From assembly GCA_037310415.1 (NCBI GenBank), contig CP147780.1:1408001-1472000 (forward strand): a DNA stretch of 64,000 nt, read 5' to 3'. This document shows, piece after piece, positions 1 to 64,000 of the stretch (position 1 is the stretch's first letter; each line of letters opens with the position of its first letter). This DNA is from Candidatus Atabeyarchaeum deiterrae (GTDB lineage: Archaea; Asgardarchaeota; Atabeyarchaeia; Atabeyarchaeales; Atabeyarchaeaceae). A program made the position numbers and the translations under genes. The notes beneath the pieces are model-generated. The model had not been told where the DNA came from, searched no databases, and saw only the letters and a list, made by a program, of their open reading frames with translations.

Positions 1-922
1 GACCTGCCATCTTTAGAGCTTTCTGACTTGCGGGAACATTTCCCTTACCCATAATAAACGGTTCTACACCTGCCCACCCCATGGACTTTATGCTTGCCAA
101 GGGTTTTATCCCGTAATCGTCAGCCTTCTCCCTTGACATTAAGATGACAGCGGAAGCTCCTGCGTTCAGTGGCGATGAATTCCCGGCTGTTATTACGCCG
201 GTCTTTTTGAAAACCGGTTGTAGTTGTCGCAGTGCTTCAATTGTTGTGTCTGATCGGATGCTGAGGTCACGATCCACCGTCTCCGTAGATCCGTCTGAGG
301 ACTTCACCTGGACGGGCATAAGCTCGTCTTTGAAGTATCCTTCGCCAAGCGCTTTGGCGGCTTTCTGATGGGATGCCAAGGCAAACTCATCCATTTCTTC
401 TCGTGTGAATTTTCGTTCCACAGTCGCGAGTTTCTCTGCTGTCTGTCCCATGACGAAACCCGTCTGCATATCATACTTGGCTTGCTTCAAGACGTTCAAG
501 TTAGGCAGAAAATGTGGATTGTCAGCCATGGGCACATGTGTCATGTGTTCCATTCCTGCAGCAATCACAATGTCTGAGTTGCCTGTCTGGATTTCCATTG
601 TGCCATTGTGTATTGCAGTCATTGATGAACCGCATTGTCGGTCAACTTGTGTGGCAGGCACATGAACGGAAAGTCCTGCCAATATCGGTATTATTCTTCC
701 ACCATAAAGCCACTGTTCAGCGACTCCCAGAGCGCAACCCGTGATGCAGTCTCCTATCTCTTCTTGGTTTAATCTGTTCCTTTCAACTAGCGTCTTTACC
801 AGTCTAGCGCATAACTCATCCATCCGATACTGATTGAACTTATCTTTCTCAGGCTCCTTCGGTCGGGACCTTGAGAAAGGTGTCCTCAAATAGTCAGCTA
901 TCACGACTTCCTTCATTCTCAT
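1..922 (-). CDS. Acetyl-CoA acyltransferase (thiolase); 3' end runs off the window
   Basis: Not in the ORF track. Manual reverse translation gives MRMKEVVIADYLRTPFSRS...QVDRQCGSSM (catalytic Cys)...AAGMEHM...ITAGNSSPLNAGA. ATG at 922 or 916. Confidence 0.92.
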   Translation of the reverse strand, partial: MRMKEVVIADYLRTPFSRSRPKEPEKDKFNQYRMDELCARLVKTLVERNRLNQEEIGDCITGCALGVAEQWLYGGRIIPILAGLSVHVPATQVDRQCGSSMTAIHNGTMEIQTGNSDIVIAAGMEHMTHVPMADNPHFLPNLNVLKQAKYDMQTGFVMGQTAEKLATVERKFTREEMDEFALASHQKAAKALGEGYFKDELMPVQVKSSDGSTETVDRDLSIRSDTTIEALRQLQPVFKKTGVITAGNSSPLNAGASAVILMSREKADDYGIKPLASIKSMGWAGVEPFIMGKGNVPASQKALKMAG

Positions 923-1138
923 CCTACCCTTGCATGTGATTGGATTGTTCAGTTCACTATGAATAACGAACTTACCCAAATATATCTGATGTTTGTTTGC
1001 ATTTCGTTCATCGCTCCGCTTAATGGCTTATCTACTCGATTTCAATCACTCAGATCGCAAAGGATTTTAAGAACCTCTTCTATAGATTGAAAGGTAGACC
1101 TGTAGAAATAGTCTAAATTGCGAGGCAGATGATCAACA

Positions 1139-2635
1139 GTGGCTGATGTGGAGAATAGAATCCGCAAGTTCACGAAGCAAACTTGGCTCAAAATACAGCC
1201 CTATATCTTCATCATCTTGATGGTCATCGTCATTGCAATCCCGCTATTGATTGGCGGCGACGCAACTCTAGCGATCATCGTCTCAATAACCCTTGTTACA
1301 TACGCGCTGATTGCGACTGAAAAAATGCACAAGACATTAGCCGCCTTAGGTGGAGCAATATCAACTTTGCTCGCTTTGAGAATGACTGGCATAATGCCTG
1401 ACTTGTCAGAGGCTTTGGTGAAATTCGTCGATTGGGAAGTCATCCTCATCATAATAACAGTTGCTATAATCTCTGAGATAGCAAAAGACTCTGGCTTGTT
1501 TGACTACATAACAATAAAGATAATCAAGAAAAGTAGGGGCGAGCCGACAAAGCTACTTCTTTACCTCTCTCTTCTCATGCTTCTTCTCTCAGCGCTTCTG
1601 GGCGATGTTCCAGCGTTTATGATACTTTGCACCATTACCATAATGGTTACAAAAGGACTAGATCTAAACCCCGTTCCATTCATAATGACTGAGATCATTG
1701 TTGCTAATGCCACAGCAATGATTTCCGTTGTCGCAAGCTTCGTCAACCTGCTGGTTGCTGGTTACTTCAATATGAATCCTGCACAATACCTTTCATACGT
1801 TGGTTTCATTGCGATTGGTGCTCCTTTTGCACTCATGACAATGGCAATCACATTCCTCTATGTGAGGCGGTACTACCGCAAAGACATGAGCAGAAAAGAA
1901 GCCGACAAAGCTTACGTTGAAAAACTCAGAAAGTCGATTATGACGCTCAACGAGAAAGAGTTCGTTAAAGACCCAAAGTTCTTCAGAAACTCGGCAGCGA
2001 TATTGATCTTCACACTCGCTCTCTTTGCCCTGTCATCTTTCATGGGGATTCCGTTCTACCTTGTTGGGTTGATTGGCGCTTTCGCATTCATCTTCATGTC
2101 AGGCATCGATCCCATTGACGCTTTTCACAGAGTCGACTGGAGCCTAATATTCTTCTTAATGGGACTGTTTATCGTTGTAGGAGGTCTAAACGAGACAGGT
2201 CTGCTGGCGGCAGCCGGCGGGGCAATAGCCGCGCTTTCAGGTGGAAGTCTTGTTGTTCTGATAGTGGTGATATCATTGTTCGCTGGAACTATCTCAGGGT
2301 TCTTGGATGACGTTTCAGTCACAACGGCTCTGATATACGTCGTGCCCGGAATAATGCTTGCCCTTGGAGTATCACCTTCAGCAATGTCTCAGTCGCCAGT
2401 GCTTACGCCAGTGCTTTGGTCGATCATGATTAGTGCAAACCTCGGTGGAAACCTTAGTCCTATAGGAGGAGTGGCTAACATAATAGGTATCACAGCTCTC
2501 CAAAAGGCAGGAATGAAGCAAGGCTGGAAGCAGTTCTTCAAAGTGAGCATACCGCTCACATACTTGTTCTTAGGGATGACAATCTTGTACATAGTGGGGC
2601 TTTCGGCAATCTTGGGCTGGTATAGAATCATTTAG
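1139..2635 (+). CDS. ArsB/NhaD/P-permease (ion transporter superfamily) membrane transporter
   Basis: Many TM segments; two-fold repeat with VDWEVI/VDWSLI, SALLGDV/SGFLDDV and ANLGGNLSPIGGVANII motifs. Confidence 0.85.
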   Translation: MADVENRIRKFTKQTWLKIQPYIFIILMVIVIAIPLLIGGDATLAIIVSITLVTYALIATEKMHKTLAALGGAISTLLALRMTGIMPDLSEALVKFVDWEVILIIITVAIISEIAKDSGLFDYITIKIIKKSRGEPTKLLLYLSLLMLLLSALLGDVPAFMILCTITIMVTKGLDLNPVPFIMTEIIVANATAMISVVASFVNLLVAGYFNMNPAQYLSYVGFIAIGAPFALMTMAITFLYVRRYYRKDMSRKEADKAYVEKLRKSIMTLNEKEFVKDPKFFRNSAAILIFTLALFALSSFMGIPFYLVGLIGAFAFIFMSGIDPIDAFHRVDWSLIFFLMGLFIVVGGLNETGLLAAAGGAIAALSGGSLVVLIVVISLFAGTISGFLDDVSVTTALIYVVPGIMLALGVSPSAMSQSPVLTPVLWSIMISANLGGNLSPIGGVANIIGITALQKAGMKQGWKQFFKVSIPLTYLFLGMTILYIVGLSAILGWYRII

Positions 2636-2797
2636 GAAAACGAAAAGGGGATATCATCAGATTATGTGAAAGAACTAACAATCTCGGTTCTATGCTGAGC
2701 CGTTTAGTTGAAAAGGGATAATCAGCGAATAGTTTTTTACTCCATGTCGTGCCTTTGTTACTGGTGAATCAATACAGACATTGGTGAGAACTGATTT

Positions 2798-3337
2798 ATG
2801 GTGGTTCCAGTAGACTCAAGCAGAATCCGCAAAGAGATAGCAAAGAAGTACGAATCAGATCCGAAGAACTGGCGTCTACTGTGGAGCATCGATAAGAAAG
2901 GACACTATGATTTCTTAGTGGCAAAGGATTCAGACTCGTGGTGGTTGAAGGAGGCTCCGATAAACCCTCTCTTGAGCGTGGGTTGTGGGGTAAAGCATAG
3001 CTTGGGAGAAGACTCAATCAACAGGATCTTCAGTGAAGAGAGAACTACGATTCCTTTCGGACTTCGCCCTGTTCAAGAGAGCCAGTTGAGTAAGATAATA
3101 ACTGCGTTAGCGAACAACGAGGGTCCCCCCGTTTCCATCTTTGAGATTTTGCGCTCTGAACCCAAAACACTGAGAGACATCGAAACTCCATTCTTGATGC
3201 AAGGCCCAATCCAACACGTTCCAAAGCTCACAGACCTATTGTCAGACAAGCAGAGAGAATTGGATGCCAAGCTGAGTTCAGCATTGAAAAAGATGGTTCT
3301 CAGACGTTATCCACAACTATTAATGTCCTATACATAA
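2798..3337 (+). CDS. Archaeal hypothetical protein
   Basis: 179-aa ORF with a GGTGA SD motif and a T-rich tract downstream; no recognisable catalytic motif. Confidence 0.75.
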   Translation: MVVPVDSSRIRKEIAKKYESDPKNWRLLWSIDKKGHYDFLVAKDSDSWWLKEAPINPLLSVGCGVKHSLGEDSINRIFSEERTTIPFGLRPVQESQLSKIITALANNEGPPVSIFEILRSEPKTLRDIETPFLMQGPIQHVPKLTDLLSDKQRELDAKLSSALKKMVLRRYPQLLMSYT

Positions 3338-3492
3338 CATGCTTCTTTTCCTTCCACTTTCCTAGAATATGCTCATCTTGTCGTTGCCTGCCAAAGCATT
3401 TCTCAAGCAAGTCACGAAACGAAATGCTTATGAATCGGGTCACCAACTCTTAATCGATTCAACAACCGTTAGTTTTCTGAGGTGTTAGCAAA

Positions 3493-4449
3493 ATGCCACT
3501 GTCGCTCAAAGGAAAAGTAGCCATAGTAACCGGAGCTGGAAGAGGTCTGGGTAGAGAAGAAGCATTGCTTCTAGCAAAGCACGGAGCGAAGGTCCTTGTT
3601 AATGACATGGGCGGAGCTACCGATGGAAAAGGTCAATTCAAAGGCCCTGCTGACGATGTAGTTAAAGAGATCAGGGCCATGGGCGGCGAAGCAGCATCCA
3701 ATTACGAGAGCGTTACCAACTTCGAAGCGGCAAAAAGGATAATAGACCAAGCCATTAGCCAATTCGGGAAACTAGACATTCTGGTCAATAATGCTGGAAT
3801 TCTCAGAGACAAAATGATATTCAACATGGAGGAAGAGGAATTCGATTCGGTAATAGCTGTGCATCTCAAAGGAACCTTTAACTGCAGTAGACATGCATGC
3901 GGCTATTGGAGAAACGAATCAAAGGCAGGGAAACCAGTAGCTGGGAGAATAATAAACACGGCCTCCGATGCTGGGCTACTTTACAATCCTGGTCAAAGCA
4001 ACTATGGAGCAGCAAAAGCGGGAATAGCAGCCTTCACACTCGTCGTGGCAAAAGAAATGGAGAAATACGGCGTAACGGCAAACGTGGCTGTGCCAGTGGC
4101 CAGAACGCGTCTAACAACCGAAGCTACCCCTTCATTGGCACCCATGATGGGAACTAAGGAGGAGTTCGAGAAGAAGTATGGATACGATGTGCTGGGACCA
4201 GAAATGATGGCCCCACTCGTTGTTTACCTAGCTTCAGACGATGCAAAGGGTATAACAGGTCAAGTAATAAGAGTAGTCGGCGGCAACCTGTGGCTTATGC
4301 AAAGCTGGCAGTCGGGTCAACCAATGAAACGCAGTCCGCCGGGTAAATGGAACCCTGAAGAGATAGGACCTATACTGAAACAACTCGTGTCAAAGGCTTC
4401 GAAAAGAGAAGAACTTGCGGGAGTCATAATGAGTGTGCTGAAGAAGTAA
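3493..4449 (+). CDS. Short-chain dehydrogenase/reductase (hydroxyacyl-CoA dehydrogenase / MFE-2-like)
   Basis: TGAGRGLG, VNDMG, NNAGILRD and catalytic YGAAK motifs; GAGGTG SD. Confidence 0.92.
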   Translation: MPLSLKGKVAIVTGAGRGLGREEALLLAKHGAKVLVNDMGGATDGKGQFKGPADDVVKEIRAMGGEAASNYESVTNFEAAKRIIDQAISQFGKLDILVNNAGILRDKMIFNMEEEEFDSVIAVHLKGTFNCSRHACGYWRNESKAGKPVAGRIINTASDAGLLYNPGQSNYGAAKAGIAAFTLVVAKEMEKYGVTANVAVPVARTRLTTEATPSLAPMMGTKEEFEKKYGYDVLGPEMMAPLVVYLASDDAKGITGQVIRVVGGNLWLMQSWQSGQPMKRSPPGKWNPEEIGPILKQLVSKASKREELAGVIMSVLKK

Positions 4450-4456
4450 GGCTACC

Positions 4457-4476
4457 AATTTCTCTCTTTTTTCTTA
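4457..4476 (+). terminator. Archaeal pyrimidine/oligo-T terminator-like tract
   Basis: aatttctctcttttttctta directly after the SDR stop codon. Confidence 0.45.
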
Positions 4477-4606
4477 GTTCAAATCTAGCTTTTCTGTCAA
4501 GGAACACTCGTCTCGCTATAGTGTTAAATACTTTTGATCCTCCTCACTCTTCAATGCTGAGAACGCCATATTGCGCAGCGACCGGCACTGGAGAGATCAT
4601 GCCATC

Positions 4607-7225
4607 ATGCCTCTGAGCGTTTGGTTTGCAAGACGATACTTCTCAAGAAGAAAGCTCCGAAACGCTCTCATCATCGTGGCGGTGACGCTCTCGGTCACCA
4701 TGCTTGTAAGCTCAAACATCGCTACTCAGAGCATCTCAAACCAGGTTGTGACAACGACAAACACCATCGGGGACGACATTGACTTGGCAATACAGAAGGT
4801 GACAGGCGAGCCTTTCAACCAGTCACTAGTCAATGTTGTTATGAGCGAACCCTTCATAATGACTCATGGCGGGATAGTGGCGCCGCGACTCACGGGGAAG
4901 TGTATCATGTCTGGCAATATGCCTCCAACAGTCGCAAGTGTTGTTGGCGTAGACCCTGTCGCAGAAGATCGCTTCGGTTCTTCGAACACGTCTTTTTACC
5001 AACTCAGCGTCAGCAATACCAGCATGATATCCACAGATGAACTTGCCAGAGCCTATGGTATCACGTTAGGGTCGAGTATCAAGCTTGGACTTACTCTTGC
5101 GAATGGAACGCAGAGATATTCCGTCTTCAATGTGACGTCTATAGCGCACGTCGAAAAAAAGGGTTACACATCAGCGCTGATAATTAACATCAGCGCAGCG
5201 CAATGGCTTTTCGCAACCCCAAATGAGATAAGCATAATCGTCGTAAAACTGTCCAGCGCCCAAAGCGCGGTCGGTGGTAGGGATGCTCTCCGCGAGTCTC
5301 TCAGCCCATATCCGGAAATGGATGTGGTTGCTCCCAAAGAGCAAATGATTTCCGACACGTTCAGACTCGTTTATGGGTTCAGCATAGGTCTCAATGCTGT
5401 AGCGGCAATCAGCTTAATGGCCTCGGTCATTTTGACTGCCAACTGTCTTCTGATGGCTGCTGATGAGAGAAGGAAAGAGATGGGAGTGCTTCGCGCAGTT
5501 GGCGCGTCGAGAAGCTCACTTTTCAAGATCTTTGTCTTAGAAGCGGCGATCCAAGGGTCAATAGGTGGTGGGCTCGGGGTTGTATTGGGCGTTTTTTCCT
5601 CAACAGCAATGGCTTTTATTGTCAGCACAATCGTGGGATATCAACCCGCTTACCTTGTCATCACAACCCAAGTCATGCTGTACGGTTTCATTACCGGTGT
5701 TGCTGTGGCGATAATTGGCTCTCTATATCCTGCATTCGTGGCCTCAGTAACTCCAGCTGCAAGAGCAATGAGACTCCGAATGAGCGCTGTAAGTGAGAGT
5801 AGAAGGTCGATGATTCTTGCGCTAGTTGGTCTATCATTTGTACTGGTAGGCGTCTATGGTGCTTTGAATGCCGCAAGCTGGGTTGTGGAGATAGGCTCGG
5901 TTTTACTCATGATCTTGGGTAGTGTGTCTATCGTCTCAGGTCTAGTACGACAAGTAGTTCGCACAATTGGACTAGCAGCGAAACCTTTACTTCGGGCAAA
6001 CCATACTGTAACGGTTCGCAACGCTGGAAGAAACAGAAGAAGAACATCCCTTACAATAGGAATGGTCTCCATAGGACTCACATTCGTTATCTTCATCGGA
6101 AGCATCCAAGGTAGTCTCACCTATGGACTCAATGACTTCCTCTATCGTCAACTCGGAGCAGACGTGATGATTAGTCCAAAGAACACTCCTATTAACATCA
6201 CGAACATTGAAGGACTGGGTTCAGTTGAAGGAGTCTCACATTTCTCCTATTGCGAGTTCTACGTGCGAATAATCGGACCATCTGGCAGCTCAGTGACGGG
6301 CAACAATGTGACCGCCATTGCCGGAATAGACACTGACACATTCCCGTTGGTATCATCAATTGACCTAAGACCGCCAGGACCAACCGACGTAGACCGTGTG
6401 ATGAACATGCTATCAGCGAATAACAATACGATCGTTCTGACAACCAAGATAGCCGCTGCCCTTGGAGTGACAGTCGGTGATAATGTGACCGTACCTCGAC
6501 CTGACGCCCTGGGGTTCGTTAACTTCACAGTGATAGCACTATCGTTTGGTTCTGGATTTGTTAAGTACGGAACCATAACACTTGACACGACTTCACTCGT
6601 GAGTTTCAAATCGCTGCGAAACTATTTCAACATCCCTGATGCTGTCGGTCCAATACCCGCTATGTCAAACACTGAGGGGCTAATTCTTGTCAAAATCGCT
6701 AGAGGGGAAAAACCGAACGATGTTGCGGAGCGAATAATGAGTTCCGGTCAGCTGGGATCGCCGAGCAACCTTAACATATTGACATCGGAATCCATTGTAG
6801 CAGCCTTCAGAACCTCGCTGGCCGAGATAGTGGCTCTGTTTCAAATGCTGCTAGCCGTGTCCCTAATCATAGCTCTCTTGGGTCTTTCAACAACAATGCT
6901 TATGTCAGTAATGGAAAGACGGCGCGAAATGGGAATTCTCAGAGCAATCGGAATGAGCAAAAGCGAGACTCTACGTGCAGTACTTGGAGAATCGCTAATC
7001 CTTGGTCTTGCAGGGCTCCTGATGGGATTCATTAATGCTCTCCTATTGACTTGGATCTTTCTCACAGCCGTCCAGTATTATGGATTCTACCTGCCTTTCA
7101 TCTTCCCCGCATGGGAAGTATTAAGCGCGGCAATTTTGACAATAATGATAAGCATGATAAGTGGAGCGTACCCTGCGCGACTCACATCAAAACTTAAAAT
7201 AGTTGATGCGATAAAATACGAATAG
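4607..7225 (+). CDS. FtsX/MacB-type ABC transporter permease (duplicated)
   Basis: Two ERR(K/R)EMG(V/I)LRA(V/I)G FtsX motifs and two extracytoplasmic MacB-like domains. ORF track starts at 4571; ATG 4607 is more likely. Confidence 0.9.
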   Translation: MPLSVWFARRYFSRRKLRNALIIVAVTLSVTMLVSSNIATQSISNQVVTTTNTIGDDIDLAIQKVTGEPFNQSLVNVVMSEPFIMTHGGIVAPRLTGKCIMSGNMPPTVASVVGVDPVAEDRFGSSNTSFYQLSVSNTSMISTDELARAYGITLGSSIKLGLTLANGTQRYSVFNVTSIAHVEKKGYTSALIINISAAQWLFATPNEISIIVVKLSSAQSAVGGRDALRESLSPYPEMDVVAPKEQMISDTFRLVYGFSIGLNAVAAISLMASVILTANCLLMAADERRKEMGVLRAVGASRSSLFKIFVLEAAIQGSIGGGLGVVLGVFSSTAMAFIVSTIVGYQPAYLVITTQVMLYGFITGVAVAIIGSLYPAFVASVTPAARAMRLRMSAVSESRRSMILALVGLSFVLVGVYGALNAASWVVEIGSVLLMILGSVSIVSGLVRQVVRTIGLAAKPLLRANHTVTVRNAGRNRRRTSLTIGMVSIGLTFVIFIGSIQGSLTYGLNDFLYRQLGADVMISPKNTPINITNIEGLGSVEGVSHFSYCEFYVRIIGPSGSSVTGNNVTAIAGIDTDTFPLVSSIDLRPPGPTDVDRVMNMLSANNNTIVLTTKIAAALGVTVGDNVTVPRPDALGFVNFTVIALSFGSGFVKYGTITLDTTSLVSFKSLRNYFNIPDAVGPIPAMSNTEGLILVKIARGEKPNDVAERIMSSGQLGSPSNLNILTSESIVAAFRTSLAEIVALFQMLLAVSLIIALLGLSTTMLMSVMERRREMGILRAIGMSKSETLRAVLGESLILGLAGLLMGFINALLLTWIFLTAVQYYGFYLPFIFPAWEVLSAAILTIMISMISGAYPARLTSKLKIVDAIKYE

Positions 7226-7279
7226 GAAAACAAACTTCCAGTGGCTGAGATGCGTCGTTTCCCTTTAGAGGTGAAGCAT

Positions 7280-8329
7280 ATGTCACTTAATGCTCTCATA
7301 ACAGCGCCCTTTAGCAAAGAAGGTATTACTGCGCTGAAAAGACACATGAAAGTGACCTATGAAAACTGGCGGGTCACCAACAAGATCTATACCGATTCGA
7401 GAGAGTTAGCAGATCGAATTCAACGTGGTGCGTTCAATGTGCTGATTGTTGAAGGTGACCAAGTCGACGAGGAACTAATCAACAAGTGCAACTTGAAGAT
7501 AATTGCAAGCTGCCGAGGAAACCCCATCAATATAGATGTTGACGCGGCTACGAAGAAGAACATCCCTGTGATATACACTCCAGGAAGAAATGCTGACGCC
7601 GTCGCCGACATGGCAATCGCATTGATGTTGGCCCAAGCAAGACATATCACAGAAGCCGACAGAGCTCTAAAATCGGGTAAGATCAAAGTGGAGAGCGAGG
7701 AAGAGCTTACGAGTTTACTGGATCGATTCTCAGGAGCGGAGTTAGGGCTTAGAATCGTTGGAATCATCGGATTTGGTGCAATAGGCTACAGGGTTGCCAA
7801 AAGGCTGACTGGTTTTGGTTCTAAAATACTCATCTACGATCCATACGTGAAGAGCACCGATCCACGAGTCAAAGAAGTAAGAGGCAAGCTTGTCAGAAAA
7901 CTTGAACAATTGATGAGGGAATCAGACTTTGTCACTCTCCACGTCGCAGCCGTTCCTGAGGCAGATAAACTCATATCCAAAGAGCTAATCGGCTTAATGA
8001 AGCCAACAGCATACTTCATCAATACCGCTCGAGCTTTCATAACGGATGAAGATGCACTCTACGATGCCCTGAAAGAGAAACGAATAGCCGGCGCCGGGCT
8101 CGATGTATTCATATCAGAACCTGTAGAGTCAAACAATAGATTCCTACCATTGGACAACGTCACGGTCACACCTCACACGGGTGGTGACACGGTCGACGTA
8201 GTTATGCACCATTCAGATATGATAGTAGCCGACATCGAACGCCTAATCAAGGGCAAGAAACCAGACTACTTGAAGAACCCCCAGGTGCTTGCCAGACAGA
8301 AGGTCAAGAGGGGGAGCAAAAAGAATTGA
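7280..8329 (+). CDS. D-isomer-specific 2-hydroxyacid dehydrogenase (SerA-like)
   Basis: PGRNADAVA, GIIGFGAIG, INTARA, LDVF..EP and TPH motifs; GAGGTGA SD before ATG 7280. Confidence 0.92.
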   Translation: MSLNALITAPFSKEGITALKRHMKVTYENWRVTNKIYTDSRELADRIQRGAFNVLIVEGDQVDEELINKCNLKIIASCRGNPINIDVDAATKKNIPVIYTPGRNADAVADMAIALMLAQARHITEADRALKSGKIKVESEEELTSLLDRFSGAELGLRIVGIIGFGAIGYRVAKRLTGFGSKILIYDPYVKSTDPRVKEVRGKLVRKLEQLMRESDFVTLHVAAVPEADKLISKELIGLMKPTAYFINTARAFITDEDALYDALKEKRIAGAGLDVFISEPVESNNRFLPLDNVTVTPHTGGDTVDVVMHHSDMIVADIERLIKGKKPDYLKNPQVLARQKVKRGSKKN

Positions 8330-8359
8330 GGCAGAAGGAAACAAAGGTGGACTGTCAAT

Positions 8360-9904
8360 TTGCCAAATGAGTATCTTATGGGCATAGATTTCGGGACCAG
8401 TGGCGGAAAATGCCTCATCACAAACCTCAAAGGTATTCAAGTTTCGAGAACCTTCAAAGAGTGGTGGTACCACACTCCTGAAGAAATCAAGCCCTACGGA
8501 AAAGAATTCAATGCAGATCAGTTCTGGCAATACATCTGTGAAACAACCAATGAGGCAATCCACAAGGCTAAGATAAGTGGCTCCAAGGTTGTAGGAGTGA
8601 GTACCTCAAGCCTTCGCCAGGGGATAGTTCTACTCGATGGGGATGGTAAGGAACTCTATGCTGGACCGAACATCGATGCAAGGGGAGCTTTGGCTCAGGA
8701 CAAGATAACGAGCACACTAGGGGAACCAGGTCTGTTTGAAATCACAGGGCAGTGCCCTGCAGTGATTTGTGCTCCCTCAAGACTTCTTTGGTTCAAAGAG
8801 AATAAGCCGGAAATCTACGAGAAGATTAGACACATGTTGATGATAAGCGACTGGGTTGTCTACAGGCTGAGTGGGGTCTACGCGTCTGATCTCTCCTGTG
8901 CCTCATCCTCAATGTTGCTCGATCTTGAGAAGGCTGACTGGTCGACTAAAATATCTGAAGAACTCGAGTTGCCCCACGAGATACTTCCAAGACTATACCT
9001 GTCTGGACAGAAAGTTGGCGAGGTAACTAAGCAAGCATCAAAAGAGACGGGTATAGCTGAAGGAACGCCTGTCGTGATGGGTGGTGCTGATTCGCAGTTG
9101 GGATTGCTTGGCACAGAGTCAGTTGAACAGTATGACACAACGGTCATAGGTGGAACAACCTCAATGCTCCAGACGGTGCTCTCGAAGCCAGTGATTGACA
9201 CCGAGAGACGAATACTCACAAGTTGCCATGTCATCAAAGGCAAGTGGGTTTTGGAAGCGAATGCAGGTATGACGGGAAAAGTCTACAGGTGGCTCAGAGA
9301 TTCGCTCAACAAGGTGCGCGGTACTGAGGAGCAAAGCCCGAAAGGTCATGAGCTGGACTATCGAGAAATGGATCGATTGGCCTCACAGGTGCCTGCTGGT
9401 TCAGATGACACGTTTGCTTTTCTTGGCTCAGAAGTAATGGATCTGAAGAAGTATGATGTAATCAGACCAGGGGTATTCTTGTTTCCACCTCCGGCGAATC
9501 CTATAACTGCAGCGCCAATCGACGCTCGGCATATGATAAGATCTGTCTTGGAAATGATGGCTTACGCCATACATGGTAACCAGATGACAATTGAAGATGT
9601 CTTGAAGAGGGAATTGGAGCTGATCAGAGCAACGGGAGGTCTTTCCATGGGCAGAATATGGGTGCAGACCATCTCTGACGTTTCAGGAAAACCCGTCGAG
9701 ACGTTCAAAGTCAAGGAAGGGAGCCTCATGGGATGTGCCATATGCGCGGCCACTGGAATAAACGAGTTCAAGAGCCTTGAGGAAGCGGCCAAGAGCATGG
9801 TTCAGCTTGAGGAGAGGTTGTTGCCCGATAGTGAGGCGCATGAGGCGTATGAGGGCTACTACTCTCGATGGAGAGAATACTACGATAAGATCGCAAACCT
9901 GTAG
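8360..9904 (+). CDS. FGGY-family carbohydrate kinase, LsrK (AI-2 kinase)-like
   Basis: GIDFGTSGGK, SSLRQGIVLLD..G..LYAGPNIDAR, GGADSQ and TGG motifs. Confidence 0.88.
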   Translation: MPNEYLMGIDFGTSGGKCLITNLKGIQVSRTFKEWWYHTPEEIKPYGKEFNADQFWQYICETTNEAIHKAKISGSKVVGVSTSSLRQGIVLLDGDGKELYAGPNIDARGALAQDKITSTLGEPGLFEITGQCPAVICAPSRLLWFKENKPEIYEKIRHMLMISDWVVYRLSGVYASDLSCASSSMLLDLEKADWSTKISEELELPHEILPRLYLSGQKVGEVTKQASKETGIAEGTPVVMGGADSQLGLLGTESVEQYDTTVIGGTTSMLQTVLSKPVIDTERRILTSCHVIKGKWVLEANAGMTGKVYRWLRDSLNKVRGTEEQSPKGHELDYREMDRLASQVPAGSDDTFAFLGSEVMDLKKYDVIRPGVFLFPPPANPITAAPIDARHMIRSVLEMMAYAIHGNQMTIEDVLKRELELIRATGGLSMGRIWVQTISDVSGKPVETFKVKEGSLMGCAICAATGINEFKSLEEAAKSMVQLEERLLPDSEAHEAYEGYYSRWREYYDKIANL

Positions 9905-9934
9905 AAATAAGCCATGTCAGGCGAAGTTGTCTGT

Positions 9935-10220
9935 CTATGCCGAGTGAACCGGAATTGCTTTCTAGGGGGCATAAATCCGCGCATATTCCGCAACCGTTGC
10001 ACTGTTCCAAGAACCGAGGCTTTGTATTCCACGATCGCGGAGGATCGTTGGATTCTCCGGGCGCTTTTCTCGGTAATTCGCGGAGTGAGTACCACTTGAT
10101 TTTTTTCCCATGCTCGACTCGACTTGCACAAATCTGAATTCTCCGACTGAGAGTGCTCTGAGGGTAAGTGAAGTGTATCTTGCTATCGTTCTATCAAATC
10201 CTTCTTCATTTTGGCTGAAA
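9935..10220 (-). pseudogene. Degraded remnant of a gene with a C-terminal 4Fe-4S ferredoxin domain (possibly the PreA/dihydropyrimidine dehydrogenase C-terminus)
   Basis: Reverse strand reads ..VEYKASV/LEQCNGCGICADLCPLE/AIPVHSA* across two frameshifts; CxxCxxCxxxCP motif intact; no valid start or SD. Confidence 0.6.
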
Positions 10221-10318
10221 GGGATCAGGAGCGATAGGAGTCGAAGTAATGTGCAGCAAAGCTTTTCTATCAATACATGACATAAATGGAAACCAAAATC
10301 AGAGTTTTGGGGATGTGA

Positions 10319-11560
10319 TTATCTACGAGTAAGGCAACTCAAGTCTATGGCTACCGTTGGGCAATTCTGTTCTCTTTCATTGTAATAAATGCGCTCGGAG
10401 GAATAGTCTACATAGTGTTCTCACCCCTCCTGAATCAGGTGATCAGTTTCTTCGCATCGCGCGGTGAGACGGTCTCTACATTTGAAGCAGGTCTATTGAC
10501 TTTGGTGAACCCACTCATGTACGTGTTTCTGGCGCTTCCTTTTGGGATACTGGCTGACAGAAAAGGTTGGAAGCTGACAGTCGGGATTGGGGCAATCTTG
10601 ATGGCCGTTTTCTGTGTTCTCAGGATCTTTGCGCTCAACATGAGTTTTCTGTGGCTTCTGATCTTCCAGATTGGCTTCTCATTTGGTGGCCCACCAATTC
10701 TTGCTTCAGTTCAGAAGATGGTTGTTAAGTGGTTTCCAATAAAAGAGAGGACAATCGCTAGCGGACTGGGTATACTTGCCACATTTCTTGGCCTCATGAT
10801 CGGCCAGTTCATGTCACCGATCCTCTATGCGGACCTTGGTCTCGGTTTGTCCGGTACATTGGTTGTCGATGGATTTGTCATTGTGCTCGCTGCTATCATA
10901 TTCTTCGCTCTGGCGAGAGAGAGTCCTCCAAAGCCCCCAGCGCCCGAAGAAGCAGTAACAGCACGTCTGGGAAGAATGCTTAGAACAAGGGACTTGTATT
11001 TCCTTTCAGTTGGGTTCTTCGTGGGTTTCGGCGTCTATTTCTCGCTGACGGCGTGGGCGGTTCCCATCCTCGGGTCGATCGGGATAATAGGTGCTTTCAA
11101 TGCTGGACTCGTGACAGGATGCATGACGCTAGGGGGGATACTTGGGTGCGTCGCCATACCTAGAATATCAGACAAGATAGGGCGAAGGAAGCCATTCTTA
11201 ATATTGGCGGGGCTGTTCGCAGCGATCTTCTCATTCATCATTGGAACCGTTGGCGATCTCTCCATATCGATCATATCGGCACTGCTCTTGGGATTCTTCG
11301 TAATTGCGGTGATGCCGATAGCACTCACAATGCTTGGAGAAATGGAGACGGTCGGCGCAACCCTAGTTGGCGCAGCTTCGGGGCTAGCAATGACGATTGG
11401 GTATATTGGCGCTGTAGGCATTTCACTTGTTGCCCAAATGCTAAGCACTCCAGTAAGCTGGTATACAAGTATTCTCTTGCTTGCGATCCTTGGGGTAGTC
11501 GGGACACTGGTAATGGCACTTGTCAGAGAGACTGGCGAGGCGGTTAAGAAAGGAAAGTAG
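10319..11560 (+). CDS. MFS transporter
   Basis: 12-TM pattern with GILADRKGWK and ISDKIGRRK motifs. The frame stays open upstream of the ORF-track start (10415) to 10319 and encodes TM1 (VYGYRWAILFSFIVINALGG). Confidence 0.88.
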   Translation, partial: LSTSKATQVYGYRWAILFSFIVINALGGIVYIVFSPLLNQVISFFASRGETVSTFEAGLLTLVNPLMYVFLALPFGILADRKGWKLTVGIGAILMAVFCVLRIFALNMSFLWLLIFQIGFSFGGPPILASVQKMVVKWFPIKERTIASGLGILATFLGLMIGQFMSPILYADLGLGLSGTLVVDGFVIVLAAIIFFALARESPPKPPAPEEAVTARLGRMLRTRDLYFLSVGFFVGFGVYFSLTAWAVPILGSIGIIGAFNAGLVTGCMTLGGILGCVAIPRISDKIGRRKPFLILAGLFAAIFSFIIGTVGDLSISIISALLLGFFVIAVMPIALTMLGEMETVGATLVGAASGLAMTIGYIGAVGISLVAQMLSTPVSWYTSILLLAILGVVGTLVMALVRETGEAVKKGK

Positions 11561-11646
11561 GAACAACGGCAGCACCTGAAAACGTGATCATGGATAGACT
11601 AAGGAAGAGTTGAACGGAATCCTTCCTTTTTCTCTCTTTTTTGAAA

Positions 11647-12105
11647 TCAGGATTCTTTGAAGAGCTTGCGCAGAAGCTTATGCAGATAATTCTCTATTTT
11701 CCTTACCGTGGCGCGATATTCTTCGTCTTTGTATCCATAAGGGTCTTTTATCTCGTCCGCCTCGTCACCGTCAACGAATTCAGGCAGCGTGTACGTCTTG
11801 TCAGGTGACGCCCATCCATAGTAGATTGCCCGCTGCTTCTGATCCTTGCTCATCGTCAAGATCAGGTCAGCTGTCTTGCCTTCTTCCTTGTTCAACTCTT
11901 TTGGAACATGTCTTGAAACGTCAATTCCGTATTCTTCTGTCATCACTTTGACAGTATAATAGGCTGCAGCAAAGTGTCTAACATCTAATCCTCTGGAGAA
12001 TACTTGGACATTTTTGATTCCTCGCTCTTCCAACATATTTCTGAAGATGTGTTCAGCGATGACGCTTCGACAACTATTTCCTTCGCAGACGAAAAAGATA
12101 TTCAA
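11647..12105 (-). CDS. Low-molecular-weight protein tyrosine/arginine phosphatase (LMWPc/ArsC fold)
   Basis: VCEGNSCRS P-loop (CX5R) and IKDPY general-acid motif. Confidence 0.9.
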   Translation of the reverse strand: MNIFFVCEGNSCRSVIAEHIFRNMLEERGIKNVQVFSRGLDVRHFAAAYYTVKVMTEEYGIDVSRHVPKELNKEEGKTADLILTMSKDQKQRAIYYGWASPDKTYTLPEFVDGDEADEIKDPYGYKDEEYRATVRKIENYLHKLLRKLFKES

Positions 12106-12244
12106 GGATTTCGATGCCTCTTCAGAATGGTGAGAATTGACTGGATCCCGTTAACTCTAGTTCTCTCGAGCTGGACGAAACACGGAGTTCATGGAATGCT
12201 TCTCCGCATGCGCGCACGTGTCATCAAAGTATTCCTTTAGTCTT

Positions 12245-12931
12245 CTAGTCGACATTCCTCACAAACTTGTATGCACTCAACTGCAGGTCAACGGCATCTT
12301 CAGGCAACAATGCCGGTTTTCCTATGCTCAAAGCGGACACATATATCTTGGCTATATGCTCAATCATCTCAGCTGCCTCAAGTGCCCTATCTAAGTTTTT
12401 ACCCGTAACCAAGGGTCCATGGTTTGCGAGAATGACGGCGCTTTTCTCGCCAAGTGCTTTAACCGCGTTTTCTGCAAGTTCATCCGAGCCAGGCATCGCG
12501 TACTCTGCCACTTCTATTGAACCACCGAGGAAAGGCACCATTTCATCGATGATAGGAGGTATACCTATTCTATTTACACCCAAGGCGCTGGCATAGATGG
12601 AGTGCGTATGCATAACTGCACCTACGTCTGGTCTAGCCTTGTAAACGGCCAGATGCATCCTGTTCTCACTCGAGGGATTTCTGATACCGCTGGCAACACT
12701 GCCGTCGAAGTTCACTATGAGCACATCTCCAACCTGCGTTCTGTGATGGCCATAGTGACTTGGTGTGATAACCATCTGATCGCGACCTGGTATCCTTGCA
12801 CTAATGTTGCCTGCTTTTCTGCCGGTCAAACCACTATTGAGGATTGCCCTGCAAGTCTCAACTATCTTCTTCTTCAACTCCAAAACTACTTTGTCATCTG
12901 TCTTCTTGCTCTTGTTGCTTTTCTTGCTCAT
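12245..12931 (-). CDS. fucA: Class II aldolase (L-fuculose-phosphate aldolase-like)
   Basis: GNISAR, ITPS, PSSE, HTHS and LANHG Zn-binding motifs; substrate not established. Confidence 0.85.
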   Translation of the reverse strand: MSKKSNKSKKTDDKVVLELKKKIVETCRAILNSGLTGRKAGNISARIPGRDQMVITPSHYGHHRTQVGDVLIVNFDGSVASGIRNPSSENRMHLAVYKARPDVGAVMHTHSIYASALGVNRIGIPPIIDEMVPFLGGSIEVAEYAMPGSDELAENAVKALGEKSAVILANHGPLVTGKNLDRALEAAEMIEHIAKIYVSALSIGKPALLPEDAVDLQLSAYKFVRNVD

Positions 12932-13265
12932 ACTTGGGTTTTCAACTCCTTTCTCTCTTCTGTTTTGTTGATGGTTAGTAGCTTTTCCATCATCAGAGTT
13001 ACTTTACACCGATAAAAGATTTAATGTGCTTGCGGAAGTCTTTCCAATGACCTTACCATAGTTGTTTCGGCTACTGATTGTCAATTTGTTAGGTTTAAGA
13101 AGTTTTCTGGTTTTTTGTCTGAGAATGCCGCATTGGCAAGCAAATATAATGGAATGCACGTGCTTTACTCGCCGTAGTCTGAGACATAAAGTGTGGAAAA
13201 AGCATGTGAGATGGCTATATTCGTTGCACGATAATGTTGTAACAAAGGAATATATTCGGTTCAAT

Positions 13266-13280
13266 AAGCTTTTAAAGACC
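13266..13280 (+). promoter_or_regulatory. Putative TATA box of the hydrogenase operon
   Basis: taagcttttaaagac about 60 nt upstream of the hydB ATG; SD GGAGTGA at about 13321. Confidence 0.35.
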
Positions 13281-13336
13281 GATTGAGTCGAACTAAGGTC
13301 TGAATTAATACTAATTCAAGGGAGTGAGAACTCAAA

Positions 13337-14356
13337 ATGTCCTTTGTAATGGAAAAGAACGCTTTGAACTCTCTAATCAGTTCGTTTCGCAAAAAAGGGT
13401 ACGAGGTGTATGGTCCCGTTCACAAGGGGCCAGAGTTCGTCTTCGGCAGTGTCAATCAAGACAGTGATTTGGCTCTCGACTACGTTACTACGATACTGTC
13501 TCCGAGGAAGTTTCTCTATCCTCCTTCCGAGAAACTCTTCTCATTTAGCTCCAAATCTTTTGTCACAGATGAATCTTCGAATGGTGTGGGTAAGCAGGCG
13601 ATTCTCGCCGTCCACCCATGCGACTTGAGTGCGATTTCTTTCCTGGACAAGGTTCGTGTGAGTGGCACATTTGAGGATCCAAAGTACAAGCAGCGAAGAG
13701 ACAACACTCTGGTAGTCGGTATGAACTGTTCCAAAGCTGGCGGCGAGTGCTTCTGCACGTCCTTTGGAACTGGTCCCGACGCTAAGCAGGGATTTGATCT
13801 ACTCTTAACGGATCTAGGTGACCGCTATCTCGTCGAAACAGGAAGCGAAGCCGGCAAGGCGATTGCCGCGGATCTCAAGCTGAAGAAAGCATCGCCTGCA
13901 GATTCGCAGGAGAAGGACAAGAGAACAAAGACTGTGAGGCAATCGATCAAGCGTGCCATTAATACTGATGGATTGCCCAAAGTGCTAGACAAGAACTTCA
14001 ACAATGACTTGTGGGCGAAACTGAAGGATGACTGTCTCTCATGTGGCTCATGCACAACAGTCTGCCCAACATGTTTCTGCTTCAATGTTATAGACAATGT
14101 CGGTTTCTCACTTACTGATGGTGAGCGCATTCGAAACTGGGACTCTTGCCAGCTCTTTGAATTTGGTCAGGTTGCCCTTGGGGGGAACTTCAGAAAGGAA
14201 CGTGATGCAAGAGTTAAACAGTGGATATATCATAAGCTGAACTACTCGCAGCTACAGTATGGAAGCTTTGGTTGTGTTGGTTGTGGAAGATGCATCAAGA
14301 GCTGTACAAAAGGAATAGACGTGACAGATGTGGTCAAAAAGATCCAGACAGCCTAA
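13337..14356 (+). CDS. hydB: Group 3b [NiFe]-hydrogenase / sulfhydrogenase beta (Fe-S) subunit
   Basis: HPCD, CFC, CLSCGSCTTVCPTCFC, WDSC and CVGCGRCIKSC motifs; first gene of a BGDA operon. Confidence 0.92.
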   Translation: MSFVMEKNALNSLISSFRKKGYEVYGPVHKGPEFVFGSVNQDSDLALDYVTTILSPRKFLYPPSEKLFSFSSKSFVTDESSNGVGKQAILAVHPCDLSAISFLDKVRVSGTFEDPKYKQRRDNTLVVGMNCSKAGGECFCTSFGTGPDAKQGFDLLLTDLGDRYLVETGSEAGKAIAADLKLKKASPADSQEKDKRTKTVRQSIKRAINTDGLPKVLDKNFNNDLWAKLKDDCLSCGSCTTVCPTCFCFNVIDNVGFSLTDGERIRNWDSCQLFEFGQVALGGNFRKERDARVKQWIYHKLNYSQLQYGSFGCVGCGRCIKSCTKGIDVTDVVKKIQTA

Positions 14357-14368
14357 GAGGTGAGAAAA

Positions 14369-15196
14369 ATGAAAGCAGATTTCAAACCCGAAAAAGTCAC
14401 AGTAAAAGACATCAAAGACCAGACTCGCGATGTCAGAACATTCACGATGAGTTTCACTAATGGTAAGACACCGAGTTCATACTCGTTCCTGCCAGGTCAG
14501 TTCAACATGCTTTCCCTTCTCGGCTTCGGCGAGGCAGCCATCTCGATAAGCTCCGATCCCAAGAACAGAGAGACAATTGACCATACTGTTAGAAATGTTG
14601 GCAATCTGACTAGTGGTCTGTTTCGCCTGAAGAAAGGTGACTATATTGGCCTGCGTGGTCCATTTGGAAAACCTTGGCCGATAGAAGAAGCCAAGGGAAA
14701 GAATGTGCTGATCGTCGCTGGGGGAGTCGGCCTGGCACCTCTACGTTCCGTGGTCATGCACGTCGCAAACAACAGAGCCAATTATGGAAACTTTGAGATA
14801 CTCTATGGCGCAAGAAACCCCGGTGAAATGTTGTTCACTGATGAGTTTGACCAGTGGCGAAAGATCAAGAACACGAACTTCCAATTGACTGTCGACGCAG
14901 TTCCACCCAGCGAGAAATGGAACCACACCGTGGGAGTAGTCACGGTACTCTTCGACAAGATGCAAAGCCAACCCAAAGACACAATCGTCATGACCTGTGG
15001 TCCTGAAATAATGATGCACTTCGCCGTACAGGGACTCATCAAGAAAGGGTTCCCAGAAGACCAGATCTATGTGTCTCTGGAGCGCAGGATGAAATGCGGA
15101 ATGGCCCAGTGCGGAGCATGCCAGATTGGACCAAACTTTGTCTGCAAAGACGGACCAGTATTCAAATCACCCATAATGAAAGCATTGTATGCCTGA
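14369..15196 (+). CDS. hydG: Group 3b hydrogenase gamma (FAD/NAD(P), 2Fe-2S) subunit
   Basis: PGQFNM, RGPFG, AGGVGLAPLRS, CGPEIMM and CGMAQCGAC...C motifs; GAGGTGA SD. Confidence 0.92.
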   Translation: MKADFKPEKVTVKDIKDQTRDVRTFTMSFTNGKTPSSYSFLPGQFNMLSLLGFGEAAISISSDPKNRETIDHTVRNVGNLTSGLFRLKKGDYIGLRGPFGKPWPIEEAKGKNVLIVAGGVGLAPLRSVVMHVANNRANYGNFEILYGARNPGEMLFTDEFDQWRKIKNTNFQLTVDAVPPSEKWNHTVGVVTVLFDKMQSQPKDTIVMTCGPEIMMHFAVQGLIKKGFPEDQIYVSLERRMKCGMAQCGACQIGPNFVCKDGPVFKSPIMKALYA

Positions 15197-15219
15197 TAAA
15201 TCAGGAGGTTAAGTTAACA

Positions 15220-16065
15220 ATGTCGTCAAATGTTGAGAAACCCAAAGTTGGTGTATTCAAGCTCTCAAGTTGTGCTGGTTGCCAAATGGTGTTGATATAC
15301 CACCACGACTTCCTACCAGAAATACTCGGCGCAGTTGACATTAAGAACTTCAAGATGGCCAGACGTGATAATGATCCTGAAGCGAAATTCGACCTGGTGT
15401 TGTTCGAGGGAGCGGTGACGGAGCCCGAACACGTGAAATTGCTCAAGGAAATCAGACCTAGAACAAAGCTTCTCGTCGCGATGGGCGCGTGCGCCTGCGA
15501 CGGCGGAGTAGTTACACTGAAGAACACCGTGCCAGAGTGCCAAGTTGAGTCAGCCGTATACACCGATACTTCCAAGTTCACTTCGATGAAAGCACAGCCA
15601 ATTGACGAATTCGTCAGAGTTGATGCATATGCGAGAGGCTGCCCGGTAGATGGCGGCGAACTCTTAGAGCTCCTCAAGTCTGCCTTAATTGGTAGGAAAC
15701 CCAACTTGACGAACTACAGTGTTTGCATGGAGTGCAAGATGAACGAGAACCCTTGCCGATTTATCAACAACAAAGAGCCATGTATGGGAACGATCACTAG
15801 AGGCGGTTGCGGATCGCTATGTCCAAGTAATGATCGCCCTTGCAGAGGATGCAGAGGACCGACAACTGACGCCAATATTATCTCTTATGCTCGTCTGGCG
15901 CTCGACCGCGATTTACCTGGGCATGATGAACTAATCAAGAAGCGGGAACTAGCAGAGTTCACGCCAAGCAGCGTGTTCCCACAGGGACGCAATGTCATCA
16001 AGGCAGCAGAGGTCGCTATACAGTCTGCCCAGCCTAGCAGCAAGAAAGGAGGTAGCTCTCAATGA
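15220..16065 (+). CDS. hydD: Group 3b hydrogenase delta (small) subunit
   Basis: SSCAGCQ, EGAV, GACACDGG, GCP and C-terminal Cys clusters; AGGAGGT SD before ATG 15220 (ORF track over-extends to 15094). Confidence 0.92.
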   Translation: MSSNVEKPKVGVFKLSSCAGCQMVLIYHHDFLPEILGAVDIKNFKMARRDNDPEAKFDLVLFEGAVTEPEHVKLLKEIRPRTKLLVAMGACACDGGVVTLKNTVPECQVESAVYTDTSKFTSMKAQPIDEFVRVDAYARGCPVDGGELLELLKSALIGRKPNLTNYSVCMECKMNENPCRFINNKEPCMGTITRGGCGSLCPSNDRPCRGCRGPTTDANIISYARLALDRDLPGHDELIKKRELAEFTPSSVFPQGRNVIKAAEVAIQSAQPSSKKGGSSQ

Positions 16066-17357
16066 AAAGTGAAGAGAAGACAGTCTTCGTTGATTATATC
16101 GCAAGAGTTGAAGGAGAAAGCCTGATTGATGTCAAGGTGGAGAATGGTGAAATCAAGGAGCTCAAACTTAACATCTGGGAACCCCCACGATTCTTTGAAG
16201 GTTTTCTCGTAGGGTGCAAGCATACCGACGTTGCTGAAATCGTCTCAAAGATTTGCGGGATCTGCCCTGTTGCCCACATGCTAACGGCCCAGAGAGCTAT
16301 TGAGAGCGCAATGAACTTCACTCCGACACAGCAGGCAAAACGTTTACGCGATCTGCTAGCGTGGAGTCAAAACCTCTCAAGCCATGTTCTACATGTGTAC
16401 TTCCTAGCGGCGCCAGATTTCCTGGGCTACGACAGTGCGATCACAATGCTGCCGAAGTATGGCGATGTAGTAAAGAGAGCACTCAAAATGAAGAAGGTAG
16501 CCAACGAGCTTACCACCGTAGTCGGCGGAAGGGCAATCGCTCCACCAGCAGCAATTCTGGGAGGTTTCTCAAAACTTCCGTCAGCAGATGCCCTAAAGAG
16601 AAGCAAAGAACAGCTTCAAGGAATAAAGAAAGACGCAATCGACACAGTCAAGCTGGTGGCTCAGCTTGAGATCCCGGATTTTGAGAGAGAAACTGAATAC
16701 GTTGCAATCAGAGGAGAGAAAGAATACGCTATCAACGAAGGATACCTATATTCAAGCAAAGGAATCAAGGTGCCTGAACGCGAATATCGCAAATACATAA
16801 GCGAAGTTCAATCACCCCACTCAAATGCAAAGTGGAGCAAAGTCATCGGGCGCGAGTCATTCCAAGTCGGGGCACTTGCAAGAGTGAATTTGAACCAAGA
16901 CCAGCTTTCAGATGACTCCAAAACAGCCATCGAGGAAAATGGATTCAAGTTCCCGACAGACAATACATTCGCAATAAACATCGCTCAAGCTGTCGAGATA
17001 ATCCAGAGTATAGATGCATGCATCAACATAATTGACGAGATACTTCCTTTGAAGGATGATAAACCAAATGTCCCAGTAGCAGCCGGAGAAGCATATGCGC
17101 TCACAGAAGCACCTCGTGGACTCCTCGCTCATGGCTACAGAATCAACAAGAAGGGCTACGTCGAGAAGGCTGACATAGTCACTCCAACGGCGCACAACCA
17201 ACTGAACATAGAGAACGACCTCAAGGCACTTGTGATGAAGTACATCGACATGCCAACTGATAAACTAACCTTCCTTTGCGAGCAGCTGATCAGGGCGTAT
17301 GATCCGTGCTTCTCCTGCTCGGTTCACGCACTAAAAGTGAAAATCAGGAAACACTAG
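16062..17357 (+). CDS. hydA: Group 3b [NiFe]-hydrogenase alpha (large) subunit
   Basis: RVEGE, L1 xICGICPVAH, EAPRG, L2 DPCFSCSVH followed by a C-terminal extension; ATGA overlap with hydD. Confidence 0.95.
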   Translation: MKSEEKTVFVDYIARVEGESLIDVKVENGEIKELKLNIWEPPRFFEGFLVGCKHTDVAEIVSKICGICPVAHMLTAQRAIESAMNFTPTQQAKRLRDLLAWSQNLSSHVLHVYFLAAPDFLGYDSAITMLPKYGDVVKRALKMKKVANELTTVVGGRAIAPPAAILGGFSKLPSADALKRSKEQLQGIKKDAIDTVKLVAQLEIPDFERETEYVAIRGEKEYAINEGYLYSSKGIKVPEREYRKYISEVQSPHSNAKWSKVIGRESFQVGALARVNLNQDQLSDDSKTAIEENGFKFPTDNTFAINIAQAVEIIQSIDACINIIDEILPLKDDKPNVPVAAGEAYALTEAPRGLLAHGYRINKKGYVEKADIVTPTAHNQLNIENDLKALVMKYIDMPTDKLTFLCEQLIRAYDPCFSCSVHALKVKIRKH

Positions 17358-17395
17358 GCGCTGAACATTACCGGACATCAGAAAAAGCAGTAGCT

Positions 17396-17866
17396 TCATG
17401 CGGGTTCAGCATCTTGCCCATTTCTCTTTCCCTTTCTTCTTGTTTTGGTATCTTCCTTCATGTTGGCTATTCTCTGTTTTAGATCGGTCACGACATCGTT
17501 TCTGATCTGCTTTACTTCAGTCGCTACTCCCTGACCGAATTCCTTGACTTCCGACACGACTTCTTGATTGAAAGACTTTCTAAAGTTCCTGATTTCTGCA
17601 TCAAGCTGTTTCTTACGCTGCAGTTCCTTGTCTTCCTTTGGTTCCTCATGGAATGCCGCCTTGAGTTTCTCTGCAAGTTCGATCGATTCATTACTTGCAT
17701 GCCCAGAAACATGCTCTTCATTGTGTTCAATTTGCTTCTTCCTTAGTTGAGCACTTTGTTTCCTAATAGTCTCCCGATTTGAAGGTGTGTCAGTCTTCAG
17801 CCTGTGTTTGTCCTTCAAGCCCAATTCCTCTCTTTGCTTATTGACATTTCCCTTTTCATTTTTCAG
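17396..17866 (-). CDS. Charged coiled-coil hypothetical protein
   Basis: Open frame, K/E/R-rich and helical. GGTGA SD followed by an in-frame CTG at 17866 (ORF track uses TTG 17824). Confidence 0.7.
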   Translation of the reverse strand: MKNEKGNVNKQREELGLKDKHRLKTDTPSNRETIRKQSAQLRKKQIEHNEEHVSGHASNESIELAEKLKAAFHEEPKEDKELQRKKQLDAEIRNFRKSFNQEVVSEVKEFGQGVATEVKQIRNDVVTDLKQRIANMKEDTKTRRKGKRNGQDAEPA

Positions 17867-18134
17867 ACCTGTTCACCAACATGAATGTGATTACCTTTCA
17901 GCGTGTAAAACTATGCATTAGTGGAATTACGTCTTCAATCAACAATCCGTCTGGTCACTTCTTTAACCCACGGAATATAATAGTTTATTGCATCTTGTAA
18001 TCTGTGCTTCACACCCTTGCACAAGCTTCGCAATTACTTGCCATTGTAAGAGAATCGCTTGGTCTTTGACGCCCTGATTGGACTGGGCAATGTAGTGACT
18101 ACCGTTGCAGAGAAAGAATCGATTTCGTCGTCAC

Positions 18135-21062
18135 TCAGGACCCAGTTCTTCGAAGTGGGCTGCTGACTTGGAAATCAATTTTCTCGCTTTTTTGGATAGT
18201 CTCGCCTGTTTCGTCGTCCTCGATTTTCAGTACCTTTGCGAGAAATTGTCCAGTATATGATTTTGGCACTTTGCTGACTTCTTCAGGAGTTCCTTCAGCA
18301 ACGATCCTTCCCCCTTCGTCTCCTCCTTCCGGACCAAGGTCAATTAGCCAATCGGCTGTCTTGATTACGTCTGGGTTATGCTCGATCACGATTACAGTGT
18401 TCCCAGCATCAGTCAGTCTGCTCAGAACATCTAGGAGTTTCTGTATGTCAGCGAAGTGCAGTCCTGTGGTCGGTTCGTCAAGAATGTAGAGTGTTCTTCC
18501 TGTGGCCTTCCTACTAAGCTCTGTGGAGAGCTTTACTCGTTGTGCTTCCCCACCTGACAGCGTGGTTGCTGGTTGACCGAGCTGAATATACCCCAGTCCA
18601 ACGTCGGCGATTGTTTGAATTATCCTTTTGATAATAGGTATGTTCTCGAAGAATTCGAGCGCCTCGTCTATCGTCATCGATAGGACATCTGTTATACTCT
18701 TCCCGTTATACGTGATCTCAAGTGTCTCTTGGTTGTACCTCTTTCCCTTACACACCTCACAGGGCACGTACACATCCGGTAGAAACTGCATCTCCAACTT
18801 GATTATGCCATCACCGCTACAAGCCTCGCATCTTCCACCGCTTACATTGAAGCTGAATCTACCGGGCTTATACCCCCTCGCCCTCGCCTCGGGGAGTTTT
18901 GAGAAGAGGCTCCGTATGTGAGTGAAGACGCCCGTGTAGGTAGCGGGATTTGAACGGGGAGTTCTCCCAATTGGTGACTGGTCTATCATCACAACCTTGT
19001 CAATGTTTTCGACTCCGTCGATCCCATCATGGGCGCCCGGTTTTTCTCTTGCTCCATGTAAGGTTCTAGCCAATGCTTTGTAGAGGATGTCGTCAAGCAG
19101 TGTGCTCTTACCGGAGCCGGATACTCCTGTGATACATGTGAACAGTCCTAAAGGTATTCTTACTTCTATGTCTTTCAGGTTGTTTTCTTTAGCTCCCCTA
19201 ACGATTATGCTGTGACCGTTTCCTTGCCTCCTTTGCACGGGAACAGGGATCTTCTTTCTGCCGCTGAGGTATTGGCCTGTTATCGATTCCCCACACTTCA
19301 TTATGTCTTCCATTTTACCAGACGCTACTAAGAAGCCACCGTGAACCCCTGCGCCTGGTCCAAGGTCCACGATCCAGTCTGCTGACCTGATTGTCTGCTC
19401 ATCATGTTCGACGACTATCACCGTGTTTCCGAGGTCTCTGAGCCTCTTCAAGGTCCCTATCATCCTCTTGAGATCTCTTTGGTGCAAACCAATGGATGGT
19501 TCATCAAGGATGTATAGAACGCCTACTAATGATGTTCCAATTTGTGTTGCAAGCTGTGTTCGTTGTGCTTCCCCACCTGACAATGTGCTTGTTGCTCTGT
19601 CAAGTGTTATGTAGTCAAGTCCGACGTCAAGGAGGAATTTGAGGCGGCTCGTTATCTCTTTGAGGACTTGGCGTGCTATTAGCTGTTCTCTCTCGGTGAG
19701 CTGGAGACTGTCGAAGAACTTCACTGCTTGAGATACTGACATCTTCGTCATGTCCGCTATAGATCTGTCTGCTATTTTGACAGCTAGGGACTCTGGTCGT
19801 AGTCTGTTCCCGTTGCAGGCAGGACACTTCTTGACTGACATGAACTTCTGATACCATGCACGCATTTCTTCAGACTTGGTTTCGATGAACCTGCGTTCGA
19901 GGTTGCGTATAACACCATGAGTTGGGCGTTCATGTTCGTAGAGCACTTTCCTGCTCTCATCTTGATAGCGGAACTTGATCTTCTCATCCCCAGATCCGTA
20001 TAGGATCACGTTGAGTTGGCTTTCTTTTAGTTCCCTTATTGGTGCATCTAGTGAGAAGCCATAGTGGTGCGCAATGCTCTTCATAGACTGCATCCACCAT
20101 GAGTCCGTTTCCTTGCTCATTGGTTCTATGGCTCCTTCGGCTATGGACTTGGATCTGTCTGGTATCACAAGGTCAGGGTCGATGTTCATTTTGACTCCGA
20201 GCCCGCTGCATTCTCTGCAGGCGCCAAAGGGCGAGTTGAATGAGAAGTTTCTTGGATTCAACTCACCGTAACTCACCCCACAATCGGGGCACGCCAGTTG
20301 CTCGCTAAAGAGCTGGTCTTCTCCTTCTTCTCCATCTCCCTTCATGACTTTCAGAATGACGAGTCCTTCACTCAGTTTGAGCGAAGTCTGAACTGAATCT
20401 GCTATTCTCGTTCTGGTTCCCTCTTTTACTGATAGCCTGTCTACAACCACTTCTATTGAGTGTTTTTTCTTCTTGTCGAGAGGATCCACATCTGAGATTT
20501 CCTTCGTCTGACCATCTACGCGAACCCTTACAAACCCTTGGCTTCTGAGTTTCTCCAAGGTGTCCTTATGTTCCCCCTTTCTTCCTCTGACAATTGGTGC
20601 TAGTATCTGTATCCTAGTTCCAATCTTGAGTTTCATGACTTGGTCGACGATCTGGTCAACTGTTTGCCTTTTGATTTCCTTGCCACACTTGTAACAATGC
20701 GGGACACCTATCCTTGCAAATAGCAGTCTCAGGTAGTCATGTATCTCAGTGACAGTGGCAACGGTCGAACGAGGGTTTCTGCTGGCTGTTCTCTGCTCGA
20801 TACATATCGCGGGTGACAGACCCTCGATGTAATCCACATCAGGCTTATTCATCTGCTCAAGAAACTGCCTCGCGTATGCTGACAGCGACTCTATGTATCT
20901 TCTTTGTCCTTCTGCGTAGAGAGTGTCGAACGCCAAGGAGGACTTGCCACTACCACTTACCCCAGTTACGACAACCAGTTTGTCACGAGGGATCTCTATG
21001 TTAACGTCTTTCAAGTTGTTCTGCCTAGCTCCTTTGATAATGATGTGACGCACGTCTGCCAT
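18135..21062 (-). CDS. uvrA: Excinuclease ABC subunit A
   Basis: Two GVSGSGKS Walker A motifs, two LSGGEAQR signatures, LDEP motifs and Zn fingers; ATG 21062 ([18 protein letters not shown]). Confidence 0.98.
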
Positions 21063-21322
21063 GTTACTCCCCACGCCAGCTTGAAAGGAGTCATTTGAAC
21101 TTGATTCGCTTGAGAAGAAACGATCAGCTTGACATATATTTAAGTCATCCATTCACGAAGCACGGAATCGATTTCATGTGCAGTGATTATGAAAAACGGG
21201 CATACTTATTCAACTGTAATCCGAATGTAAAACAACTGTGCGAAGAAAAATAGGAAAACAAGGATTTAAAAAGAGATGACTTGGTGGCAAATGAGGCAGA
21301 GAGTGCCTTGTGGAGATGTCCT

Positions 21323-22219
21323 CTACTCGAGAGGGTTCAAGCATCTGTAACATTGCTTCGAACCTGCCTTGTTCTCAACGCCACACATCGGGCATATTAT
21401 CTTGGCTTCTACAACAGAGCTAGAGCCACCTTCAACTGCGTCGGATGGAACAGCAGGTAGCGAAGAAACCCCCGACGTTTTCGTGGACGGTGGTGCGGTC
21501 TTTGCTGCAATAGAAGATGATTGGATGGGTCTGCTGAAAAGAGTCGGAGCTGACACAGATGGAGTACCTACTGATGGTGTCAACTCAGGTCGTCCCTTGT
21601 TTATATCGGCTTGATTCCAGGGTTCAGTTTGCTTACCTTGCCAATTCAATATCCCTGTGACTATTCTATTTGCAATGTTGAATATGTCTTCGATAACCTT
21701 CTTTGGTGTCGCCTTCATTTGCTGGAGGGCTTCGCGCCAGTCTTTCTCAAGTTTCTTCACGGAGATCTCTACCCTGCTTCCGCCTTCCTTTGGAACTACC
21801 TCTATCTTCTTGTTTGTTCTCATGATACCTCCATTGTAGAGGTCACTGATCCACGCTTTCAACTCCTCATCGAGGTCGACGAGTTCTCCCATGTTACCCC
21901 ATTTTCCTTCTGCTTTGGTCACTATGCGACCGTTGTTGAACTCCACCTTGAGTTCATAGTTGGGATCCGCTGGAGGTCTGAAGTAGAAGAAGACGTGGAT
22001 GTTTTGATCGCCTTCGATGAAGGAAGCGCTGTCGATCAAGCAATTCTTCAACTTGAACCTGACTTTGTCTTTGCCAACGATAAACTGAGGAAGATAGGAA
22101 GCAAGCAATTCATCTACCATGACCGATCTACGCAACTTGCCAGCAAGAAAACTGTCAATAGATGACTCCGTACATTGTCCCTCCATTATATTTAACGAAC
22201 AACGCTTAGCAATAGTCAC
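21323..22219 (-). CDS. Hypothetical protein with S/P/T-rich linker and C-terminal zinc ribbon
   Basis: CPMC-x10-CYRC at the C-terminus; true start probably ATG 22120 (MVDELL). Confidence 0.75.
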   Translation of the reverse strand: MTIAKRCSLNIMEGQCTESSIDSFLAGKLRRSVMVDELLASYLPQFIVGKDKVRFKLKNCLIDSASFIEGDQNIHVFFYFRPPADPNYELKVEFNNGRIVTKAEGKWGNMGELVDLDEELKAWISDLYNGGIMRTNKKIEVVPKEGGSRVEISVKKLEKDWREALQQMKATPKKVIEDIFNIANRIVTGILNWQGKQTEPWNQADINKGRPELTPSVGTPSVSAPTLFSRPIQSSSIAAKTAPPSTKTSGVSSLPAVPSDAVEGGSSSVVEAKIICPMCGVENKAGSKQCYRCLNPLE

Positions 22220-22537
22220 TTCTCATTCTTCTTAAATTAATCGCATCACGAATTGCCAGATCTGCCTAAGGTAGCGATGGCCATATGGCTTTTGCCGGCG
22301 AAGCTCTAATGGTTCGCCTCAAATAAGAAAAGATGTTGTTTTGCTTCTAAAGCTTTACCTTTATCTCCTTTGCCCTTTCTAGTTTGAGTCGAGAAGGTCG
22401 CAACGTTCAGAGTCTTTGGGCATACAGATAAAGTTAAAGGGATCAATGCCTCTAAGCGACACAACGAAGAATCAGGACCATCGCTGCTAACCAGCACGGA
22501 TTGCATTTTCCACCTTTGCTAAAAGGAGTGGTAAGCA

Positions 22538-23851
22538 TTGAAGGAATCTGTCAACCAGATCAGTCTTTCTACGGAAGAACTCCCCAGGAAATGGTATAAC
22601 ATAATCCCAGATTTGCCTGAGCCTTTGCCTCCACCGCAAGAACCCAACGACGGTGTCTCCCGCTTAGACTTACTGAAAAGAATCATGGTTGGAGCATGTC
22701 TCGGGCAGGAATTCTCTACTGATCGTTGGATAGATATCCCTGATGAGATCGTAGAGCTGTATTTGCAGGCCGGTCGGCCGAGGCCGCTCCACAGAGCTAG
22801 GAGACTTGAACGCTACCTCAAACTACCAGAGAACAAAGTCAGACTCTACTACAAACGAGAAGACTTGAGTCCGACAGGTTCACACAAAGTCAACACGGCG
22901 CTGGCGCAGGCATTCTACGCTGCGAAGGAAGGTTATGAAAGAGTCGCCACGGAAACGGGCGCAGGACAATGGGGAAGCGCCCTATCATATGCATCAAGCC
23001 TAGTCGGTCTTAAATGCGAGGTCTTTTGGGTAAGGTTTGCACATGACTGGAAGCCAGACAGACGAGTACTGATGAATCTGTACGGCGCAGAAGTCTTTGC
23101 ATCTCCGAGCAAAGAAACAGAGTTCGGAAGAAAAATGCTAGGCAAAAATCCTAAGCACCCTGGCAACCTCGGCATCGCGATAAGCGAAGGTATGGAGTAC
23201 GCTATGAACCACAAGAAAACAGTATACTGTTTGGGTTCAGTACTGAACCACGTACTAATGCATCAATCAATAATAGGCTTGGAAGTAATGAAGCAATTCG
23301 AGAAGGTGGACGATTGGCCTGACCTGATGATCTCATGCTTGGGTGGCGGAAGCAATTTTGGAGGGTTCACGCTTCCGATAATCGGCGAAGTTATCAAAAA
23401 GAAGCGGGAAACAAAGTTCCTCGCTGCGCAGACCGAAGCCTCGCCGAGCTTGATAAAGGGCGAATATAAGTACGATTTCGCTGACCCTGCCCACCACACA
23501 CCACTGCTTAAGATGTATTCGCTTGGGCCTGATACTGAGTTGCCATCTGTGTACGCGGAAGGACTCCGCTATTCGGCAGCATCCCCAATTCTAAGCCTCC
23601 TCAAAAACAGAAAGTATATTGATGCAATGGCATACCCAACAGACGAAAAACGCGTTTTCGAGAATGCTAGGATCTTTGTTTCCACAGAGGGATACCTTCC
23701 GGCACCAGAGTCCGCTTATGGGGTGGCTTGCGCTATCGATGAAGCTCTCAAGGCGAAAAGAAATAACGAGGAGAAGTGCATAGCATTCAACGTGTCAGGG
23801 CATGGGTTCCTTGATCTACCTGCCTATCAGAAAGTGCTCGGAATAAAGTGA
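22538..23851 (+). CDS. trpB2: TrpB2-type (stand-alone) tryptophan synthase beta-like PLP enzyme
   Basis: WYNI.PDLPEPLPPP N-terminus, GSHKVNTA (PLP Lys), TETGAGQWG, GGGSNFGG, PAPES and SGHG motifs. Confidence 0.93.
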   Translation: MKESVNQISLSTEELPRKWYNIIPDLPEPLPPPQEPNDGVSRLDLLKRIMVGACLGQEFSTDRWIDIPDEIVELYLQAGRPRPLHRARRLERYLKLPENKVRLYYKREDLSPTGSHKVNTALAQAFYAAKEGYERVATETGAGQWGSALSYASSLVGLKCEVFWVRFAHDWKPDRRVLMNLYGAEVFASPSKETEFGRKMLGKNPKHPGNLGIAISEGMEYAMNHKKTVYCLGSVLNHVLMHQSIIGLEVMKQFEKVDDWPDLMISCLGGGSNFGGFTLPIIGEVIKKKRETKFLAAQTEASPSLIKGEYKYDFADPAHHTPLLKMYSLGPDTELPSVYAEGLRYSAASPILSLLKNRKYIDAMAYPTDEKRVFENARIFVSTEGYLPAPESAYGVACAIDEALKAKRNNEEKCIAFNVSGHGFLDLPAYQKVLGIK

Positions 23852-23965
23852 ACTGGCATCAACCTCGACTCCCACTTTCTTTCTCTTTCCTAAGATAAGT
23901 TATAATCTCTTGTTCCCCACTAGTCAGTATGATTGATGCATATCCCCGCAATATGAGGAACGGCT

Positions 23966-24796
23966 ATGCCTGAACTTCCTGATTTGGAATATATCAGAGA
24001 GTTTCTCTCCTCAAGGGTAATTGGCGTGGCAATTGCTGAACTCAGAGTCTTGGGGCCTATCGTGGTAAGATCCAGTGACCCAGGCAGGTTTTCGAACATT
24101 ATGAGAGGCAAGAGATTCAAGGAAGTGAGGCGGCGCGGAAAATTCCTTATTTTCTCCTTTGACTCGGGTGCGCTGGTGGTCATCAACTCAATGCTTTCGG
24201 GTCGATTACATTACAATAAGATAGGAGAGAGCGGCAAAGGCAAGTTTTTCCTCTCGATTACCTTGGAGAATGGAAAGGAGATTAAATACTCCGATGAGAC
24301 GTCAATGGGGCAAATCTACTTTCTTGAGAATGAGAAGGAATTGGACAAGGTCCCCAAGTTTACCAAACTCGGGGTTGAAGCAATTGACCCAAATCTCTCG
24401 GTTGAGAAGTTCAGCAAACTGATAAGGCATTTTCCATGGGAAGCGAAAAACGTACTAACATACCAGACATTCGTAGCAGGTATAGGAAACGCCTACGCAG
24501 ACGAGATTCTATTAGACGCACACATCAGTCCATTCAAGAAATGCAACACACTATCCGAAGAGGAAAGGACAAGACTCTACCACTCAATGAGAAAAGTGCT
24601 GACCGTAGCCATCGAGACTCTGAGAGAAAGAGTCGGTGAAAACATTCACATTGAGATCAGAAACTTCTTGAAGATACACAACAAAGGAGGGCAACCGTGT
24701 CCAATATGTGGCACAAAAATATCAGAGGTCAGTACAGAGGGACGAAAAACCAGCTTCTGTCGGAAATGTCAACCAGGAACCCTATTTGGGAACTAG
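23966..24796 (+). CDS. mutM: Fpg/Nei family DNA glycosylase/AP lyase
   Basis: N-terminal MPELPD, RRGKFL, H2TH AGIGNAYADEIL, C-terminal CPIC-x16-CRKCQ zinc finger. Confidence 0.92.
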   Translation: MPELPDLEYIREFLSSRVIGVAIAELRVLGPIVVRSSDPGRFSNIMRGKRFKEVRRRGKFLIFSFDSGALVVINSMLSGRLHYNKIGESGKGKFFLSITLENGKEIKYSDETSMGQIYFLENEKELDKVPKFTKLGVEAIDPNLSVEKFSKLIRHFPWEAKNVLTYQTFVAGIGNAYADEILLDAHISPFKKCNTLSEEERTRLYHSMRKVLTVAIETLRERVGENIHIEIRNFLKIHNKGGQPCPICGTKISEVSTEGRKTSFCRKCQPGTLFGN

Positions 24797-24826
24797 TGTT
24801 GTCTCTCCATTATCCAGAACATGAAT

Positions 24827-26899
24827 CTAAGATCCCAATTCCTCCTTAGATCTTCTTTTCTCCCTAATCTTCTCTTTTAGTTCTTCTCTGGCGCCATTCA
24901 ATTCCCTTATTTTGTCTCTTATCTTTGCCGCTTTCTCGAATTCTAGTTTCTGCGCAGCAAGTAGCATTTCCTCTTCAAGGTTAGCAATGATGATTTCCAA
25001 CTTGTCCTTCGAGTATCTTCCATATCCTTTTTTCTCTGTGAAAGTTGTAGAGGCTTCGGCTATCGGTGCAGGGGATTCAAGTAGAGCTCTTACTTCCTTT
25101 CTGACTGACTGCGGCGTCACCCCGTGTTCTAGGTTGTATTCCAGTTGTATCCTCCTCCGCCTTTCAGTTTCCTCTATAGCTTTCCTCATTGATTCCGTGA
25201 CCTCATCTGCGTACATTATCACTTGACCGAAAACGTTTCTTGCAGCCCGACCCATCGTCTGTATTAGCGCCACATCCGATCTTAGGAATGACTCTTTGTC
25301 GGCATCAAGTATAGCCACCAAGGAGACCTCTGGCAAATCGAGACCTTCACGAAGCAGGTTGATCCCAACAATCACATCATACTCCCCTACCCTTAGATCC
25401 CTGAGTATCTCGGTCCTCTTCAGTGTTTCAACCTCAGAGTGGAGATACTGGACCTTAGTTTCCAAAGATTGGAGGTACTCCGCCAGATCCTCTGCCATCC
25501 TTTTGGTAAGAGTTGTGACCAGAACCCTCTGGCCCCTCTCAACTCTTTTCCTAATCTCCTTAACCAGGTCGTCAACTTGTCCTTTGGTCGGGCGGATGAC
25601 TATCTCAGGGTCGACCAACCCTGTGGGTCTCACGAGTTGCTCGACAACTTGTTCACTTTTACGTAATTCGTAGGCAGCTGGTGTTGCTGAAGTGTATATC
25701 ACCTGGTTCAAATGTCTCTCGAATTCCTCGAAGTAAAGTGGTCTATGATCATATGCGGAGGGTAATCTGAAACCATAGTCAACAAGGTTCTTCTTCCTAG
25801 ATCTATCGCCAAAGTACATTCCCTGAATCTGAGGCATGGTAACATGCGACTCATCTATAACCGTTAGAAAGTCCTTTGGAAAGAAGTCCAGCAACGTAAA
25901 AGGAGGCTCGCCAGTCTTGCGGCCATCAAAGTACCTATCATAGTTTTCGATTCCGGCGACATAACCTGTTTGCTTTATCATCTCCAAGTCGTACTTCGTT
26001 CTCTGCTCGAGTCGTTGGGCCTCGAGAAGTTTGCCAGCGCTCCGTAATTCTTGGGCTCTCTGAACCATTTCCATTTCAATTTCATGCAGCATCCTGTCTC
26101 TGTCCTGTTTTGGGGCAACATAGTGTCGCGCAGGAAAGATGAGAGTTTCACCCATTTCTTTAATGGTTCTTCCTGTAACATGGTCTATCTGAGCTATCCT
26201 GTCAACCACATCATCGAGCAATTCGATTCTGGCAATATTCTCTTCGTCAGCTGAGCATATCTCAACGGTATCACCTCTAACCCTGAACCTCCCCCTTGCC
26301 AGTGCTACATCATTTCTTTCATACTGCATTTCCACGAGTCTACGCAACAAGTTGTCTCTGTCTACCTTCTCTCCCTTCTTCAGTGTTAGCGCTAGCGCTC
26401 TATATTCATCAGGAGAGCCAAGTCCGAAGATGCACGAAACACTGGCAACGATTATCACATCGCGGCGAGTGAGGAGCGCCTGAGTTGTTCTATGCCTAAG
26501 TCGGTCAATCTCGTCATTGATAGACGAGTCCTTCTCAATGTAGAGATCGGGCGCAGGAAGGTAAGCTTCAGGCTGATAGTAATCGTAATATGACACAAAG
26601 TACTCGACGGCGTTTTCAGGGAAGAATGCCCTGAATTCGCTGCAGAGTTGAGCAGCAAGAGTCTTGTTGTGCGAAATGACCAGAGTAGGTCTTTGCACAT
26701 TCTGGATCACTGCACCGACGACAAACGTCTTTCCCGATCCCGTGACGCCCAAGAGAGTTTGATGTCTCATCCCCGATCGAATTCCTTCAGTAAGCTTCGC
26801 TATCGCATTCGGCTGATCACCCTTAGGGACGAAGTCCGTTACCAGTTTGAAATGTCCATTGCCTCTCATGCCTGATCCATGTCTCCACCAAGATGTCAT
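24827..26899 (-). CDS. uvrB: Excinuclease ABC subunit B
   Basis: GVTGSGKT, HNKTLAAQL, YYDYYQPEAY, DESH, GINLLREGLD and C-terminal UVR domain; start may be 26869. Confidence 0.98.
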   Translation of the reverse strand: MTSWWRHGSGMRGNGHFKLVTDFVPKGDQPNAIAKLTEGIRSGMRHQTLLGVTGSGKTFVVGAVIQNVQRPTLVISHNKTLAAQLCSEFRAFFPENAVEYFVSYYDYYQPEAYLPAPDLYIEKDSSINDEIDRLRHRTTQALLTRRDVIIVASVSCIFGLGSPDEYRALALTLKKGEKVDRDNLLRRLVEMQYERNDVALARGRFRVRGDTVEICSADEENIARIELLDDVVDRIAQIDHVTGRTIKEMGETLIFPARHYVAPKQDRDRMLHEIEMEMVQRAQELRSAGKLLEAQRLEQRTKYDLEMIKQTGYVAGIENYDRYFDGRKTGEPPFTLLDFFPKDFLTVIDESHVTMPQIQGMYFGDRSRKKNLVDYGFRLPSAYDHRPLYFEEFERHLNQVIYTSATPAAYELRKSEQVVEQLVRPTGLVDPEIVIRPTKGQVDDLVKEIRKRVERGQRVLVTTLTKRMAEDLAEYLQSLETKVQYLHSEVETLKRTEILRDLRVGEYDVIVGINLLREGLDLPEVSLVAILDADKESFLRSDVALIQTMGRAARNVFGQVIMYADEVTESMRKAIEETERRRRIQLEYNLEHGVTPQSVRKEVRALLESPAPIAEASTTFTEKKGYGRYSKDKLEIIIANLEEEMLLAAQKLEFEKAAKIRDKIRELNGAREELKEKIREKRRSKEELGS

Positions 26900-27057
26900 G
26901 ATTAATGAGAACAGTCAGACTGATGCATTATCGCAGCACTGCTTATGAAGCAATGTGACAGTTGATATCCCAAGGCTTAAAATACTTCCATCTGCAACAC
27001 AAAGAGAAGATCCACCCTTAAGTCCGGCTGGGTCAGAATTGCCGTCAGACTGAACTC

Positions 27058-27681
27058 ATGTTGAATCATATTCTCGTCAGGAGGCCTTATTCGCGGTTGA
27101 CGAACGAAAGAGAAATCCTCATCCAGTTTGCGGAAAAGCTGATTTCAAACATCGCTGATCAATGGAGGGGGCACTGGTGTTTCTTCGCTGGATTCGCATT
27201 TCTGCTGAACGGAGTTGAAAAGAAGACTTACGACATCGATGTATTGGCGAAGGATAAGGAAACATATCAACACATAGGCAACATAGTGAGAGACATGGGA
27301 ATGCACAGCAAAAATGCATCTGAGATCTTCTCCTCATTCTTGGCTAGGTCAAGTGGCAAAGGGTCTTCCAAGGAACTCTCTTTGGACCTCCTGCTGATAA
27401 GCGACGAGTGGGCTAGGCACTTCAGCGACATGTGGACTGACCTCGAGTTCAAGCAACTAGGTGACTTCAAGTTTCCAGTCCCGAAGCCTATCGACCTTAT
27501 TCTTCTTAAGATAATAGTCAATGCGAATCGTAAACTTGGCGATGAGAAGAAGGAACGAGACTTGGTTGACGTTCAACAACTCATGTTGAAACGACGAATA
27601 GTCAGGCAACAGATAGTTGAGGAAGCGACCAACCGCGGACTTGAAGACATAACGCTGAGATTTCTTGGCAAGTTGAAGTAG
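27058..27681 (+). CDS. Pol-beta-superfamily nucleotidyltransferase (AbiEii/DUF6036-like)
   Basis: FAGFAFLLNG..K.TYDIDV and LILLK...R...KERDLVD motifs; GGAGG SD suggests TTG 27097 as start. Confidence 0.7.
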   Translation: MLNHILVRRPYSRLTNEREILIQFAEKLISNIADQWRGHWCFFAGFAFLLNGVEKKTYDIDVLAKDKETYQHIGNIVRDMGMHSKNASEIFSSFLARSSGKGSSKELSLDLLLISDEWARHFSDMWTDLEFKQLGDFKFPVPKPIDLILLKIIVNANRKLGDEKKERDLVDVQQLMLKRRIVRQQIVEEATNRGLEDITLRFLGKLK

Positions 27682-27738
27682 GCAGTCCAGAAAAAGGAGG
27701 AACTTATTCTGTCTGTTTCGAGGAAGAGCCTTCTGGGT

Positions 27739-28320
27739 CTATATTTCACATCTCATGATAGGTCGAGAATCTGATCGTCTTACAACCTCCACGAAGCCAG
27801 CCTTACGAAACGCGGATGCAAGTCCATAGTAAGCAAAGGCATCAGGAATTCTACCCTTCCCAGGATCCACTGGATACCCTTCAATGATCTTTCCGCCTTG
27901 GTTACACACATGCTCGACTGCCGCTCTCAACAGCTTCACGGTTATGCCTTTTTATCTGAATCGCTTGTCAACATAGAAACAAACCACAGACCACACTGGT
28001 TTGTCGTCAACTGGTTTGAGGATTCGAGACCTCCCTAAGACAGGATAGTCTTCTCTCGGCGCTACTGAACACCACGCGATTGGTTGGTCACCAGCATAAG
28101 CTAAGAGTCTTGGGGCTCTTCCGGAGTCGACTATGCTCTTCAAAGCCCTTTTGTTTCCGTCGCCTTTCTGTTTGTTGAACTTGGAGCGCTCCAATCTCCA
28201 CCACATGCACCAGCATCCTCCACATGCTCCCCGTTCGCCAAACAACTTTTCCAAATCCGTCCATCTTTCGGGGGTAAGAGGACAAGACGTCAAATCTGAG
28301 ACTTCTTGTGCTGCTGGCAC
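27739..28320 (-). pseudogene. GNAT acetyltransferase interrupted by an in-frame TAA
   Basis: The two ORF-track ORFs are in the same frame: ..VCFYVDKRFR*KGITVKLLRAAVEH..EGYPVD; TAA at 27952-27954. Confidence 0.85.
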
Positions 28321-28543
28321 TTCAATGCTCCCACCTTGAGACAGGAATCTCGTTTAGTAGCGTTCTCTCAACGCAGACAGATGCCATAAAGAGAACATTG
28401 AGTTTTATTTAACTCTCCTTGCGCAGGTCACATATCATAGATTGCGGCAAATACGCAGATAAGCGATTTTCACCAAAGAAGTCAGAAGCAGTAACCTTTA
28501 TTCTTTAACAACAGAATAGTATGGTGCGTTTTACATAAAAAGG

Positions 28544-29287
28544 GTGAAGATCTCCATGAGTGGCCCCGAAATGATTCTCTATGAAAAGAAAGGCAAAGTC
28601 GCTGTGATTAAACTCAACCGTCCTGAACTGAATCTGATCAATGGAAAAGTGATAAGCGGCCTAATGAACTCATTGAATGACGCGGAAGAGGATCCGAACA
28701 TCCGCAGCGTAGTCTTCATGGGTGTAGGTGGCAAAGCTTTCTCTGCGGGAATCGACTTGAAATATGTTAGCTCACTTCAAAAGGAAGAGCAGGTGAAGTT
28801 TGCAGAGTCGACAAATGAACTTGTCTACAAGATTGCCAAATTCAGCAAGCCCACTATAGCTGCTGTCCATGGACACGCAATCGGATTGGGCTACATGATC
28901 GCCCTGGCATCAGATATGCGGGTCGCAGCGCAAGACACCATTTTCCGGATTCCTGAAGTAGAACTCGGAATGTTTCCAGGCTCGGGGATCACGGTTGTCT
29001 CCCTCAAATGCGGATTCTTACCCTCTCATCTTCTAGAACTCATCCTCACGTGTAAGGAGTTCGATATAAACAGGGCGGATAGACTTGGACTAATCAACAA
29101 GATCGTTTCTAGAGAAGAATTGGAAGAAGCCGCATTATCATTCGCGAAGAAGATCTCACTTGCAGATCCAGCTGTGGCAATACCAATTAAGAAGCTCATA
29201 AGAGACTACACCGCACTGGGATTCGATGAAGCACAGAAAAAGGAAAGCGAACTCCACTTTGAATACATGAAGAAAAAATTCAAGTAA
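28544..29287 (+). CDS. Enoyl-CoA hydratase/isomerase (crotonase) family
   Basis: LNRPE, AFSAGID, KPTIAAVHG and PEVELG motifs. Confidence 0.9.
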   Translation: MKISMSGPEMILYEKKGKVAVIKLNRPELNLINGKVISGLMNSLNDAEEDPNIRSVVFMGVGGKAFSAGIDLKYVSSLQKEEQVKFAESTNELVYKIAKFSKPTIAAVHGHAIGLGYMIALASDMRVAAQDTIFRIPEVELGMFPGSGITVVSLKCGFLPSHLLELILTCKEFDINRADRLGLINKIVSREELEEAALSFAKKISLADPAVAIPIKKLIRDYTALGFDEAQKKESELHFEYMKKKFK

Positions 29288-29319
29288 GAATGTACTGAAA
29301 GACGAAAACTGGTATGGGA

Positions 29320-30417
29320 TCACTTCAGCTTGGTCAGTCTCTCTACTCTTTCAGAAATTGATGGATGGCTCATAATTGCACCAGTGAACCTCGAGAATTT
29401 CATCGGGATGAGGTTGTATTCAGCCAGTTTCAGTAGCGCTGCTGAGAGGTGCTGAGGACTTGTGCTTCTTGCCGCGAGCAGATCTGCTTCCAACTCAAAC
29501 ATGCGTCTGATCTTCAGCAGAATCAGATAGACAACTGTGAAAGGAACCATATACTCGACGACTATGAGAGCTAGAAGGATCACTTCATCTGGGATCACAA
29601 AACCGCTAATCAGGAGAAACTCTAGGAAAGCTATTCCGAGAACGGAGAGAAGCAAGTAAACGCCGGCCATTAATGCAACTATGATCAACATGAGCTTCAA
29701 TATGTGATGGTACTTCATGTGTGCAAGCTCGTGGGCAATTACAGCCTCAACTTCGTCCTTGTTCAGCACCTTGTCGATCTCGCCAATGAGGTATATTCTT
29801 CGTTGTCTCTGAGCAAACCCCAACTGGGCCGCATTGATAGCTTTGAATCCTCTGACCGGAACATGGTAGGCGCCTCCTGCTTTGCCTTTAATGCCCATTC
29901 TGTCTTCAAGGTTGTTGATTGTAACAGTCAGTTCCACATCCTCAATTCTTTCCTTCTTCAGGATGGATCCATAAATTCTTGGCATTATGATTCCAACGAT
30001 GAGAATTGCCAGTGCCATTATCAAAAACGTTAAGGGCGTCGAGAAAATGTCCCCACCTGGCTCAAGTAGCCAGAAAGAAGTGGAAAGAAGGAGCAGTACT
30101 GCGAACGGAACTAGGAAAACGATCCTAGAACGCAACTTGTAACTGAAGTAGCCCCTAAAACCTAAGGTAGTCCTGTCGTATTTCTTGTCGAGTCTGTACT
30201 CAAGCGGAGACACAATGACTGCTGATAACAAGAATGCAGCTGCTATGACCCATGTTACAGAAGTAATCTGAAAGAAATCACTATCATAGAACATCGGCAC
30301 GTATAGCATCATGTACGCAAGTCCGATGGCAATGAAAAACCCAAGCAAGAGTATAGTGAACATTCTCAAGCGAAAACCGCCTGAGAAATACTTTTTTGCC
30401 AATTGGTCGTCCATCAA
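29320..30417 (-). CDS. M48 (HtpX/Ste24-like) membrane zinc metalloprotease
   Basis: NAA, AVIAHELAH, ELEAD and SHPSISER motifs; multiple TMs. Confidence 0.9.
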   Translation of the reverse strand: MMDDQLAKKYFSGGFRLRMFTILLLGFFIAIGLAYMMLYVPMFYDSDFFQITSVTWVIAAAFLLSAVIVSPLEYRLDKKYDRTTLGFRGYFSYKLRSRIVFLVPFAVLLLLSTSFWLLEPGGDIFSTPLTFLIMALAILIVGIIMPRIYGSILKKERIEDVELTVTINNLEDRMGIKGKAGGAYHVPVRGFKAINAAQLGFAQRQRRIYLIGEIDKVLNKDEVEAVIAHELAHMKYHHILKLMLIIVALMAGVYLLLSVLGIAFLEFLLISGFVIPDEVILLALIVVEYMVPFTVVYLILLKIRRMFELEADLLAARSTSPQHLSAALLKLAEYNLIPMKFSRFTGAIMSHPSISERVERLTKLK

Positions 30418-30552
30418 AACAGTCCAGCTGTTCGAGCATTATCGTTTCAACATACTGAAAACTAACCCCACTTATAAAGTGTGGTTCCCATTGTCCCGAG
30501 CTGGAACCACAATTCTCTTCAAAAAGGATGAAGTTGGAGAGATGCATGTCTC

Positions 30553-31482
30553 CTACTCTGGTGCAGGAATTGCGCCGGACTGATCTAATGGATTCGTACC
30601 CTTGCTGATGACATCACGCACTATATCAACTATGATGTTCATTATGGCCTCTCTATATGCAGTATCCACGGCCACACAACCATAAGTTCTGACTCCAAGT
30701 TGCCTATGAATTTCCTCTGGCTTCAACCTTCCTGGTAGATCCTGCTTATTTGCTATACAGATGATCTCCGCGCTAGGTTCAACCCTGCGGCACAAATCAA
30801 GAAGCGGCTTACTACCGACCACGTTCTCAACAGATGAGTCCGTTACAAAGAGAATTAACGCAGCTCCCCTGAGGAAGATCACCCAAGTCTTATGATATTC
30901 CTGCTGTCCAGCTAGGTCCCAAACGATCACCCTAGTTCCATCAATCTGGAAGAGCTTCCGATCTACATCAGCGCCTATCGTAGCGTGGTAAGCTCCTGGG
31001 GATTTTAGGCCCTTAAGTAAGTTGAAAATAGTTGTCTTACCGACGGCAGCACGGCCAGCCAAGGCGATCTTCAGTCGGGAGCCCTGTTTAGCTTTCAACC
31101 CATCCTCAATGGCTCCAACTTGAGATTCTAATACTTTCTCAGCCGCATCGGATAGCGATGTATCGCTTCCAGATAGACTCTTGATCGAGTATATGTCAGG
31201 TCCTTGTTGTGTTTCTTCGCCTCCTTCAATCTGTTCCGGAGTAAGTGACAAGATTGAAGGCGGGGGTGTAGCTTGTGGTGGTGAAGTGGATTCGAGTTGA
31301 GGAACGGTTGCATCTGGCGGAGTTGTGGTGTATGGTGAGACTGTTGGTGTAGTTCCTATTGACTTTTCTATTCTCTCAATTACGTTGGCGTAAGTATTTA
31401 GTGCATTTGCCAGTTGCCTAATGAAGATCTTTGTTGCTCTTGTCAGTTCTCTGAGTTTCTCATCTTTGCGCTCGGAACTCAT
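30553..31482 (-). CDS. Small GTPase (Arf/Rab-like, Asgard type) with N-terminal helix and P/T-rich linker
   Basis: G1 GRAAVGKT, G2 ATIG, G3 WDLAGQ, G4 NKQD, atypical G5 CVA. Confidence 0.92.
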   Translation of the reverse strand: MSSERKDEKLRELTRATKIFIRQLANALNTYANVIERIEKSIGTTPTVSPYTTTPPDATVPQLESTSPPQATPPPSILSLTPEQIEGGEETQQGPDIYSIKSLSGSDTSLSDAAEKVLESQVGAIEDGLKAKQGSRLKIALAGRAAVGKTTIFNLLKGLKSPGAYHATIGADVDRKLFQIDGTRVIVWDLAGQQEYHKTWVIFLRGAALILFVTDSSVENVVGSKPLLDLCRRVEPSAEIICIANKQDLPGRLKPEEIHRQLGVRTYGCVAVDTAYREAIMNIIVDIVRDVISKGTNPLDQSGAIPAPE

Positions 31483-31747
31483 GGATATATCCCTCAGAAT
31501 AGCACATGCAGGTAAGCGCTTTTTGAGCGTTTCTCCCCGCCTGGATGTGCCTCTCTCTGCTCTAACAATGAGTTTGCTAGTATATATTTCAGATCAGCGT
31601 TTGGAGACTCTATCAGATATATCCTTGCGATTTCTGCAAGGAAAGTGTCAATACTCACTCGTGTAAATCAACTGGCGCCAGGACTGCTTGGCAATCATAC
31701 TGTTGCGAAAATCTCCTATTTCGGAGGCAACTTGCTGACACACAGCT

Positions 31748-31763
31748 AAAGCGTTAAATATGC
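31748..31763 (+). promoter_or_regulatory. Putative BRE/TATA for the longin-wHTH gene
   Basis: aaagcgttaaatatg upstream of the GGTGAGG SD and TTG 31832. Confidence 0.35.
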
Positions 31764-31831
31764 TCGTATCGCAGATTATTGTGTAATAGCGATGTTTCAC
31801 TATCAATCATCTTAATCTGGTGAGGATTCTT

Positions 31832-32923
31832 TTGCCTCAAGGAATAATCGTAGTGAAATGGGATGAAGCTGAGGGTACCGTACTTGAATCACAGTACCCC
31901 AAGTCAGTTGAAATCTCGTCCGACGAGATGATGAGAATTTTTACAAGCCATGCGATGGGTGAAGGTAAACCTGGTTTTCTCGCTATGAAGCTTGGCAGCC
32001 TGAACATTGCTAGTTACTACACCGGACTCGCACTTAGAGGACAGCCACAGCACTATGTGGCTTTACTTTTGACGGAAGACGAAGATGCAACGATCTTCGA
32101 GGAACCACTCACCGAAACTTCAGCTGAACTAATGCAGAAAGTTGGTTCCGATAACTTTCCCGTGTTTCTGGAGGAATCATATAAAGGACTCATCGATTAC
32201 CTCACGTTGACTGATGAACAGAGAATAGCTCTGCTCATGAAGGATGTCCGTCGTCGCATGTTGCTTGAGAAACTAGTTGGAGGTCCGCTTAGTAAGATTG
32301 AAGCAAAGGAACTCTTGGAGCAGGAGCTCAAAAGTGAAATAGTTAACTTGGATCTGTTGGTTGAGACCTTCGTTAAGTTGGGAATAATCAGGAAAGCGAT
32401 AGTTGAAGGTATACCGAGCGAAGGTTTATTCCTTCTGAGAGACGTGTTTCCCGTAAGGTTACCTCCAGACAGCGCCGTATTGAAATCCTTGAGAGAGCGA
32501 TTGTCTGAAGACCTTGCAAAGAAATACGAAGATCAAGTGGCAAAGTTCTTTTTAGGTTACAAGGTACTCGAAGAGAGTCCAGACGCAGTCATTAATGCTC
32601 TGACAAATCCTTCACATTACAAGATAATCCAAGCGCTGAGATCAAGCGTATACACGACAAGCGAGTTGGCTCAGCGGATAGGACTTAGTGAGCCCACGGT
32701 GAAGGAGAACGTGAAAACGCTTCAGAAACAGGACATATTGTCCGAGATCTCTGATAGATCAGGAAACAGATACATAGTCATGAAAGCAAGCCCGACATAC
32801 CTATCCTTCTACCCAGAGTATATGATAAACACAATGAGATCAAAATGGGCATCAGGAATGCTTGAGGACTCCATTGCGAAAAAGCACCTAGAGCTTCTTA
32901 AGGAAGCTTACTACGCCCTATGA
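31832..32923 (+). CDS. Longin/uDENN-like N-terminal domain plus tandem winged-helix protein (NPRL2-like architecture)
   Basis: IIVVKWDEAEGTVLESQYP opening typical of uDENN/longin folds; two wHTH-like segments (LVGGPLSKIE..LVETFVKLGII; YTTSELAQRIGLSEPTVKENVKTLQKQDIL). Confidence 0.65.
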   Translation: MPQGIIVVKWDEAEGTVLESQYPKSVEISSDEMMRIFTSHAMGEGKPGFLAMKLGSLNIASYYTGLALRGQPQHYVALLLTEDEDATIFEEPLTETSAELMQKVGSDNFPVFLEESYKGLIDYLTLTDEQRIALLMKDVRRRMLLEKLVGGPLSKIEAKELLEQELKSEIVNLDLLVETFVKLGIIRKAIVEGIPSEGLFLLRDVFPVRLPPDSAVLKSLRERLSEDLAKKYEDQVAKFFLGYKVLEESPDAVINALTNPSHYKIIQALRSSVYTTSELAQRIGLSEPTVKENVKTLQKQDILSEISDRSGNRYIVMKASPTYLSFYPEYMINTMRSKWASGMLEDSIAKKHLELLKEAYYAL

Positions 32924-33008
32924 TATTTATGGAAGAAGAATAACGGTAGGTTTAGCACTGTCCAACATTACTCTCATTTACTTAGTTAATAGGGGTTGAG
33001 CTTTCCCG

Positions 33009-36000
33009 ATGGGGGAAGTAGCGATGTCTAAAGCGAAGAAGATGCTGGCCTCGTTCCTACTAGTTTCTCTGGTCGCCGTTTCATTTTACCAAATATTCTA
33101 TCCGTTCGGCTTAGCCTCTACACTTCAAGGCGCAGCTTCTGGTAACTCTGGTCTTGGTAGTCAACAGTATGTTGGCTACGACCCATACGCTTCGCCGCGG
33201 CCAGTGAATGAAACCGCAATCGGTTACGACATGGGCGGTGGCTCCGGAAGGACGGTGTCCCTGCCAAGTCCGGGAACAAGTGACCTCCAAGTTACTATGA
33301 AGAACGGGTGGTCTGGGAACAGAGTCACCACGTCGATTGCCAACCTCTGGGATCAAAAGAATTGGCTCCCGGGCGGAACATTCGACACAGGAAGTAACAC
33401 ACCTCATGGAACTAATCGCTCCACGTCGTGGTTTACTGTCAGATGGTACGACACTCACAAAGCAAGCGGCTCCAACGCTACGGTCGACCAAGCTAGTTGG
33501 GATAGCTCTGGCAAGTATGTGAAGGCCTCTATGCCATGGAGGTATCTCTATCTCCAAAGCGGAATGCAATCCCGATACTACTATACTGGAGAATATTCAG
33601 CGTGGAATGAGACTTTCATTGTTCCAAGGGGAACAGTCCTCGCAGCAAATCTGTCTCTGGCCTATCATCCTAATTTTGATACGGTGTTGTTCTCGCTTGA
33701 TAGTTTTGCCGTCTTTGTCGAAATAAATGGGCATCGCGTTCTTCAATATGGTCAAGGGTATTTGTATTCCACCGGGCAAGCTAACAAGTGGAATGTTCGC
33801 AACAACCTTAATGTGTTGACAGACTTGGCTCTCAATCCAGTCTTCGATAACCCCACACGACAGAACATTTCAATCTCAGTGGGTGTTATTTACGTCTCAA
33901 GTACTGACTATTTTGCAGGTGGACCTTTTAACACTGAAAATGGTTGTTGGTTTGACAATGTGACTTTGGTTTTGAAGGCTTTAGCTAAGCCTGAGCAACT
34001 CAAGTTGAAACTCGCGGCACCTGGTCTTCCGAACACGAACTGCAGTATCACTTCTCCTTCTCCATCAACATATGGTCAAGGTAGTGGTACCCTGACTGGC
34101 TTCACAATCGGCCCTGCACCAGACTATCAGGACACATACAACTTTGACATCACGTCGAACGTAACATCCCCAGCCACTGGACAATTCACTGCAAACATGA
34201 CTCTATATGCTAGTCGCGCAAAGACCGCTCAAACCGCGTTTGAAAATATAGGAAGCAACGTTGAGTGGAGCGTATCGCTTGCAACGGGTTTCGCGATGTA
34301 CAGCGAACCTGTAAGCAACACAATCTACAGTGGGTACTATTTCAACATCTCAGTTCCACTAGACTGGAACTTCACAACCTGCCTAGACCCCAACTTGCAC
34401 AGCCACAATATTAAGACGGAAGCGAACAACTTCACCATTTCCACGTTCAGCTCTAATTTAATCCTCCGAGTTAATGTCACGAGGATTGGTTCATACTCAA
34501 TTGATGTAAACCATCCGTATGTGATTCATGCTTTGACGAAGAACTATGTTGAAAGTATAGCGGTGTTGAGGAAAAGTGGCGGATCATGGGTTAGTGTGAC
34601 AGACTTCTACCCAACTCAGACTGCTAGGTTCTCAGCTTACATCAGCAATGGGCTGGTTCCAGTCACAACTGGTCTTGCAAATCTGACTTTGCGTGGACCA
34701 GCAACATACGGGGCTTCACCTACGGTGGTATACACGAATACAAGCAAGGCACCAGACATCCATGGTTACGTCAACTTCACCTTCACGTTAACTGGCAGCT
34801 TTGCTGCTGGCAACTACAGTGCCCAAGTTGACTGGGTTGATAACACTCTCGGAGAAGCAGGCTTACTCATGAGCTACTTTAACATAACCCACACGTTCAG
34901 GCTATCATTGGCAGTTCCGGCGACGGGAGACGTTCTTTTTAGACCGAGTGTTATGACGAATCCACCTACTACTGTCAGCTTGGTTGACAACTATACTGGA
35001 GAGTTCGTGACTGCCAACGTGTATGGTAGGGCGAAGTGGGAGACCGCAGGAAGATGGGATCAATTCACTACATACTCGGTGCAAAATGCTACTTACACAA
35101 ATCAAACTAACCTACCAGCTTCTTTGGGTCTTGGCTCAGGGAATTGGCTTGCGGTGAATGCAAGCAAGGAATTCTATGACGATGCGTTTGTGAACAACAC
35201 TTTCTACATTGGCACGCATACCTCCGTGTTCCCAGGTTCAAGTCCGGTCACAATCTACTACACGGAGTCTCAGGCGTTTAGAGTGAACTTACCTAGCATA
35301 TTCTACCAAGACGAAAACTCAAGTGCCATCTTAGGTGCGACATTTGAAGTTGTTGCTGCGGGTTCATCAAACAACAGTCTCGTCAACTGGGGTGTGAGGT
35401 TTTCTGCTGACTACACTAACAATGGGACAGGGTTCTACTCGGGGTCGATAGGTGTTGGAACATTCTCTCTATATGCTAAGGCGATACCTCCTAGTGAGAC
35501 ATATTACGTGTTGTTCAAGTTAAGCAAAGGCTCAAATTATGAGACATCATTCTATACGCTTAGGCTCACGATTTGGACACCTTCATCCTATCTTGATCTA
35601 TGGAGTGGTAACAATCAATACGTTTTCTGGGGAGCGACGGCGCAGATCAAATTGAACTACACGACTCGTTGGTCAAATCCGCCTTACTCTTTGGGGCCAA
35701 CAGCTATTCGCAATTCGACTTCTGCTCCTTCATTTGCGCCACCTTTTGTTTCGGTTGCCTGTGATTGGGGTGGCAGTTGGACGGTCACCCATGACGCGTT
35801 CGACGACCCGCAGGTCTACACTCTTAGCGTCAACACGACTTGGTGGTCTAATCCTACACCGAGTGGCGATAGTGCGGGCACGGCGACGATCCACATCTAC
35901 TTCGTTAGGACCTATTACCAGAACTCCAGCACAGTGCCGATTACAGTGCACATCAAGAGTCTTTCAACGCTGATTGCTGGTGTAGGCTTAGGTTCTGGGA

Positions 36001-37136
36001 ACAGTACGAGTACGTATTCGCGCGATGCTAAGACGGTATATGTGTGGTATAATGATACTCACACGGGAGCATCTGTAGGTGTTGGTGGCGCTACTCTTGC
36101 GTATACTTTCAAATCGTCATTAGGTACGTTTCTCGCATCAGGGTCTCTTATTGCTCATCCGAGCATACAGGGGCAATACAACTTGACTTTGTCCTCTGGT
36201 CTTACGGATCAGCTTCCTGGGACCTACTATCTCTATGTGGGCGGGTGGAAAGACCCATACTATGTGCACCACAACGTGACCATAACGCTTGTAATAAATG
36301 CTATACCGACTGCGCTGTATGGTTTCACGGTTGTTCGTGGTGTCACTCAAACTGGGTCTCAAGTAACGTTGACGCAAGGGGACACATTCACAGTCTACGT
36401 ATGGTATAACGATACTCACAATGGTGGTGTTGTGCTTGGTTCGAGCACAATCATGTATTATTCTTCGCAATTCGGATTCGGGTACGCGACGCAAGTTGTT
36501 CCTGGTGAATACAGTGTGTCATTTACGGCTAGTGCTGCAGGGGATTGGCTAATTACATTCAATGCAACTGCCAGCAAATATGCTCTCTCAACATTGCCAA
36601 TCAGAATCATCGTTAATGCTCCACCGTCCTTCAGCTTGGCAGCGGTGTTGCTGGTGGGCTTTGGTGGAGGCGGTATTGTTGTTCTTGGTGTGGTTGGTTG
36701 GCTTCTTGTGAGGCGTAGGCGAATACCTTTTGTGATAAAGAAGATTGATGAGACTTTGAGGATCATCACTAAGGGTGAACATGGGAAGGCGTCTGCTGTT
36801 CCGCTGAGGTCTAGGGAAGAGGCAGTTGTTGGCATCACTCAGGATAGGATTGATGCCTTTGCAAAGAGAAAGCCTCTGCCAGGCGCTCCAGAAGGAAAAG
36901 CTAAGGAGGAGGCTCCTAAGGGTCCGGAGGTGGAGGCTGCTTTGAAGACTGAGCTGGCGCAGGTCGAGGGGAAAGAGGAGCCTGAGGAAGGTATTGAAGA
37001 GGTTGAGATGGATACCTTGGATCAGGAGCTTGGGCGCATCGAGGGTGTTGAGGATAAGGAGAACCTTCCTGATGGAGCGAAAGAAGTGCGCGATGTCATT
37101 GAGAAGTATAAGGAAGGTAAGAAGAAGAAAAAGTAA
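33009..37136 (+). CDS. Giant cell-surface glycoprotein: signal peptide, beta-rich Ig-like repeats, single TM, charged cytoplasmic tail
   Basis: N-terminal hydrophobic segment, S/T/Y/N-rich body with many NxS/T sequons, repeated VYVWYNDTH(T/N)G, TM followed by RRRRIPFVIKKI, and a roughly 140-aa E/K-rich tail. Confidence 0.85.
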   Translation: MGEVAMSKAKKMLASFLLVSLVAVSFYQIFYPFGLASTLQGAASGNSGLGSQQYVGYDPYASPRPVNETAIGYDMGGGSGRTVSLPSPGTSDLQVTMKNGWSGNRVTTSIANLWDQKNWLPGGTFDTGSNTPHGTNRSTSWFTVRWYDTHKASGSNATVDQASWDSSGKYVKASMPWRYLYLQSGMQSRYYYTGEYSAWNETFIVPRGTVLAANLSLAYHPNFDTVLFSLDSFAVFVEINGHRVLQYGQGYLYSTGQANKWNVRNNLNVLTDLALNPVFDNPTRQNISISVGVIYVSSTDYFAGGPFNTENGCWFDNVTLVLKALAKPEQLKLKLAAPGLPNTNCSITSPSPSTYGQGSGTLTGFTIGPAPDYQDTYNFDITSNVTSPATGQFTANMTLYASRAKTAQTAFENIGSNVEWSVSLATGFAMYSEPVSNTIYSGYYFNISVPLDWNFTTCLDPNLHSHNIKTEANNFTISTFSSNLILRVNVTRIGSYSIDVNHPYVIHALTKNYVESIAVLRKSGGSWVSVTDFYPTQTARFSAYISNGLVPVTTGLANLTLRGPATYGASPTVVYTNTSKAPDIHGYVNFTFTLTGSFAAGNYSAQVDWVDNTLGEAGLLMSYFNITHTFRLSLAVPATGDVLFRPSVMTNPPTTVSLVDNYTGEFVTANVYGRAKWETAGRWDQFTTYSVQNATYTNQTNLPASLGLGSGNWLAVNASKEFYDDAFVNNTFYIGTHTSVFPGSSPVTIYYTESQAFRVNLPSIFYQDENSSAILGATFEVVAAGSSNNSLVNWGVRFSADYTNNGTGFYSGSIGVGTFSLYAKAIPPSETYYVLFKLSKGSNYETSFYTLRLTIWTPSSYLDLWSGNNQYVFWGATAQIKLNYTTRWSNPPYSLGPTAIRNSTSAPSFAPPFVSVACDWGGSWTVTHDAFDDPQVYTLSVNTTWWSNPTPSGDSAGTATIHIYFVRTYYQNSSTVPITVHIKSLSTLIAGVGLGSGNSTSTYSRDAKTVYVWYNDTHTGASVGVGGATLAYTFKSSLGTFLASGSLIAHPSIQGQYNLTLSSGLTDQLPGTYYLYVGGWKDPYYVHHNVTITLVINAIPTALYGFTVVRGVTQTGSQVTLTQGDTFTVYVWYNDTHNGGVVLGSSTIMYYSSQFGFGYATQVVPGEYSVSFTASAAGDWLITFNATASKYALSTLPIRIIVNAPPSFSLAAVLLVGFGGGGIVVLGVVGWLLVRRRRIPFVIKKIDETLRIITKGEHGKASAVPLRSREEAVVGITQDRIDAFAKRKPLPGAPEGKAKEEAPKGPEVEAALKTELAQVEGKEEPEEGIEEVEMDTLDQELGRIEGVEDKENLPDGAKEVRDVIEKYKEGKKKKK

Positions 37137-37166
37137 GACATGTTAGCTAGCCAAGACCTTCCCTCT

Positions 37167-38966
37167 TCATTTTTCTGATTCTGGTTCGTTTTTCACATTC
37201 TGGTCTTGCGTGGGTTCAGGTACTCCATTTGAGTTCCATCCCCTCAGCTGATAGTATTCTTTGACCATCTGTTCAAACCGATGTTCGTCGACAGTTTTTC
37301 CTTTGCTTGCACCCTCAGGGAGCGGTTGGTTGAAGAATCTCTTTGGGAGAGTGTCGTCTGCGGTCGTGATTCCTTCTCTAACGTTGAACAGCCTCGTTAG
37401 AGTTATGATATTGTTCCCTATTTCCTTGAGCCTCTCCTCAGCTAAGCTCTCTCCAGTCAATGCTTTCAACAGGCTCGGCATCCTATCCCAAGGTACTATG
37501 TCTCGTATGAATCTGCAGATGATCAGGCTGTCGAATATCGCATAGCGGTTTTCAAGATCGACTACGTACTGCGCTTTTCCATCATATGCGAATCGATCGA
37601 TTACACCTCGTAACTCTGGAACCTGTACGGTTGAACGTAAGTGACATGCACCCCGCGATGAAACAGCATAACCCAATCCCATCCCGATAACTCCGCGTGG
37701 ATCATATCCAGGCAATTCAAGTCCTTTAACAGTAATGTCCACTTCAGGTAACCGAAGCTTCCTAGATGCTCGCTTGACCCCTTCGGCTAGAATGTCTCCT
37801 GCTCCTTCCCGTTTCGTGATCATCTTAAGCAGCTTGATTACTTTCTCCGCATCTCCGTACTCCATGTTCAGCCCAGTCTTCAGCTTTCCAGTTCTCTCAG
37901 CTTCGATAGCCATAGCCGCAACATTCCCACTTGTAATCGTGTCTATTCCAGCCCTATCACAATAGTCGTTGATCGCCATTATCGACTCAATCTCGCCGAT
38001 ATCGCACAGTCCTCCGAATGCATAAACCGTTTCGTATTCAGGCCCTTCGACTTTAATCCCCTTGTACTTTCCTTCCTTTGCTTCGCAGAGTTTTCCACAT
38101 GCTATCGGGCAGTTCCAGCAAGCTCTGGAACCAATTAGGACTTTGTCCTTCATAGCTGTGCTGTTTATATTCTCTATGTGAGTTGTTGTTCCCTCACTCC
38201 AATATCTGACTGGTAAGACTCCTGCTTCATTTACCAAGTCAAGGACTGCGAGTGTACCATACTCCTTGTAAGTCACGCCGGTCGACCTGTTTTCCCTTAT
38301 GAGTTTGAGACTCTCATTCACAACTTCTTTGAAGAGCCCTTCGTCATGAACCTCGGGTTCCTTGTCTCCTTGGAAAGCTACTGCCTTCAAGTTCTTTGAT
38401 CCCATTACGGCTCCTGCGCCAGTTCTACCGGCGCTTCTCCAGTAATCATTCTCTATTACTGCGAAGCGAACATGGTTCTCCCCTGCAGGGCCTATGCATA
38501 AAATGCCAAGATTCTTCTGCCCCTCATCCTTCCTGATGATGTCATGTGTAGCGAACGTGTCCTGTCTCCACAAGTGATCCGCATTTCTAAATTCCACGTG
38601 ACCCTCGGTAATGACGAGGTAAGTTGGGTTACTCGCTTTTCCTTGAATTATGAAGATTTCGTGACCTGTGCCTCTCATTCTGTGCGCTACATGCCCACCC
38701 GAGTAGCTTTCGCCGAAGATATTGGTGAGCGGAGACTTGAAGAAGACCCCGTAACGATTTGCGGTAGGGAACCTTGTGCCTGTTGCGGGGCCGACTGCAA
38801 ATACCAGTTTATTCATTGGTGAGAGTGGCTCGACTTCTGAATTGACCTCGTTGAGGAGAAACCGCGCTCCCAGGCCTTTGCCACCGATCAGAGTCTTTTC
38901 CCAATCTTCTTTTATGACTTCACTTGCGAACTCTTTCGTACCAAGATCAAGCCTCAATGCTTTCAA
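37167..38966 (-). CDS. aor: Aldehyde:ferredoxin oxidoreductase family (tungstopterin)
   Basis: GGKGLG, KSPLT, AGRTGAGAVMGSKNLKA, CWNCPIACG, EYET, DRAGIDTI and RGACH motifs. Confidence 0.95.
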   Translation of the reverse strand: MKALRLDLGTKEFASEVIKEDWEKTLIGGKGLGARFLLNEVNSEVEPLSPMNKLVFAVGPATGTRFPTANRYGVFFKSPLTNIFGESYSGGHVAHRMRGTGHEIFIIQGKASNPTYLVITEGHVEFRNADHLWRQDTFATHDIIRKDEGQKNLGILCIGPAGENHVRFAVIENDYWRSAGRTGAGAVMGSKNLKAVAFQGDKEPEVHDEGLFKEVVNESLKLIRENRSTGVTYKEYGTLAVLDLVNEAGVLPVRYWSEGTTTHIENINSTAMKDKVLIGSRACWNCPIACGKLCEAKEGKYKGIKVEGPEYETVYAFGGLCDIGEIESIMAINDYCDRAGIDTITSGNVAAMAIEAERTGKLKTGLNMEYGDAEKVIKLLKMITKREGAGDILAEGVKRASRKLRLPEVDITVKGLELPGYDPRGVIGMGLGYAVSSRGACHLRSTVQVPELRGVIDRFAYDGKAQYVVDLENRYAIFDSLIICRFIRDIVPWDRMPSLLKALTGESLAEERLKEIGNNIITLTRLFNVREGITTADDTLPKRFFNQPLPEGASKGKTVDEHRFEQMVKEYYQLRGWNSNGVPEPTQDQNVKNEPESEK

Positions 38967-39300
38967 CTATGCTCACTCTCTTACCGACGTTCACAGTCCT
39001 CAATTGATATCAGTTAATTCTATTGCTCCTCTTAAGTTACTGGTGCTTCAAGACTACTGTAAAATGAATGGCAGATAGGCGCAAGATTACACCGTTTTCT
39101 TGGGTGGGAGTGAAAGCCATATCACGAATTGGGTGTGTTGGAGACTATTGACTTCAAGGAGTTATATCAGTGGTTTACCACTCCAAAGCGAGGAATTCCC
39201 TAGACTCAATGAAGAGAGAGTTCCACAAACTCATTCGAACTACTTCTATCATGAAAAAAAGAGGTTCTTAGGGAAGAGGTCGTGTCCCTAGAACTCTGTT

Positions 39301-40500
39301 TTACTTTTCTCTTTCGATTATGGTTGCAATTCCTTGGCCCATTCCTACACAGAGGGTTGCTAGACCATATTTGCCGTTTATTCTTTCCAAGTGGTTGAGC
39401 TGGGTCGTGATGAGTCTTGCACCTGAGCATCCTAGTGGGTGTCCGAGTGCTATGGCCCCGCCACAGGGGTTGTATCTCTTGTCGTTCAGTAGATTCTCAA
39501 ACTTTATGCCCCATTCCATCCCTGTTGCTATGCAGACCGATGCGAATGCCTCGTTAACTTCAAGCGCATCCATGTCCTTTATTGTCAGACCCGCGCGTTT
39601 CAGGGCTTTGGCCGAAGATGGTGCTGGCCCAGTCAAAGCTATTACGGGATCCACTCCAACTACCGCCATGGCCTTTATTGTTGCCCTGGACTTCAATCCA
39701 AGTTCGTCAGCCTTCTCGCGAGAAGCTAGTAACAGGGCACAAGCCTGGTCATTAATGCTGGACGAATTGCCTGCAGTCACCTTTCCGCTTGGTGGCTTAA
39801 ACGCTGGAGGAAGCTTGGCGAGTTTCTCGAGTGAGGTTTCTGTTGGAACTCTCCTGGGTCCCTCGTCCTTGGCTGCAGTCTTTACTGTTCCGTCTGCTTG
39901 CTTGACATCCGGAACTGGTACGATCTCGTTGTTGAAATAGCCTGCATCCTGTGCAGCTACCGCCTTCTGGTGACTCCATAGTGCGAATTTGTCCATTTGC
40001 TCTCTTGGGATCTTGTATTTCTCTCCAACTGCTTCGCCTGCTAGTCCCATGTTGGTTATGGGATATTTCTTGTATACTTTCGCTCCTGCTAGCGAATTGA
40101 CGACTCCGTCGGCCACGCCCATTGCATACTTTGACATGTTCTCGACTCCGCCGCCGACAGCGAGATCTGCGTTTCCCGTCATTATCTCTGACGCTGCGAA
40201 TTGTACTCCTGTCATTCCTGAAGCGCAGAACCTGTTTAGTGTGACTCCAGCCACACTAATGGGGTATCCTGCTTCGAGAAGGGCTATCCTAGCCAGGTTT
40301 CCGGCTTGATCTCCGAACTGCGTGTTGCAGCCGATCACAACATCTTCTATTTGGCTTGCATCTACTTTTGTTCTGTCAACGAGAGCTTTGAGGCACACTG
40401 CTAGCATGTCATCAGAACGTGCCATGCTCAGTTGCCCATTTCTCTTGCCTGTTGGGGTGCGGACGGCATCGACAATCACAACTTCGCGAAGTTCAGTCAT
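39301..40500 (-). CDS. Acetyl-CoA acyltransferase (thiolase)
   Basis: NRFCASG, NEAF, GHPLGCSG and LCVGMG catalytic motifs; GGAGG SD. Confidence 0.95.
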   Translation of the reverse strand: MTELREVVIVDAVRTPTGKRNGQLSMARSDDMLAVCLKALVDRTKVDASQIEDVVIGCNTQFGDQAGNLARIALLEAGYPISVAGVTLNRFCASGMTGVQFAASEIMTGNADLAVGGGVENMSKYAMGVADGVVNSLAGAKVYKKYPITNMGLAGEAVGEKYKIPREQMDKFALWSHQKAVAAQDAGYFNNEIVPVPDVKQADGTVKTAAKDEGPRRVPTETSLEKLAKLPPAFKPPSGKVTAGNSSSINDQACALLLASREKADELGLKSRATIKAMAVVGVDPVIALTGPAPSSAKALKRAGLTIKDMDALEVNEAFASVCIATGMEWGIKFENLLNDKRYNPCGGAIALGHPLGCSGARLITTQLNHLERINGKYGLATLCVGMGQGIATIIEREK

Positions 40501-41007
40501 TTTCGATTCATCCTCCTACAAACTATTAACGAATTTAACGGCACAACTTGCTCTCTTCAACTATCATTGTTGAATTCATGTTCAACTTGTTTCCCTATCG
40601 TCGTTTGAACAGAAACAGAATTAGGCTCTTATTTAAGCATTTACCACCGCTGGTAGTATCTCCTCTGTTGCGACTAGTCTTCAACTTGCTTAATCCAAGA
40701 AAGCCCAGCTTGGGTCGCAGATTTGCCATGCTAACAGTATTCTGCCGACATACTACACATCATCAACAAAGAGAAAGTAATGTTCTCCGAAAAGGAAAAC
40801 CTCTCAACACGGAATCGAGATGTCTCAGACTCAAAACACACAGGAATGCATAACTCTGTGGCGCCGAGTGTCGTTTAAATAACTAAGACCCGAACAAGTG
40901 CATCGTGATTGCATTCTCAGTAGGAACTCTTTCTGGGCCTCCAGCACTCGATGATCAACAAACAATTTCATTTTCTATCTGCAGCATGTCGTGAGGGCAC
41001 GATAAAC

Positions 41008-42585
41008 ATGGGAAGGAAAGTCTTACTCGTTCAGCCTCCCGTTCTGTACTCAACGTGGGGCGAATACACAAAGCCATCCTACTTGGTTCCTCTAGCTTCA
41101 TTCATAAAGCAAAACGGATTTGACGTCAGGATATTAGATTTGCAACCGAATGGGAGCGAAGCTGGAAAACTATTCAAGACTATGAAAGAGTTCATAGACG
41201 ACTGTGAAAACACGTTGAACCGTTATGACTACGACATTCTTGGCGTATCATGCTGGACAAGTCAACACTACGTTCCATCGGTTCTTCTTGGTCTGATATC
41301 AAGGGTTATGAATCCCGACGCCATCAACCTTGTTGGTGGCTATCATCCTTCAATACTGCCATCAGATTTCCTGAAGTCAACTCGAAACCTTAGGTTCAAA
41401 ATACATTCTTCTGAGAGCGACTTGATAGATATTCCTGCAAGGTTGACTGAGTTCATTACGGAAGCAGGGAGACACTCCCCTGTTCTCGATTATATTATCT
41501 GCGGGGAAGGAGAGGTTCCGCTTCTTCAGATATGCAGGGATGAAGATGTAGAGAAAGGGAAGAATCGAAAAAGGACTAGAGTTATAACTGGAGAATCAAT
41601 GGAGGATTTGAATGAGATAGACTATGACTACTCGCTCCTTCTCGACGACAGTGACGGTGGCATAGAGAGCCCAAAGACTGGACTCGGTTGCCTTTGCGAA
41701 GGGATCCCAGTCTATCTAAGCAGAGGTTGCCCATTTAACTGTTGGTTCTGCACTGAAAAGAGCAAGGGCTCCAAGTCTTGGAGAAGTCTGACACCAAGCA
41801 AAAGCGTTCAGATAATAAAGAACATAATCGACAAATTTAACCCACCATTCATACTTTTTGCAGATGCCTGTTTTGGGGCAAACAGAGAATGGAAGACGAA
41901 ATTCCTCGATCAATTAGTTCAAGAAAGGAACAATAACACGAGGTATTGGTGCGAAACAAGTGTGAATTGCACCAGCAGAGAAGATCTGAAGGGATTCTCC
42001 AAACTACCGTTCGAGATCGCCTTTGGAGTTGAATCTGGATCTCCTAAGATGCTTGATCTCATGAACAAAACGACTGACCCTGACAGCTACCTGAATCAGC
42101 ATAGGAAGCTCATTGACGCATGCATTGAATTGTCAATTCCAGCTGGCAGCTACTTCATTTGGGGTTTTCCAGGAGAGACAGAGCAGACTCTAGGAGAGAC
42201 GCTAAGATATCAGAATAGTTTGCTGAGGATTGGCGAAGATCATCCCTACATTGATGTTGCAGGTCAATTCTTCTGTCTATTCCCTGGTTCCCACGTCTAC
42301 GAGAATATGGAATACTATTCGAAGGAATTCGGAGCAGTTTTCAGAGTTCAAGATTGGTGGAAATATATAACTAGGGACTTTAGAAAAATGGCAAGTCAAG
42401 TGGACCCGAGCAGAGCGCTTAGTTTGGCGGAAGAAACAGAAATGGTGTCATATGAATTCATGATTGATTGGAATAGGTTGAACTGGAATAGGGCTCGTCG
42501 ATACCGGTGGGCGTCCGCGAAGTCATCGACACAGAAGGTTGAAACCCCAGACGTATTTGACTTCAATTCGAACACAGCTAGATAA
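41008..42585 (+). CDS. Cobalamin-binding radical SAM protein
   Basis: N-terminal B12 domain (GVSCWT, VGGYHPS, GEGE), SRGCPFNCWFC, GVESGS and GFPGET motifs; ORF track starts at 40951. Confidence 0.9.
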   Translation: MGRKVLLVQPPVLYSTWGEYTKPSYLVPLASFIKQNGFDVRILDLQPNGSEAGKLFKTMKEFIDDCENTLNRYDYDILGVSCWTSQHYVPSVLLGLISRVMNPDAINLVGGYHPSILPSDFLKSTRNLRFKIHSSESDLIDIPARLTEFITEAGRHSPVLDYIICGEGEVPLLQICRDEDVEKGKNRKRTRVITGESMEDLNEIDYDYSLLLDDSDGGIESPKTGLGCLCEGIPVYLSRGCPFNCWFCTEKSKGSKSWRSLTPSKSVQIIKNIIDKFNPPFILFADACFGANREWKTKFLDQLVQERNNNTRYWCETSVNCTSREDLKGFSKLPFEIAFGVESGSPKMLDLMNKTTDPDSYLNQHRKLIDACIELSIPAGSYFIWGFPGETEQTLGETLRYQNSLLRIGEDHPYIDVAGQFFCLFPGSHVYENMEYYSKEFGAVFRVQDWWKYITRDFRKMASQVDPSRALSLAEETEMVSYEFMIDWNRLNWNRARRYRWASAKSSTQKVETPDVFDFNSNTAR

Positions 42586-42625
42586 GAAAATGCGAGTAGC
42601 AGATATCTTCCCAGTGAATTGCCTG

Positions 42626-43429
42626 CTAGCTAATTCTTTCTGGATCTGCTTTGACAGGTGGCTCACCTTTGACTTTAGTTGCTATCTCCCATGCTTTTGC
42701 GACATTTTCTTGTTTTCCTTCAAGCATTAGTGTAATAGCCCCTTCAGCTCCACCTATTCCCCCGCTGGCGATCGGGGTGGCTTCCACATTCGCTAAGATT
42801 CTAAAGGAATCAACTTCAGTGACGACCTCACCGGGAAGTATCATTATCCTGAACACTGGCAACCCCATCTGCTTCGATGCATTGACTCTGCCAGCCTCGA
42901 GTTTCTTACTAAGATCAGTGAGTGAATATGGGATCGTTTTCTCAAGACCGACAGGGACCACCAGGTTCAATCCTCTCTCATTCAGAGCTTTCCACGCGCT
43001 AGCTCCTAAGGTTCCGCCACTGGGATCGGCAGTCACGACTGCTGCCTTGTGCTGATGATCTACGGCGTTTGCACCCTTAATGAAGACATCCCTAGATCCT
43101 AGCTGATCAAAAACCTTTGGCAGTTCGTTCCGTTTAACACTAGAAACCTCGCCACTCCTGACTAGGAGCGCATTTAGCCTCCGTGACATGGATGTCGCTC
43201 CAAGCCCTTGAGGGATTATTATGCCCGAACTGAAATGCTCCTTGTCGATTTTCTTTCTTGTGATCTCCTCGGCCACGAATGAATTCGTGGTTCCCACTCC
43301 AATGACTATCGACCCTTCCTTCAGGGCTCTATTCACAAGCTCCATCTTGGCAACAGCTTTCCCAATGATTCTCTTCGATTCAGAGGGTGTGAGCGTTATG
43401 ACAGCCCTGAAAGACTTGCTTTCGGCCAT
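42626..43429 (-). CDS. Hypothetical protein with alpha/beta enzyme-like pattern
   Basis: LTPSESKRIIGKAV, GTTNSFVAEE, KGANAVD, PVGLEK and GGIGGAEG conserved-looking motifs; function not assignable. Confidence 0.75.
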   Translation of the reverse strand: MAESKSFRAVITLTPSESKRIIGKAVAKMELVNRALKEGSIVIGVGTTNSFVAEEITRKKIDKEHFSSGIIIPQGLGATSMSRRLNALLVRSGEVSSVKRNELPKVFDQLGSRDVFIKGANAVDHQHKAAVVTADPSGGTLGASAWKALNERGLNLVVPVGLEKTIPYSLTDLSKKLEAGRVNASKQMGLPVFRIMILPGEVVTEVDSFRILANVEATPIASGGIGGAEGAITLMLEGKQENVAKAWEIATKVKGEPPVKADPERIS

Positions 43430-43494
43430 GATCTATTGCGCCTCTGCTCTCGCGTCGGATGACTGATATTCAGTGCGACGTCACAGACTTAAAG

Positions 43495-44193
43495 CTATAT
43501 CTTTATGAGGCTTCCAGCGATTTTTGGCTCAAGTGAAACAAGCGCGGCTTTCCGGGCAAATGCTGGTCCAGGATTCACTGCTAAGGTTGAGTTGACTTCC
43601 TCGATTCCCGCAGATTCGTGGATGTGTCCACAGGCAGCTAGGACCGGTTTTTCTCTTAGAATAAACTGTTTGATGCTTTTGCTACCGACATTCATTCCAC
43701 GTGTAGTCCTGTCTAACGAAGTTGAGTATGGCGGATCGTGAGATACCAAAACCAGCTTCTCCTTCTGCTCAACAGATCTGAGTGTAACCTTCAGAATGGC
43801 GTCAATTTCATCCTCGCTTATGTTGAAAGGTGAGTAGAAAGGCGCCGGTATAGCGCCAGAAACGCCTAGAAAAGTGTAGCCGCGAAGAGAGTACGACCTG
43901 CGATGAAGGCAGATACCTCCAGCCCCTTTCACTCCTTCTGAGATCTCAGGAGGATCGAAGTTACCTGAAACATACAAGACGTTGGATGTGGCCTCTAATA
44001 GAGTACTGAGGATGTCACTTGCATCTTCTTCAGTTCCTGCATGTGTTAGGTCGCCGCAGACTATCATAGCATCGATACTTCTCTGTTTTGCATATTTGGC
44101 AACGCTGCGAGCAGCCTCGACCTCCCCATGATAATCCGAAGTCACCATTAGATCCAATTCTGATCCACCAACTTTCTGTTTCGGGGTCACCAC
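43495..44193 (-). CDS. Calcineurin-like metallophosphoesterase
   Basis: SDYHG, GDLT, GNFD, SHDPP, GHIHE and NPG motifs. Confidence 0.9.
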   Translation of the reverse strand: MVTPKQKVGGSELDLMVTSDYHGEVEAARSVAKYAKQRSIDAMIVCGDLTHAGTEEDASDILSTLLEATSNVLYVSGNFDPPEISEGVKGAGGICLHRRSYSLRGYTFLGVSGAIPAPFYSPFNISEDEIDAILKVTLRSVEQKEKLVLVSHDPPYSTSLDRTTRGMNVGSKSIKQFILREKPVLAACGHIHESAGIEEVNSTLAVNPGPAFARKAALVSLEPKIAGSLIKI

Positions 44194-44309
44194 TTTTCAA
44201 AATCAGTGCGCCTTTCATCTGAGAACCATCTGTGCCTCAACGAGAAGAATGGAGATATGCTAACCATTGAAACGAGCGCTTCACTTGACTTCATGCCCGC
44301 ATTGGTTAC

Positions 44310-44810
44310 TTAACTGCTGGTTCTACCTTCCGATGTCAGTAGTTTGCTTTCGACTTCTGTTGCAGATTCGATGTCGCCGCTCTTCTTGTACAATTCTGCT
44401 GCCAGCGTCAGGGCCTCTTTTGCTTCTTCCTCAAGGTTGAGCTCATGAAAACTCAATCCCAACCAGTGCCAAGCCTTTGCCAGTCTGGGATGAACTTCGA
44501 TGACTTTCTTGAAGGAATCTATTGCCCCCCGATAATCCCTTGAATTGAATTTCAAGCGCCCCATATCCATCCAGAGATTCAAGTCATTAGGATCTAGCCT
44601 GACGGCCACTTTTAGTGCCCTGAGTCCCCTATTCAGGTCGCCCTTAACCATAAAGGCTGAGCCGAGGTTCTTCCATGCCTTCGCGAATTTCGGATCAATT
44701 TCCAGGGCTTTCAGGTAACACTTGATCTCCTCATCAATATTCCCCTTAATGCCGTGCTCAACCCCCCTCGTATACCAATCCTTTGCTGCCAAAGCCCAAT
44801 CCCTCGACAC
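44310..44810 (-). CDS. Tetratricopeptide repeat protein
   Basis: About four TPRs (KALEIDPKFAKAWKNLG; HPRLAKAWHWLG). Confidence 0.88.
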   Translation of the reverse strand: MSRDWALAAKDWYTRGVEHGIKGNIDEEIKCYLKALEIDPKFAKAWKNLGSAFMVKGDLNRGLRALKVAVRLDPNDLNLWMDMGRLKFNSRDYRGAIDSFKKVIEVHPRLAKAWHWLGLSFHELNLEEEAKEALTLAAELYKKSGDIESATEVESKLLTSEGRTSS

Positions 44811-44937
44811 AATTTCTTCTAGTGTTGAAGCTGCAACGAACTGCCAGGCACTACCTCTTTTTCAAGCCCTCTAAAACCATTCTAAGACATTGGGAAAACA
44901 TCTTTATATAATATACCCTACGCAGAGAAAACGCATT

Positions 44938-45788
44938 TCAAGTCAACCTCAATGGCTCTTGATCTGCTTTTAGCAAGAAGGTTCGAGTCAAGTTCTCAGT
45001 TGAGAACTGACCATCTGTGTAATTCTTGTAAGTGCCTCTTATTCCCATTCTATTGAATTCTGCCTCTTTCCCGAAAACCTCATTAACTATTTGAGTAACG
45101 CTCGATCCTTGTTCGCTCAGTTTCAGTATTCTTCTGCCCAGTTCTTCTCGTATTGATATCGAACGATCAAGAACGCTCGAAGCATCAAAGATGGGATCAT
45201 TCACTCCTGGGAACATCACACGCGGAGAGAATTCCCTAATCTTTTTGAGCGAGGATATTGCTTGCCACTGGTTCTCCTCCAGACTCGCTCCGACAGGCTT
45301 GATGGTAACATAGAGGTCACCAACGAAAACCCAGCCCTCGCTACCTCTACCAAGGCGATGTGATCTCTGGTATGACCTGGCACGTAAACAACAAGGAACT
45401 CATGATTCTCAGTTTCAATAACGTCGGGAACGGGGGAAGGCTCAGACGGCTCGGGAATCCCCCAAGCAAAGACCTCAAACGAGGGAAGATCAGGTGACAC
45501 CCTCAACAGGGGAATCGCAAGCGGATGGGCGAAGATTGGAACGTTGCGAGTTGACTGAAGCAGGTGATCTCCTCCAACGTGGTCCTCATGGTGATGAGTG
45601 TTCACAACTTTAGTCAGCTTCTTCTCTTTTAGTACGTTTGCGATTTCCTTCTTCGTGTAATCGCACCCAGCATCAACTAGGAGGTCGTCGACGTGAAACG
45701 CTGAAACCCAATAGATGGGAGAGTCACCGATGGTGTTACTCATTTTTATTTGCGTGATAGAATCCTCGAAGCGATTTGTTTGGATCAA
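44938..45788 (-). pseudogene. Metallo-beta-lactamase-fold hydrolase with a frameshift
   Basis: THHHEDHVGG and PGHTRDH in one frame; GWVFVGDLY...RVMFPG continues in another frame after the GGG run at 45335-45337. Confidence 0.85.
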
Positions 45789-45984
45789 ATGATTATACGC
45801 TCCCAGCTGGTTCTGTTTTCTCTTGATGAATTAGTTCTTGATAGGAGCCAAGTATTCAACTATACCTTTAATATATGCGTTCCAAAATAGTGTCTTGCAA
45901 CCAATAGAAAACTTCTACCTAAAGAGCCTATCAGCGGCATATTTGCCGAATCAATCGCTCTAAACACATACAATTGAAGTTCCT

Positions 45985-47706
45985 TTGGAGGTTGAAGAGA
46001 ACTTGGAAGGCGTGAATCCACTTTTACCTTTGATGTCTAAAATCGAAAGAGAAATATTCGACTTATGGAAAGAGTTCGACCCCGCGGCAGCGTTCACGTT
46101 GGGCATCAAGGAATCAGCTGGCAAGATGTTCATCCCAGTCGACAAAAACATTGAAGCCATGAAATCAAAGATAAAGGCGACACTTAATAAGACAAAAGCA
46201 GTGAACCAAAGAAAACTGTTAGAATGTATGAACATGGCGTTAGACTTTCGAGAACCCCATCATGTTATCTCGAATGCAAGAGGCGCCTTTTTTGCCCACA
46301 TGGTGAAGGAAGGCATCAATCCAGATCACATGTTGACCCTAATCGAGAATACGAGGCGAGCGATAGATGCTAGCAAGGAGAAGCTCAGAGGAATGAAGTG
46401 GGCGACAGAAACCAAGATAATCGCATGCCAGTCCTGTGATGAACTGAAAGGTCTGCTAAAAACTATTGTCACGGAAACAAAAGATGAGCGTCTGAAAGCC
46501 GAATTAGGAGAACTAATCAAGGTCGTCGACGATTACAGAAATACTTTTCTTGTTGAGGGTCTAGCCGAGGGAGACTTCACAGAAGTGTTCCCCATAATTG
46601 AAAAGAGCGTGGGCGATCTTGGACACCGGAGCGTCTACCCCAAGATCCTGAAGTACATGTTTGACTACTATGAAACCCCCAAACAAATCGAGGACAAAGC
46701 TCTCAGACAGTTGAAGAGGGAATTACCTCTCTTCAGAGACATAATAAAGCGATTGGCAAAAGCCTACGGATGCGAACCGACATTCGAAGAAGTTACAAAA
46801 ATGATAATCAGAAGAAGTGAAATTCCAAAACCCAAGATAATGGAATATGTCCTGAACATAAGAAAAAACATCCTTAAGGTGCTAAGCAAGGATTTGGTCG
46901 GGATTACACCGAAATACGACACAAGAGTCATTGAGACCCCATCATATCTCGTCAACTTCATACCCACAGCTGCAACAAGTGCATTCAACATGTTAACTGA
47001 CAAACCCTTCTCGATTTTCTTCTTGACAACAGATGAAAAGAGGTCACCTCCAGCGGGCGCAGCGGACATGATTCAAACAATAGTCCACGAAGAAACAGGG
47101 CACTGTGTCCACTTCCAGAATTCAGCCACAGCCTTCGGAGGGAAACCCTCAATAGTGGACCTATTAGATTCATACTTGGGATACGCCATCAGCGACGCAA
47201 TTTCATTCCACAGGGAGTACGAATTCCTCAGGCTTTTGAAGAATCTTGCAGGCAAAGACCAAGACTCGCTCTCACCTGAGGAGAAAAACTTCCTTGATGC
47301 AATGCGAGGAGGACGAGATCTAAGCGTGGTCTTGCTTGAGAACGAGTTTATTCTGATGCAGTGGAGACAGATCAGATTCCTCAGAGCGATATTTGACTCT
47401 CGAGTGAACATGGGCAAGCAAACTGTAGCAGAATTTGTGAAATGGGGACACCAAATCACGGGTCTTCAAGAGAAAATGATTTTCAATCAGACTTTCATGT
47501 TCTTGGAGAATGTGGGCTATGCTCCAGTATACTTTATCGCTGGGGACGCTCTGAGAGAAATTCAGGAGAAAGCAATCAAAAGCGGTGTGAATCTAGTAGA
47601 CTTCAACACTTACGCCACCTCAATAGGCTATGGCGCTCGAACGGTATTCGAAAAAATGCTGAAGGACTATTCAAAGCGAAAACCGAACCCAAAGACTACG
47701 GGTTAA
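45985..47706 (+). CDS. DUF885-like putative zinc metallopeptidase
   Basis: IVHEETGHCVH, RAIFDSRVN and GYAPVYFIAG resemble DUF885 motifs (HE..PGH, R.v.D.g.h, pgqa..Y..G). Confidence 0.6.
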   Translation: MEVEENLEGVNPLLPLMSKIEREIFDLWKEFDPAAAFTLGIKESAGKMFIPVDKNIEAMKSKIKATLNKTKAVNQRKLLECMNMALDFREPHHVISNARGAFFAHMVKEGINPDHMLTLIENTRRAIDASKEKLRGMKWATETKIIACQSCDELKGLLKTIVTETKDERLKAELGELIKVVDDYRNTFLVEGLAEGDFTEVFPIIEKSVGDLGHRSVYPKILKYMFDYYETPKQIEDKALRQLKRELPLFRDIIKRLAKAYGCEPTFEEVTKMIIRRSEIPKPKIMEYVLNIRKNILKVLSKDLVGITPKYDTRVIETPSYLVNFIPTAATSAFNMLTDKPFSIFFLTTDEKRSPPAGAADMIQTIVHEETGHCVHFQNSATAFGGKPSIVDLLDSYLGYAISDAISFHREYEFLRLLKNLAGKDQDSLSPEEKNFLDAMRGGRDLSVVLLENEFILMQWRQIRFLRAIFDSRVNMGKQTVAEFVKWGHQITGLQEKMIFNQTFMFLENVGYAPVYFIAGDALREIQEKAIKSGVNLVDFNTYATSIGYGARTVFEKMLKDYSKRKPNPKTTG

Positions 47707-48418
47707 TCTTCGACAGTAGATCCGGCAAGGAATGAATCACCTTGACTTTGGTCAGCATACTCTTTCTCTTCTTCTTTGGGTCGAACAAGAAAGGGATCAA
47801 ACCTGCTCTCCTTGCTCCGACATAGTCGACTTGATATTCGTCACCGACAAAAACAGTCTCAGCTGGGGTGACTCCAAGCTTTCTTACAGCATGAAGAAAC
47901 GGCTCAGGATCAGGCTTCCTTTTTCCTAATGAATCTGCAGCAACAAGAACGTCAAACGCTCGTTGCATACTCAGTTTAGGAAGGATCTTCTCAAGATCTG
48001 ATTGATAACCATTTGTCACTATGCCAAGCTTGATGCCGCAATCTGTGAGGCTCTTTACGAGTTCGTAAGCGCCAGGTTGAACTCGCACTTCCATGTAGTC
48101 AAACCAGTGCTTGTCAATGTCCTCGGCCAGCTCAAGATCTCGTCCACGTATCCCAAGGCGATGCAGTATCCCAAGATTCCACCGCGTATAGTAGTCAGTG
48201 TCCTTGGGGACGCCACCTCCAATTTCCTTCTTCAGTTCCAACTCAGCTTCAAGCATAGCACGCTTCACATCACGAACAGATCTCTCAATACCTTTCAGTC
48301 TTAGGATTCTTTGGAAAGTATCGCAGAATTCAGTAGAGTCGATCAACGTGCCGCCCAAGTCAAAAAGAACTGCCTTGATCTTCACTACTAACACACCAAC
48401 TAGTATCGCTGAATCCAA
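47696..48418 (-). CDS. HAD-superfamily hydrolase
   Basis: FDLGGTL, VTN, KPDP and VGDEYQVDYVGA motifs. Confidence 0.92.
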   Translation of the reverse strand: MDSAILVGVLVVKIKAVLFDLGGTLIDSTEFCDTFQRILRLKGIERSVRDVKRAMLEAELELKKEIGGGVPKDTDYYTRWNLGILHRLGIRGRDLELAEDIDKHWFDYMEVRVQPGAYELVKSLTDCGIKLGIVTNGYQSDLEKILPKLSMQRAFDVLVAADSLGKRKPDPEPFLHAVRKLGVTPAETVFVGDEYQVDYVGARRAGLIPFLFDPKKKRKSMLTKVKVIHSLPDLLSKINP

Positions 48419-48666
48419 ACCAACATATGACGGGAGCAGATCTAACTAAGTGAGACACTTGCTAGCCTATTTAATCCCTATCTCCGACTTCATATGGCTC
48501 TTCAAAGTTGCCACCCTCATCCAATCGAAAACATTAATTAACAGTAAGACAGCAATTAGCATTCATTATCCCTACTAGGCGATTATGCCAATTACTCGAA
48601 TACGTGCTTTCAATCAGAAGAAAACAACTGGGAAAAGAACCTAGTAAGTGTGAGGGGTGAAATGCC

Positions 48667-48822
48667 ATGACCATATCACTTCTAAGACTAATTCTATTAT
48701 ACACTGGTCTAACGCTTTTGGCGATAGCTTTGACGATTGGGTTGTCTCAGGCAGTCCAGGATTTCTTGATCTATGCTCACAACATCCCAGCTTATCCTGG
48801 ATTTGCTGGCTTCCCAGCATGA
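48667..48822 (+). CDS. Small single-TM membrane peptide (51 aa), not in the ORF track
   Basis: GAGGGGTGA SD then ATG; MTISLLRLILLYTGLTLLAIALTIGLSQAVQDFLIYAHNIPAYPGFAGFPA*; sits just upstream of the membrane polyferredoxin. Confidence 0.7.
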   Translation: MTISLLRLILLYTGLTLLAIALTIGLSQAVQDFLIYAHNIPAYPGFAGFPA

Positions 48823-48907
48823 TTGCTGCAGGGCCGATGAGGCTTGCGCGATGAGGCGGTCGAGAACAATGCAAGAAAAGAAAGAGAGAAAAGACAGACC
48901 TAATCCT

Positions 48908-49831
48908 ATGTCTGAGACTTCCAAGCGGGGGATACATATTCCGATCCTCAGAATACTGAGGTTCTTCCTTCAAGTACTCTTCTTCGTGATCCTCAACGCG
49001 GGATTGTTCCAGCTTGTTTCAGTTGCATTTCCGATACCGATAATACCCGTGCTCTCAAGTTCAGGAGCGCCAGGGGTAACGGCAATAAGTGCCTTCGATG
49101 CTCTACAGCACAGCATCTCTGCCGTGATTCCTCTATTGCTCTTAGCGGCTGTTGCTGTCTTTCTCGTATCTGCTCTACTTGTGGGCAAAGCCTTCTGCGG
49201 CTACGTTTGTCCTTTTGGATTTGCTCAGGACCTAGTAGCATACATTCGAGTACCTCTGAAGACGAAAGAACTCGCAATGTCGCCGAAGACAACGAAAACC
49301 GTATTGAGAATCAAATATTACATTTTAGGTGTAATCGTGATCTTGGTCACAGTGGTTGGAGCTGCCACGCTCGCAGGAAACAGGGGCTATGCCTTGAGCG
49401 CAATTGGAGCATTCGGTGACATGCCTTTCTCAGTTTTCTCTCCATCTGACACTCTCTTCGCAGTAATCCCCGAATTGATTATTCTGCAGAAACCACTGAT
49501 AATAGGTTGGAGCCTCTTACTTTGGTCAAGAATGGTAATCCTCGTAATCAGTTTAGGCGCAGTGATTCTCATTCCAAGAGCCTTCTGCAGATATATCTGT
49601 CCAATTGCAGCGCTGATGGGACCCCTAAACAAATACAGCATAGTGGGATTAGAGAGAAACGTTGTCAAGTGCAAGGGCGAGCGATGCAAGAAGTGCGAGA
49701 AAGTCTGCCCAATGGGTGTCCCTGTGTTCACAGGGCCAGAGAAAAGGTTCAGCAAACACCCTCAGTGCATCCTATGCCTGAGATGCAAAGATGAGTGCAG
49801 GGAAAAGGCTATCCGATTCGCCGTGCCGTAG
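48908..49831 (+). CDS. NapH/MauN-like membrane 4Fe-4S binding protein
   Basis: FCGYVCPFG and FCRYICP motifs, two C-terminal ferredoxin motifs and about 5 TMs; ORF track starts at 48773. Confidence 0.88.
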   Translation: MSETSKRGIHIPILRILRFFLQVLFFVILNAGLFQLVSVAFPIPIIPVLSSSGAPGVTAISAFDALQHSISAVIPLLLLAAVAVFLVSALLVGKAFCGYVCPFGFAQDLVAYIRVPLKTKELAMSPKTTKTVLRIKYYILGVIVILVTVVGAATLAGNRGYALSAIGAFGDMPFSVFSPSDTLFAVIPELIILQKPLIIGWSLLLWSRMVILVISLGAVILIPRAFCRYICPIAALMGPLNKYSIVGLERNVVKCKGERCKKCEKVCPMGVPVFTGPEKRFSKHPQCILCLRCKDECREKAIRFAVP

Positions 49832-49892
49832 GTAACATCCACGAGACGGAAAAAGAACAATGGATCGATAGCTTCGACAGAATGCATAGTCA

Positions 49893-50381
49893 TCAGCGGT
49901 TTTTCTTGTCCTTGTCTTTTGCTGAGGTGTCTTCCTGCATTTTCTTCACTAACGAGGGTTTGACAACAAACCCTGCATCTTCACTTGAATGAGGCGGCGC
50001 TGCTTCTTTTCTGGGGGGTTCTCGCTGAGAAGACTTTGGCTGCTCCTGATTAGCGGAGGCTTCTTGAGGGATCTTGACTCTTTGCTCAAGGAAAACCATG
50101 AAATTCTTGAGTAACTCGGTCGATGACTGGACGTTCTTCAGGTAGAGTGTTTCCTTCTCCACAGACTTCTGTGAGAGAGTGTTGAGAATCCACTTCAACA
50201 CGTCACTTGTCGCCTGCATCTTAATGTTCAGTTCGCCAACTGACTTTGTTAGCCGTTGGATGCTTTCCTTTATTTCATAGAACGAGGATAAGAGAGAAGC
50301 GTCTGCCCCTTCAGGTTCAACCTCAGATAACTCTTCACTATTTGCATCGTCGACTTTCTGTTTCTTGTCTGGAGAAGCCAA
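49893..50381 (-). CDS. Hypothetical coiled-coil protein
   Basis: GGAGG SD before TTG 50381; heptad-like central helix and charged termini. Confidence 0.7.
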   Translation of the reverse strand: MASPDKKQKVDDANSEELSEVEPEGADASLLSSFYEIKESIQRLTKSVGELNIKMQATSDVLKWILNTLSQKSVEKETLYLKNVQSSTELLKNFMVFLEQRVKIPQEASANQEQPKSSQREPPRKEAAPPHSSEDAGFVVKPSLVKKMQEDTSAKDKDKKNR

Positions 50382-50580
50382 TTGGAAACATCCTCCGAAC
50401 ACTACATACTGATCAAACCGAATAATAACAATGACAACATATTATAGATAGTTGAAAAGGTCTTTAAGCAATCTGCCCAGCCTCAGGTCTCCCCCATTTC
50501 ATGCGTTGGGAAGGTCGCAATACAAACCTCAGCAACTTCTGAGAGTTCCATCTCATTAAATCGCAATTACGCTTGGTCAG

Positions 50581-51813
50581 TTACCCACCGCTGAAACTTG
50601 TGGGCTTGCAACTTGGGGTTGTCTGGTGCGACCTTTCAAACCCTTCACCTTGCCAAACGCGCCTACTGACGGAGGCGCTCCCCTCAGGAAACTGGCCCGA
50701 AGTGATGTCGCTCTGCGTGTATGCTGTTAGGGCCGCCCTGAGGGCGATGTTGAGGCTCGCAGCGCGATCGCGGTTCGCCTCATAGCCGCATGCCGTACAC
50801 CTGAAGTAGGAGTAGCCCACCCAGTTCGCCTTGCCCGTGTATCCACAATAGGGGCACATCTGAGACGTGTACCTGGGATCAACCTCAACCAGCCGCACTC
50901 GCTGCTTCTCAGCTACATGCCTCAGCGCATACCTCAGAAAGCCGTATGGGATGCGGTTCACCTTCTTTCTGCTCCTTGCAGTCCACTCACCCTGCGTCTT
51001 CCTGAGGTGTCTGAGGTGTTCAATAGCGATGTTGGCTCGGAGCGCTTCTGCTTGTTGCACGATCTGGTTGGCGACGGCCCAGATGCTCGTCCGCACATAG
51101 TTCCTCTGCCTCCCGGCGAGGCGTTTCAGCTTCAGCCCAGCCTTGCCCCTCGACGAGGTGTCCCTGAACCGCTGGAGCGCTGCCCTCCTCCTCTCGAACA
51201 GAAACTGCTTCGTGGAGACCTCCTTCCCGAAGTAGCTCTGCTTCAAGACGCCGCCATCTGGGCTTACCGCGGAGGTGGCGATCCTCGAGCTGTTCACATC
51301 CACTCCGACCCAGTTGCTCCTCACAGGAGGCTCGGACATGATTCTTGAGAGGACGACGAGGAACTTCATGCCTCTCTTCATTATGATGCTCGTCAGCTTC
51401 CAGCCCTGCGAGAGATGTGCCTGGAGACGCTGGTAGGCGCCGTCGATGCTCAACGGGAGACCGATTCTCTGGGTGATAGCTCTCAGAGTCAAGACAGGGT
51501 TCCCTCTCCTGGTCGTCTTGAAGCTGAAGAGACGTGCGTCGAAGCGGACGACGCACCGCTCCACACCTTTGCCCGCGGTTTTCCTTATGCTCCACGCGTG
51601 GCTCGTTGCCTCAACAATGAGCTGGGATGCTATGTGGTTCTCGGCTCTGAGCCTCGCGTAGGTCTTGTTGTGGAGTTGTGCTCTGCTCTTGACGCCGTCA
51701 AGGCTGCAGAGCGCCTCCCTGATTATCCCAAGGTACGTGGTGTATGTCTTCCTAAGCATTCTTCCCTTTTTCCTTGTTGGTTCGAGGAGGTTCAGAGGCA
51801 GGCACTTTCTCAT
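50581..51813 (-). CDS. tnpB: TnpB RNA-guided endonuclease
   Basis: RuvC-I GVDVN, RuvC-II IAIEHL, Zn finger YTSQMCPYC..CTAC, RuvC-III NRDRAASLNI. Confidence 0.92.
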   Translation of the reverse strand: MRKCLPLNLLEPTRKKGRMLRKTYTTYLGIIREALCSLDGVKSRAQLHNKTYARLRAENHIASQLIVEATSHAWSIRKTAGKGVERCVVRFDARLFSFKTTRRGNPVLTLRAITQRIGLPLSIDGAYQRLQAHLSQGWKLTSIIMKRGMKFLVVLSRIMSEPPVRSNWVGVDVNSSRIATSAVSPDGGVLKQSYFGKEVSTKQFLFERRRAALQRFRDTSSRGKAGLKLKRLAGRQRNYVRTSIWAVANQIVQQAEALRANIAIEHLRHLRKTQGEWTARSRKKVNRIPYGFLRYALRHVAEKQRVRLVEVDPRYTSQMCPYCGYTGKANWVGYSYFRCTACGYEANRDRAASLNIALRAALTAYTQSDITSGQFPEGSASVSRRVWQGEGFERSHQTTPSCKPTSFSGG

Positions 51814-51841
51814 AGTATCCCCAAAGAATGTAGCGGGGCAC

Positions 51842-51852
51842 GATATTTAAGG
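51842..51852 (-). promoter_or_regulatory. Putative TATA box for tnpB inside the left end
   Basis: Minus strand CCTTAAATATC about 30 nt upstream of the tnpB ATG. Confidence 0.45.
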
Positions 51853-52011
51853 CTCCCAACTGGATTCCTGTCGCGATTCCTCTCCCTCCTAAAGGGATGC
51901 GGCTTCCTCGCAACGAACATCGTGAAAACGCTGTAATTTCAGAAACGTTTATTTGATGTAGCTCGAATTTGAGATTAGTGCGGTACGAATGGAAATGGGG
52001 TACGCACAATT

Positions 52012-54354
52012 ATGCATAGCAAAGCAACCAAGATCACACCACTACTTCTTATTCTACTTGTGTCGTTCAGTGCACTTGTTAACTCTTCGATCTCTTTGAC
52101 AAATGGCTCTGGGTCAAATATGACAGGAATTACTGCAAGCCATGGTCCCAGCTCGACAGCATGGATATCAAACGGCAGCAGCTACGCAATCTACAATGGG
52201 CACTGGTTCAATGAACGCTATAGATCATATCCGTACAGTAGCAACAGAACCGACATCATAATGACTGCACACATGAATGTCGACAACCATACCGTAGGAT
52301 ATTCAAATCTCACCATACAAGCATATGAATTCTTCACAAATACTATAGTTCCTGATGTCTCAGGATTCTGGCATCAAATTGACGTCGTATCCGGAGAAGT
52401 CAGCGACACCAACGGTCATCAGCCAGGTCTCAACGGTAACCAATCTTTCTTGTTCGTCCCCTTGGCAGGCACGTACAGCGTTAGTGACAAAGTCCTTATT
52501 TCTAGCCCATTCGGCAGCGCTTCCGTTAACTTCACGGTGATGAGCACAACAGAGACAGTCCTCGGCATATCAACAATAAAACTTGCATACTACTCAAGCC
52601 CAACGCCAGATCAGGAAACAAATGTCACCCTGTGGATTTCCCACGATTCCGGCCTTCTTATGCGAATAATAGGTCGCCAATGGCAGCAATTTGCCTACTG
52701 GAATGCTGGCATCTGGGTGACAGAGCGATATTCAATGGACATGAGCATGGAGATCGGTGAAACAAACATCGAATCGCTTGTATTCCCGACGCCACCAGCA
52801 AATGCAGTTCCATGGATAAGTGCAGGGAAATACATCCAATACAACCTTGAAGGATCAGGATCGATCAGCGCTGGTTTGACAGACAGAATTCATGGAATTT
52901 CTCTGATTCCAGGATTCACAACGTTCAGGTCTTTAGTTTCCGCTAACATAACAATGAAGATTGAAAGGGGAACAACCGCATACGTTGACCCGTGGTACAG
53001 TACAAGATACATCTGGGTTGTCCACCTAATGTTGAACAATACTCAAATCCTACTACCTGACTTCCGCGACACGATCGACCTCCTCAACGCAACCTTTGGA
53101 ATGCCCAAGGAGATTGGAGACCAAGCTCTAGCAATGCTGTCACCCTTCAACCACACTGGGCTCGTAGCTCAGGCATGGCTACTAGTCGACCAAGAAACTG
53201 GTATAATGCTAATGCCAGGTATGCACATCGGTGCACTTGAGATGTACAGCCCCGGTTCAGAGGCAATGCTGGGCGACTGGCTCGCACAAGGTTATGGGCT
53301 GCAAGTCCTTTCATGGTTTGCCCAAGGCATGCTACATGAAGGCTGGAGTATTGCCCCACCAGGCAATCCTATGACAGTGGATCTCACAGAAGGAGCCTAC
53401 TCTTTCTATTTGAGCCAAAGCAGACACATATCCCTTGACGCATCAATAGCATGCACCGGAACCGAATACTTGACGTTCCCTGGAGGCGGTGGCGGTGACT
53501 GCTGGCGACTCGACTCGAACCTAGACTTCAACATGATTGCGCACGCAACATTCAACAGGACCATGGTTACGGGTTTCAATCCAATGTACATAGCATTCAA
53601 TAGTACTACTACAATGGTAAGCCGCGGCTACATTGACATTGAGAGAACCTCCGGGTTCCCACTTGCATTCGGCCAACAGTTCACATTGACTTTCGACAGT
53701 GAAACAAATCTGTCACCAGACTGGTGGATTGGTACGCACGTTGGTATAGGTCTTCAGTTGAAGGCATATATTCCTCAGACGAACATATGGTTCAGCAACC
53801 CGCCAGTTCTTCTGAGCCTCGGGACAGACAACACATCCAGAACACCATCTGACTACTTCCACAAATACGGCTTCGATGTATGGGCCGACGGCGCCGGTAA
53901 TGTCAGTGTCACTAGCTCAGCGTCCCAGCCACCCGGCACGGATGCGCCACCAGCCAGCAAATTACCACTAGTATACCTTGGTGTCGAGGGAACCAAAATA
54001 CCCGGTTACAGCCAGGTCATGCTTCACGTATTCTACAACAGAACAAGGTGCACACAACTTGGCATAGACGAGGACAGCCTGAAACTCTATGTCTGGAACG
54101 GCACACTGAATAACTGGCAACCGCTCGCTAGCACACACATCGCGTTGAACAGTACACACGGAGTCATACTTGCAGTTCTACCTCACTTCAGTTACTTCGC
54201 AGTCTTTGGGGCGCAAGCCCAAGGTGCAGGACTACCAGGAATCTCTTCATTATACATAATCATAGCAGCTGTAGCAGTGATAGGGATCTTAGCAGCAGTG
54301 GTGTATGTAAGAAGGAAGAAAGGCGTCTCAAAAGCCGCCTTGAAAATCCAATAA
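52012..54354 (+). CDS. Secreted surface glycoprotein with PGF-pre-PGF-like domain and C-terminal TM anchor
   Basis: Signal peptide, many sequons, LKLYVWN..W..L...LPHFSYFAV, then LPG + TM + RRKK. Confidence 0.8.
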   Translation: MHSKATKITPLLLILLVSFSALVNSSISLTNGSGSNMTGITASHGPSSTAWISNGSSYAIYNGHWFNERYRSYPYSSNRTDIIMTAHMNVDNHTVGYSNLTIQAYEFFTNTIVPDVSGFWHQIDVVSGEVSDTNGHQPGLNGNQSFLFVPLAGTYSVSDKVLISSPFGSASVNFTVMSTTETVLGISTIKLAYYSSPTPDQETNVTLWISHDSGLLMRIIGRQWQQFAYWNAGIWVTERYSMDMSMEIGETNIESLVFPTPPANAVPWISAGKYIQYNLEGSGSISAGLTDRIHGISLIPGFTTFRSLVSANITMKIERGTTAYVDPWYSTRYIWVVHLMLNNTQILLPDFRDTIDLLNATFGMPKEIGDQALAMLSPFNHTGLVAQAWLLVDQETGIMLMPGMHIGALEMYSPGSEAMLGDWLAQGYGLQVLSWFAQGMLHEGWSIAPPGNPMTVDLTEGAYSFYLSQSRHISLDASIACTGTEYLTFPGGGGGDCWRLDSNLDFNMIAHATFNRTMVTGFNPMYIAFNSTTTMVSRGYIDIERTSGFPLAFGQQFTLTFDSETNLSPDWWIGTHVGIGLQLKAYIPQTNIWFSNPPVLLSLGTDNTSRTPSDYFHKYGFDVWADGAGNVSVTSSASQPPGTDAPPASKLPLVYLGVEGTKIPGYSQVMLHVFYNRTRCTQLGIDEDSLKLYVWNGTLNNWQPLASTHIALNSTHGVILAVLPHFSYFAVFGAQAQGAGLPGISSLYIIIAAVAVIGILAAVVYVRRKKGVSKAALKIQ

Positions 54355-54582
54355 AGGTGGAACAAAGAGTTCCATCTCCTCATTTTTCCTCCTGTAGTCC
54401 CAAATGAAAAGACATGAACTCATAACGTCTCTTCCTAGGCTTGGCAATCTGTGAACAATTACTGATGGTGCCCGATAATGTTGATCCTCAAGGACTCACC
54501 CACTGGTTCAATTGTTCCCTGATGCTACTTTTCCAGTCTTGTAAGACTTATTAGCAGAAGCCATCATTAACAAATAGGCACA

Positions 54583-55140
54583 ATGGAACATGCCGATTGG
54601 CGCAAGAGTGGCACTGTTCAGAAGATCTCTGATGGACAGGGAGCGCCAAGAAGATGTTCTCAAAAAAGAAGAAGTAGCTGGGATGTGACTTCTTTGGCAA
54701 TCACTATGGAAGGGCTACTCAAGGTGAGCATTGAGCCGACCGACTACATGAAGATGTTGGAAAACTCACTCAAATATGCAACTTGGAAATCAAACATGGA
54801 GCACTTCTCACCCAACAACAAGACTGTGGTCCGGTTCAAGATGATCAATAAGCAGTTCACCATAATTTGTTTCTCAGCACACTGGTGTAAAGACTGCGTT
54901 CACCACATCCCAGCATTAATGGCAACACTAGGCAAGGCTGCGAATGGTCGTCTGAGACTTGCCTTCATTGGTTATGACGAGAACAAGGAAACAGCTGAGA
55001 AAGCTGGAGTCAAAGCAATCCCCACAATTATTGTGTTCGATGATAAGGGAATGGAAATAGGGAGAATCACAGAACACCCCTCGAAAGGATTCAAGACAAT
55101 CGAAGACGAGGTCTTGGCTGTAATAGCACCGCACGAATGA
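54583..55140 (+). CDS. Thioredoxin-family protein
   Basis: WCKDC active site and cis-Pro IPT; true start probably downstream (about 54706). Confidence 0.85.
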   Translation: MEHADWRKSGTVQKISDGQGAPRRCSQKRRSSWDVTSLAITMEGLLKVSIEPTDYMKMLENSLKYATWKSNMEHFSPNNKTVVRFKMINKQFTIICFSAHWCKDCVHHIPALMATLGKAANGRLRLAFIGYDENKETAEKAGVKAIPTIIVFDDKGMEIGRITEHPSKGFKTIEDEVLAVIAPHE

Positions 55141-55163
55141 GTAGCATCCGCGCGTCATGACAG

Positions 55164-56591
55164 ATGCTACATTCAGAGGGCAAAACCGTGTCAGATGCGT
55201 TGCAAGCTTCAATTGAAGAATGCAGAGGCTTTCTGGATGCGCTGCTGAAGGAAGGCGCCTACTACGCAGATGTGAAGCTATACGCAGAGCATGGTTCCCA
55301 GGTAGCTATGCGAGCGACTTCCTCCGACGTGCAAATCTTCAGCAAATCAGTTGGCGTGGCTAGAGTGATATATGGAAAAGCTTGGGGAATTCACGTAGTG
55401 GAAGACCCGTCGAAGACTTCAATAAAGGACGCATGTAAATATGCTCTAAAACTCGCAAGAGTCGCTGACTCTGCTTCAATCCTAGATACCCCAATAAAAC
55501 TTGCAGATGTTAAACAAGTCGAACGCAACGTTGCGCATGAGTTCAAAGTGAATCCATTGATAGTAGAGGTTGACGAGAAGATCGACTTAACAAAAGACCT
55601 GACGCAGAGAGCTAAAGATGTACTGAAAGATTCGTACGGGTGGTCTGAAGTGGTATATGGAGATGTTGAGAGCGACTTCTCACTAGTCAACAGTGATGGA
55701 TCACAGATCCGCGAAGTGACGCCGTCAGTTGACTTACTGGTGTACGTTGCAGCCAGATCTGGGGCGGTCTTTGAAAGCGCGAGCAAATACGTCGGCTACA
55801 CAAAAGGATACGAAGCTATAGAAGAGATCGATAGGAGCAGACTGGTGAAAGAGATTGCTGATCGTGCGTTAAGACTTGCTTCTGGAAAAATCCTACCAAA
55901 CACAATCCGCGGTCAGAAACCCGAAGTTGTGATGGACTCCGACTGTACAGGAGCATTCATTCACGAAGTTGTGGGCCACCCAGCCGAAGCTGACTTCCTC
56001 CTAGAAGCTGGTTCAGTATTTGAGAACAAGTTGGCGAAACAAGTTGCTGTTAAGGAACTAACTGTCTGCGACGATGCCACGCTGCCAGGTGCCTATGGCG
56101 CGTACGCGTTTGATGACGAAGCTGTCGAAGCCAGGAAAATCTGTTTAGTCGAAAACGGAGTGCTGAAGTCCCTGCTGCACACTCGAGAGACTGCCCTAGA
56201 GCTGAATGCAGAACCTACTGGAAGCGCCCATGGACTCACTCACGTACCCCGCTGCCTCATGAGCAACATCTACTTGGAGCCACGCGACTGGAAGTCCGAG
56301 GAGCTGATCAAAGAAACAAAGAATGGCATATTCATACAAGGAGTTGTCAGGGCACAGAGCACACCAGCCGAAGGATTATTCATGATTCAACCTGAATCAG
56401 CGACGATTATCCACAACGGGGAACTACGAGAAACATTCAGAGGCGTAACAATAACAGGCAAAATCGAGGAGACTCTCACAGCCATAGACGGGATCGGAAA
56501 CAAACCCGCTATGCGGGCGACAGTTGAAAAGGAGTTCAACATATCCGACGGGGGTCCACCAATAAGAGTATCATCCCTAAGAGTACATTAA
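55164..56591 (+). CDS. tldD: TldD/PmbA family metalloprotease (TldD-like)
   Basis: FIHEVVGHPAEAD, FDDE, MSNIYL and GGP motifs. Confidence 0.85.
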   Translation: MLHSEGKTVSDALQASIEECRGFLDALLKEGAYYADVKLYAEHGSQVAMRATSSDVQIFSKSVGVARVIYGKAWGIHVVEDPSKTSIKDACKYALKLARVADSASILDTPIKLADVKQVERNVAHEFKVNPLIVEVDEKIDLTKDLTQRAKDVLKDSYGWSEVVYGDVESDFSLVNSDGSQIREVTPSVDLLVYVAARSGAVFESASKYVGYTKGYEAIEEIDRSRLVKEIADRALRLASGKILPNTIRGQKPEVVMDSDCTGAFIHEVVGHPAEADFLLEAGSVFENKLAKQVAVKELTVCDDATLPGAYGAYAFDDEAVEARKICLVENGVLKSLLHTRETALELNAEPTGSAHGLTHVPRCLMSNIYLEPRDWKSEELIKETKNGIFIQGVVRAQSTPAEGLFMIQPESATIIHNGELRETFRGVTITGKIEETLTAIDGIGNKPAMRATVEKEFNISDGGPPIRVSSLRVH

Positions 56592-56682
56592 CCCTAATCA
56601 TGAGTCTATTCTCAACAACGACGATTACGTAAGAGAATCCTGCTCTAGCCTGAGACATGGCACTTCGACTTTTGGATACTCT

Positions 56683-57435
56683 CTACTCGACCAAGAACTT
56701 GCCTTCTTGGATAGCGTAATTGAATTCCCTGGTGGAGAATTTTCTTCCAACCATCTTTTTGATCTGGAGCACTGAACGCCAGTCCCTGTAGTACCGCTCT
56801 TTTCTCAACTCGATTACACCGTCGACTATGTGTTCGAGGCCGGCAACAAATTGGCGAGAATGTGCCTTCTTATGGAGTGTAAGAAGAACAATCCCCCCGA
56901 ACTTCTTCTGCGCAATAACTTGGCTGCGAACAAATGCAAACGCACCCTTCTCATCGGCAGAACTGAGAATGATCGTCGAGAAGCTATCAACTACTCCCCG
57001 AAACTTGTTAGGCGATTCTATCCGCTCTGCGTAGTCCTTGACGCTGCTCCCTATCTCCTTCAAATCGGAAATATCAAGGATCGCGGACAACGATTTTTCC
57101 GATCCAGGCTCATCCACCCCAAACGCATTCATGAAGGTTAGCTTCCCACCATTCTCAAATCCGGTAACATCAATTCCCTGGGAAGACAGCAAGGTTCTGA
57201 TGGTTGACGAAGGAAAATCAGTGTTAAGGAAGAACACATTTTCACTACCCAACAACCCACCTGCAACGAATTGAGAAACCATCACGTCTGAACTCAACCC
57301 GGTATCCTCTTCCAGTATTAGGACATAACCCCGAGGGACACCACCCTCCATCGCTTCATCAAGAACAGCCAAACCAAACTCTGCGCTCAATTTGGGAAGC
57401 CTCCTTGCCACCCTATACTTCACATAATCACTCAT
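56683..57435 (-). CDS. KaiC/RAD55-like P-loop fold protein with degenerate Walker A
   Basis: LDEAMEGGVPRG, VVDSFS, EHIVDGVIEL and LQIKKMVG motifs; Walker A position reads EEDTGLSS. Confidence 0.8.
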   Translation of the reverse strand: MSDYVKYRVARRLPKLSAEFGLAVLDEAMEGGVPRGYVLILEEDTGLSSDVMVSQFVAGGLLGSENVFFLNTDFPSSTIRTLLSSQGIDVTGFENGGKLTFMNAFGVDEPGSEKSLSAILDISDLKEIGSSVKDYAERIESPNKFRGVVDSFSTIILSSADEKGAFAFVRSQVIAQKKFGGIVLLTLHKKAHSRQFVAGLEHIVDGVIELRKERYYRDWRSVLQIKKMVGRKFSTREFNYAIQEGKFLVE

Positions 57436-57685
57436 GAGATTCTACTGAATCAAATATAGACTGCGAACACTACTTCCCCGACTTGGCGACTTTCCCCTAG
57501 GAACCGAAAGGGATTCACCAGCGTACTACGTAATATGGGTTGTCCAGTTATTTATTCCCTATGTTCTCAAGCCTATTCAATTTATCGACCAAAACACACT
57601 TAATCCAAGTCCAACTTAGAGAAAGAAGCAAGCACATGGAACATCCACGCAGGCTAGACTGACTGTCTCGGAAGAGTGAATCACT

Positions 57686-58072
57686 TTGAACTGCGATCGT
57701 TGTGGCAAATGCTGCGTGAAAACCTCAATGCAGCTGTCAGTTCAAGACATCAAGCGGCTTGAGAGACTCGGCTACAATAGAAAAGAGTTCACTATTATGA
57801 AAAAGGGATTCCGTTCCCTCAGAAATCTGAACGACGTTTGCTTTTTCTTCGACCCGGAATCCAAACACTGCAAGGTATACGCCAATAGACCTGAAGGGTG
57901 CAGATTTTACCCAATAGTTTACTCCCTCAGTGACAAGAAACCTATCATTGACAACGAGGTCTGCCGCAATACTTCTACGATCACGATAAGTGAGTTGGAA
58001 AGAGCAAGTCCAGATCTAACCAGACTGATAAAAAGGATCATTGAGGAATCTCGAAGAAGGGACGAGAAGTAG
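57686..58072 (+). CDS. YkgJ/CxxCxxCC cysteine-cluster protein
   Basis: CDRCGKCC, CFFFD, CKVY.NRPEGCRFYP motifs. Confidence 0.88.
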   Translation: MNCDRCGKCCVKTSMQLSVQDIKRLERLGYNRKEFTIMKKGFRSLRNLNDVCFFFDPESKHCKVYANRPEGCRFYPIVYSLSDKKPIIDNEVCRNTSTITISELERASPDLTRLIKRIIEESRRRDEK

Positions 58073-58100
58073 GAGATTGTCTGTCGTCGGGGTGAGTATC

Positions 58101-58562
58101 TTGTCACTTGAAACTAAAGCTGCCAAACATCTATTGGAAGGATACAATTGCGCTGAATCAGTCTTGCTCACGTTTCTCGAAGATTGGAGCCAATACTTCA
58201 GAATCGGCGTGACGCCTGCTGCCGCCACAGCATTCGGAGGCGGAATGGGCAGAATGGGACACACGTGTGGTGCTCTATCTGGCGCCCTTATGGTAATCGG
58301 ACTTGCCGTATCAAGAACAGAAGCAAAAGACGATGAAGGAAAAAAAGAAGCATATAAACTTGCTCAGGAACTCTTCAAGCGCTTTGAGCATAGATGGGGC
58401 GCGCTGGACTGCAGAGAGCTAACTCAATGCGACCTATCCACCGAGGAAGGATTCAGTAGATACAAAGAGCTGAAGATCCACGAAACGAAATGCAGTGAGA
58501 TAGTGAGAGGAACCACGAAAATCTTGACTAGCATTATCAAGCAGACCAAGAAGGATCCCTGA
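58101..58562 (+). CDS. C-GCAxxG-C-C family putative redox protein
   Basis: YNCAESV, FGGGMG..G.TCGALSG, CREL and C motifs; GGGGTGA SD before TTG 58101. Confidence 0.88.
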   Translation: MSLETKAAKHLLEGYNCAESVLLTFLEDWSQYFRIGVTPAAATAFGGGMGRMGHTCGALSGALMVIGLAVSRTEAKDDEGKKEAYKLAQELFKRFEHRWGALDCRELTQCDLSTEEGFSRYKELKIHETKCSEIVRGTTKILTSIIKQTKKDP

Positions 58563-58603
58563 CATGACTTCTTTTGAGCCCTCAGTTGACACGGTCACGG
58601 TTC

Positions 58604-59893
58604 TTAATGTATTGTCATTTTCCAACCCTCGGGAATGCGACGACCAAACGTGATTTCCTCTGCACCAAGGAAAGTTCCCAAGTCTCGAATCGCACCAGCT
58701 ACAGCTTCGCCTGTCTCCGCTGTCATTGGTGCATCTCGTTCCGCATAAATGGCATTGACTGACAACCGCTTTCGTTCCCGATCCATTCTAGGATCGATAC
58801 GACCGATCAACTGATCACCATGCACAATCGGCATGACATAGCAACCATATCTTCGTTTGGCCTTTGGCAGATAGATTTCCAAGCTGAACTCGAAGTTGAA
58901 AACACGTTCCGTTCTCCTTCGCTCATAAATTAAATTGTCGAAAGGAGAGAGTAACGTAGTTCTTGGTCCCCAATTGCCAGAGGACAACTTGTCAACTAGG
59001 GGCAAATCATTCTTGTGCACATACCATTCGCCGAGCCAGATCCTGCCAGAGTCAGAGTCACGGATCTGAACTCGCTCAATAAGACCCTCCAACTCGAGTT
59101 CAAGCAGTATCTTGGGCAAGCCAGGGTAACAATGCCGAATGTAGTATCCTTCGATATCCTTAGCTGTAGCCACACCGAGCGCACGCAAGGATCTCTGCGC
59201 CGCGCGATACACCATATCATGCCAGGATAGGCGATCGCGTGGTGTCGACTCTGGCAGCCATCGTTCCGCCAGATCCCACATTTTCCTTCTGCCTGAACGT
59301 CCTGCAACTACGACCTTACCTTGAGCAGAAAGAAAAGTAAGCATCATGTCGACATTTCTACCAGATGTCCACCCAGAAGAGCGCCAAGGCTTGACAGACA
59401 CGTCATCAAAATCCTCCAAAGCCAAAGGACCTCTGCGGCGCAACTCTCCGAGAACATGCCTATGCAACGCATTGTTTGCCTTTATCCACCCACGTACACG
59501 ACGAGCCCAAGCCGAATCACCTTTCCCATAGTTCCGCTTCATTGTGCTGAAAACCGGGTAGTCTTCAGTGAGAACGATCGAGGTAGCGTGTGCCCAGTCT
59601 TCGAAAAGTGCATGCTCCTTCCAGAGAAGGCTGTCCAGGAGAGAAATGTCATAGTTGCCTACACGACTCCATAATACAAGAAGGTGGCTAGGTGCAACGA
59701 CGCTCATTGGATCAATCTGCAAACATCCGATGTTCTTAATAACGTCAATAATGCCGTTCGCATCAGCTGATGGACGAGGATCAGCCAATCTCTGGCAGGT
59801 GATTGCTAGACGCCGAGCCAATGATGGTGTGAGTTCATATGCCGAAGCCATGCGAAACATTGAACTCTCAATGCATATAAAGTTCGTATCCAT
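58604..59893 (-). CDS. YcaQ/AlkZ (HTH_42) interstrand-crosslink DNA glycosylase
   Basis: LQIDP (QxD), LWSR, LLSPFDNL, EIYLP..KR.YG.Y motifs; likely start 59851. Confidence 0.88.
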   Translation of the reverse strand: MDTNFICIESSMFRMASAYELTPSLARRLAITCQRLADPRPSADANGIIDVIKNIGCLQIDPMSVVAPSHLLVLWSRVGNYDISLLDSLLWKEHALFEDWAHATSIVLTEDYPVFSTMKRNYGKGDSAWARRVRGWIKANNALHRHVLGELRRRGPLALEDFDDVSVKPWRSSGWTSGRNVDMMLTFLSAQGKVVVAGRSGRRKMWDLAERWLPESTPRDRLSWHDMVYRAAQRSLRALGVATAKDIEGYYIRHCYPGLPKILLELELEGLIERVQIRDSDSGRIWLGEWYVHKNDLPLVDKLSSGNWGPRTTLLSPFDNLIYERRRTERVFNFEFSLEIYLPKAKRRYGCYVMPIVHGDQLIGRIDPRMDRERKRLSVNAIYAERDAPMTAETGEAVAGAIRDLGTFLGAEEITFGRRIPEGWKMTIH

Positions 59894-61582
59894 TTAGGCG
59901 CGTGCAATCACAAAGTGCTGCCTCTTCACAGGCATTTTCTCACGTCTGACTTCTTTGATTGCAGCCACGAGGACCGGCAGAACGACTCCTGCAATCAAGA
60001 GCATAATAAGAGAGAGAACTAGGTACGCAAGAGCAAGATCAGTTGATCCCTGAGGACCTGGACTAGGAGGACTGGGTGTTGTCCATCTAACTTCTATCGT
60101 GACTGACTGGTTGCTGTGCACAACGCGTGCTGTCAACATCTTGGTACCGTTGTCATAGCCCCAACTGGACATCCCGCTAGTGGTATTTGGAGCTCCTCTG
60201 TTGGCGCAGTAGACCTGAATCGTGCTAGTAGTTCCGTTAGGAGCCTTGACTACGATCGACAGATAGGTGTCGTTGAGAAATGGAGCATGAGTAATGCTTG
60301 CATTCCATGTTTGTAGATGCATGCCGTTCGGAAAACTCCAGTTCCTGAGCCCGTGATCTAGCCATATGTCATCGAAAGTCTGACCATTCAGATCCTTAGC
60401 TTCGAGGTACAATGTGTCGTTGGCGAAAAGCGTTGCCAACACGAAGTGATAGGTCTTGCTACCGTAAGCGCTGTACGGTTGGCTATAGTAGTCATGCAGG
60501 GGGGCTCCCCATCCTCCAGATGTAAGGTAGAGCGTCCCGTTCTTGTAGGAGGACACGACAGAGTTGTTGCTCATCGGTTTGGTTCGATGATAGTAGTGTG
60601 AATGCCCCTGAACAACAACATCCACATGGTACTTGCTGAAAATCGGCACCCAATACTGTTGTAGGTCTGTTGCATTCGAGTGTCCACCTGCGTAATAGAC
60701 GTTGCGATGAAACATTACGATTTTCCACATCGAGCTTGGAGTCGAAGAAAGCACACTTTCAACCCAATTAGCCTGATCGACTGCAATTTGAGATGGAGAG
60801 GCTTCGCTATTCATTACTATGATTCGCAGTTTCGAACCATAATCATAGTAATACCATTGTTCGTTCCCGGGCAAGGGAAACTGCTCATAGTAATTCGTTG
60901 AGTTCACTTCGTGGTTACCAAGGCATGGGATAACTGGAATCGTGAGTCCGTTTTGGTCTACCCAATTCGTCTGAACATCGGAAAACCAGACGTCCCATTG
61001 TGTCTGATTTGTGCCGTCATCGACCATGTCCCCGCAATGCAGCGCGAAAGAGGGGTTGAAGTGATTCATCGCCTGCGAAACCTGAGTGCGGACAGCTACG
61101 TTGGCTCTAGAATCCCCTCCAATTACGAATCTCAGAGTAGTGGCATAAGAGGATGATGTCCCAAAAGAACGTTCAGTGCTGTAGTTACCTGGTCCTCCAC
61201 AGATGAAGAAGTACACCGTGCTGGAAGTAAGACCCATGAGTTCAACGTCATGTATGTAGCCGGAAGCGCCTGCATAAGTATGGTGGATCCCTGTAGAATT
61301 GAACTCGTACAAAGATGGGATTCCTCCCCGTGCGACAATGTCGTAAAGGACAAGGTCGCCCGAGGAGGGAAATGTTGTCTGCCAAGTCACGGTTATCGTA
61401 GAAGTAGGATCTCCTGGATAGGTTAAGTGAATGCTTAATGGATCATCAGTGCCGGGGCCAAGAAGATGAGTCGTGACCTGTGTAATCGGGATATTGGAAG
61501 GGTGAAACGAGATGGAGACGAAAGAAATAACGGCAAGCAATGCAAGTGCAGCTATTCGACATTTCATCACCTGTAGCCTCAC
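59894..61582 (-). CDS. Membrane-anchored secreted purple acid phosphatase-like metallophosphoesterase
   Basis: Signal peptide, FN3-like N-domain, GGDS, GDMVD, GNHE, MFH and GHSH motifs, Pro linker and C-terminal TM. Confidence 0.88.
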   Translation of the reverse strand: MRLQVMKCRIAALALLAVISFVSISFHPSNIPITQVTTHLLGPGTDDPLSIHLTYPGDPTSTITVTWQTTFPSSGDLVLYDIVARGGIPSLYEFNSTGIHHTYAGASGYIHDVELMGLTSSTVYFFICGGPGNYSTERSFGTSSSYATTLRFVIGGDSRANVAVRTQVSQAMNHFNPSFALHCGDMVDDGTNQTQWDVWFSDVQTNWVDQNGLTIPVIPCLGNHEVNSTNYYEQFPLPGNEQWYYYDYGSKLRIIVMNSEASPSQIAVDQANWVESVLSSTPSSMWKIVMFHRNVYYAGGHSNATDLQQYWVPIFSKYHVDVVVQGHSHYYHRTKPMSNNSVVSSYKNGTLYLTSGGWGAPLHDYYSQPYSAYGSKTYHFVLATLFANDTLYLEAKDLNGQTFDDIWLDHGLRNWSFPNGMHLQTWNASITHAPFLNDTYLSIVVKAPNGTTSTIQVYCANRGAPNTTSGMSSWGYDNGTKMLTARVVHSNQSVTIEVRWTTPSPPSPGPQGSTDLALAYLVLSLIMLLIAGVVLPVLVAAIKEVRREKMPVKRQHFVIARA

Positions 61583-61649
61583 CTAGAGATATGTTCTGAA
61601 AAAAGTCCCAACTACACCCTTTCACATAGGAAATCTCTAACCCCGCTGA

Positions 61650-63206
61650 TTAATCTTGTTGTAAGTATACGATCTTCCCGTCGAATACTGTCAGCGAAAC
61701 TTGGATATCTTTTATTAGGTCAGGACTCCTATATGGATCCTTGGACAACGCCACCATATCAGCCAGTTTTCCAGGTTCGATTGATCCTTTCAAGTCTTCC
61801 TCGAATGAAGCGTATGCAGCATTCTTCGTGTAGCACTTGATCGCTTCATGAACCTTAATTCTCTGGGATTTCATGGGGGCATTCACGGCCCAGTGGATTC
61901 CGTAGAGCGGAGAGAAAGGCATGCAATCTGAACCGAATGCGATCATACCACCCTCGTCTATGATCTTTCTATAAGGGTTGTTCTGCTCAACCCAATACCT
62001 GCCAAGCCTCTTCTCATACATGCCGCCGGGCAGTCCCCATTCGCCTATGAAGTTTGGTTGCATGGACGCAACCACATCAAGTTTCACGGCTTTGGAGATC
62101 TGCTCATCTGTAACTAATTCCATATGCTCCAATCTGTGTCGGTGGTTCTCTCTCGGATTCCTCTTACTCGTGTTCTCGATTGCGCGCATAACCAATTCAA
62201 TGCCTCTGTCGCCGATCGCGTGAATCGCAACCTGAATCACTTTTTTGTGGGCTCTTACAACAATATCTTGAAGTCTGTCCTTTTCGAACATGAGGATTCC
62301 CTTGTTGCCAGGTTCATCCACAAACTCTCCGCTCAGCGCTGCGGTCCTTGACCCAATTGAGCCGTCAGCAAAAAGTTTTAGTGCACCAAGCTTGAGCTTA
62401 TCGTTTCCGAATCCAGTCGAAAGACCGAGCTTAAGAACGCTCTCAAGAAGTTCTTCCTTGAAATTGAGGTAGACTCTGACCTTCAACTTATTTGCTTTTA
62501 ACGCGGAAAGATACGTTGAGATTTCATTGGATGAGACGGTGTCATGCACTGAAGTCACACCAAGCATGTGAGCATGATCGGTAGCCTTCTGCAAGGCGTT
62601 CATCATAGTCTCCGGGTCAGCAGGCGAGAGAGATCTTACATAATCTGCTGCCTCTTCTTTCAGTACTCCCGTTGGCTCGCCACGTTTGTCAACTTCGACT
62701 CCTCGTTTGCCCCTAGGTATCTTAACAAGTTCGAGTAAAGTCGAGTTGACTGATATCATGTGCCCGTCCATTCTGACGAGAACAACTGGGTGGTTTGTTG
62801 TGACAGTATCCAAGTCACTTCTGGTAATATATCGCATCTCAGACCACTTGCTCTCATCCCAGTTAACTCCAACAACGAATTGGCCTTTGGGAGTTCTTGA
62901 TGCACGTTCCCTGACCGTTTCAAGTGCATCGGAGAGAGACTTAGCCTCTCTCAGGTCAATCATGTCGAATGTTAACCCCATCTGAATAAAATGTGTGTGA
63001 GCATCAATGAAACCAGGCAGAAGCACCTTGCCGTCTAAATCAACCACCTGCGTCGAGCCACCAACAAGCTTCCCAGCTTCCTCGCTCGTCCCAACGAACG
63101 CAATCCTATTCCCAGAGACAGCGACCGCTTCTGCGTGAGTATCTCCCTCATCAAACGTGATTACTTTGCCATTTAGGAGAACTAGGCTCAATTCCTGTGA
63201 CTTCAA
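61650..63206 (-). CDS. Amidohydrolase-3 (YtcJ-like)
   Basis: PGFIDAHTH, KLFADGSIG, HAIGD, RLEH, FGSD and GKLAD motifs. Confidence 0.92.
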   Translation of the reverse strand: MKSQELSLVLLNGKVITFDEGDTHAEAVAVSGNRIAFVGTSEEAGKLVGGSTQVVDLDGKVLLPGFIDAHTHFIQMGLTFDMIDLREAKSLSDALETVRERASRTPKGQFVVGVNWDESKWSEMRYITRSDLDTVTTNHPVVLVRMDGHMISVNSTLLELVKIPRGKRGVEVDKRGEPTGVLKEEAADYVRSLSPADPETMMNALQKATDHAHMLGVTSVHDTVSSNEISTYLSALKANKLKVRVYLNFKEELLESVLKLGLSTGFGNDKLKLGALKLFADGSIGSRTAALSGEFVDEPGNKGILMFEKDRLQDIVVRAHKKVIQVAIHAIGDRGIELVMRAIENTSKRNPRENHRHRLEHMELVTDEQISKAVKLDVVASMQPNFIGEWGLPGGMYEKRLGRYWVEQNNPYRKIIDEGGMIAFGSDCMPFSPLYGIHWAVNAPMKSQRIKVHEAIKCYTKNAAYASFEEDLKGSIEPGKLADMVALSKDPYRSPDLIKDIQVSLTVFDGKIVYLQQD

Positions 63207-63350
63207 TTTGCCAACCGTCTCCCAAACCTTCGATTCCTTCCAAAGGCGAATCGTTAACCAAATGTTTCATTACAATTCCGAGTCAAGGGAGCGATAATCG
63301 CATCAGAGTCAAGGAAGTTATTTATAAGACTCCTTATTACACTTGCTTTT

Positions 63351-63875
63351 ATGACCCAAAGACCAGAAAAGGAACACGTAATCTCAGCGGCACTGATATT
63401 GGGTATTCTCTATTTTTCATTTATGATACTGGACAGGGTCCTATCCGTAATCTATGGGTTCAATTTTCAACCCTTCGGGTCTTACATGCCTACCGGATTC
63501 ACGATCTGGGGACACCTTTTCGACGCCTCACTGCAAGCGGTCGGTCTGTACCTAGTATTCAGACTATATGACTTCGGAGAAGTGAGAAACAGAAAGTCTC
63601 TGCAAGTCCTAGCTCTGGTCATCTACTTAGCGATCGGTGCGGTAATTCCGTATCTGAATGATTCAGCGTACATAGTTAGCAGAGGAATGGGAAGCACAGT
63701 TCCAGTATACATTGTTCTTGTTGACTTGTACTTCTTCTCATGGGGTCTATTGACGTTCAGATTGGCTAGACCTATCAAGAACAGAGCGGTAATATTAGGA
63801 GCAGCATTCACCATATTCCTCGTAATACATTTTGTCATATATGCTCCGATGTTTCCAGAGTTTTACTGGAGCTGA
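63351..63875 (+). CDS. Hypothetical membrane protein (about 5 TM)
   Basis: Hydrophobic segments; TTTATAA TATA-like box about 30 nt upstream, suggesting a near-leaderless transcript. Confidence 0.75.
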   Translation: MTQRPEKEHVISAALILGILYFSFMILDRVLSVIYGFNFQPFGSYMPTGFTIWGHLFDASLQAVGLYLVFRLYDFGEVRNRKSLQVLALVIYLAIGAVIPYLNDSAYIVSRGMGSTVPVYIVLVDLYFFSWGLLTFRLARPIKNRAVILGAAFTIFLVIHFVIYAPMFPEFYWS

Positions 63876-63889
63876 ACCCGATCGATGAA

Positions 63890-64000
63890 TCAATCATCGA
63901 GAGCATTAGACACCTTCAGTCCCATTCTTTCGGCAGAGTGGAGAAATTCTCTGATTTTGGCTAACGTGAAGCCTTCTGCTCCCCACTCCAACTGGGGCAA
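63890..64000 (-). CDS. Possible 3' end of a gene entering from beyond the window
   Basis: Open frame LPQLEWGAEGFTLAKIREFLHSAERMGLKVSNALDD*; too short to identify. Confidence 0.35.
   Translation of the reverse strand: MPQLEWGAEGFTLAKIREFLHSAERMGLKVSNALDD

Follow-up and report, generated by a model that had tools for sequence, protein, structure and literature searches.

In eukaryotes, the longin pairs NPRL2-NPRL3, FLCN-FNIP and C9orf72-SMCR8 handle Rag and Arf GTPases. NPRL2 and NPRL3 (Npr2 and Npr3 in yeast) are the longin subunits of GATOR1/SEACIT, the GAP for RagA/Gtr1; their heterodimer binds DEPDC5 and acts on the Rag GTPase, with Arg78 of NPRL2 serving as the catalytic arginine finger. 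To our knowledge, docking on the tail of a membrane protein is not known for NPRL2 or NPRL3. Asgard archaeal genomes encode dozens of eukaryote-like small GTPases along with longin or roadblock proteins. The partners of these proteins are hard to assign from Asgard genome layout (PMC10933270), and it has been asked with which GTPases the GAP-like longins of Asgard archaea work, in a study of the longin GAPs FLCN, SMCR8, C9orf72 and NPRL2, which have a GP motif where beta2 begins, beside the catalytic pocket (W33-D34 ... G38-P39 in C9orf72; PMC12290439). Asgard "NPRL2-like longin" proteins and an operon encoding LAMTOR1-like, Rab-like GTPase and DENN proteins have also been described (Liu et al., bioRxiv 10.1101/2020.10.19.343400).

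Here we compare with these systems a locus of Candidatus Atabeyarchaeum deiterrae that lies in a stretch of 64,000 nucleotides (the window; contig CP147780.1, positions 1,408,001 to 1,472,000). A preliminary description, made from the sequence, had proposed that a small GTPase, a longin protein and a giant surface protein encoded there form a surface receptor or adhesin coupled to a GTPase switch. The gene layout that it gave was borne out. The gene for a complete small GTPase of 309 aa (P0001, positions 30553-31482, minus strand) is transcribed divergently from the NPRL-like gene P0002 (ORF 31820-32923, plus strand). Because homologs of P0002 begin at codon 5 of the ORF (31832), the divergent intergenic region (31483..31831) measures 337-349 bp, close to the 350 bp first estimated. 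The gene for the giant protein P0003 (33009-37136, plus strand, 1375 aa) begins 85 nt past the stop codon of P0002, as claimed. An RNA library yielded contigs of 100% identity that lie on these three genes and on an adjacent protease gene, which is weak evidence of expression because DNA carry-over is possible; run X20 (labelled RNA, probably DNA) gave no contigs matching the stretch, and parts of it that are free of RNA-library contigs carry no information either way.

The AlphaFold2 model of P0002 (pLDDT 89.6) revealed a longin domain of beta-beta-alpha-beta-beta-beta-alpha-alpha topology followed by two winged helices. The longin domain (aa 5-130; 31832..32209, plus strand) was delimited by model topology, structural match and conservation; the winged-helix domains, with a helical linker between them (aa 132-214 and 254-330; 32213..32809, plus strand), by the model and by HTH profiles; and the C-terminal helices (aa 331-367; 32810..32920, plus strand) by the predicted docking interface discussed below. 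When the model was searched with Foldseek, the top nine matches were Npr2, Npr3, NPRL2 and NPRL3 chains aligned nearly full length (322-347 columns, probability 1.00, E values of 1e-5 to 1e-4), with a TM score of only 0.20-0.25 because the domain orientation differs. By VIA, the longin domain matched 8fw5_B with a Z score of 12.1 and an rmsd of 2.9 A over 124 residues. Like NPRL2 and NPRL3, P0002 has an N-terminal longin followed by winged-helix C-terminal domains and is associated with a small GTPase, here by gene linkage; like FLCN-FNIP and C9orf72-SMCR8, it has the longin fold, and FLCN is among its structural matches. The longin and tandem winged helices foreseen in the preliminary description are present, whereas its "uDENN-like" label had to be dropped, since the model contains no DENN module, a difference from C9orf72-SMCR8 and FLCN-FNIP.

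Unlike its fold, the sequence of P0002 has no detectable similarity to NPRL2 or NPRL3. An hmmscan against Pfam at E values up to 0.1 returned HTH families only, with no match to NPR2 (PF06218) or NPR3 (PF03666). Homology to NPRL2/3 or to solved longins was likewise rejected at the sequence level when profiles of the NPRL-like family alignment (A1) and of a longin-only alignment (A4) were run against PDB sequences, as they recovered only HTH regulators or chance matches (E >0.05). Family-wide, the longin domain keeps P6, W14, D15, G19, P27, H44, G47, S65 and G69. The invariant W14-D15-x3-G19 at the beta1-beta2 hairpin resembles W33-D34 ... G38-P39 of C9orf72, but T, A or V stands where the GP motif has its Pro (in A1 the residue after the invariant G19 is T, A, V or M, never P). 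In this copy, R73, a candidate arginine finger, lies in the beta4-beta5 loop at roughly the position of the arginine finger of NPRL2. As a family-wide catalytic arginine it was rejected, as the column is variable (R 15, K 6 and E 6 of 30) and the residue is missing from several GTPase-linked clades. Fused forms of the adaptor were sought among proteins of 644-2000 aa and none was found at E 1e-10, which is weak evidence; a longin-only paralog adjoins one NPRL-like paralog (L010).

As judged by its G1-G5 motifs and G-domain profiles, P0001 is a Ras-superfamily small GTPase, complete as first described. Its Arf/Roc/Ras-like G domain (aa 136-309; 30556..31077, minus strand) was identified by motifs (GRAAVGKT as G1 at residue 143, DLAGQ as G3 at 189, its Gln being the catalytic one, NKQD as G4 at 245, and VAVD, which is G5-like, at 270) and by Pfam matches to Roc (3.6e-16), Arf (1.6e-13) and Ras (1.7e-11), all above the cut-offs; TIGR00231 matched at 3.6e-17. 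TDSxxxNV and ANKQDLP motifs mark the subfamily of GTPases that adjoin NPRL-like genes, and by Pfam and Foldseek these linked GTPases are Arf/Roc-like and not Rag-like as in GATOR1. Sixteen linked relatives carry an N-terminal longin domain in the alignment, and the model of a paralog (L009:8079-8966) has the same longin topology as P0002 at its N terminus (pLDDT 75-93). In P0001 and its Atabey orthologs this domain is absent, although their G domains clearly belong to the same subfamily. Alignment and composition indicate that it is replaced by an extension (aa 1-135; 31078..31482, minus strand) consisting of an amphipathic helix and then a disordered linker that is 50% Pro/Ser/Thr; a Pfam search of the extension gave no match. 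A 54%-identical paralog of P0001 (L011) has a NIF3-like protein and a family-less protein as neighbours and no module genes.

P0003 proved to be a single-pass surface protein, as the preliminary description had it. An N-terminal signal/hydrophobic segment and a large ectodomain (aa 1-1217; 33009..36659, plus strand; composition, sequons) are followed by one C-terminal membrane anchor (aa 1218-1240; 36660..36728, plus strand; hydropathy scan, alignment A2). The ectodomain is rich in Thr, Ser and Asn and contains all 37 N-x-S/T sequons of the protein, compared with about 19 expected from composition. Pfam and NCBIfam searches of the ectodomain gave no match, and Atlas offered only weak leads, none scoring above 0.77, to surface proteins of the Ig-like Big_1/CARDB kind. 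The cytoplasmic tail, put at roughly 140 aa in the preliminary description, is 135 aa long. It begins with a conserved basic juxtamembrane motif (aa 1241-1288; 36729..36872, plus strand), delimited by A2, a motif HMM and complex prediction, and ends with an acidic Glu/Lys-rich distal part (aa 1289-1375 plus stop codon; 36873..37136, plus strand; composition) that is conserved among Atabey relatives only. The motif reads I-P-F-V-I-K-K-I-D ... K-G ... R-S-R-E-E, with its invariant Pro at residue 1240, the end of the anchor, and is common to the 34 aligned proteins of A2, which come from several Asgard classes. Across the giants that adjoin NPRL-like genes, the ectodomains diverge and the juxtamembrane motif is common. 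Searched against this genome at E values up to 10, the motif HMM found exactly three ORFs, each of which adjoins one of the three full-length NPRL-like paralogs. The same pairing was seen in G003 (2/2) and in G134 (3/3 near an A1-like gene).

Complex prediction suggested how the two proteins may meet. For the P0003 tail motif with P0002, the ipSAE was 0.82 (0.81-0.85 in three runs) and that of the best of three controls was 0.00; this score expresses the confidence of the model itself, with unpaired alignments as input, and the same mark is attained by 58 of 80 solved complexes versus 2 of 110 mismatched pairs. The runs agreed in at least 96% of contacts, with a partner pLDDT of at least 86. 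The predicted docking site is formed by the C-terminal helices, the wing of the first winged helix and the linker of P0002 (residues 153, 208-221, 240-250 and 328-364). Ten of the 21 conserved residues in the C-terminal half of the adaptor fall in this interface (hypergeometric p 2e-4); D208, P215, F244, P332 and L360 are family-invariant, and F330, E333, Y334, A353 and L357 are nearly so. This predicted contact with a membrane protein's tail distinguishes P0002 from NPRL2 and NPRL3, and no DEPDC5-like partner was seen.

We then asked how widely the linkage is conserved. Among 79 NPRL-like genes at 78 Asgard loci, 59 have an adjacent large type-I protein, counted over loci from related genomes that are non-independent samples; the background for such proteins is 1.7-2.5% (48/2881 genes of this genome, 11/440 distant genes in the fetched loci). 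A GTPase of the subfamily directly adjoins NPRL-like genes in no fewer than six families of Asgard archaea (f1, f4, f12, f13, f14 and f31). On the adaptor tree, which comes from a quick tree search, the adjacency recurs in five or more well-supported clades. In Thor, the subfamily GTPase was present in 4/5 loci chosen by GTPase rank alone. Over five complete genomes, 8/9 full-length NPRL-like genes have a subfamily GTPase, a motif protein or both as neighbours. The complete set of three genes is found in the Atabey and Baldr lineages. The A. deiterrae genome holds a second, old paralogous trio, in which a 1604-aa giant is followed by a 374-aa NPRL-like protein and a 295-aa longin-GTPase; in the Baldr locus the order is GTPase, NPRL-like protein and a 2026-aa giant. 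The GTPase is absent from the locus in the Loki type, the largest clade, and in Odin, and the motif-bearing proteins of Thor and f14 are encoded elsewhere in the genome, so the evidence for a three-way link comes from the Baldr and Atabey loci, together with transitive pairing. The M48 (HtpX-like) membrane metalloprotease gene (29320..30417, minus strand; Pfam Peptidase_M48 7.1e-21) does lie directly downstream of the GTPase gene on the same strand, at a spacing of 135 nt, as the preliminary description noted. It was rejected as a module member for want of support: it occupies this position only in the two closest relatives (L043 and L044), and the M48 paralogs of this genome are not near other module copies.

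On balance, we lean towards the reading that the three genes encode an Asgard-specific module of membrane protein, adaptor and GTPase. The preliminary description had named three points on which its proposal could fail, and none of them went against it: the longin fold of P0002, the recurrent linkage and the predicted tail docking all support the receptor-switch coupling originally proposed. In such a module, a giant type-I glycoprotein would cross the membrane once and display the conserved basic motif just inside, where the acidic cytoplasmic NPRL2/NPRL3-like adaptor would clamp it via its C-terminal winged-helix and helical region. The clamp would leave the conserved longin face (W14, D15, G19, P27, H44, G47) free for the neighbouring small GTPase, for which the adaptor may be a regulator or an effector platform, much as the longin pairs of eukaryotes handle their Rag and Arf GTPases. 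Where the partner GTPase has an N-terminal longin of its own, as in most lineages, this could pair with that of the adaptor. An outside-in flow through these contacts would amount to signalling, and an inside-out flow to positioning or sorting of the surface protein.

The part of the GTPase in this module has to be weighed against an account in which the NPRL-like protein serves the surface protein alone, as its adaptor or escort, next to an unrelated GTPase and with no switch. In pattern-derived loci, 56/79 NPRL-like genes do have a giant neighbour and no GTPase; the GTPase of the window lies on the opposite strand and lacks a longin domain; Asgard genomes encode about 25 or more small GTPases each; and in MK-D1 GTPase genes generally lie outside operons with longin genes (PMC10933270). 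We nevertheless consider this account unlikely, given that it is one GTPase subfamily that recurs beside NPRL-like genes across the six families and five or more adaptor clades, that a family of 3-5 copies per genome would be adjacent by chance in well under 1% of cases, and that one genome holds two old paralogous trios. Moreover, D15 is kept in 20/20 GTPase-linked NPRL-like members, and in the Loki-type clade, which is unlinked, the residue is mostly T.

The giants might instead be the object of a dedicated biogenesis, targeting or sorting device, in which the adaptor reads the tail motif as the mark of a cargo and the Arf-like GTPase controls where or when that cargo is delivered or placed, with no inward signal. 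The position of the motif right after the anchor in proteins with unrelated ectodomains resembles that of sorting signals, the G domain of the P0001 paralog is nearest to Arf/Arl structures and Asgard ArfR1, each receptor gene or gene group has one adaptor gene, and the longins of coats (AP sigma, COPI zeta and others) are good structural matches of P0002 (Z 8.8-9.5). NPRL2/3 and FLCN outrank these coat longins, however, and no coat, SRP or translocon genes were found in the examined loci. The data are compatible with either direction of information flow, and we rate a dedicated sorting device as improbable. P0002 could also be a transcription factor of the winged-helix type that senses through its longin domain and controls the adjacent surface-protein gene, perhaps tethered to the membrane through the tail motif and later released. 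Profiles of ArsR/TrmB-type DNA-binding HTH domains match its second winged helix at E values of 1e-6 to 1e-5 (Pfam HTH_24 5.7e-6, NCBIfam ArsR-type 1.3e-6), its gene adjoins the presumed target, and Loki-type loci contain an additional TrmB-like protein. Yet the family is acidic (pI about 5.2), and despite the profile match the recognition helix and wing of the second winged helix lack the basic character expected for reading DNA; these elements are variable, with Asp/Glu common, and have a mean net charge of -1.7. The invariant residues of the C-terminal half map to the predicted peptide-binding surface and not to the DNA-reading face, and the architecture of the whole protein is that of NPRL2/3, whose winged helices bind protein. 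We regard a role in transcription as very improbable.

The module belongs among the longin-type GTPase regulator systems, as a new form. Like the proteins of Liu et al., it consists of Asgard-specific eukaryote-like folds of GTPase regulators, sometimes in an operon with a GTPase; that study covers domain architectures and a different operon. What is new here is the shared juxtamembrane motif, its pairing with NPRL-like paralogs, the predicted docking and the linkage to a dedicated, mostly longin-fused GTPase subfamily. Our literature search, which covered few subscription journals, found no description of the motif or of a pairing of NPRL-like proteins with giants or with this GTPase subfamily. 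By analogy only, the combination of an Arf-like GTPase, a longin adaptor and a single-pass membrane protein with a short motif on its cytosolic side recalls Arf with the AP longin subunits, and SR-beta with the SRX longin of SR-alpha. It differs from these in having no coat or translocon components and in that the predicted contact with the motif is made by the winged-helix and helical part instead of the longin.

The module pairs one adaptor family with one GTPase subfamily, defines a predicted membrane-proximal docking motif of 50 residues, and ties both to large surface proteins such as those seen on cultured Lokiarchaeia (PMC9834061). It bears on the origin of membrane-to-GTPase coupling before eukaryotes. 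A bolder proposal, which we put forward tentatively and with some doubt, is that it represents an Asgard prokaryotic forerunner of the logic that joins a small GTPase, a longin adaptor and a single-pass tail motif, coupling variable surface proteins to an internal switch. If so, the NPRL-like protein would be the first Asgard longin for which both a membrane anchor point and a cognate GTPase are identified, the logic would be that of the Arf/AP adaptors and of Rag/GATOR/Ragulator, and the large surface proteins would be candidates for mediating cell-cell contact.

The open reading frames of the window match the preliminary description of a small GTPase gene divergent from a longin gene that is followed by a giant surface protein. 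In this window, which spans 1,408,001-1,472,000 of a closed 2.76-Mb genome with ∼25 small-GTPase genes, P0001 encodes a complete small GTPase (30553-31482, minus strand; G1 GRAAVGKT, G3 DLAGQ, G4 NKQD, G5-like VAVD) with an N-terminal extension of 135 aa, in which an amphipathic helix is followed by a linker rich in Pro, Ser, and Thr. Divergent from it lies P0002, the NPRL-like adaptor (31820-32923; the start shared by homologs is codon 5, at 31832), and 85 nt past P0002 starts P0003 (33009-37136). P0003 has a hydrophobic segment at its N terminus. Its ectodomain carries 37 N-x-S/T sequons, where ∼19 are expected, and its only membrane anchor (residues 1218-1240) leads into a tail of 135 aa. 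The M48 protease gene 135 nt beyond P0001 is probably a bystander to this module, which is flanked by genes of common repair and metabolic functions (UvrB, Fpg, enoyl-CoA hydratase, aldehyde ferredoxin oxidoreductase, and thiolase). Contigs matching all four genes (M48 protease, P0001, P0002, and P0003) at 100% identity were found in a wetland metatranscriptome library, which may include DNA carry-over and gives neither strand nor level.

Does P0002 have the longin fold that had been predicted for it? Pfam recognized a winged helix at residues 256-312 and nothing else. The AlphaFold2 model (pLDDT 89.6, from a 30-sequence alignment) does contain a longin domain (residues 8-127, beta-beta-alpha-beta-beta-beta-alpha-alpha), followed by winged helices at 132-214 and 254-330 and by C-terminal helices. 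The best nine Foldseek matches in the PDB were yeast Npr2/Npr3 and human NPRL2/NPRL3 (322 to 347 columns; E, 1e-5 to 1e-4; low TM scores because domain orientations differ), with FLCN next. When the longin domain was compared by VIA-align, a GATOR1 chain scored highest (Z, 12.1; rmsd, 2.9 Å over 124 residues), above SNARE, coat, and TRAPP longins (Z, 8 to 10.5). Profile searches found no sequence-level link of the P0002 family to NPRL2/3, FLCN, or those longin families. The modeled architecture of P0002 is thus that of NPRL2/3, a family in which its membership is not supported by sequence. Homologs of P0002 were found in Asgard archaea only; among 400 genomes of this phylum, 310 had them, often in at least five copies. 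With the P0002 profile, the adaptor was nearly absent from families f5 to f11, including closed genomes of 3.1 to 3.3 Mb (0 to 1 matches per family).

We then asked about gene neighborhoods, using 78 loci sampled across Asgard classes and fetched by a conserved peptide of the NPRL-like family. Of the 79 NPRL-like genes, 59 had as immediate neighbor a large protein anchored near its C terminus, and many of those lacking a giant neighbor lie at contig ends. The background frequency of proteins of this kind is 1.7% across the Atabeyarchaeum genome and 2.5% among distant genes of the fetched loci, so that the adaptor-giant linkage sought by the preliminary description is conserved. The observed gene arrangement is genuine and far exceeds what chance would produce. 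In Loki-type loci, a short-chain dehydrogenase is usually followed by between one and three large type-I proteins and then by the NPRL-like gene; next come a ∼650-aa TrmB-like protein with a winged helix and a coiled coil (L063:11106-13058 and equivalents) and, last, a cupin. Relatives of this TrmB-like protein in the Atabeyarchaeum genome (187808-188584 and 2111954-2115442) are found close to module copy B and at a distance of 2 kb from an adaptor relative (2109477-2109938) that has only the longin domain. In the third module copy (L010, 186001-200500), which has no GTPase, a 148-aa longin-only paralog lies directly upstream of the 388-aa NPRL-like gene and may encode a heterodimer partner.

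The ectodomains of the giants showed no mutual sequence relation; shared among them was a motif after the anchor, approximately [KR]-[YFI]-P-x-x-V-[RK]-K-I ... K-G-K ... R-x-R-[ED]-[ED]-[IL], with one invariant Pro. Up to an E value of 10, an HMM of this motif matched exactly three ORFs in the Atabeyarchaeum genome (1375, 1604, and 610 aa), and these adjoin the three full-length NPRL-like paralogs. The pairing held for 2/2 in an Atabeyarchaeia-1-like genome (G003), for 3/3 near an A1-like gene in a 4.4-Mb single-contig Loki-type genome (G134), and partly (1/2) in an Odin genome. It did not hold in the f14 and Thor genomes, where motif proteins are elsewhere. Separately, in the best DNA metagenome run, the 5′ part of the P0003 gene (33027-33966) was broken into contigs of 290 to 360 bp, and word depth rose from 13.7 upstream to 60 to 75 over the gene (33027-37134); strain variation or gene sharing among co-occurring relatives may account for both.

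The preliminary description had also suggested structure prediction of a complex of the GTPase, the longin protein, and the giant's cytoplasmic tail. Complex prediction with P0002 and the cytosolic motif part of P0003 (residues 1235-1288) gave a score, which is the model's confidence and not a measurement, of 0.82 (runs, 0.81 to 0.85); the highest-scoring of three controls had 0.00. Among 80 solved complexes, 58 attained this mark, as did 2 among 110 mismatched pairs, counts that calibrate only roughly because our own alignments were used. Contacts agreed by at least 96% between runs, and partner pLDDT was at least 86. To our knowledge, no similar solved complex exists, which makes memorization by the model unlikely. 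On P0002, the predicted interface is built from the first winged helix (its wing), the linker, and the helices at the C terminus. The C-terminal half has 21 residues that are invariant or nearly so, and 10 of them belong to the interface (3.2 expected; P = 2e-4), as do the conserved motif residues of the tail. Charge is acidic in the adaptor family (pI ∼5.2) and strongly basic in the motif.

Conserved linkage had likewise been sought for the GTPase. When whole-genome matches were crossed, adaptor and P0001 G-domain genes were directly adjacent in families f1, f4, f12, f13, and f14; the fetched regions confirmed this and added Thor (f31), where 4 of 5 loci chosen solely by GTPase rank had an NPRL-like gene beside the GTPase. 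In complete genomes, a subfamily GTPase lay within ∼0.5 kb of 2/2 full-length adaptors (Thor) and 1/1 (f14), and of the 9 genes for full-length adaptors in five such genomes, 8 had one or both partners, a motif protein or a subfamily GTPase, as neighbors. Full trios were found in Baldr (GTPase, 288 aa; adaptor, 398 aa; giant, 2026 aa), in Atabey relatives, and twice in the Atabeyarchaeum genome, where the second trio (giant, 1604 aa; adaptor, 374 aa; GTPase, 295 aa) lies on one strand with genes overlapping or nearly abutting. A quick tree placed GTPase linkage in at least five well-supported adaptor clades and the two Atabey adaptors in different ones, so the two trios are old. Several variants were also seen. 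The f12 NPRL-like proteins (L121 to L123), directly downstream of the GTPase, are 525 to 580 aa long with a C-terminal extension. A 138-aa gene without a Pfam family directly follows a longin-GTPase paralog (L009:8981-9397; genome 2352981-2353397), and its homologs occupy the same position after NPRL-like/GTPase pairs in f13 and f14 (L124, L126, and L128); it appears to be a fourth gene that is conserved. At L127 (G116:C1:3325075-3328022), three subfamily longin-GTPase genes stand in tandem with no NPRL-like gene nearby.

Most linked GTPases are ∼285 aa long and start with a folded domain of ∼110 aa. In the model of an Atabeyarchaeum paralog, this domain has longin topology (pLDDT 75 to 93), and the nearest structural matches of the G domain are Asgard ArfR1 and Arf/Arl structures. 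P0001 and a 54%-identical paralog have a helix and a disordered linker in place of the longin domain. The longin topology makes longin-longin pairing attractive as a mechanism, in which the GTPase longin would pair with that of the adaptor as in NPRL2-NPRL3 or FLCN-FNIP. On the adaptor side, P6, W14, G19, P27, H44, G47, S65, and G69 are kept across the family; R73, a candidate arginine finger, is not. Adaptor W14-D15-x3-G19 resembles the WD ... GP motif that C9orf72 requires for GAP activity. D15 was present in 20/20 GTPase-linked adaptors and was mostly T in the unlinked Loki-type clade, a contrast that is a hint rather than a statistic because that clade is a single lineage.

A domain family of NPRL2-like longin proteins has been reported for Asgard archaea (10.1101/2020.10.19.343400). 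In MK-D1, according to a 2024 paper, GTPase genes as a rule do not share operons with longin genes (PMC10933270), and the GTPase partners of GAP-like Asgard longins were posed as a question in 2025 (PMC12290439). Our literature search, incomplete in coverage, found the surface-protein pairing, the motif, and the GTPase pairing nowhere described. Taken at the levels of modeled fold, conserved linkage, and predicted tail-adaptor docking, to which the support is limited, these data support the reading that the trio could couple a surface receptor or adhesin to a GTPase switch.
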